Positions 1 through 33,162 of a DNA stretch of 33,162 bases are shown piece after piece. Origin of the DNA: a virus (Duplodnaviria; Caudoviricetes); the IMG/VR virus record IMGVR_UViG_3300032320_001880, positions 1 to 33,162 of that record; one strand, written 5' to 3'. Both the position numbers and the translations under genes were made by a program. Within the stretch, counting starts at the first letter, position 1, and every line of letters starts with the position of its first letter. The notes beneath the pieces were generated by a model. It was not told where the DNA came from. It saw only the letters and a list, made by a program, of their open reading frames with translations, and did no database searches.

Positions 1-141
1 AAAGGGGGGTTTATTTGTGGTGACGATTATGATAAGTTTTGGCAGGGGGTTATAAATGCGGTAAATGAAAAATTTAATAACGAGCATTATACTATTGGTA
101 ATAACACTATTGGTAATACCCAATGGGTTTACAAAAAATAA
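1..141 (+). CDS. C-terminal fragment of class I SAM-dependent methyltransferase (Methyltransf_24-like), 5' end outside window
   Basis: Frame 1 reads KGGFICGDDYDKFWQGVINAVNE...WVYKK* (TAA 139-141); GG-x-I-x-x-DDY...W-x-GV-x-x-AV-x-E is typical of this family. Not in ORF track. Confidence 0.7.
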   Translation, partial: KGGFICGDDYDKFWQGVINAVNEKFNNEHYTIGNNTIGNTQWVYKK

Positions 142-194
142 TTAATTACATTAATAAATGTGTATTTGAAATTAGCAAAAATAGAAAAGTAATA

Positions 195-201
195 TATTTA
201 T
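195..201 (+). promoter_or_regulatory. TATTTAT putative phage late promoter
   Basis: 4 nt before ATG 206; motif recurs before structural genes. Confidence 0.6.
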
Positions 202-205
202 ATGT

Positions 206-1744
206 ATGGCAATAAATGAAAGGTATGAAAATGTAGATAGTTACAGATTCATTGAAAAAAAAAGTAAAAATATGAAACCAAGATATAGAGAAATTACTAT
301 GGAGGATTTATTTGATGACGATGATGCTATGATTGTTGATGATGAATTAAATGAGATTGACGCTAAAACTCAAACAACTTTATCAAAAGATACTGATAGT
401 AAAACATATTATGTTCCAAGTAGTAAAATAGCAGATGCTGTTAAAATTAAAGATAGGAATGCTAATGTTGTTATCACAAAAGAATCTATGGATGGTGGAT
501 GTGGTTGTGGTGGAAAGAAAACCCTTAGAGAAGGTGGATGTGGATGTGGTGGAAAGAAAACCATCAGAGAAGCTGACATTATGGGTAGAAGAAGTTTACC
601 AGGTGCTGGTGGACCTGTTCCGGCTTTAACTGTAACTAATAAAGCATTAAAAGATAATGGTAAGGAAAATAGAGATTCTTACGAAGCAAGTATGAAGAAA
701 GTTTCTAAATTTAATGATATTAAATTAAAACAACCTTTTATTGATAATGAAGGTGTTATTAAAACAGCTACAAGTGCTGATGATAAATATACGAAGAAAT
801 ATCCTGTAAAAGATGAAGAAGCGTATTACGATCAATTAGCGAGAACTGGTAGTGGTATGGAGAGTTTGGATTATGATGTAGATCCATCTGATGAATGGAA
901 AGAAAAGTTCAAAAAGAACTTAAATGGTGATGAAAGTTTTATGTCTAAACTTACTAAAAAGAGAAAAGAAATTAAATTAAACTCACCTGTATATAACATC
1001 TTCCCTAGAGATGGAAAAATTGGAGACCAAGTTAATGTTTTCAATGGTATAGGTAAAAATAAAAATATTGAAAAATTAAACAGACAAAAAGGAATGAAAG
1101 AATCAGTATCATCTATCGTAGATAGAATAATAGAAGAAGCAATTGCCATTAGTGAAGGTAAAAAAGCTAAACCAGATTTCTTGGATTTAGATAAAGATGG
1201 TAATAAAAAAGAATCAATGAAAAAAGCAGCGAAAGATGCTAAGATGAAAAAAGTTAAACCATCAATGAAGAAATCTAAAATCTTCAAGAAGAAAGAAATG
1301 AAAGAATCTGAAGGTGGTTGGATGACTATTTTGAATAATAACGATATGAAAGAGATTAACTCAAAACCACAACCAATCGCTAAAAAACCATCTGATAACA
1401 TGAAAATATCAACAGGGTTTGCATCGATTAATTTAGGAACTTTAAGAGTTGAAAATGCTGAGAACTTAGACAAAGTTGTTATTCCAAATGAATATCAAAT
1501 TAATGGTTTAGTATTTGAAATTGCTGATAACAATAGAACTGCTAAAGTTAGATTTGAAGAAGGTGAATTAATCGTATTAGCTGATAAGAATAAGAAGATG
1601 ATTAATGAAGAAGCTTCTAAAATTATGAAGTTGATGAATTACAACTACAATACAAAGCCAGCGGCTAAGAGTGTAGTAAACGAAGATGTAAACGCAACTT
1701 TGAAGAAAATGTTGACCGAAGTTAAAGGTTTAGCAAAACAATAA
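206..1744 (+). CDS. Putative head/internal (core-like) protein with many prohead-protease-type [ILM]-x-E sites and an EF-hand-like loop
   Basis: Sites INE, LNE, LRE, IRE, MKE, ISE, INE, LTE; DFLDLDKDGNKKE DxDxDG loop; TATTTAT upstream; near terminase/portal. Confidence 0.55.
   Translation: MAINERYENVDSYRFIEKKSKNMKPRYREITMEDLFDDDDAMIVDDELNEIDAKTQTTLSKDTDSKTYYVPSSKIADAVKIKDRNANVVITKESMDGGCGCGGKKTLREGGCGCGGKKTIREADIMGRRSLPGAGGPVPALTVTNKALKDNGKENRDSYEASMKKVSKFNDIKLKQPFIDNEGVIKTATSADDKYTKKYPVKDEEAYYDQLARTGSGMESLDYDVDPSDEWKEKFKKNLNGDESFMSKLTKKRKEIKLNSPVYNIFPRDGKIGDQVNVFNGIGKNKNIEKLNRQKGMKESVSSIVDRIIEEAIAISEGKKAKPDFLDLDKDGNKKESMKKAAKDAKMKKVKPSMKKSKIFKKKEMKESEGGWMTILNNNDMKEINSKPQPIAKKPSDNMKISTGFASINLGTLRVENAENLDKVVIPNEYQINGLVFEIADNNRTAKVRFEEGELIVLADKNKKMINEEASKIMKLMNYNYNTKPAAKSVVNEDVNATLKKMLTEVKGLAKQ
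494..571 (+). repeat. Tandem 2 x 39-bp repeat encoding GGCGCGGKKT[LI]RE
   Basis: Units 494-532 and 533-571 nearly identical. Confidence 0.95.
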
Positions 1745-1778
1745 TATCTCTAATTAGGTGATAATAACATATTTAAGG

Positions 1779-1814
1779 GCCACAAAGAATAGAATAATTC
1801 CTTGTGGCTTTTTT
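1779..1814 (+). terminator. Intrinsic terminator
   Basis: GCCACAAAGAAT...ATTCCTTGTGGC stem followed by T6. Confidence 0.8.
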
Positions 1815-1863
1815 AATGCTTTATTTTCGAAGCATTTTAATTAAAATAAAGGTATAAAACAAA

Positions 1864-1870
1864 TATTTAT
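1864..1870 (+). promoter_or_regulatory. TATTTAT putative late promoter
   Basis: 4 nt before ATG 1875. Confidence 0.6.
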
Positions 1871-1874
1871 AAAA

Positions 1875-2555
1875 ATGGAATATACAGGTAAAACAACCAA
1901 CACACAGAAAAGAAAACCTAAAGGTGATATAAAGTATAATATTGACCTTAATGAAGAGCAAAAAAATGCTAAAAGGTTAATATTAGAAAATGACATCACA
2001 GTCCTTAAAGGACAAGCGGGTTCAGGTAAAACTCTTTTAGCCTGTTTAATTGCATTAGATATGTATAATAGAAGAGAGATTGAAAAGATTATTATTTGTC
2101 GTCCAGCGGTATCTAAAGAAGAAATTGGATTCTTACCAGGTGGAGCTGATGATAAATTACAACCATACATTCAACCATTACATAATAACTTCTATAAGCT
2201 ATACAATAAACAAAAGATAGATGAGATGATTAAAGAAGGTGTTATTCAAATGATACCATTGGCTTATATGAGAGGTCATACATTCCAAGATTCATTTATC
2301 ATTGCCGATGAGTGTCAAAACTTAATTCATACTCAAACAGAATTAATTATTGGTAGATTAGGTATGAGAAGTAAAATGGTTCTTTGTGGTGATACATCAC
2401 AAGTAGATTTAAGAAATAAAAAAGAATCAGGACTTTCATTTTTAGCTGGTTTAGATGGTAGAGTTAAAGGTTTTAAAGTTATTACACTTAAAGAAAACCA
2501 TAGACATCCTATCGTAGCTGAAGTATTAAATATTTACAAAGAATTCAATGACTAA
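1875..2555 (+). CDS. phoH: PhoH-family ATPase
   Basis: GQAGSGKT Walker A, RPAV, IGFLPG, PLAYMRG-x-TF, ADECQN, GDTSQVD, RHP motifs. Confidence 0.95.
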   Translation: MEYTGKTTNTQKRKPKGDIKYNIDLNEEQKNAKRLILENDITVLKGQAGSGKTLLACLIALDMYNRREIEKIIICRPAVSKEEIGFLPGGADDKLQPYIQPLHNNFYKLYNKQKIDEMIKEGVIQMIPLAYMRGHTFQDSFIIADECQNLIHTQTELIIGRLGMRSKMVLCGDTSQVDLRNKKESGLSFLAGLDGRVKGFKVITLKENHRHPIVAEVLNIYKEFND

Positions 2556-3024
2556 AATGGAAACTCCTAAAAACTTTATAGAATATATTGGAAAGTTTTT
2601 ACCTAAAGAAAAAACAAAAGATTTCTTTGCTCAACAGAATGTTAAAGTTGAGCAAACAGATTTGTTTATTGATTTCGCAATTACATTATTATCCATACTT
2701 CACGATAGTTATTTAGGTGATGATACGATTAATAATGATAATGATAGATATAGTCATTTCGGTTGGGTGTGGAGAAAAACAATAAATCAATATAAAAAGG
2801 AAAAGATTAAGTTTAAAGAAGATGGATACCACAGAGATTACTTTTGGTATTTCTTACACGAAAACTTCTATGTGGCAAAAGATAAAGATAAGATTCTTGT
2901 TGGTATGAAAGAGTTCTTTAGATCGGTATTAGATATTACTAGAGAAAAAACTATGAGTGATATTGATAATTTCCAAATCATATATGTAACATTAAAAGAG
3001 AATCTAGAGAATAAAATAAACTAA
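2548..3024 (+). CDS. Hypothetical protein
   Basis: 158-aa ORF overlapping phoH end; no recognisable motif. Confidence 0.75.
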   Translation: MTKMETPKNFIEYIGKFLPKEKTKDFFAQQNVKVEQTDLFIDFAITLLSILHDSYLGDDTINNDNDRYSHFGWVWRKTINQYKKEKIKFKEDGYHRDYFWYFLHENFYVAKDKDKILVGMKEFFRSVLDITREKTMSDIDNFQIIYVTLKENLENKIN

Positions 3025-3025
3025 G

Positions 3026-3032
3026 TATTTAT
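3026..3032 (+). promoter_or_regulatory. TATTTAT putative late promoter
   Basis: 5 nt before terminase ATG 3038. Confidence 0.6.
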
Positions 3033-3037
3033 TCTAT

Positions 3038-4726
3038 ATGAATGATATAGCAAGTGAATATTTAAGGTGTAGTATTGATTACGTTTATTTTATTGAGAAT
3101 TACTTAACAACATACGACCAAACAAAAGGAGGTAATGTTCCTTTTAAATTATTCCCAATTCAACAAAATATCTTAAAAAACTTTAAGAATGAAAGATATA
3201 ACCTAGCCCTTAAATACAGACAGGCTGGGTTATCTACTATTACAGCAGCCTACGTTTGTTGGATGTTATTGTTTGCTGATGAAGAATCCCCTGAGAAAGT
3301 TCTAATCGTAGCAAATAAAAGGGATACCGCAGCCTTAATGTTAAAAAAGGTTAATGAGTTTATCAATCAATGTCCTGATTGGATGTTTGATGTGGCTAAA
3401 GAACAAATGTATGCTAAATCAACAGAATTTCATAAAGTGATGTATAACAAATCTGAAGTTAAAGCCGTTGCAACATCAATGGATGCTTTAAGGGGTTATA
3501 CACCTACTCTAATGATTATTGACGAGGCGGCTCACATTGATAATATAGATGTGGAAGAGTTTTGGACTGCATCAATGGCAGCTCTATCAACAGGAGGTAG
3601 AGCAATCTTAATTTCAACACCAAATGGTAATGACTTATTATATTGGAAAACATATAACAATGCTAAATTAGGTAAGAATAAGTTTACTATAAATGAGATT
3701 AAATGGTATCAAGATCCAAGATATAACATCAATTTAATGTGGACAAAGGAAGATCAAACCATAGAGAATTGGAATCAAGAAGAATGGAAAGAATTAGTGA
3801 GGAATGGTTGGAAACCAACTTCGCCTTGGTATGAAGGTATGAAAGCTGATATGGATTCACCAAGAAAAGTAAGTCAGGAGATTGATGGTAATTTTGTGGG
3901 TTCAGGTAATACATTCGTTGCTGGTGAAGATATTGATAAACAAGAACAAGAAAATATAATAGATCCAATTAGGATTGAAGGTTTTGATAAATCTGTATGG
4001 ATATTTAAAGAACCTGAGAAAGGACATAGATACGCTGCTGGTTTAGATATTTCATTAGGACAATCTGACGACTGGAGTGTATTATCAATAGTTGATTTTG
4101 ATAGTTGGGAACAAGTATTTGAATGGAGAGGTAAGATGGCTCCAGATGTTGCTGCTGAGTTTATAATGAAATATTTGGAGATGTATGGTAATCCTATGTT
4201 GATAACTGACTTAACAGGTGGATTGGGTTTAATTTGTGTAAATAAGTTAAAAGAATTCGGATACAAAAACTTCTTTTATGATTATAAAGGTAAGGATATG
4301 TATGGTTATGTTAATAAAGATGAATTGGCTGCTGGTTTGGTAATCGGTTCATCAATAACAAGGATGAATGTGTTGGATTCATTTGAGAGGAATGTAAGAC
4401 AAGGGTTTAAAGTAAGAAGTCATAGGGTGTTATCTGAGATGAGAACTTTTATTGTAACAGCATCAGGTAGACCGGATCATATGAAAGGATGTAACGATGA
4501 CTGTTTATTTTCTTTAGCTTTGGCTTTATACTTATGTGAGGTTAGATTTAAGGAATTGACTAAAAATGAATCACAAATAAAATCATTATTAAGTTCTTGG
4601 ACTGTTGAATCTACAAGTAGTAATATACCAACATATAATTTACAAGAAAGAATAAATCCGGCAAAACAACAAATGGATCAAAAACAAATGCAAAATCAAT
4701 TTGGTTGGTTATTTGGTTTAAAATAA
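3038..4726 (+). CDS. terL: Terminase large subunit (T4 gp17-like)
   Basis: FKLFPIQ Q-motif, KYRQAGLST Walker A variant, LMIIDEAAH Walker B, ISTPNG coupling motif, RNase H-like GLDIS...DDWS and NDDCLFSLALA. Confidence 0.95.
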   Translation: MNDIASEYLRCSIDYVYFIENYLTTYDQTKGGNVPFKLFPIQQNILKNFKNERYNLALKYRQAGLSTITAAYVCWMLLFADEESPEKVLIVANKRDTAALMLKKVNEFINQCPDWMFDVAKEQMYAKSTEFHKVMYNKSEVKAVATSMDALRGYTPTLMIIDEAAHIDNIDVEEFWTASMAALSTGGRAILISTPNGNDLLYWKTYNNAKLGKNKFTINEIKWYQDPRYNINLMWTKEDQTIENWNQEEWKELVRNGWKPTSPWYEGMKADMDSPRKVSQEIDGNFVGSGNTFVAGEDIDKQEQENIIDPIRIEGFDKSVWIFKEPEKGHRYAAGLDISLGQSDDWSVLSIVDFDSWEQVFEWRGKMAPDVAAEFIMKYLEMYGNPMLITDLTGGLGLICVNKLKEFGYKNFFYDYKGKDMYGYVNKDELAAGLVIGSSITRMNVLDSFERNVRQGFKVRSHRVLSEMRTFIVTASGRPDHMKGCNDDCLFSLALALYLCEVRFKELTKNESQIKSLLSSWTVESTSSNIPTYNLQERINPAKQQMDQKQMQNQFGWLFGLK

Positions 4727-4736
4727 AAAGAATAAA

Positions 4737-4743
4737 TATTTAT
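4737..4743 (+). promoter_or_regulatory. TATTTAT putative late promoter
   Basis: 5 nt before portal ATG 4749. Confidence 0.6.
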
Positions 4744-4748
4744 ATAAT

Positions 4749-6599
4749 ATGGCAGATAATAATTTAACGATATTTCAGAGATTAGGTGTCTTATTGGGAC
4801 CTAACAATGAAAATAAAAGAAAAGTAAGTAAACCAACAAAACCTGTTGATCCATTATTAGTTACAACAAGTCCTCAAGAGTTTAATAAAACAAAGACAGA
4901 ACTCCAACAACAAAAATACATAAATGATTTATGGGGTAAGATTGAAAATGATATGTATGCTCGTTCAATCCACAATGAACCAACAAGGATGGCATCATAT
5001 TATGATTTTGAATCAATGGAGTTTTTCCCTGAGATTGCTGCGGCTTTGGATATTATGTCTGAAGAAGCGACAGTTCCATCAGAACAAGGTAAAGTATTAA
5101 CAATATTTTCAGAATCAGAAAGGGTTAGATCAATCCTTCAAGATCTTTTCAATAAGACATTGGATATTGAAACAAACTTACAAGCTTGGACAAGAAATAC
5201 AATTAAGTATGGTGATAACTTTGTTTATCTTCACTTAGATAATGATGAAGGTGTTGTTGGTTGTACTCAATTACCTACAATTGAAATTGAAAGATTTGAG
5301 GATACGGATTTAATTGCAAATAAAAAGAAAGTTAGATTTCAATACAAAACAAAAGATTTACAATTTGAACCATTTCAGATTGCTCACTTTAGATTATTAG
5401 GTGATGATAGAAAACTCCCTTATGGAACATCTATATTAGAAAAGGCTAGAAGGATTTACAGACAATTAGTAATGTCGGAAGATGCAATGTTAATTTATAG
5501 AGTTGTAAGAGCACCTGAAAGAAGAGTATTTAAAGTATTTGTTGGTAATATGGAGGATAGTGATATTGAGGCATACATCCAAAAAATAGCTAATAAGTTT
5601 AAGAGAGCACCTATTGTTGATAGTAAAACAGGACAAGTAGATTTAAGATATAATCAAGCGGGTATTGACCAAGATTGGTTTATCCCTGTTAGAAGTGAAA
5701 ATGCTGCTAACCCTATTGATACATTACCAGGAGCTGCACCATTACCTATTGATGATATTACTTACTTACAGAATAAATTATTTGCGGCTATTAGAGTACC
5801 AGCACCTTTCTTAGGTTTTGCTGAAGCTACAGGTGATGGTAAAAACTTATCATTATTAGATATTAGATTTTCAAGAACAGTAAATAGAATACAAAAAGCA
5901 ATGATTCAGGAATTGAATAAGATTGCAATTATACATTTATTTATGTTGGGTTATGAGGAAGAATTGGATAACTTTACATTGGCTTTAACAAACCCTTCAA
6001 CCCAAGCTGAATTATTGAAAATTGAATTGTGGTCACAGAAATTAGATGTATATTCAAAGGCAATGGCTGATGCTGGTAATGGTTTCTCAGCTATATCTAT
6101 GGTAAGAGCTAAAAAAGAAATATTAGGTATGTCAGATGAAGAAATCTCGTTAGATTTACAACAACAAAGAATAGAAAAAGCTGCAGCTGCTGAATTGGCT
6201 AATACACCATCAGTTATACCAAAAACAGGTGTATTTGATAAGGTTGATAAGATTTATGGTGTTAAACCTGGTGAAGGTGAACCTGTTCCTGCTGAAGGCG
6301 GAGGTGGAGCTGGTGGATTCGGTGGTGGTGAAGAAGCAGGTGGATTTGGTGGAGCACCTGAAGCCGGTGGATTCGGTGGTGGTGAAGCGCCTGGTGCAAC
6401 TCCTATTGGTGGTGGGGCTGAAACTGGTGGTGAAGCACCTGGTGCAACCCCTATTGGTGGACCTGAAGGAGCACCACAGGAATCATTCATACCTGGTAGA
6501 CATAAACCTTTAATAACTGAGAAGTTAATTAGTAAGACAGATAGTTATAATAGAGAAATAAAAGAAATGATAGAAAAAATTGATAAAAGTATTCTATAA
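4749..6599 (+). CDS. Portal vertex protein (T4 gp20-like)
   Basis: PEIAAALDI, YGTSILEKARRIYRQLVMSEDAMLIYRVVRAPERRVFKVFVGNM, DWFIPVR, IDTLPG; follows terL. Confidence 0.95.
   Translation: MADNNLTIFQRLGVLLGPNNENKRKVSKPTKPVDPLLVTTSPQEFNKTKTELQQQKYINDLWGKIENDMYARSIHNEPTRMASYYDFESMEFFPEIAAALDIMSEEATVPSEQGKVLTIFSESERVRSILQDLFNKTLDIETNLQAWTRNTIKYGDNFVYLHLDNDEGVVGCTQLPTIEIERFEDTDLIANKKKVRFQYKTKDLQFEPFQIAHFRLLGDDRKLPYGTSILEKARRIYRQLVMSEDAMLIYRVVRAPERRVFKVFVGNMEDSDIEAYIQKIANKFKRAPIVDSKTGQVDLRYNQAGIDQDWFIPVRSENAANPIDTLPGAAPLPIDDITYLQNKLFAAIRVPAPFLGFAEATGDGKNLSLLDIRFSRTVNRIQKAMIQELNKIAIIHLFMLGYEEELDNFTLALTNPSTQAELLKIELWSQKLDVYSKAMADAGNGFSAISMVRAKKEILGMSDEEISLDLQQQRIEKAAAAELANTPSVIPKTGVFDKVDKIYGVKPGEGEPVPAEGGGGAGGFGGGEEAGGFGGAPEAGGFGGGEAPGATPIGGGAETGGEAPGATPIGGPEGAPQESFIPGRHKPLITEKLISKTDSYNREIKEMIEKIDKSIL
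6298..6480 (+). repeat. Gly/Ala/Pro/Glu low-complexity repeats in portal C-terminus
   Basis: AGGFGG x3; GGEAPGATPIGG x2 (6378-6412 and 6426-6460, 2 mismatches). Confidence 0.9.
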
Positions 6600-6638
6600 T
6601 TGAATAACTACATATTTATTACTATAAAAAATACAATT

Positions 6639-7382
6639 ATGAGTTTTGGTAAAATTAAACAAGATATAAACAACATTTTATTTGAATCATATTCAGATAA
6701 AGATAGGTTTAAAATGATATTTAAGGAGTTTTATAACATCCTTAAAAACAATAAGACAATAAAAGAATATTATATTGTTTATTCAAATATAGAAACTAAA
6801 AAGTTTGATGATGTATCTGATGCTACAAGTTATCTAAATGAAAGTTTGGATTATCTTAAATCATTAGATGGTGATTTTTCATTAGCACATGATTTTATAT
6901 TAAAGTATAAATCAGAAAAAACATTTGCAAAAGAAACATTATTAGAAAATATTGATACATTATTACAAGACACAAAATCTAATTTAATTGAAAGTAGAAT
7001 GAGTGCTAAGAAATATTTGGTATCACATTTATTAACAAAGAAATCAGTATCAGATAATGTAGTTGAAGGAACATTACCAATAAAGGTTTATACTAACTTA
7101 ATAGCTAAGAAGTTTAATAAGAAGTATGAGAATCTTAATGAATGGGAAAAAGATTTAATTAAAACAATAATTAGTAATGATGAAAACAAATTATCTTCAA
7201 TTGAAGAAAGTATTGTTAAAGAAAACTTAGAATTGGTGAATAACAAAATCAATATCGGTGATACAGAATTAAAAGAAAAACTTTCTAAAGTTAAATTAAA
7301 ATTAGAAAATTATTCATCAGAAGATAAAAAAGATAGTATTATTAAGTTAATTAAATTAAAATCAGATTTAGAAACAATATAA
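6639..7382 (+). CDS. Hypothetical helical protein downstream of portal (possible head assembly/core protein)
   Basis: ATG 6639 after TATTTAT 6613-6619; LFES, LNES, LIES cleavage-like sites. Confidence 0.6.
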   Translation: MSFGKIKQDINNILFESYSDKDRFKMIFKEFYNILKNNKTIKEYYIVYSNIETKKFDDVSDATSYLNESLDYLKSLDGDFSLAHDFILKYKSEKTFAKETLLENIDTLLQDTKSNLIESRMSAKKYLVSHLLTKKSVSDNVVEGTLPIKVYTNLIAKKFNKKYENLNEWEKDLIKTIISNDENKLSSIEESIVKENLELVNNKINIGDTELKEKLSKVKLKLENYSSEDKKDSIIKLIKLKSDLETI

Positions 7383-7413
7383 AGAAATTGACTTTTCCCG
7401 AAGTTAAACAGGT

Positions 7414-7451
7414 AAAACCCACACTAGATTTATTTTAGTTGTGGGTTTTTT
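7414..7451 (+). terminator. Intrinsic terminator
   Basis: AAAACCCAC...GTGGGTTTTTT hairpin. Confidence 0.8.
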
Positions 7452-7480
7452 ATTTCCATTTTTTTATTTATATTTGCCGT

Positions 7481-7747
7481 ATGAGGTCTTTAAAAAACAA
7501 AAACATTTACTTTATCTGTGATGGTAATTGCAACACAATCTATTCTATGTTAGGAATAACAGAAGATAGCGTTAATATTATGGCGGTAAAAAATGATACA
7601 ATAGGTGATGCTAATGATTTATTCACATTAGTTCTTGAAAACTTTAATAAGATGAGAATCAAGTATTTAAACAACCGAATAGTTAAAAAAATTAATAGTG
7701 GTGAAATATTAATTGAAGATTTATACACAGAATATTTTGTAAATTAA
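7481..7747 (+). CDS. Hypothetical protein
   Basis: ATG 7481 is 4 nt after TATATTTG (7469-7476). Confidence 0.65.
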   Translation: MRSLKNKNIYFICDGNCNTIYSMLGITEDSVNIMAVKNDTIGDANDLFTLVLENFNKMRIKYLNNRIVKKINSGEILIEDLYTEYFVN

Positions 7748-7766
7748 AAAAATAGTTGTATATTTG
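7736..7766 (+). promoter_or_regulatory. Bacteroidota-type sigma70 promoter (-33/-7)
   Basis: TTTG 7736-39, 19-nt spacer, TATATTTG 7759-66. Confidence 0.8.
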
Positions 7767-7770
7767 TAGT

Positions 7771-8910
7771 ATGGATAAAAATAAATTAGACAGATTAAAA
7801 GAAATCCTTTCGATTCCATCATTGTATGGTAGGGAAGAAAAGGTGCGTAACTATATATCACAATGGGCTATTGCTCGTAATATACCTTTTTACATTGATG
7901 TAACAGGTAATATTTACTTGACAAAAGGACAATCTGATAGTTACCCTTGTATGGTTGCTCATATGGATACTGTCCATAAAATTCAGGAAAGTGGTATTGA
8001 TATTGTTGAAGAAACTTATGTAATGAATAGAACTGATTATTCTAGCGTATGTGAGGGTAAACAAGTTCTTCGTGGTTATATTGGTGGTAAAGAACATACA
8101 TTCGAAAATAGAACAGGTTGTGGTGGTGATGATAAAGCTGGTATCTTCTTGGCTCTTGAAATAATGGATAAGTTTGACATTATGAAATGTGCTTTCTTTA
8201 TTTCAGAAGAGATTGGCTGTATCGGTTCAAGTAAAGCCGATCCTAAATTCTTTGAGAATGTGGCTTATACAATTCAACACGATTCACCTGAGAATGATAC
8301 TATTTCTTGGTATTGTTCAGGTTATCAGTTATTCAGCGAAGAATGGGCTAAACCTGATGTTGTTGTTGATGAAGAAACAGGTGAAGAAAGATATGAAGGT
8401 AAAATTGGTGATTTGTTATACAATCACGGTGTAAGGGTATTTGCTCGTCACCCATATACAGATGTAAGTCAATTAAAGAAAAACTTTGACTTCCAATGTA
8501 TCAATTTACCAGCGGCATACTACCATTATCATTCAAGCAATGAGTGTGTATTGATTGAAGGTATTGAAATAGCCTTTAATTTATCTGTGGCTATTATTGA
8601 AAGATTGGGTAATGAAAAACAATCATTCGAACAACAAGTATCAAATTATGGTAGTTATAGTGGTGGAAACGCTTATGGTTATAACAATAACACAGGTGGA
8701 ACTTCTAATAATTGGGTTAGTAAGCAACCTTTATCTCCAATTGAGATTAAGAAAAGAGTAATGACATACTTCCAAAAGAAATATGGTATAAGTGATGATG
8801 AGTTTATGTTTTTATATGATGGACTTCATTATTACCTTGATGATTTCAACGGACAAAAAAGTATCAATGAAGTAATAAAAGAATATAAAGAATCACCATT
8901 TTTCTACTAA
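7771..8910 (+). CDS. M20/M28-family zinc metallopeptidase
   Basis: AHMDTVH, GGDDKAG, SEEIGCIGS, YTD, YHYHSSNE metal-ligand motifs. Confidence 0.85.
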   Translation: MDKNKLDRLKEILSIPSLYGREEKVRNYISQWAIARNIPFYIDVTGNIYLTKGQSDSYPCMVAHMDTVHKIQESGIDIVEETYVMNRTDYSSVCEGKQVLRGYIGGKEHTFENRTGCGGDDKAGIFLALEIMDKFDIMKCAFFISEEIGCIGSSKADPKFFENVAYTIQHDSPENDTISWYCSGYQLFSEEWAKPDVVVDEETGEERYEGKIGDLLYNHGVRVFARHPYTDVSQLKKNFDFQCINLPAAYYHYHSSNECVLIEGIEIAFNLSVAIIERLGNEKQSFEQQVSNYGSYSGGNAYGYNNNTGGTSNNWVSKQPLSPIEIKKRVMTYFQKKYGISDDEFMFLYDGLHYYLDDFNGQKSINEVIKEYKESPFFY

Positions 8911-8911
8911 T

Positions 8912-9625
8912 ATGGGAAACACATCAAATAAAAATAATCTCGTATTCCTTGAACCTGTCGAGCATAAATACTATAATAGGGAAACAGGTGAGCAATATAC
9001 ATCTATATCTGCAATCTTGGGTAAATATAAATCTAAGTTTGAAGAAGATAAGATTGCCGCAGCCATTGCTAGACGTGATGGTAGGAAAAAAGAAGATATT
9101 ATCGCTGAATGGAGAGCCATTAATAAAGAAGCAACTGACTTTGGAACTTATAAGGTTCATAATCCGATTGAAGATTATATCAACGCTAAGGGGTTTTATT
9201 TCCCTACGGATGATTATGAAAAGCAAGTAATCGAAGCATTTAAGAGATTGGATTTATTGAGGGCTGAAACCATAATGGCTGAAGAATGTTTATGGATTGA
9301 TGAAAAGAAAGTTGCTGGAACTTCCGATTTAGTATTGGATTATGGTGATTATTTTGATATCAATGACTACAAATCTAATAAGAAATTGACTTATAAGAAT
9401 GATTATGGGAATTGGATGAAGGGTTGTTTATCACACTTATCGGATTGTTCATACAATGCTTACGCTATTCAATTAAGCTTTTACGCTTATATGTATCAAT
9501 TAAGAACTGGTAAGAAACTCAGGGAGTTAAAGATTTTATGGTGGAATAGGGAAACTATGGATTTTGATAGAGTTCCTCTACCCTATATGAAATATGAGGT
9601 TTTAGAGATTTTAAAAGAAATCTAA
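8912..9625 (+). CDS. PD-(D/E)XK exonuclease-like protein
   Basis: FGT-x-x-x-H, AGTSDL...INDYKSN, YAIQLSFYAYM. Confidence 0.85.
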   Translation: MGNTSNKNNLVFLEPVEHKYYNRETGEQYTSISAILGKYKSKFEEDKIAAAIARRDGRKKEDIIAEWRAINKEATDFGTYKVHNPIEDYINAKGFYFPTDDYEKQVIEAFKRLDLLRAETIMAEECLWIDEKKVAGTSDLVLDYGDYFDINDYKSNKKLTYKNDYGNWMKGCLSHLSDCSYNAYAIQLSFYAYMYQLRTGKKLRELKILWWNRETMDFDRVPLPYMKYEVLEILKEI

Positions 9626-9632
9626 AAATAAT

Positions 9633-9663
9633 TTTGTAAATTAAAAATAAATAACTATATTTG
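9633..9663 (+). promoter_or_regulatory. Bacteroidota-type sigma70 promoter
   Basis: TTTG 9633-36, 19 nt, TATATTTG 9656-63. Confidence 0.8.
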
Positions 9664-9687
9664 TATCACAATTAATAAGAAGAAAAT

Positions 9688-10467
9688 ATGATTAGTATCA
9701 CCGAAATCAAAGAAAAATACAAAGATCAATTAAACATCGATCTTTTGGATTTGTTAAAAAAGTATGACCCATCTGCTCAGAACAAGTCAAGCCAATTTAA
9801 ATACACTAAATGGTTGGTATCTTGCACGGATGAAATTGAAAACCTTAAAAAGTCAATTCTTGATGAGTTTACTGATTGGTTGGAAAATGATTACAAGAAA
9901 GATTGTGCAGCTTTTGATGAGTTAGTAAAAGAAGGCTTTATTAAAGGTTCTGATTCGGATATCTTTAAGTTTAAATCTGTTGAAGATTTCAATAAGGTAT
10001 TGGAAGTAGCTAAGCAACAACGTGAGTTGAAGCGTAGAGAAAAAGAGTTCCATAAGTATTTTGAAGATGAAGATTATATGATTGGAACACCTTTAACGTA
10101 TGAGGCTTCATTAACCTATGGTTCTAATACCAAATGGTGTACGGCTTCAAAAGATACGTCAAATCACTTCTATTCATACTCAAAGAATGTATTGATTTAC
10201 TTTATCTCTAAGAAAAATCATCAGAAAGAAACCTTTGGTGTTTATTTACAACCTGAAAAATTGGTTTCTGACTTCAAAAACTTAGATAGTAAAGGTAAGA
10301 AGTTTACAGACATTCAAAAACACATTGAGTTCTGGAATGTTCAAGATACCAGAACTGAAGTAAAAGATGTGGTGTTTGGTGGTAGAACAAAAGAAATGTT
10401 CATCAAAATCTATGAATCAGTTATTGAGCATATATCAAATCGTCCTGACATTAAAGGTAAGAAATAA
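9688..10467 (+). CDS. Hypothetical protein, YGxxTKWC paralogue family member 1
   Basis: PLTYEASLTYGSNTKWCTAS; DP...KYTKWL N-terminal motif. Confidence 0.8.
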   Translation: MISITEIKEKYKDQLNIDLLDLLKKYDPSAQNKSSQFKYTKWLVSCTDEIENLKKSILDEFTDWLENDYKKDCAAFDELVKEGFIKGSDSDIFKFKSVEDFNKVLEVAKQQRELKRREKEFHKYFEDEDYMIGTPLTYEASLTYGSNTKWCTASKDTSNHFYSYSKNVLIYFISKKNHQKETFGVYLQPEKLVSDFKNLDSKGKKFTDIQKHIEFWNVQDTRTEVKDVVFGGRTKEMFIKIYESVIEHISNRPDIKGKK

Positions 10468-10709
10468 TGATTGATAGTATTATTGAAAGATACCCTGATG
10501 ATAGTTTCCTTAAAGCCGATGGTTTTGATGAGGCTATCATCGGTGTTGATACTAAATCAATGAGATTGGTTTATTCTGTATCTAAATGTATTGAAATCCT
10601 TTGTAGGGATATGGATGAGGTAGATGCTATTGAATACTTTGAATACAATGTTTCAGGGGCTTATATTGGAGAAAAAACCCCTATTTGGTGTGATGATATC
10701 TTGAATTAA
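10467..10709 (+). CDS. Conserved phage hypothetical protein
   Basis: ADGFDEAIIG...EAIEYFEYNV-x-GAY-x-GE-x-TP; TAATG coupling. Confidence 0.8.
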   Translation: MIDSIIERYPDDSFLKADGFDEAIIGVDTKSMRLVYSVSKCIEILCRDMDEVDAIEYFEYNVSGAYIGEKTPIWCDDILN

Positions 10710-10736
10710 ACAAAAATTAACAATTATATATAAAAT

Positions 10737-11456
10737 ATGTCATATTTAAACACACCGCTTCCTGTTGTTGAAGCATTTATAAGAGGTAATTTCCTCAGAA
10801 ATCAAGAAGATTCTTTTGATAAAAAATTCCCGTGTTACATTTTTGGAATGTCATCCATACCCGCACAAGCACCATTATTTCATTTCATGATGGAAGATGG
10901 TGGTATTTGGTGGAGAATGCCCATACACGCTTTCTGTTGGAAAGAAGATGCACCACAACAAGAATTAGATGAACTTGTCTTATGGGACTCCTTTACTTAT
11001 CACGTAGGTGTAACAGCGTTTCCGATACTAAAAAACAAAACTTGCAAGTTTACTTCAAGAAGAAGAGTACAATATTCGGGACGTTACTTGTTCACCTTAG
11101 ATTGGGGGAGTTCAGATGATATGAGTGATACAGATTTTGGTTTAAGTGAGTTTCCTTCACAACACAAATGCGGTCATTTTATAGCGATGGATAATGGAAA
11201 CTTCGCAATCCAACCAAATAATCGTTTAATAATGCATGACCCATCTTTCACAGTTAAAGAAGAAATTGTTATTAACAGAAAATATAACACCACTCTTTGG
11301 ACCGCAGAAAGAAATGGTAGATGGGTAACACCTGACACCGATGTGTTCAATTATGACCATACAGATTTAGAATCTGGCGAATCAAATAAAGAAAGGTCTG
11401 AGGAATATGATAAATTAGACGAAAAATACAAGAATGAAAATAATATTAAAGGGTAA
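10737..11456 (+). CDS. Conserved phage hypothetical protein
   Basis: 239-aa ORF with YLFTLDW, HKCGH, NGNFAIQPNNR. Confidence 0.8.
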   Translation: MSYLNTPLPVVEAFIRGNFLRNQEDSFDKKFPCYIFGMSSIPAQAPLFHFMMEDGGIWWRMPIHAFCWKEDAPQQELDELVLWDSFTYHVGVTAFPILKNKTCKFTSRRRVQYSGRYLFTLDWGSSDDMSDTDFGLSEFPSQHKCGHFIAMDNGNFAIQPNNRLIMHDPSFTVKEEIVINRKYNTTLWTAERNGRWVTPDTDVFNYDHTDLESGESNKERSEEYDKLDEKYKNENNIKG

Positions 11457-11943
11457 TGGTTTCATTACCTTCTTTTTCTGTATATTCTACAATTGCGTAA
11501 GAAAAACTGATATTCATACTTGATGGGGTAATAACAACCTTATACATTCTACCAATAACATTAGGTTCTGACTTATATATACTTTCATCTGATGGTTGTG
11601 GTATATTCACATTTAAATATCCTGCTAACATTTCTTCCCAATCATTAACTAAATCACTATCATAATCTGTTACTTTTGATAAGATAGTTTCTACATCTGA
11701 AAATCCATAATAATTTTTACCATCAATAACAATTTTACTATAACCATTTTCAATATCTTTATCAACTATTTCATCTTCATAATCATCAATACGACCATGA
11801 TTTACTATTTCAGTTATATTAAAATGAGATAGTAATTCTTTGGTTTTTTCAGACAATTCTTTTTTAAGTTGTTCTTTTCTTTCATCAATCCTTCTTGGGA
11901 TGAATAACTTCTTTTTTTGTTCTTCTGTGATTATAATTTTCAT
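11446..11943 (-). CDS. Putative virion cargo protein with MKIIITEEQKKKLFIPRR leader
   Basis: True start probably 11943, 4 nt after upstream stop; leader shared with neighbour. Confidence 0.7.
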   Translation of the reverse strand: MKIIITEEQKKKLFIPRRIDERKEQLKKELSEKTKELLSHFNITEIVNHGRIDDYEDEIVDKDIENGYSKIVIDGKNYYGFSDVETILSKVTDYDSDLVNDWEEMLAGYLNVNIPQPSDESIYKSEPNVIGRMYKVVITPSSMNISFSYAIVEYTEKEGNETITL

Positions 11944-12331
11944 AGTATTATTTAATTGGGTAAAAAATGGTATCACCATCATCCGGTATATCAAAAGTTC
12001 CTATTTGAATATTTTTAATATCAAAACTTATTGCGATATTTTTATCTGTTTGATCATCAACAAAAAGTATTACATTACCTGTTGATTTGTTATATGATGA
12101 ACCATATACTTCACCTAATGATGGGCCTTTATGAGATAGTTTTAAAAATTGTTCTATATTGTTTTCATGTAACCATTCAAAAATAGCATCTTTTGTTATT
12201 TTACCAATAGGTGATTGTTTAATATCATCTAATCTATTATTGATTATTTCTTGATATTCTTTTTCCCTCTCATCTATTTTTCTTGGTATGAATAACTTCT
12301 TTTTTTGTTCTTCTGTGATTATAAGTTTCAT
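11882..12331 (-). repeat. Dispersed repeat of gene 5' ends (11882-11943 and 12270-12331)
   Basis: 57/62 nt identical by manual alignment; partial third copy near 16513-16551. Confidence 0.9.
11948..12331 (-). CDS. Putative virion cargo protein with MKLIITEEQKKKLFIPRK leader
   Basis: ATG 12331, 5 nt after minus-strand TATTTAT (12337-12343). Confidence 0.7.
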   Translation of the reverse strand: MKLIITEEQKKKLFIPRKIDEREKEYQEIINNRLDDIKQSPIGKITKDAIFEWLHENNIEQFLKLSHKGPSLGEVYGSSYNKSTGNVILFVDDQTDKNIAISFDIKNIQIGTFDIPDDGDTIFYPIK

Positions 12332-12354
12332 AATATATAAATATGTAAGAACAT

Positions 12355-12379
12355 AAAAAAACCCCAATTAAGGGGTTTT
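12355..12379 (-). terminator. Intrinsic terminator
   Basis: ACCCC-AATTAA-GGGGT hairpin with T-tract on minus strand. Confidence 0.75.
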
Positions 12380-12383
12380 AATT

Positions 12384-13379
12384 TTATTCTATAAAATCAT
12401 CTAAACCGATTACTTTAAAGTATTCTTTCCAATCTCTATTAAATGAAACGTCATCTGAAGAGTATATATGAGCATCTGATAAATTAGGTAAAGGATTATT
12501 TTCCTCATCTCTAACAATAACACCATTTCTATCTTTTAATGGTGGAACTAAAAATGCTACTTTATATAAGTTTCTATAACCATAGTTTTCAATATCATAA
12601 CCTCTCAATGAAGGTAATTTCAATCTTTCTTTAAATAATTCAGCTGGATCTTCTTTATCGGTTGCTGCAATATCGGCAATATCTTTACCATCTTTAACTA
12701 ATGTCCATTTTGTAGTGTATGTTTTTCTTTTTTCATTCCATACTGGTTTCCCTAAACCCATTGACTTCCATTTATCTTGGTAATGTTGTTTAATTTTATT
12801 TTTAACGCTATCATTTGTTGCACTTATAATATAAAAAGTATTGTTTTGGTTGAAGTAATAACCCATCCAATGACTAGAAGTATCCATAGCAACACACCAT
12901 CTTGTTCCTTGTCCATAATAACAAATAGCGTCGTGATTATATGGTGCAACAACTGATACACCTGGAACATCTACAATTCCTAATTCATTAAAATTATCAG
13001 AATTAGCTCTAGCTTTTTTTCTTAAAGAAGATTTATCGTCATCATTATTATTTGATTGATTTAAATTTTCAACAACATTAGCCAATTCTTCAAAAGATAA
13101 TTTATAAATATCTTTTTTATCTTGTGGAACTCTACCTAATAAAGTGTTATATTCTGTCACATAAGAAAATATTTGTGATAAAATACCCATATCTAAATCA
13201 TCTAAAGATATGTCATTAACTTTAACACCTTCATCCTTAGCTTGTTTTAGGTATTCTTTAATCATATAGAATACATATTTCTTTTGTGTTGTTGGATCTT
13301 CACTTAAAAATCTCTCAAATACTTCATTATCTATTATACCTTTAGTTAAAAAGGCTTTTTTTGTGTCATTTTTTGTCAT
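12384..13379 (-). CDS. Hypothetical protein, YGxxTRWC paralogue family member 2
   Basis: DPTTQKKYVFYM, KDIYK, PYNHDAICYYGQGTRWCVAM, YKVAFL; TATTTAT at 13384-13390. Confidence 0.8.
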   Translation of the reverse strand: MTKNDTKKAFLTKGIIDNEVFERFLSEDPTTQKKYVFYMIKEYLKQAKDEGVKVNDISLDDLDMGILSQIFSYVTEYNTLLGRVPQDKKDIYKLSFEELANVVENLNQSNNNDDDKSSLRKKARANSDNFNELGIVDVPGVSVVAPYNHDAICYYGQGTRWCVAMDTSSHWMGYYFNQNNTFYIISATNDSVKNKIKQHYQDKWKSMGLGKPVWNEKRKTYTTKWTLVKDGKDIADIAATDKEDPAELFKERLKLPSLRGYDIENYGYRNLYKVAFLVPPLKDRNGVIVRDEENNPLPNLSDAHIYSSDDVSFNRDWKEYFKVIGLDDFIE

Positions 13380-13408
13380 ACTTATAAATATATTGTTTTT
13401 TTTAATTT

Positions 13409-15241
13409 TTAACCATTTGTCTGCATTATATGGTAAGTTTCATTATCCCAATCAATAGTATCACCATCACCATTATAACCATTTAAAATTTCATAATACC
13501 CATTACTATTCACAATGTCTTTAATAACTTCATCTTCATCAATGTAACGGCTTAAATCTTCAATACCCATTTCTTCTAACCAATATAAAGGATCATTTTT
13601 AACATCATCAACCAATTCATCAATCTTTTCTTCTATTTTATTTTCATCCCAATACCCATCTGGTTCATCCTTAATAATATCAATATCATATTCAAGGTCA
13701 GTTATTAAATCATTTAGTTTATCAATACCCTTTTCAAGAGCTTTCCATTGACTACTATCCGCATCATAACTTTCTTGACGTTCAGTTGCTTTTTCAATGA
13801 AAGATTTATACTTATCAATTTTTTCTTGTATTTCTTTAATTTCTTTTTCTTGTGATTTGCTTAATAATCTATCTTCTTTTTCATCTAAATAAGCGGATGG
13901 TTCATCATACACCCATTGATTATAACTATCTCTTGCTTCTTCAGCGACAGCATCAGCATCTACAAATCTTCTAAGGTAATTCCTATTAAAATCATTAAAA
14001 CCTGTATCACGAATTATTTCTCTTTGATATTCATATGCTGCATTATCTATTTGTTCATTATCACCAACAGTCCATTCACTACCTTCATAGTCAGGATGAG
14101 CTAAAGTAAAAAAAACTGACATACCCCAATAACTATGTTCAGGTATCATATCATACACATCAACTCTATTTCTTATTTTTTCTTTTTCTTCTTCATAATC
14201 TGAGATTTGTTCAACAATCTCAGTTAAATCCCTACCTTCTGCTTCATATTGACTTTGTAATTCACTTAATCTTTCTAATTCGGAATCAATAAACTCTATT
14301 CTTTGTTCATCTTCAGGTTGTTTTTCTTCTAAACTTGTGGTGCTCAATAAATAAGTTAATAAAGCCCAAGCGTGTGCTCCTTCTGAACCATGACTAATTT
14401 CATCAGGATTCCATTCATTTTCTTCTCTTCTATTTTGAGCCTCAATTCTTTTTTGATTTATTATATTTTGGACTTCAATTCTTCTTAATCTTTCTCTTTC
14501 AACTTCTGCTTTTTGTTCATCTGAAAATATTTCAATTTCTTTTGAATAGTTATCTTTCAAATATTGATCAACAACCCCAAGCATTTCTTTTAAATAATCT
14601 GTCCCTATTATCCAACCAGAAGTGAATGGTTTATCAGGTGCATCAAAAAAGTTTCTTTCTCCATCATATTTTTGCTCTAAAGCTACTTTATAAAATCTAT
14701 CATTTGTTGGTAATTTCTTTGATAGGAAATAGAATAATTTACCTTCCCTATTATGTCTTATCCAATGACTATCACTATCTCTTGATGCTGTGCACCATCT
14801 TGAACCTTGACCATAATAACAAGATGCTTTATATTCTTTTGGATGAATAATTGTATATTCATCATCATCATAAATTATATCAGCACCTTCAACCTTTTTA
14901 ATTGTTCTTCTTTGTCTATTTTCATAATTTTTAATTGCTTCAGCTAATTCAGATATATTTTTATAACCTGTAATATCTTTAATTGGTAGATTTGAACCAA
15001 TTGTTTTAAACTTCATTAAAAGTTCTTGAGCTTGAGCTAATTCATCCGCAAAGGCAATTTCATTATTGGATACTGGTTTAGTTAATGATTTAGCTAACCA
15101 AATTAAATACTTATGTTTTGGATCTACTTCAGATGAAACTCTGATAATAGCGTCCATTTGTTCAGGGGTTGTATATTTGTCCTTGAATATATTTTTAAAG
15201 TCCTCGACTTTTCCTTCGAATAAAAATTGTAAAAATCCCAT
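13409..15241 (-). CDS. Hypothetical protein, YGxxSRWC family member 3, with acidic coiled-coil C-terminal region
   Basis: FLFE|GKVED leader, DPKHKYLIWL, KDITGY, ASCYYGQGSRWCTAS, YKVAL; TATTTAT at 15248-15254. Confidence 0.8.
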   Translation of the reverse strand: MGFLQFLFEGKVEDFKNIFKDKYTTPEQMDAIIRVSSEVDPKHKYLIWLAKSLTKPVSNNEIAFADELAQAQELLMKFKTIGSNLPIKDITGYKNISELAEAIKNYENRQRRTIKKVEGADIIYDDDEYTIIHPKEYKASCYYGQGSRWCTASRDSDSHWIRHNREGKLFYFLSKKLPTNDRFYKVALEQKYDGERNFFDAPDKPFTSGWIIGTDYLKEMLGVVDQYLKDNYSKEIEIFSDEQKAEVERERLRRIEVQNIINQKRIEAQNRREENEWNPDEISHGSEGAHAWALLTYLLSTTSLEEKQPEDEQRIEFIDSELERLSELQSQYEAEGRDLTEIVEQISDYEEEKEKIRNRVDVYDMIPEHSYWGMSVFFTLAHPDYEGSEWTVGDNEQIDNAAYEYQREIIRDTGFNDFNRNYLRRFVDADAVAEEARDSYNQWVYDEPSAYLDEKEDRLLSKSQEKEIKEIQEKIDKYKSFIEKATERQESYDADSSQWKALEKGIDKLNDLITDLEYDIDIIKDEPDGYWDENKIEEKIDELVDDVKNDPLYWLEEMGIEDLSRYIDEDEVIKDIVNSNGYYEILNGYNGDGDTIDWDNETYHIMQTNG

Positions 15242-15261
15242 ATCCTTATAAATATGTAATA

Positions 15262-16551
15262 TTAAGCATTTATTTTATTATTTTGTGATAAATATGACAA
15301 AAACATATTGGATTCTCGACCTCTTCTTTTTTCTAAACCTGGAAATGTATCAGGGTCTATTTTAGTTTGTTTAATAATTTCACCAGCTGTTTTATAATCA
15401 CCATTTTTAAGGTGTTTAACCATATCAGTTTGTCTTAAACCTGAAACTCCTATATTGAAAGCCAATGATACAAGAGCATCAAACATATCTTGTGTTACTT
15501 TAAAGTTTTTATCTTGTTTTTTCCAATCACTAAACATTCTTCTAACCCCATCGGCTGCGGTTTTAAGATCTTGTTTAAGATATTGTTTTGCTTGTTCTTC
15601 TGATATTTTTTGTCCGACTTTAAGTTTTGTTTTTCCAATCGGTTCTGCGTGTCCATATCCAACTGTTATTTTACCATCACCTAATGCGTATGCTATTAGT
15701 TTTGGTTTTTCTTCATTTACAATATGGTTAAAACCTTTTTTTGATAAATGTAGTTTTGTTCCATCTTTAAACATAGAAAACTTATCTTTTTTGTCCATTA
15801 CTCTATGAACAATTTCTTTTGCTTCTTTATCTGGTGAATTATCAAATATTGATTGAATAACAGGATAAGATGTATAACCTAAAAGGGTTGAAATTGCTAT
15901 TGTAAGATATTTCTTTTTGGTTTCGTAAGGTAAGTTTTTAATTTTAGAAAGGATATTATTGATATAATCTTCAATTTTACCTTCTCTAATAAGTGTCATT
16001 TCTTCTTTTAATAAGAATGATGGGGTTTCACTTTCAGTTAATGGTAATTCTTCAACTAACTTATTATTTTTATATAAACCCTTACCCTCTAATTTTCCAT
16101 CTTTATTATAAAACTCCCATATACCTTCTCTATTATCATTTATATACGAACCAGTATTTCTTAATTGTCCATTATTATAATAAGCTTCCCATATACCATC
16201 ATTTATACCATTATCATATGCGCTACGATACATTAATTGTCCGTTCCCAAAATAATCTTCCCACATACCATCTTTTTCGTTATTTTTAAAATAACCTTTA
16301 CTCATTAATCCTCCATCATCATAGTAATATTCCCAATAACCATCTCTCTTACCATTATTATATGGACCCTTACTATCTAATTGTCCATTATCATAATATT
16401 TTTCCCAATATCCTTCTTTCTTACCATCATGCGTATATTGATTTATCTGAATACCATTTACTATGGGTTGCATCTTATTCCAATCCATCCACTTACTATT
16501 TTCACCGGATAATCTTCTTGGGACAAATAATTTCTTTTTTGTGTCGCTCAT
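15262..16551 (-). CDS. Fusion of MORN-like (YwqK-type) repeats and a C-terminal GH24 lysozyme
   Basis: About five YYxNGQL..KG.Y.NG..DG.W repeats; EE...AY..GDGKITVGYGH, TQDMFDALVSLAFNIG, PGLEKRRGRE; TATTTAT at 16558-16564. Confidence 0.85.
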   Translation of the reverse strand: MSDTKKKLFVPRRLSGENSKWMDWNKMQPIVNGIQINQYTHDGKKEGYWEKYYDNGQLDSKGPYNNGKRDGYWEYYYDDGGLMSKGYFKNNEKDGMWEDYFGNGQLMYRSAYDNGINDGIWEAYYNNGQLRNTGSYINDNREGIWEFYNKDGKLEGKGLYKNNKLVEELPLTESETPSFLLKEEMTLIREGKIEDYINNILSKIKNLPYETKKKYLTIAISTLLGYTSYPVIQSIFDNSPDKEAKEIVHRVMDKKDKFSMFKDGTKLHLSKKGFNHIVNEEKPKLIAYALGDGKITVGYGHAEPIGKTKLKVGQKISEEQAKQYLKQDLKTAADGVRRMFSDWKKQDKNFKVTQDMFDALVSLAFNIGVSGLRQTDMVKHLKNGDYKTAGEIIKQTKIDPDTFPGLEKRRGRESNMFLSYLSQNNKINA

Positions 16552-16601
16552 ATTATGATAAATATTTCCTTTTTTGGTTTTAATTTATTATACTTTATTT
16601 T

Positions 16602-16874
16602 ATGACAAAATATATGATTGAATGGTTTCCTGAGAGGAAAATTAAAAACGTTACACTTACCGCTAAAAATAATAAAAAATTATTTGCTGTGGGACTTTTA
16701 TTAGCAATTTTTTCAATTTCTATTGGTTTTTTACCTTTTTTTGGTATTGGAACAATAGGTTTTGGAACATGGTTTAACATAAGTATTAACACAATACTAT
16801 TATGTTGGTATGGTTTTATGTGTTTTAGGGTTAAAAAAAATGATATTGGGAATGGGGTCCCTCAAAAATGGTAA
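16602..16874 (+). CDS. Membrane protein
   Basis: Two hydrophobic segments. Confidence 0.6.
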   Translation: MTKYMIEWFPERKIKNVTLTAKNNKKLFAVGLLLAIFSISIGFLPFFGIGTIGFGTWFNISINTILLCWYGFMCFRVKKNDIGNGVPQKW

Positions 16875-17242
16875 AGTTTGATAGAATGATGAAACTTCCT
16901 TTAAGAATGCAAGAAAGGAACGATCCTGATGATATGGAAACATTTGGTTCAATTGATTTGGTTGACCGAGATGAAATGTTTATTTCTTTAATATGTGCTG
17001 AAAATGAAGAACATAGGGATCAACAGAATATCCTTGATACAAGAAAAGATGCTGTATTCATATTAAATGCTGTAAATAGTTTTGATGAGATGATTAAACT
17101 TATCAACAATTATAAGAGTTTATTAACAGAAACCAAAGCAAATAGTAAAGATTTAAGGGCTATAAATAAATTAATGAAATCTTTTAAAACAATTGATTAT
17201 GAAAATGGTATTCCTTATTCTTGGGATGATGATATTAAGTAA
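16868..17242 (+). CDS. Hypothetical protein
   Basis: 124-aa ORF in a coupled run; DAVFILNAVN. Confidence 0.7.
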   Translation: MVKFDRMMKLPLRMQERNDPDDMETFGSIDLVDRDEMFISLICAENEEHRDQQNILDTRKDAVFILNAVNSFDEMIKLINNYKSLLTETKANSKDLRAINKLMKSFKTIDYENGIPYSWDDDIK

Positions 17243-17399
17243 TTGTAATATCCATACAGATAAACAAACTAAAGTTATCACAGATACAACTTATGTATGT
17301 GATAGGGTAATAATAACCGATGAAGGACAATTATTGCTTTATAAAGATGGTGAAATTAAATGGATTATTAAACATAATGAATATACTATTGAACAATGA
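17199..17399 (+). CDS. Putative small lipoprotein
   Basis: MKMVFLILGMMILSN-C signal/lipobox-like N-terminus. Confidence 0.55.
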   Translation: MKMVFLILGMMILSNCNIHTDKQTKVITDTTYVCDRVIITDEGQLLLYKDGEIKWIIKHNEYTIEQ

Positions 17400-17674
17400 C
17401 AGATTTAAAAGAAATATTGAAGAATAAAACAAAGTTTGAGTTTTTTGCTACTCTGGCACAACTTATAAACTTTTCACCTATTGATATTACAGAAAACCAA
17501 GAAAAAATTACAATCTTAGGTGATAATGGTAAATTAAAAATCCTTTATAAGGAACAACAAAAGATTATTGAATATGATAAATGGGCGGATGAATTCGGCG
17601 ATTCGCTACTAAAAGATTTTAACAATAACAAAGTAAACATAAACTCACAATATAATATAGAAACAAATGGCTAA
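17396..17674 (+). CDS. Hypothetical protein
   Basis: ATGA-coupled ORF. Confidence 0.7.
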   Translation: MTDLKEILKNKTKFEFFATLAQLINFSPIDITENQEKITILGDNGKLKILYKEQQKIIEYDKWADEFGDSLLKDFNNNKVNINSQYNIETNG

Positions 17675-18623
17675 AATTGATTTAATTAGAGAAAGATTTA
17701 AAGGTAAAGTAGAACCTATTGATTTTATTGACATCGCAAATAAAATAGATGACACTAAAACAAAAAAATACATAGAACATTTAGTTAGATTTACAAGAAA
17801 TCTTTCAAAGGATTTTGAAAGTAGTATATATTCTGAAATGAATTATATTATGGATAACTTAAAAAAGTTTGATGAATTGGCTACAAATGGTATGATTGAA
17901 ACCCCTGATTTAAACAAATATAAGAAATTAAGTGAAGTTGTTAGAAGCATTAAAGAAGCAACATTAACTAAGTCAATCGGTAAAGCCAAAAAAGAAATTA
18001 AAATCCTTTATGAGGATGATAACTATATGTTATTCTTACCATTATCATATGATGCAGCTTCTGTTTATGGTAGAGGAACTAAATGGTGTGTCACTCAAAA
18101 TGAATATTTTTACAGATACTCTGATAGAGGTGTTTTAGCTTATTTCATTGAAAAAAATATAAATAGAAAAATCGGTTTGTATTATGATATGGATTTTTCA
18201 TATTACCATTCAAATAATAAAACAAATGATGAGGTAAAAAAGGGATATTTAGATGAAAGAGATGAAGAAGATTTGAGAAATGATAGTGAAATGATTGAAA
18301 TGTATGATTTTTCAAGGAAGTTTTCTTGTTGGACAAATTGGGATGTGAAAATGGAAATGATGTTTGTCCCTATTCCTTTACATATTAAAGAATTGTATAT
18401 CAATTATTGTAAAGAAAATAATGTTCAAAACGCATCTTTATTTGATGAAGTTGAAAATGGAAACTTTATTAAATATCACGAAGAATATGATAGAATTAGT
18501 CAGGAAGAACCTATGGCTGAAGCACCTATGATGGGTGAAGCTATACCTGAATATTATGCAGAACCGGCTATGGATGAAACGGCTGTGGAATATCCACCAA
18601 TTAATAATACATTTGAGGCTTAA
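17667..18623 (+). CDS. Hypothetical protein, YGxxTKWC paralogue family member 4
   Basis: DDTKTKKYIEHL, DLNKY, ILYEDDNY, PLSYDAASVYGRGTKWCVT. Confidence 0.8.
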   Translation: MAKIDLIRERFKGKVEPIDFIDIANKIDDTKTKKYIEHLVRFTRNLSKDFESSIYSEMNYIMDNLKKFDELATNGMIETPDLNKYKKLSEVVRSIKEATLTKSIGKAKKEIKILYEDDNYMLFLPLSYDAASVYGRGTKWCVTQNEYFYRYSDRGVLAYFIEKNINRKIGLYYDMDFSYYHSNNKTNDEVKKGYLDERDEEDLRNDSEMIEMYDFSRKFSCWTNWDVKMEMMFVPIPLHIKELYINYCKENNVQNASLFDEVENGNFIKYHEEYDRISQEEPMAEAPMMGEAIPEYYAEPAMDETAVEYPPINNTFEA

Positions 18624-18630
18624 TTGAATT

Positions 18631-19884
18631 ATGACTAAATTATCAAATTACGGAGAAAATATTATTGGTTCTGAGATATTAAAGATATCAAGTAAAATCA
18701 AAGCCAAAACTGAAAAGGTATATAACTATACAATTGGGGATTTCGATTCTCAATTGTATCCTATACCACAAAAATTGAATGAATACATTCAATCAAACTT
18801 TAATGTTTCAAATACAAATTATCCAACACCTGTCGGTGAATTATCACTTAGAGAAGCTGTTTCATCACATCTTAGAAGAAATCATTTCATAGATTATTCA
18901 CCAAATGAAATACTTATTGGTGCTGGTGTTAGACCTCTTATCTATACAATATTTAAAACAATTATTGATAAAGGTGATGAGATTATATTTCCAGTTCCAA
19001 GTTGGAATAATAACCATTATACATTCTTACACGATGGGAAACCAATTAAAATTGAATGTTCCCCTGAAAATGATTTCTTTCCAACAGCAAAACAAATTAA
19101 AGATAATATCAAGAACGCAAGAATGGTATGTCTTTGTTCCCCACAAAATCCAACAGGAAAAATAATTAATCCTGATGTTCTTAAAGATATTTGTCAAATT
19201 ATAGTGGATGAAAATAAAAGAAGGTTGGAAACAACAAAAGATTACAAACCAGTATATCTTTTCTTTGATCAGATTTATTCAGATTTATCAAGAATACAAA
19301 CACATCATCCAATCAAATTAGTTCCCCAGATCAAAGATTTTTTGGTATGTGTAGATGGTATTTCAAAGTCATTGGCAGCTACAGGAGTAAGGGTTGGATG
19401 GATGTTTGGACCTGAGCAATTAATTAAGAAAGCTGGTGAGATATTCAGTCATATTGGGGCTTGGGCTAATAAACCTGAACAAATTGGGGTAGGACAATAC
19501 TTATCAAAAGATTTTGACGATCCTTATTATGGTATTAACACATTTTTATCTGCAAGGAATAATACATTTGGGCAAATATGTAATGGTATTTGTGGGGTAT
19601 TAGAGGGTATGAAAAATGGTGGGTATAAGGTTAATTACAAAAAACCTGATGGGGCTATCTACATATCAGTTTATTTAGGTTATATGGATAAGTTTAGCAG
19701 TTTAGATGAGATGTTAGATTTCTTGATTGATGAATGTAAAGTAGGGTTAGTTCCATTTGAATATTTTGGATCGACAGAAAATAAAGGTTGGTTTAGATTA
19801 TCAGTTGGAACAATTAAATTGAAGGATTTAACTGAACATCAAGCAGTTATAGAAAATATGATAAAAAAATTGGATAATAAGTAA
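18631..19884 (+). CDS. PLP-dependent class I/II (aspartate-type) aminotransferase
   Basis: YTIGDFD, LREAV, LCSPQNPTG, DQIY, DGISKSLAATGVRVGW (PLP lysine), WFRLS. Confidence 0.93.
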   Translation: MTKLSNYGENIIGSEILKISSKIKAKTEKVYNYTIGDFDSQLYPIPQKLNEYIQSNFNVSNTNYPTPVGELSLREAVSSHLRRNHFIDYSPNEILIGAGVRPLIYTIFKTIIDKGDEIIFPVPSWNNNHYTFLHDGKPIKIECSPENDFFPTAKQIKDNIKNARMVCLCSPQNPTGKIINPDVLKDICQIIVDENKRRLETTKDYKPVYLFFDQIYSDLSRIQTHHPIKLVPQIKDFLVCVDGISKSLAATGVRVGWMFGPEQLIKKAGEIFSHIGAWANKPEQIGVGQYLSKDFDDPYYGINTFLSARNNTFGQICNGICGVLEGMKNGGYKVNYKKPDGAIYISVYLGYMDKFSSLDEMLDFLIDECKVGLVPFEYFGSTENKGWFRLSVGTIKLKDLTEHQAVIENMIKKLDNK

Positions 19885-19900
19885 ATAATCTATATTTTTG
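19869..19900 (+). promoter_or_regulatory. Bacteroidota-type sigma70 promoter
   Basis: ATTG 19869-72, 20 nt, TATTTTTG 19893-19900; ATG 4 nt later. Confidence 0.65.
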
Positions 19901-19904
19901 TTGG

Positions 19905-20117
19905 ATGAAGAAAGTTAAAGAAACTAATCAAGTATTATTGGTAATAAGTGATACTGGTAATCCAAAAATGGGTAGATTTGGGCATAATTGGGGTATTGAT
20001 TGTCCATTTTTGAGTGATGCTACTAAGGAAATGAAGGATGAGTTTGCTAAGAAACAATTGGAATTATATAAGGATTTCACGGAAGGAAGGGTTTCTTATT
20101 ATTATCACGAAAAATAA
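19905..20117 (+). CDS. Hypothetical protein
   Basis: 70-aa ORF with own promoter. Confidence 0.7.
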   Translation: MKKVKETNQVLLVISDTGNPKMGRFGHNWGIDCPFLSDATKEMKDEFAKKQLELYKDFTEGRVSYYYHEK

Positions 20118-20149
20118 TTTGTAAATTAGAAATAATAGTTTTACCTTTG
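20118..20149 (+). promoter_or_regulatory. Bacteroidota-type sigma70 promoter
   Basis: TTTG 20118-21, 20 nt, TACCTTTG 20142-49. Confidence 0.8.
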
Positions 20150-20170
20150 TAATATTAAAATAAAAAGATT

Positions 20171-20632
20171 ATGAAAAAAGAATTTGCAACATATGAACAA
20201 TCTTTAGCATTAAAAGAGCTTGGATTTGATGAACCTTGTTTTGGATATTATTATACTATTAATGGGAGAGATTGGAAATTTGCTGAAAAAATTGAATACT
20301 TGAGATTAGATGATGAAATAAACATTGGTCCTAATTTTAATATATTAGCACCACTCAAACAACAAGTATTTAGATGGTTTAGAGATTATTTTGATATGTC
20401 TTCTGATATAGTTTCTAGATTACCTTTTTATAATAATTTTGATAGTGAAGGAAATATTGAAGACGGAGAACTAAAATGGGAATATAACTATAGAATAATA
20501 CATAATAAAGATGGTTATAAATGTGAAGTTTATGAAAGTAATGTTTTAAATAATTTTACACATTATGAAAAATACGAAGAAGCAGAAAATGCTTGTATTG
20601 ATAAGCTAATTGAAATTGTAAAACAAAAATAA
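20171..20632 (+). CDS. Phage hypothetical protein
   Basis: EF..YEQSLALKELGFDEPC...APL.QQVFRWFR...YEEAE.AC..KLIEI pattern. Confidence 0.8.
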   Translation: MKKEFATYEQSLALKELGFDEPCFGYYYTINGRDWKFAEKIEYLRLDDEINIGPNFNILAPLKQQVFRWFRDYFDMSSDIVSRLPFYNNFDSEGNIEDGELKWEYNYRIIHNKDGYKCEVYESNVLNNFTHYEKYEEAENACIDKLIEIVKQK

Positions 20633-20639
20633 AAAGATT

Positions 20640-20861
20640 ATGAAAGAGATGTTATTATTTATTCTATTCGCATTTGGTATGATGACGCTTGGACTTTATT
20701 GTGAAAGTAAGCAAGATCCATATGAAGTAGGATCACATTGGGATTATAGTATTCAATGTGAAAATGGTTTTGTTTATAAAACATTAGATAGTCGGAGAGG
20801 AACAATTCAAGTCCTTAATTCTGATGGAACACCTTTAAAATGTGGTAATAAAATATATTGA
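20640..20861 (+). CDS. Small exported/membrane-anchored protein
   Basis: Hydrophobic N-terminus followed by Cys; ends at TGA. Confidence 0.65.
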   Translation: MKEMLLFILFAFGMMTLGLYCESKQDPYEVGSHWDYSIQCENGFVYKTLDSRRGTIQVLNSDGTPLKCGNKIY

Positions 20862-20862
20862 T

Positions 20863-20894
20863 ATTGTTTTATTGAAATAAAAGGGTTATATTTG
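20863..20894 (+). promoter_or_regulatory. Bacteroidota-type sigma70 promoter
   Basis: ATTG 20863-66, 20 nt, TATATTTG 20887-94; smpB ATG 4 nt later. Confidence 0.7.
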
Positions 20895-20898
20895 TGGT

Positions 20899-21324
20899 AT
20901 GAAAAACAGGAAAGCATTTTATGATTATCATATAGAAGAACAATACACAGCAGGTATTGTCCTTAAAGGTGATGAAGTTAAATCTATCAGAAATGGTAAA
21001 TGTAATTTTACAGATGCTTTCTGCATTATCACATCCAACTCAATAATCCTTAAAGGTTTATATGTGAATAAAAATAACCCATTCTCACCCGATGAAAAAA
21101 GGGATAAAACATTACTTTTAAATAAAAAAGAAATAAATAAAATTAAAAGTAAGTTTGTTGTGAAAGGTTATACTTTAGTCCCATTAGAACTTATATTTGT
21201 TAAGGGAATGGCTAAAGTGGTTATTGGTGTAGCCAAAGGTAAAAAGTCATTTGATAAAAAAGATAGTATCAAGTCAAAAGACATTGAAAAACAAACAAAA
21301 CGAGAATTAAAAAATTATAAGTGA
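20899..21324 (+). CDS. smpB: SsrA-binding protein SmpB
   Basis: NRKAFYDY, AGIVLKGDEVKSIR, R-x-K-x-LLLNKKEI, GYTLVPL, AKGKKSFDKK basic tail. Confidence 0.93.
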   Translation: MKNRKAFYDYHIEEQYTAGIVLKGDEVKSIRNGKCNFTDAFCIITSNSIILKGLYVNKNNPFSPDEKRDKTLLLNKKEINKIKSKFVVKGYTLVPLELIFVKGMAKVVIGVAKGKKSFDKKDSIKSKDIEKQTKRELKNYK

Positions 21325-21626
21325 TCGTTGAAAGAATTGACAAATTAGAAGAATATAAATATAATTACATTATGGAAGTTAAAAAAACAAACAAACAACT
21401 TTACAAGAAGTTTGATGGAACAGGACAGTTCCCAACGGATGCTCACGGAAAAATCATCAATAACAGAGCAACAGGTTATGATCCCTCTAAATATAGTTTT
21501 GAGGTGTTTAAGAAAACCGTTAAGGAGAAATTGGACTTGGCAACCGCTAAATCTAAATGGAAATCCTTTATGAGAATGTCTTATGGTAAAAATTGGAAAA
21601 GATATAACAACCCAACGACATTTTAA
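21321..21626 (+). CDS. Hypothetical basic protein
   Basis: GTGA-coupled ORF (alternative ATG at 21372). Confidence 0.6.
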   Translation: MIVERIDKLEEYKYNYIMEVKKTNKQLYKKFDGTGQFPTDAHGKIINNRATGYDPSKYSFEVFKKTVKEKLDLATAKSKWKSFMRMSYGKNWKRYNNPTTF

Positions 21627-21661
21627 TAAAACCCGCTATTTATATTAAAATTATTAAAATT

Positions 21662-21901
21662 ATGAAGTTAGAAGAATTAAAAAGTAAAATTAAAACCGAA
21701 GATTTTGACACGGTTTGTTTATTGATGTATGAAGCAATCGCTGAAAATAAAATCACAGCTGAGCAATTTACTGAATTGATGTATGAAGTCACGGATGAGT
21801 TTGAAGATCAACCTGAAGAGGACGATTTCAATGAATCTTTTGAAGAAGAAAACGATTTATTTGATAATTTTGATGATGAAGATTTAGATGAAAATTATTA
21901 A
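21662..21901 (+). CDS. Small protein with very acidic C-terminal tail
   Basis: DEFEDQPEEDDFNESFEEENDLFDNFDDEDLDENY; TATTTAT 21637-21643. Confidence 0.75.
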   Translation: MKLEELKSKIKTEDFDTVCLLMYEAIAENKITAEQFTELMYEVTDEFEDQPEEDDFNESFEEENDLFDNFDDEDLDENY

Positions 21902-21906
21902 TAATT

Positions 21907-21934
21907 AAACCCAATATTTCTATTGGGTTTTTTT
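21907..21934 (+). terminator. Intrinsic terminator
   Basis: AAACCCAATA-TTTC-TATTGGGTTT plus T-tract. Confidence 0.85.
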
Positions 21935-21957
21935 ATGCCTATACTTAAAAAAATATT

Positions 21958-22788
21958 ATGAAAGACACAAAAACATATCACGAGCTGGTTCAAAAACTCA
22001 GGGAGTTTTTCCTAGCAAAGGGCTTCTTAGAAGTGCCTACACAATCAAGATTATCAATTTTAGCGGCATGTGAAAACCCGCACTCAATCACACAATTTAA
22101 TTATTCAGGTGAGGTTTGGCCTCTACCACAAACAGGGCAAATGTGGTTAGAACACGAGTTATTACAAAACCCTGAATGGAATGGGGTATTCTGTATTTCA
22201 ACATCATACAGACAAGAAAAAGATCCAATCCCTGGTAGACACGAACTTATTTTCCCAATGTTTGAGTTTGAATCAAAAGGTGACATTAATGATATGAGAA
22301 AGATGGAAGAAGAACTTCTTATTCATTTAGGATTCGGAGCACCTGATAGAGTATTCTATAATTCTATGTGTGACAAATATGATGTTCAGATTTTAGAAAA
22401 CAGAGAAGAAACTAAAATGTGGAAAGATTTCGGTAATTGTATTTCATTGGAACATTTCCCTGAAAGAACAAATCCATTTTGGAATATGAAACACGATAGA
22501 AGTGATTTATATAATAAAATTGATGTGATTTTATTTGGACAAGAAACAATTGGTTCGGCTGAAAGAAGTTGTGATGTTGAACAAATGAGAAACACTTTCT
22601 ATACAATTGAAAATGGTGGTTACTCTAAAAAATTATTTGAATTGTTTGGTAAAGAAAGAGTTGAAAAAGAATTAGAACAATTTTTATCGTATGACTTCTT
22701 TAGCAGATTTGGTGGCGGGATTGGCCTCACCAGATTAAGCCGAGCTTACAAGATGTTAAAGGAACTTGAATTAGCTGAAAGTAAATAA
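21958..22788 (+). CDS. Class IIb aminoacyl-tRNA-synthetase-like protein, catalytic domain only (AsnRS/AspRS/LysRS-type)
   Basis: Motif 1 REFF..KGFLEVPT, LPQTGQMWLE, motif 2 SYRQE...RH..IFPMFEFE, ETIGSAER, motif 3 GGGIGLTRL; no N-terminal OB fold. Confidence 0.85.
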   Translation: MKDTKTYHELVQKLREFFLAKGFLEVPTQSRLSILAACENPHSITQFNYSGEVWPLPQTGQMWLEHELLQNPEWNGVFCISTSYRQEKDPIPGRHELIFPMFEFESKGDINDMRKMEEELLIHLGFGAPDRVFYNSMCDKYDVQILENREETKMWKDFGNCISLEHFPERTNPFWNMKHDRSDLYNKIDVILFGQETIGSAERSCDVEQMRNTFYTIENGGYSKKLFELFGKERVEKELEQFLSYDFFSRFGGGIGLTRLSRAYKMLKELELAESK

Positions 22789-22822
22789 AAAAAGGGTAGT
22801 TATTAAACTACCCTTTTTTTTT
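22787..22822. terminator. Bidirectional terminator between convergent genes
   Basis: A7-GGGTAGTT-ATTA-AACTACCC-T9. Confidence 0.9.
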
Positions 22823-22827
22823 AAATA

Positions 22828-23283
22828 TTAGTGAATGTTATCCCAATAATCTTTACCATAACCTACAAATATTTCATCACCAGCATCAATATCTTTGGTT
22901 GCTTGGATGTAAATGTTTTTACCATCCTGAGCTAAAGCTGAATTGTTTCTTTTACCTCTAATCTTTCTAAAACCTTCAGCGTCATTGGCGTATTTGGCTA
23001 AACACTTTGAATCATAAACATCTAAAGTGGTATTATCATCAATATAGATGAAATAAGCCGATCTTGCACCTCCAACATCTCTTTTTTCAAGTTCTTTACT
23101 ATCAATGTAATCACCAGTGAATTTACAGATATATTCACCTTTTTTAAAATCTTTCTTAGCGAAAAGTCCTTTACCTGAATTAGGTATTGTTGAAACATCA
23201 ACTTTAAGGTTTTTACTTTCTGAAGATTCTTGTAATCTTTCCTTTTTTACTTCATTTAGAATGTTTTTAATTAACTTTTCCAT
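22828..23283 (-). CDS. SET-domain protein (putative lysine methyltransferase)
   Basis: STIPNSGKGLFAKKDFKKGE, AKYANDA, ATKDIDAGDEIFVGYGKDYW. Confidence 0.9.
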   Translation of the reverse strand: MEKLIKNILNEVKKERLQESSESKNLKVDVSTIPNSGKGLFAKKDFKKGEYICKFTGDYIDSKELEKRDVGGARSAYFIYIDDNTTLDVYDSKCLAKYANDAEGFRKIRGKRNNSALAQDGKNIYIQATKDIDAGDEIFVGYGKDYWDNIH

Positions 23284-23305
23284 ACATTTTTTATTTTAAT
23301 GGGTT

Positions 23306-23336
23306 GCAATATACAACTTTTTTTAATATTTACAAA
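23306..23336 (-). promoter_or_regulatory. Bacteroidota-type sigma70 promoter variant
   Basis: Minus strand TTTG, 19 nt, TATATTGC, upstream of SET gene. Confidence 0.6.
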
Positions 23337-23342
23337 TTATTT

Positions 23343-24752
23343 TTAAATAATCTTATTTAATGGGGTTTTAACCAATTTAGGGGTAGGAATAATCATTACA
23401 TTATTACCTCTTCTTTCCAATGTAATTAAACCAAAGTTATACAATGATTTCAATAAAGGTTTTACATTATGAGATGCTTGTAATTTTGGATCGACAATTC
23501 TTCTTATTGTTGTTATATTTTGCTCACCCTTTTCTTTTAATAGTTTAACGGCTTTAATGAAAGCTTCTTGTGGGACTTTACCTGTGAAGTTTTCAATATC
23601 TTTATATAAATCAACACTTTTGAAATATTCTTTAGGATTTTCTTTAAAGTATTTTACAACTTCAGGTTTTTTTAATAAATCAATAACCAATTCTCTTAAT
23701 AATTTTTTGAAATTACTTTTTGTTATTTTTTCATTACTTACAATACTAATTATAGAATATTCTTCCCCATAATATCTTTCACCTGTTTCTTTATTATTTA
23801 TTATTTCTTTAACATAAAATGTTGGTGATATACTATTATTTTCTATATTTACATCAACCTCTATAAAATGATTAGTATTTGGTTTTTCGAATACTAATTT
23901 AAATCCATCAGTCTTATAATATAATTGTGTTCTTTTGTAATCTTTAATAGATTTTAATGAATTATCATCGAGTTCATTTTTAATAAAATCTTTTGTAACG
24001 TCATCTTTAGCTAACATAGCATCTTTCTCAATAGCTTCAATTATTTCAGGAATATATCTTTTAACAATATTAGCTTCTTGCGGAGTTAATAACTCATCAC
24101 TAGCATCCCAAAACTCAAGTTTATTTGATTTTTTATTAACTAAAATAGCAATTTTATATAAGTTATCCTCATTATGGGCCCTATCATTTTTATCAATAAC
24201 AAAATAAATTAAATTATCTTTTGAATATCCTTCATATCTATTTTGATGTTTTGTTGCTGATATACACCATTTAGTATTTTGTCCATACTTACAAGACGCT
24301 AACATTGAATTTACTTTAATGACTAACCATCTTTTATCTTCATAAATGGTATTTATCTTTTTTTCTTCCCTTTTAGTATATTCTCTTTGTTCTATTCCAA
24401 TAAAAGTATCCAACATACTTACATAATCCTGAACCATAATATCTTTAGTTATTAAACCTGATTTTTTATAACTCATCCATCTTTCAAACGCCAAAAGAGC
24501 TTTATTAAAAGATTCATCTGCTGTCATATTTGAATCATTCCAAATCTCTAAAGATATATCAAAATACTTTGAAATGTATTTTTTAGGTGTTGGTATTTTA
24601 TCAGTAAATAATTTAGCATACTTATCAAAAGTATCACTAAAACCAATAGATAAACCAATTTCAGATTTTTCTAATTCTTTTTTTTTGTTCTTAATGATAT
24701 TATCTATTTCGTTCTCTAATAATATACTTTCAATCAACGTTCTTAAACTCAT
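23343..24752 (-). CDS. Hypothetical protein, YGxxTKWC family member 5, with probable C-terminal winged HTH
   Basis: ILLE|NE leader, IYEDKRW, ASCKYGQNTKWCISA, YKIAIL, FWDASD; C-term LKSLYNFGLITLERRGNNVMI; TATTTAT at 24757-24763. Confidence 0.8.
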   Translation of the reverse strand: MSLRTLIESILLENEIDNIIKNKKKELEKSEIGLSIGFSDTFDKYAKLFTDKIPTPKKYISKYFDISLEIWNDSNMTADESFNKALLAFERWMSYKKSGLITKDIMVQDYVSMLDTFIGIEQREYTKREEKKINTIYEDKRWLVIKVNSMLASCKYGQNTKWCISATKHQNRYEGYSKDNLIYFVIDKNDRAHNEDNLYKIAILVNKKSNKLEFWDASDELLTPQEANIVKRYIPEIIEAIEKDAMLAKDDVTKDFIKNELDDNSLKSIKDYKRTQLYYKTDGFKLVFEKPNTNHFIEVDVNIENNSISPTFYVKEIINNKETGERYYGEEYSIISIVSNEKITKSNFKKLLRELVIDLLKKPEVVKYFKENPKEYFKSVDLYKDIENFTGKVPQEAFIKAVKLLKEKGEQNITTIRRIVDPKLQASHNVKPLLKSLYNFGLITLERRGNNVMIIPTPKLVKTPLNKII

Positions 24753-24807
24753 ATCTATAAATATATCCCAAATTAAAAATTAAACTATTTATAAAGAGGA
24801 TATAGAT

Positions 24808-25317
24808 ATGGCAATAGATAATATTACACTAAGTAGGATTGATACCCTTCATCCAAAAATTAGACAAGAAGTTAAAGACATTTATTTAAATGAAGTAGTT
24901 CCAACTTTAACTAACATAACTTGTAGGTTCGCTTATACATTAAGAACATTTCAAGAACAAGATGCTTTATATGCTCAAGGTAGAACTAAACTATTTGATA
25001 GTAATGGAAAAAAATTAGGTATTGTTACCAAAGCAAAGGGAGGACAATCAATTCATAATTACGGATTAGCGTTTGATATTGTTTTATTGGTAAATGGTGG
25101 TGCTAGTTGGGATGAAGTAAAAGATTTTGATAAGGATGGTAAGCCTGATTGGATGGAAGTTGTAAATATCTATAAAAGACACGGATATACTTGGGGTGGT
25201 GATTGGAAGTTTAAAGATTCACCTCATTTAGAGAAATCAGGATATGATTGGAGAACATTACTTGCTAAGTATAATGCTGGTGATTTCATACCTGGAACAA
25301 AATACGTAAATATATAA
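24808..25317 (+). CDS. Peptidase M15-family endolysin (L-Ala-D-Glu peptidase-like)
   Basis: RTFQEQDALYAQGRT, AKGGQSIHNYGLAFD, WGGDWKFKDSPHLE; TATTTAT 24786-24792. Confidence 0.92.
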   Translation: MAIDNITLSRIDTLHPKIRQEVKDIYLNEVVPTLTNITCRFAYTLRTFQEQDALYAQGRTKLFDSNGKKLGIVTKAKGGQSIHNYGLAFDIVLLVNGGASWDEVKDFDKDGKPDWMEVVNIYKRHGYTWGGDWKFKDSPHLEKSGYDWRTLLAKYNAGDFIPGTKYVNI

Positions 25318-25345
25318 TAAACTAATAAATAAAAACTAACAAACT

Positions 25346-26170
25346 ATGTTATTAAAAGTAGGATCTACTGGAGAAGATGTAAAAAAACTCCAAGCAAAAT
25401 TAGGAACTGCAGCTGATGGTATTTTCGGTGCAGGAACAGAAAAACTTGTTAAAGAATGGCAATCAAAGAATAATTTAAGTGCTGATGGTATTGTCGGTGA
25501 TGGAACTTGGAAAGCAATGTTCGGTGAAGTGGCAGCACCTGCACCTACAACAACTGCAATCCCAGCTTCAGGTTTTAAATTGGATAAATTAAAAGGACAT
25601 GTTCCTGATTCAGTATTGGCTCAAATCCCTGATACAGCAGCTAAGTTCAATATCACAAACAATTTAAGATTGGCTCACTTCTTAGCGCAATGCGGACACG
25701 AAAGTGGTGGTTTTAAAGCAACACAAGAAAACTTAAACTATTCAGCTGATGGTTTGAAGAAGATATTCCCTAAGTATTTCCCAGGAACATTGGCTGAGGG
25801 TTATGCAAGAAACCCACAAAAAATCGCTTCTAAGGTATATGCTTCAAGAATGGGTAATGGTGATGAAAATTCAGGTGAAGGATACAAGTTCAGAGGTAGA
25901 GGTTTTATCCAGTTAACTGGTAAAGCTAACTATCAAGGATTTACAAAGTTCATTGGTGAAGATTGTATCGCTAACCCAGATTTAGTAGCGACTAAATATC
26001 CATTGGCTTCAGCAGCATATTTCTTTAATTCAAACAAATTATGGGAAATATGTGATAAAGGTGCTGATGAAGCGACTGTTACGGCTGTTACAAAAAGAGT
26101 AAATGGCGGCACAATTGGGCTTAGCGAAAGATTAAAGGAGTTTAAACATTTCTACGCTTTATTATCATAA
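25346..26170 (+). CDS. GH19 endolysin with N-terminal peptidoglycan-binding domain
   Basis: LKVGSTGEDVKKLQ...DGIFG...DGIVG; AHFLAQCGHESGGF, FRGRGFIQLTGKANY, TKRVNGGTIGL. Confidence 0.93.
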   Translation: MLLKVGSTGEDVKKLQAKLGTAADGIFGAGTEKLVKEWQSKNNLSADGIVGDGTWKAMFGEVAAPAPTTTAIPASGFKLDKLKGHVPDSVLAQIPDTAAKFNITNNLRLAHFLAQCGHESGGFKATQENLNYSADGLKKIFPKYFPGTLAEGYARNPQKIASKVYASRMGNGDENSGEGYKFRGRGFIQLTGKANYQGFTKFIGEDCIANPDLVATKYPLASAAYFFNSNKLWEICDKGADEATVTAVTKRVNGGTIGLSERLKEFKHFYALLS

Positions 26171-26197
26171 GAACATTCTATTTTAACTCATAAAATT

Positions 26198-26227
26198 AAG
26201 CATCTGATTATCAGGTGCTTTTTTTTT
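26198..26227 (+). terminator. Intrinsic terminator
   Basis: AAGCATCTGA-TTA-TCAGGTGCTT plus T-tract. Confidence 0.85.
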
Positions 26228-26282
26228 ATCTTTTATAGAAAAAAATACTACCTTTTTCTATTTTCAGCCTATTTATATATAT

Positions 26283-26456
26283 ATGAGAAACAAATTAGAA
26301 GAAGAAAAAAAGAAAGAAAAGTTATCTATATCGGTGAGTAGAGAACTTATGAAAGTGGTTGATGAAAACCAAAAAAACAGATCTAAGTATATTGAATGGT
26401 TGATATACCAAGACCTTACTAAAAATAATTTAATTGATAGTTCAGTTATGTTTTAA
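26283..26456 (+). CDS. Small ribbon-helix-helix-like DNA-binding protein (57 aa, not in ORF track)
   Basis: KEKLSISVSRELMKVVDE...NRSKYIEWLI; TATTTAT 26270-26276 upstream; stop 1 nt before HNH ATG. Confidence 0.7.
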   Translation: MRNKLEEEKKKEKLSISVSRELMKVVDENQKNRSKYIEWLIYQDLTKNNLIDSSVMF

Positions 26457-26457
26457 A

Positions 26458-27279
26458 ATGGATTACAAGAAAATATATGATAATCTAATGGAAAGTAGAT
26501 TATCTATGAAAGAAGATAGATTATTAGAGAAAAAAAATGGTGGTTATTTTGAGGGACATCATATAATACCAAAGTCAAAAGGTGGTTTAGGTATTAGCAC
26601 CAGACCTAAAAATAATCCTAACATTGTTTTACTAACTGCAAGGGAACATTTTTTAGCTCATTGGTTATTATGGAGAATATACAGGGATAGACAAAGTGCT
26701 TTGGCATTCCATAAGATGATGTCATCAACTAAAAACACAAAAAGAATAACATCTTCAAGAGGGTATGAAGAAGCAAGAGAAGCTTTTAGAATTACAAATA
26801 TCGGTAATAAATATGGTAAAGGTAAAACTAAAGTTGTAAGTGAAGAACAAAAAAAGAAACAATCAGAAATTATGAAAGGGAGAAATCTTGGTGATAATAA
26901 CCCATCTAAAAGATTGGATGTGAGGAAAAAAATAAGTGAAAAACTTAAAGGGATTAAAAGAACACCGGAACAAGTAGAAAAATTAAGAAAACATTCATTG
27001 GAATATAAAGTAGAGTGTCCGCATTGTAAAAAGTGTTTTGATGTTAGAAATGCTAAGAAATGGCATTTTGAATATTGTTCTTTAAACCCTAATAAAAAAG
27101 AAAGGGTTAAAACTAATTTTTCTGAAGGTAATACTTATGGGTGTAAAAAAGTTTTAGATTTAACCACAAATCAAATATATTCTTCAGTAAAAGAAATTGC
27201 CAAAATACATAAAGTATCCCAAGCAACAATCACAAGATGGATTAAAAAAGGTATTAAAATGAAATATTTTGTGGAATAA
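26458..27279 (+). CDS. HNH homing endonuclease with NUMOD3-like repeats, Cys/His module and C-terminal HTH
   Basis: EGHHIIPKSKGG...NIVLLTAREHFLAHWLL; SEEQKKKQSE; CPHC...WHFEYC; YSSVKEIAK...QATITRWI. Confidence 0.88.
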   Translation: MDYKKIYDNLMESRLSMKEDRLLEKKNGGYFEGHHIIPKSKGGLGISTRPKNNPNIVLLTAREHFLAHWLLWRIYRDRQSALAFHKMMSSTKNTKRITSSRGYEEAREAFRITNIGNKYGKGKTKVVSEEQKKKQSEIMKGRNLGDNNPSKRLDVRKKISEKLKGIKRTPEQVEKLRKHSLEYKVECPHCKKCFDVRNAKKWHFEYCSLNPNKKERVKTNFSEGNTYGCKKVLDLTTNQIYSSVKEIAKIHKVSQATITRWIKKGIKMKYFVE

Positions 27280-27299
27280 TTAAAAATTATATATTTATT

Positions 27300-27330
27300 T
27301 TTGTATAATTGAAAAACTTTATTATTTTTG
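27300..27330 (+). promoter_or_regulatory. Bacteroidota-type sigma70 promoter
   Basis: TTTG 27300-03, 19 nt, TATTTTTG 27323-30; ATG 4 nt later. Confidence 0.75.
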
Positions 27331-27334
27331 TAGT

Positions 27335-27625
27335 ATGACAATAGGAGATTTATGTGAATTCAAAACCAACTTCCCTGATGCGGATTTTTGGTTAGTTAAA
27401 AAAGGTAGTAGAAATGAAATTGGTAAGCCAGTTAAAACATTCTCACCTGAAAACATTGGTGTTAAAGTAATTAGAACCGATGTATTACTTCCCGAATATC
27501 TGTATTATGTCTTTATGAACATACAAAATCAAGGTGTTTTTGATATGTTAGCTGACGTAAATGATGGTGGAAAACGGATTATTTCCATAGATAAGTTGAA
27601 ACGACTACCTATTGGTAATCAATAA
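27335..27625 (+). CDS. Small protein resembling a minimal type I R-M specificity (HsdS TRD-like) domain
   Basis: IGDLCEF N-terminus, LLPEYLYYVF, ISIDKLKRLPI C-terminus. Confidence 0.5.
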   Translation: MTIGDLCEFKTNFPDADFWLVKKGSRNEIGKPVKTFSPENIGVKVIRTDVLLPEYLYYVFMNIQNQGVFDMLADVNDGGKRIISIDKLKRLPIGNQ

Positions 27626-27637
27626 CTTAAAAGAATT

Positions 27638-27673
27638 ATACCCGATTATTTGTTTAGTCGGGTATTTTTTTTT
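27638..27673 (+). terminator. Intrinsic terminator overlapping next promoter (TTTG 27649-52 / TATTTTTG 27673-80)
   Basis: ATACCCGA...TCGGGTAT plus T-tract. Confidence 0.8.
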
Positions 27674-27684
27674 ATTTTTGTTGG

Positions 27685-28272
27685 ATGATAGACAATTTTG
27701 AACAAATAAAGCAATACTTAACATTTGATAGTTCAGATGATTTCTATTACGTTCAGATAATTCAAAGGCGTAAGGAAAATCCTGAATTAAAAACAAATAA
27801 CTATATGGTTAAATCATATACTATAACTTCTGCTGACTATCTTGAAATGAAGAAGAAAGAGATTGTTACCCTATGTGAATTACATAACGCAAGGGCTTAT
27901 ATCAATCTTAATAAAAGGAGTTTTGAAAAGTGTGCTTACCATTCAATGAAGAAACTAACAGATGTGATATTAGCTAAGAGTTTTAAATCGGCTAAGAAGG
28001 TATTTGATAGTGTTGCTTCGGCACATTCGGCAGATAAAGAAAAGAAATGGTTGATTGATGTGGATGATATGGAGTTTCCAAGTCCATTGATGATGGCTCA
28101 TATTGAACATAATTGTAAGCCTTATGACCCTGATAAGATAATTGGTGTGATAAAAACTTTAAATGGATGTCATTTAATAACCAAACCATTTAACATTGTT
28201 CAATTTAGGGAGAAATACCCTGATGTGGAGGTGAAAAAAAACTCACCAACACTATTGTATTATTCGAAATAA
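27685..28272 (+). CDS. Hypothetical protein with AEP (primase-polymerase)-like catalytic motifs
   Basis: WLIDVD and TLNGCHLIT. Confidence 0.55.
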   Translation: MIDNFEQIKQYLTFDSSDDFYYVQIIQRRKENPELKTNNYMVKSYTITSADYLEMKKKEIVTLCELHNARAYINLNKRSFEKCAYHSMKKLTDVILAKSFKSAKKVFDSVASAHSADKEKKWLIDVDDMEFPSPLMMAHIEHNCKPYDPDKIIGVIKTLNGCHLITKPFNIVQFREKYPDVEVKKNSPTLLYYSK

Positions 28273-28289
28273 TTTAATACTATTATAAT

Positions 28290-28472
28290 ATGAAAAAGTT
28301 TGTTTTTACCAACAAAGGTAGTGATGAGGTTATTGGATTGACTGAAACACAAGAAGAATTGCAGGAAGCTATTGAGTTTTTTGCTGAAATAAAGAAATTA
28401 CCTATTGATGAGTTTCTTAAATTATATGATGTTAAACAAATTAAAACTAAAGAACGTGGAAGAATTAGATAA
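28290..28472 (+). CDS. Hypothetical protein
   Basis: 60-aa ORF with typical codon use. Confidence 0.65.
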   Translation: MKKFVFTNKGSDEVIGLTETQEELQEAIEFFAEIKKLPIDEFLKLYDVKQIKTKERGRIR

Positions 28473-28677
28473 AATAGGTGGTATTGATATATTAAAAATC
28501 TATGGACAGGTAAATAATGGTTTTAGTGAAATATACGAATTGAATGATGATTATGGGGCATATTTAGTTCCATTTGATATTAAAAATTATGGAGTGTATT
28601 TTGGTGATTTAGCACCAGAAAAACCTAAAAACTTAAAAAATGGTGTCCCTATGAATTGGGATAATGAAAACATTTAA
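28456..28677 (+). CDS. Hypothetical protein
   Basis: Probable GTG start at 28456 within ORF 28405-28677. Confidence 0.55.
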   Translation: MEELDKIGGIDILKIYGQVNNGFSEIYELNDDYGAYLVPFDIKNYGVYFGDLAPEKPKNLKNGVPMNWDNENI

Positions 28678-29045
28678 TCTACTAAAACCCAAACAAAGAA
28701 AGTGTGGAATGAAGCACTGAAAAGGATGTAATAGATAAGAAAATCTAATATTCCGATTATTGGTGAGTAGAATACTATTGCAAGTGATATACAAAGTATC
28801 ATAATACATTTAGCAAGATGCCACCAGTCAGTAAGGAATACAAATGCTGATGTTGAGAATGGGAACTTTTCACCCAAACCAGCGACACCATGTTTATATT
28901 TATTTGTCCAAGATTTCTTTGGGTTAAAGAATTGTGAATATTTGTTTAAATGTTTTTTAAAGAAAGATTTTTCCCATCTATAAGTGACTACATCCATAGA
29001 TGCGTTAAATATTCCTGCTAATATTATGAAAATAATTGAAATCAT
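28674..29045 (-). CDS. Membrane protein
   Basis: Three hydrophobic segments, FVFLTDWWHLAK; TATTTAT at 29050-29056. Confidence 0.75.
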   Translation of the reverse strand: MISIIFIILAGIFNASMDVVTYRWEKSFFKKHLNKYSQFFNPKKSWTNKYKHGVAGLGEKFPFSTSAFVFLTDWWHLAKCIMILCISLAIVFYSPIIGILDFLIYYILFSASFHTFFVWVLVD

Positions 29046-29056
29046 ATAAATAAATA

Positions 29057-29088
29057 TTTGGAAATATTAAAAATGTTATGTATCTTTG
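29057..29088 (+). promoter_or_regulatory. Bacteroidota-type sigma70 promoter
   Basis: TTTG 29057-60, 20 nt, TATCTTTG 29081-88. Confidence 0.8.
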
Positions 29089-29108
29089 TGGTATTAAAAT
29101 AAAAAAAT

Positions 29109-29351
29109 ATGAAAAATAAATTTTTAGAAAATGGAACGATGTTAGTGTTTACAACATTGATGAGTGTTTTATTCTTTTTGATAACTTATAAAGTTTTCAG
29201 ATTGGTAGATTGGGGTGCTCCGGTGGTTTTTGGTTGGAAATTGTTATTATTACCGATGTGGTGGGTTTTGATGTTAATGGTAACATTCATTTTCATATAT
29301 TTCTTACTTAAATCAATACTTTATTTAGTTAAATTAGTTAAAAACAAATAA
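29109..29351 (+). CDS. Small two-TM membrane protein
   Basis: Hydrophobic, Trp-rich loop. Confidence 0.75.
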   Translation: MKNKFLENGTMLVFTTLMSVLFFLITYKVFRLVDWGAPVVFGWKLLLLPMWWVLMLMVTFIFIYFLLKSILYLVKLVKNK

Positions 29352-29358
29352 AAAGATT

Positions 29359-29559
29359 ATGTCAGATAATAGTTCAAAGAAATCAGGATTAGGGATTGGG
29401 TCAATACTTTTCCTTATATTTTTAACTCTTAAATTGGGTGGTTGGGGAATTGTTGCTACTTGGAGTTGGTGGTGGATATTTTCCCCATTATGGATACCAA
29501 TTGCGATTATTTTATTAATCATTATTTTTGCTGGTATTATATCATTAATTTTTAAATAG
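29359..29559 (+). CDS. Small two-TM membrane protein
   Basis: FLTLKL...WSWWWIFSPLWIP pattern. Confidence 0.8.
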   Translation: MSDNSSKKSGLGIGSILFLIFLTLKLGGWGIVATWSWWWIFSPLWIPIAIILLIIIFAGIISLIFK

Positions 29560-29568
29560 AAAAAAATA

Positions 29569-29600
29569 TTTGGAAATATAAAATATCTTCCTTATCTTTG
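29569..29600 (+). promoter_or_regulatory. Bacteroidota-type sigma70 promoter
   Basis: TTTG 29569-72, 20 nt, TATCTTTG 29593-29600. Confidence 0.8.
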
Positions 29601-29620
29601 TTTCATAAATAATAAAAACT

Positions 29621-29992
29621 ATGGGATTTTTTAGCTGGAAAACACAAGACACAAAGAAAAGTATTGCTAATCAATACAGCACATTACCTACATTCCCTGT
29701 CTATATGACTGACAATCAAGGTAATATTTGGAAAGAAGAAAACTATGATGGTTATGGTGAGTTCGGTGGTAAGGATTACTACGAATTATTAGCCGAAATG
29801 AATGGTTTAGGTTCAGATAGAAGTGCTGGTATTGATTTGGTATTCAATGAAATCGGTGAAAAATATATCGCACCAAACTTATCTGAAAGTCCAAATTGGG
29901 AATGGATTGAAGAAGAACCTGAAAATTGTGAGTTTCAAGGATACTTTTATTATGATGATGAAGATGAAAGTTATGATGAGGATGAGGATTAA
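29621..29992 (+). CDS. Phage hypothetical protein with acidic tail
   Basis: MGFFSW, YDGYGEFGGKDYYELLAEMN, QGYFY. Confidence 0.8.
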   Translation: MGFFSWKTQDTKKSIANQYSTLPTFPVYMTDNQGNIWKEENYDGYGEFGGKDYYELLAEMNGLGSDRSAGIDLVFNEIGEKYIAPNLSESPNWEWIEEEPENCEFQGYFYYDDEDESYDEDED

Positions 29993-29994
29993 TT

Positions 29995-30024
29995 AAAAAA
30001 GGTTTGTTAATTCAAACCTTTTTT
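29995..30024 (+). terminator. Intrinsic terminator
   Basis: AAAAAAGGTTTG-TTAATT-CAAACCTTTTTT. Confidence 0.8.
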
Positions 30025-30033
30025 GTATATTTG
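30003..30033 (+). promoter_or_regulatory. Bacteroidota-type sigma70 promoter
   Basis: TTTG 30003-06, 19 nt, TATATTTG 30026-33. Confidence 0.8.
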
Positions 30034-30055
30034 TAATACTTAAAAAAAATAAAAA

Positions 30056-30748
30056 ATGTCAACACTTAAAATAGTTAAAAAGTCCGATGTGAATATCTTC
30101 TTCACATCGGACACGTGAACTCACTATGGACACAAGAACATATGTCGAGGTGTAAGTAATTGGAAAACTTATGATGGTGAAACACCTATCAATCAAACAC
30201 GTCCATTTGACACACTTGAGCAAATGAACGCAAGGATTGTTGCGGGTTTAAATGCTTCGGTTGGTGAGAATGATATTCTTATCCATTCAGGGGATTTTTC
30301 ATTCGGTGGATTTGAAAACATTGAGATATTCCGTAATAGAATTGTTTGTAAGAATATTCACTTGGTATTGGGTAATCACGATCACCACATAGAACGTAAT
30401 AAAGGTGGTGTGAAAAACTATTTCAAGTCAGTAAATGATATCTTAACCCTTCACGTTGAAATGGATAAGGAAAGTAAAAAAGACCCTAAGATTGTTCATA
30501 CATTCGAAATATTTCACTATCCAATTGCTTCTTGGAAGAATATGAATGAAGGTGTGATACTGCTGCATGGGCACGTTCATTTACCTCCACATAAAAGGCT
30601 TTCAGAGGGTAAGGCAATGGATATTGGTATTGATGGTAATAATATGGATCCAATCTCATTGGAAGAAGTTTTATCAATTATGGAAAATCAACCAATAAGA
30701 AAACTATCATTGCCATCCGATCACCACGAAGAAAGATTGAGAACCTAA
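30056..30748 (+). CDS. Calcineurin-like metallophosphoesterase interrupted by in-frame TGA (30116-30118); recoded gene or pseudogene
   Basis: ATG 30056 is in frame with ORF 30224; reads ...FFTSDT*THYGHKNI..., then GDFS, GNHDH, FHYP, HGHVH, DIGID motifs. Confidence 0.85.
30082..30112 (+). other. Perfect 12-bp intragenic hairpin abutting ACG-TGA-ACT
   Basis: GTCCGATGTGAA (30082-93), 7-nt loop, TTCACATCGGAC (30101-12). Confidence 0.9.
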
Positions 30749-30759
30749 TATTTATTTGT

Positions 30760-31185
30760 ATGGCATATTCAAGATGGAGTAATAGTATTTGGTATAGTTT
30801 TTGGGTTTCAACTGATTTAAAATATAAGTTGCCAACACAGAAATTAAAAGATGAACAATTGTTCGAGATTTGTGATTTCCCCTCATATTATGTGAGTTAT
30901 GGTTCAATCAAAACTGAAGGTATTGATGTAGTTCTTAAAGAAATAAAAGATTTTTATTCAAAGGATCATAACGGTTCAATATTTGATAAGTATGTTGATG
31001 GTAAATTGACATACAAAGAAACTACTTTTGACGCTAAAAATAATACCGATGAAGAAATTGAAGAATTGAAGGATTATTTAACTCAATTTATAAATGATGT
31101 TGATAATCATTTCAAATGGAATAACTTCTTTTATTATGAATGGTACCTTCCCTTTCGTCATAGTTTAAATAAAAAGTCCCAGTAA
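30760..31185 (+). CDS. Hypothetical protein
   Basis: MAYSRWSNSIWYSFW; TATTTAT 30749-30755. Confidence 0.75.
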   Translation: MAYSRWSNSIWYSFWVSTDLKYKLPTQKLKDEQLFEICDFPSYYVSYGSIKTEGIDVVLKEIKDFYSKDHNGSIFDKYVDGKLTYKETTFDAKNNTDEEIEELKDYLTQFINDVDNHFKWNNFFYYEWYLPFRHSLNKKSQ

Positions 31186-31199
31186 TGGGATTTTTTTTT
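31175..31199 (+). terminator. Intrinsic terminator
   Basis: AGTCCCA-GTAA-TGGGATT plus T-tract. Confidence 0.75.
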
Positions 31200-31213
31200 G
31201 CCTATTTATGAAT

Positions 31214-31834
31214 ATGAAAAAACTAATTACATTATTATTTATGCTACCCTTATTGGTATTTGGGCAAGCAAACAAAATTGATACGACAATATATGTATCA
31301 AACTACACCAGTTATTTTAGCAAATCACACAAAAACCCTATTATTTTAACTTATAAGTTGTATAAAGGTGGAGGTGATTGTTCAAGAGCAGGTTTCAGAT
31401 TTAAAAATGATTTACCTATTTCTTGTCAAACTGACGCTGAATATCTTAAATCAGGTTATGATAAAGGACATTTGGCTAATGCTGAGGACTTCGCTAATAA
31501 TTGTATGTATGATGAATTAACATTCAGATATTACAATTGTGTTCCACAAACAAAAGAATTGAATAGAGGTATTTGGAAACAACAAGAAACAACAATTAGA
31601 GCGATGTCACAAACAGATAGTTTATTAATATTCTGTTTCAATGATTTCTCAGGTTGTAATAAACCACAAAATAGCTTACACGTTCCTACATATTGTGTTA
31701 AAGGTGTTAAATCTTTATCAACTGGTAAATGGGTAAGTATTATGTTATATACAAACACAAGTAAACCTGAAGGTAAGCAAATTACACCTGAAGAGTTTAA
31801 AGCTAAGTTTGGAATTGATATAAACCAATATTAA
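31214..31834 (+). CDS. Secreted DNA/RNA non-specific endonuclease (NucA/EndoG family)
   Basis: Signal peptide MKKLITLLFMLPLLVFG|Q; SGYDKGHL, NCVPQ...LNRGIWK..E, VPTY; TATTTAT 31203-31209. Confidence 0.9.
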   Translation: MKKLITLLFMLPLLVFGQANKIDTTIYVSNYTSYFSKSHKNPIILTYKLYKGGGDCSRAGFRFKNDLPISCQTDAEYLKSGYDKGHLANAEDFANNCMYDELTFRYYNCVPQTKELNRGIWKQQETTIRAMSQTDSLLIFCFNDFSGCNKPQNSLHVPTYCVKGVKSLSTGKWVSIMLYTNTSKPEGKQITPEEFKAKFGIDINQY

Positions 31835-31854
31835 ATATTTAACTATTTATTGGT

Positions 31855-32292
31855 ATGAAAAACAATAAAGAACAAGAGCCAATAATTGCTCAACCAACAG
31901 AAAAAGTTATGGAACAAAAAGAAAACAAAATTAAGAAGTTTTTAGGTTTAGGAAAATCGGACTTCGTTAAAGTAGATGACAAAAACAGATTCTACTACAT
32001 GCTTCAAGGTATGCAAAATAACAGATGGAGAATTACTTTAATAGTATTATTCTTATTCTTCTTTATTATTGCAGGTATCAACTCAGCAGTATTTTTTGGT
32101 ATTTTAATCAATGAATCTTGGAAAGAAATGTTACTTATTTTATTAGGAGCATTTGTCGGTAATTTAAACAAAGTAGTTGATTACTGGTTCAATTCTGAAG
32201 ATAGAGATAAGATGTTAATTGCTAAGGTAGATGAGGAAGATGATTCAGTTGAAGCAATTATCGCTAAAAGAAATGCACCAACAAACATTTAA
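31855..32292 (+). CDS. Two-TM membrane protein, holin-like
   Basis: Two TM helices then VVDYWFNS and charged tail; TATTTAT 31844-31850. Confidence 0.5.
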   Translation: MKNNKEQEPIIAQPTEKVMEQKENKIKKFLGLGKSDFVKVDDKNRFYYMLQGMQNNRWRITLIVLFLFFFIIAGINSAVFFGILINESWKEMLLILLGAFVGNLNKVVDYWFNSEDRDKMLIAKVDEEDDSVEAIIAKRNAPTNI

Positions 32293-32294
32293 TT

Positions 32295-32876
32295 ATGGCT
32301 TACATATATAGACATATAAGATTAGACAAGAACGAACCTTTTTATATTGGTATTGGGGACAATTCACATGAAGGAACTTACCCTCGTGCTCATAGTAAAA
32401 AACATAGAAATAATCATTGGTTAAACATAGTTAAAATTACTGATTATAGGGTTGATATTATTATGGATGATATGACTTGGGAAGAAGCTTGTGTAAAAGA
32501 AAAAGAACTTATATGTTTATATGGTAGGCATGACAAAAATCTTGGTTGTTTATCAAATCAAACGGATGGTGGTGATGGTGGGACTGGTATTATTGTTAAA
32601 GAAAAAACAAAAGAAAAAATTAGAAGTTTTCAATTATCTTTAAACAAGAAAGGAAAACCAGGGCGTGTTTGGACTGAAGAATCTAAACAAAAACTATCTA
32701 AAACTATTACAGGACATAAACATACTGAAGAAGCGAAAGAAAAAATGAGGAAGCCGAGATTAAATACTGAAGGATATAAAAGACCTAAAAATAAAATTGA
32801 ATGTCCTCATTGTGGTATGATGGCTCAACCAACAAATGCTTATAGATGGCATTTTGACAATTGTAAGAAAAAATAA
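32295..32876 (+). CDS. GIY-YIG-like homing endonuclease with NUMOD3 repeats and Cys/His module
   Basis: YIYRH....FYIGIG, E..LI..YGR, L.NQTDGGDG, HTEEAKEKM, CPHC...WHFDNC. Confidence 0.8.
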   Translation: MAYIYRHIRLDKNEPFYIGIGDNSHEGTYPRAHSKKHRNNHWLNIVKITDYRVDIIMDDMTWEEACVKEKELICLYGRHDKNLGCLSNQTDGGDGGTGIIVKEKTKEKIRSFQLSLNKKGKPGRVWTEESKQKLSKTITGHKHTEEAKEKMRKPRLNTEGYKRPKNKIECPHCGMMAQPTNAYRWHFDNCKKK

Positions 32877-32914
32877 AGCACTTTAGGTGGATAAACAACC
32901 TTTAAAAATGTTTT

Positions 32915-32946
32915 AAAAAGGGTTAGTAATTTACTAACCCTTTTTT
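32915..32946 (+). terminator. Intrinsic terminator
   Basis: AAAAAGGGTTAGTA-ATT-TACTAACCCTTTTTT. Confidence 0.9.
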
Positions 32947-32984
32947 ATTTAATTTCAGCTATAAAATTATTATTATTAAACTAT

Positions 32985-33134
32985 ATGGAAACACCTTTAG
33001 AAATCCTTATGGGATGGATTATTCAAGAAAATAAACACAGAGCAATTGATGTGGCTGATGTTTATATTAAAGCTAAAGAATTATTAGAATACGAAAAAGA
33101 ATACATTAAAAATGATGTTGATATATTAAATTAG
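32985..33134 (+). CDS. Small hypothetical protein (49 aa, not in ORF track)
   Basis: METPLEILMGWII...AKELLEYEKEYI; ends TAG. Confidence 0.55.
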   Translation: METPLEILMGWIIQENKHRAIDVADVYIKAKELLEYEKEYIKNDVDILN

Positions 33135-33162
33135 ATTTCATATCTTTATGTTATGTCAAAAG

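Follow-up and report, generated by a model that had tools for sequence, protein, structure and literature searches.

Background

Few cases of natural programmed bypassing have been proven. The closest described system is T4 gene 60, whose 50-nt bypass belongs to the MobA homing-endonuclease element (10.1101/2022.08.31.505936; 10.1101/2024.12.09.627546). According to the first of these, the bypass protects against MobA and is kept after loss of the nuclease. A 5' stem-loop and a model in which it acts as a driver are described in 10.1101/2024.12.09.627546 and PMC11194080. Hopping over a stop codon has been made synthetically in E. coli, where it was low-level and unstimulated (Weiss et al. 1987, as cited in PMC5009743, a review that in 2016 knew of no natural example of in-frame stop hopping). 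Two further lines of work bear on our subject. Upstream hairpins promote +1 slippage (PMC3639245, PMC6321510), and in 70S ribosomes such a hairpin drives forward slippage at a stop codon, an effect seen only when RF2 is absent (PMC6321510). The Magnusiomyces mitochondrial byps and the gaps in the terminase of Streptomyces phage phiHau3 are mobile or phage-borne and rely on re-pairing at matched codons (10.1101/2022.08.31.505936; PMC10732093).

Here we describe a phage locus that, judging from its sequence and its relatives, is likely to encode a programmed 6-nt stop-hop at ACG-TGA-ACT, rebuilding the D-T-H of a predicted 228-aa phosphoesterase. Where T4 gene 60 has a gap of about 50 nt in Topo2L with a take-off stem-loop and a mini-SD, this locus has a 6-nt in-frame gap in a phosphoesterase, an unrelated host gene, and such a gap is too short to accommodate the take-off stem-loop and the mini-SD of T4. 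The T4 5' stem-loop lies 9 nt upstream and is not conserved between clades, whereas here a conserved 5' hairpin abuts the take-off codon. The long nascent-peptide signal of T4 has no counterpart in the present leaders of 8-26 codons, and the partner nucleases are of the LAGLIDADG, HNH or GIY-YIG kind, unlike the MobA element. The synthetic stop-hops have identical geometry, with nine bases giving one residue, but the present case is natural, conserved and provided with a candidate stimulator. The slippage constructs share with it a stable hairpin of about 12 bp beside the E site and, in the 70S test, a stop codon in the A site; they give +1 frameshifting, whereas a +6 hop is proposed here. The gaps of byps and phiHau3 are either 27-55 nt long and led by a sense codon that lacks its tRNA, or led by UUA, in contrast to the stop-led 6 nt of our locus. 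The proposed bypass would add a variant to translational bypassing, one that stands outside the T4 gene 60 element. In the literature searched, most of it outside subscription journals and supplements, we found no report of a natural 6-nt stop-hop or of a cassette in this gene.

The locus and its predicted enzyme

The window, by which we mean the whole stretch of 33,162 nt analysed (IMG/VR record IMGVR_UViG_3300032320_001880), has a GC content of 29% and is a piece of a large tailed phage with terminase, T4-like portal, PhoH and SmpB. The SmpB gene lies at 20899-23283 together with genes for a class II tRNA-synthetase-like protein and a SET-domain protein; a search for tRNA and tmRNA within the window found none. 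The features of the locus are collected in Table 1. Its promoter-like site, TTTG-N19-TATATTTG, has what we take to be the Bacteroidota-type promoter consensus.

Table 1. Features of the phosphoesterase locus (window coordinates)
Feature	Position	Strand	Basis or remark
Terminator-like hairpin closing the upstream gene; overlaps the promoter-like site; common to L001	29994..30025	+	computed
Promoter-like site; common to L001 up to 30038	30003..30033	+	sequence
Swapped-in 5' cassette, 80 nt: A-rich leader, start codon, 20-codon leader, hairpin, take-off codon, stop	30039..30118	+	comparison with L001, X4, L174, L175
Leader ORF, 20 codons, stop TGA	30056..30118	+	ORF list
Perfect 12-bp hairpin, 7-nt loop; 3' arm is the coding sequence of F-T-S-D	30082..30112	+	folding, comparison
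Predicted take-off codon ACG (Thr20)	30113..30115	+	role predicted
Stop codon TGA	30116..30118	+	ends 1 of the window's 35 long ATG ORFs
Predicted landing codon ACT, where the crossover to the intact allele on the right also lies	30119..30121	+	role predicted
Frame resumed at the His of motif I; phosphoesterase of the calcineurin-like type (phrog_547, 1XM7-like), motifs GD, GNHD, H, GH-x-H	30122..30748	+	profile, fold, motifs

The leader that starts at ATG 30056 ends in F-F-T-S-D-T, and after the TGA the frame goes on with T-H-Y-G-H and stays open to TAA 30746-48. The initial annotation had placed the start, the take-off codon, the stop, the landing codon and the frame open to 30748 at exactly these positions, and its arithmetic is sound: a hop would give a product of 20 + 208 = 228 aa, and its failure a peptide of 20 aa.

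The downstream protein belongs to phrog_547, has PDB 1XM7 as its best profile match (E 1e-30) and shares sequence family and fold with that Aquifex protein. The motifs of calcineurin-like metallophosphoesterases (D-x-H, GD, GNH, H, GH-x-H) are there, and so is their fold, which was predicted from an intact relative, L001 (pLDDT 93, closest structure 1XM7). D18 and H20 are invariant in 80 intact proteins, as is the D-x-H spacing. In the window protein motif I is complete only if the hop occurs; phosphoesterase activity is predicted from these motifs. No NCBIfam family matched. By this protein the nearest cultured phage is Flavobacterium phage immuto (57%). The database call of the window gene is 174 aa long, while the representative of its cluster is an intact protein of 227 aa; a stop-hop cassette would account for such truncated 174-aa entries. 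RNA-ligase-like and kinase-like neighbours in some loci allow the guess that the enzyme serves in RNA end repair.

A genuine site in a swapped 5' cassette

A metagenome contig from a separate assembly, L174, carries the identical cassette and is 98.4% identical to the window over 856 nt, so it represents another strain. L175 (76% identical in nucleotides) has a leader of the same type, the same ACG-TGA-ACT and the hairpin, in which one U-A pair is changed to G-C. Since both contigs have these codons, an assembly error can be rejected, and the 6-nt site that the initial annotation wanted confirmed is genuine. Among the assembled pieces listed for four read runs none bridges the cassette, and run X1, which may be the source run, has no contig over 30032-30301. 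Genome-wide recoding of TGA was also considered for the window and rejected (coding density 0.88 with table 11, 0.91 with TGA as sense).

The six bases were taken at the outset for a bare insert, removable without further change. The spacing they restore is as claimed; the bare insertion into a native gene is not borne out. L001 is 96.5% identical to the window over 27286-32895 (5.6 kb) and has an intact gene with a different 5' end of 53 nt, in whose place the window has the 80 nt of the cassette. Contig 11 of run X4 departs from the window at 30038 and rejoins it at 30119, with 446 other letters between. From the junctions of L001 and X4 it follows that the stop arrived as part of an exchanged 5' cassette, which meets the intact allele on its right side at the landing codon. 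The best 80 of 371 viral homologues are all intact, and the cassette is polymorphic among near-identical strains. Three loci (L205, L281, L306) are intact at motif I, yet have a strong hairpin and a carrier-like leader. They may be revertants from which the six bases have disappeared, or else precursors.

Recurrence and the matching of codons

The site recurs: 47 distinct codon-stop-codon cassettes occupy the D-x-H motif in distant phages, with 4 more shifted by one codon (scan records include duplicates; the 47 are 42 distinct 75-nt cassettes of the form x-stop-x and 5 representatives from the gap scan). A narrow pattern led to ACC-TAG-ACT in one distant phage, which shares the hairpin as well. 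With both flanking codons left free, all 17 matches in viral sequences fell in this gene and motif, which exceeds chance; 12 of them are Leu-stop-Leu and 5 Thr-stop-Thr (a profile recognized 13 at E<1e-3; the remaining 4 are decayed and were judged by eye). In metagenomes 43 of 55 matches were homologous (38 by profile, 5 by eye), and in contigs of prokaryote genomes, scanned with one pattern only, none of 6. The prediction that a stop flanked by matching codons is conserved at D-x-H thus came true even where the flanks were free to differ.

When the middle codon was left free, 18 of 28 matches were homologous and every one of the 18 had a stop there (15 of the form x-stop-x, 3 of the form D-x-H-stop-H); a sense codon occurred in none of these homologues. 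With the gap left free between 0 and 20 nt, in a scan that covered CNN take-off codons only, homologues made up 18 of the 22 matches with 3 nt after the stop, while the 10 homologous matches at other lengths (4, 15 or 20 nt) were intact genes out of register; the true cases all have the 6-nt hop layout. About 980 viral stretches hold a comparable intact pattern (116 of 121 sampled were homologues), so carriers make up about 2% of the family. All these counts are lower bounds because AGY-serine and other spellings of motif I fall mostly outside the scans. A cultured phage with the cassette does not occur among the matches listed.

The flanking codons in the 47 cassettes are Leu-stop-Leu in 31, Thr-stop-Thr in 8, Thr-stop-Ile in 5, and Thr-stop-Met, Gln-stop-Gln and Pro-stop-Leu in one each; the stop is TAA in 21, TAG in 15 and TGA in 11. 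Base 1 of the two codons is the same in all 47 and base 2 in 40, the other 7 showing a C-to-U change, while base 3 differs in 26. This pattern speaks for the logic of a tRNA and not for a DNA repeat; as related cassettes are not independent, such counts are to be read as patterns and not as probabilities. The 7 C-to-U cassettes (Thr-stop-Ile, Thr-stop-Met, Pro-stop-Leu) are the non-synonymous ones; they represent four lineages, have an identical base 3 and require a G-U pair at codon position 2, from which we infer a single tRNA, with G in the middle of its anticodon, that would be retained through the hop. Leu codons of carriers are all CUN, and intact genes with Leu at this place have UUR in 9 of 23. 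Two features of bypassing, a take-off and landing pair that one tRNA can read and a stop right after the take-off codon, were thus both found. The suggestion that the hop is tuned by RF2 or by availability of tRNA-Thr finds no support as a general feature, with TAA, TAG and TGA all in use and take-off codons for Leu, Thr, Gln, Pro and His.

Genetic codes appear to vary among the carriers. Judged from in-frame codons of neighbouring genes, L190 reads TGA as Trp and has TAG as its middle stop, while TAG is apparently sense in L189 and L087, whose middle stops are TGA and TAA respectively. In these three loci the upstream homing nucleases are open only if TAG or TGA is read as sense. In the four shifted cases (L188:1485-1530 on the minus strand, L189, L190 and L191, one of them found in a separate scan) the pattern is D-x-H-stop-H, with His at both take-off and landing. 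The hairpin is above threshold in one of the four, and in three the stem is predicted to run through the take-off His codon. An upstream GIY-YIG gene is present in two of the shifted loci and a LAGLIDADG gene in one.

A hairpin abutting the predicted take-off codon

The hairpin of the window stops on the base directly before the take-off codon and is far more stable than expected (z = -6.4; 0 of 200 shuffles), while L001 has none (z +1.7). Taking a pairing probability above 0.8 for the T-S-D codons as threshold, it is present in 41 of 42 carriers versus 9 of 108 intact genes, and in 39 of 41 the last base of the stem falls at position -1 or 0 relative to the take-off codon. With the 5' arm located from the invariant bases only, which was possible in 27 of 46 cassettes (the other 19 have no gapless arm), the free wobble positions were paired in 76 of 81 cells (70 Watson-Crick and 6 G-U), compared with 15 of 21 in chance arms of 7 intact genes. 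In 19 aligned cassettes, preselected for having the stem and with shorter arms trimmed by alignment gaps, 99.2% of cells pair, with exchanges among C-G, G-C and U-A (0 of 500 shuffles).

Hairpins span from 23 to 54 nt, so that each of the three frames is represented among the 5' arms, some of which extend into the 5' UTR; selection therefore acts on the RNA. An mRNA structure is thus conserved here as in programmed bypassing, its stimulatory role being putative. No Rfam family was found at the cassette in 10 sources. An antisense terminator, a role flagged in the window, was discarded: inspection by eye shows the A-run it requires mostly within the clade of the window. In the L324, L334 and L339 groups the 5' arm begins upstream of the ATG, and the leader may have just 9 codons. 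The arm there covers the start codon, right after a strong GGAGG, and may thus also affect initiation.

Selection, decay and history

Downstream of the stop the median dN/dS (pairwise, Nei-Gojobori) is 0.148 in 17 carrier pairs (0.05-0.31) versus 0.157 in 73 intact pairs; for the window itself it is 0.153 against L175 and 0.086 against L001. Purifying selection on the downstream frame, which the initial annotation had proposed to check in this way, is thus apparent at about 0.15. Part of the signal predates the cassette, because the cassette moves onto intact alleles. Clades made up of carriers only (6 and 4 rows) lessen this caveat without removing it, with dN/dS of 0.05-0.18 at dS up to about 1.9 and one near-identical pair at 0.31. 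By eye the downstream protein of the window agrees with that of an intact relative, P0011. Two carrier lineages, the L082 group and L086, have decayed downstream and are pseudogenes; a density test had flagged L082 as TGA-recoded, but its ORFs fit table 11 and the decay is real.

Carriers are scattered over the tree. In a quick tree of the downstream parts (36 carriers among 132 rows) 22 changes are counted, at least 11 of them forced by well-supported branches, and a single clade of carriers is rejected (p-AU 4.6e-5). Taken together, comparison indicates that the cassette is a real, conserved and mobile element of putative recoding.

Homing endonucleases next to the cassette

A LAGLIDADG, HNH or GIY-YIG domain (Pfam, E<=0.01) is encoded directly upstream in 10 of 34 carriers; among intact genes the figure is 2 of 71 (Fisher p 1.8e-4). 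In this comparison control flanks were shorter and five carriers had no upstream ORF; if seven near-duplicate upstream ORFs, which by eye do not resemble nucleases, are counted as well, the carrier figure becomes 10 of 41. By eye, L087, L134, L147 and L189 seem to be additional cases. In the window no homing endonuclease adjoins the cassette, and most carriers likewise are without a neighbouring nuclease. The hairpin and the nuclease link, both absent from the initial annotation, point more to a mobile, self-protecting cassette than to a regulatory sensor. By analogy, and from the upstream enrichment, we argue that the six bases may protect from cleavage by the nuclease.

Two other ORFs of the window should be mentioned. 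The segment 26171-27285, not in L001, holds an ORF of 281 aa right after the endolysin that looks HNH/NUMOD-like by eye, with a weak HTH as its only Pfam match. An ORF at 32295-32876, common to L001, is GIY-YIG-like by eye and has no Pfam match.

Alternative explanations

Could the cassette simply destroy the gene? A selfish nuclease cassette might inactivate a dispensable gene, with the matched codons as the scar of a duplication and the full protein absent. Such a tolerated knockout agrees with the intact state of about 98% of the sampled family, the polymorphism between near-identical strains, the decay in the L082 group and L086 and the nucleases enriched upstream. It is at odds with low dN/dS (0.05-0.18) in the carrier-only clades of 6 and 4 rows and with the constant position of the covarying hairpin at the take-off codon; moreover, close relatives swap TAA, TAG and TGA but never take up a sense codon, and base 3 of the codons drifts while bases 1-2 do not. 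We consider this explanation improbable. Readthrough of the stop, a commoner kind of recoding that would likewise keep the frame, would give D-T-X-T-H and ask the enzyme to tolerate two extra residues. That is very improbable given the D-x-H spacing, invariant in 80 intact proteins, and the 28 matches with a free middle codon, which include no homologue with sense there. TAA, moreover, is the commonest middle codon, the recoding loci (L190, L189, L087) use a codon that still stops, and codon matching would be left unexplained.

Two more explanations dispense with a hop. The enzyme might be made in two pieces, the ribosome stopping and then re-initiating at the next codon, with the leader peptide giving the first strands and the Asp in trans. 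The codon right after the stop is in fact ATG in one lineage, ATT in two and CTG in several, and split enzymes beside homing nucleases have precedent (10.1101/2022.08.31.505936). Most landing codons (ACT, ACC, ACA, CTC, CTA, CTT, CAG, CAT) are nevertheless no start codons, the next in-frame ATG of the window (30224) leaves out the His, and matching of take-off and landing would be needless, all of which leaves this arrangement with hardly any credit. We would be as surprised to find the six bases excised from the RNA by a nuclease and a ligase, both recognizing the hairpin. A hairpin conserved at a fixed distance and RNA-ligase-like neighbours in some loci (L140 by eye; L242) would fit, but excision needs neither codon-wise matching with a free third base nor C-to-U at position 2, and no Rfam family was seen at the cassette in the 10 sources. 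A stop-hop that rebuilds D-x-H, as the initial annotation proposed, has gained strong support from comparison, including the recurrence of matched cassettes and the purifying selection.

A possible mechanism and its implications

If the stop-hop reading is correct, the ribosome would pause when UGA enters the A site while ACG occupies the P site. The Thr-tRNA would then let go of ACG and pair again with ACU, six bases further along, and a single residue would result from nine bases. The hairpin would have been unwound during reading of the leader, its 3' arm being still inside the ribosome at the pause; re-zipping from the exiting mRNA, it might pull the ribosome forward until the tRNA meets ACU. 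The stop would give the pause and also compete with the hop through termination, which would release the 20-aa peptide. Peptidyl-tRNA drop-off could be high at the hop site.

As to origin, the gap may have arisen by protein-silent spoiling of the target site of a free-standing homing endonuclease, with which it would spread by gene conversion; in the window phage the nuclease would be gone and just the 80-nt cassette left. More generally, we are moderately inclined to think that a widespread and repeatedly evolved minimal module (an abutting 5' hairpin and codon-stop-codon) enables phage homing endonucleases, from three families unrelated to each other, to abolish the site they themselves target within a catalytic motif while the protein stays unchanged.

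If true, this would be the first natural in-frame stop-hop and, among known programmed bypasses, the smallest. It would work efficiently with no signal from the nascent peptide, and it would be concealed in gene catalogues as N-terminally truncated proteins. Homing nucleases would also have a way of becoming immune within a catalytic motif that calls for neither introns nor inteins. The signal, of about 40 nt, exists in about 50 natural variants, which show compensatory changes and together use three stops and five take-off tRNAs. They would allow one to ask whether the ribosome is driven forward when exiting mRNA pairs again, which is debated, and how much looseness re-pairing in the P site permits (G-U at position 2). 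One further locus deserves mention: at L216:701-802 the intact motif-I pattern matched twice, 75 nt apart, which is perhaps a duplicated 5' end.
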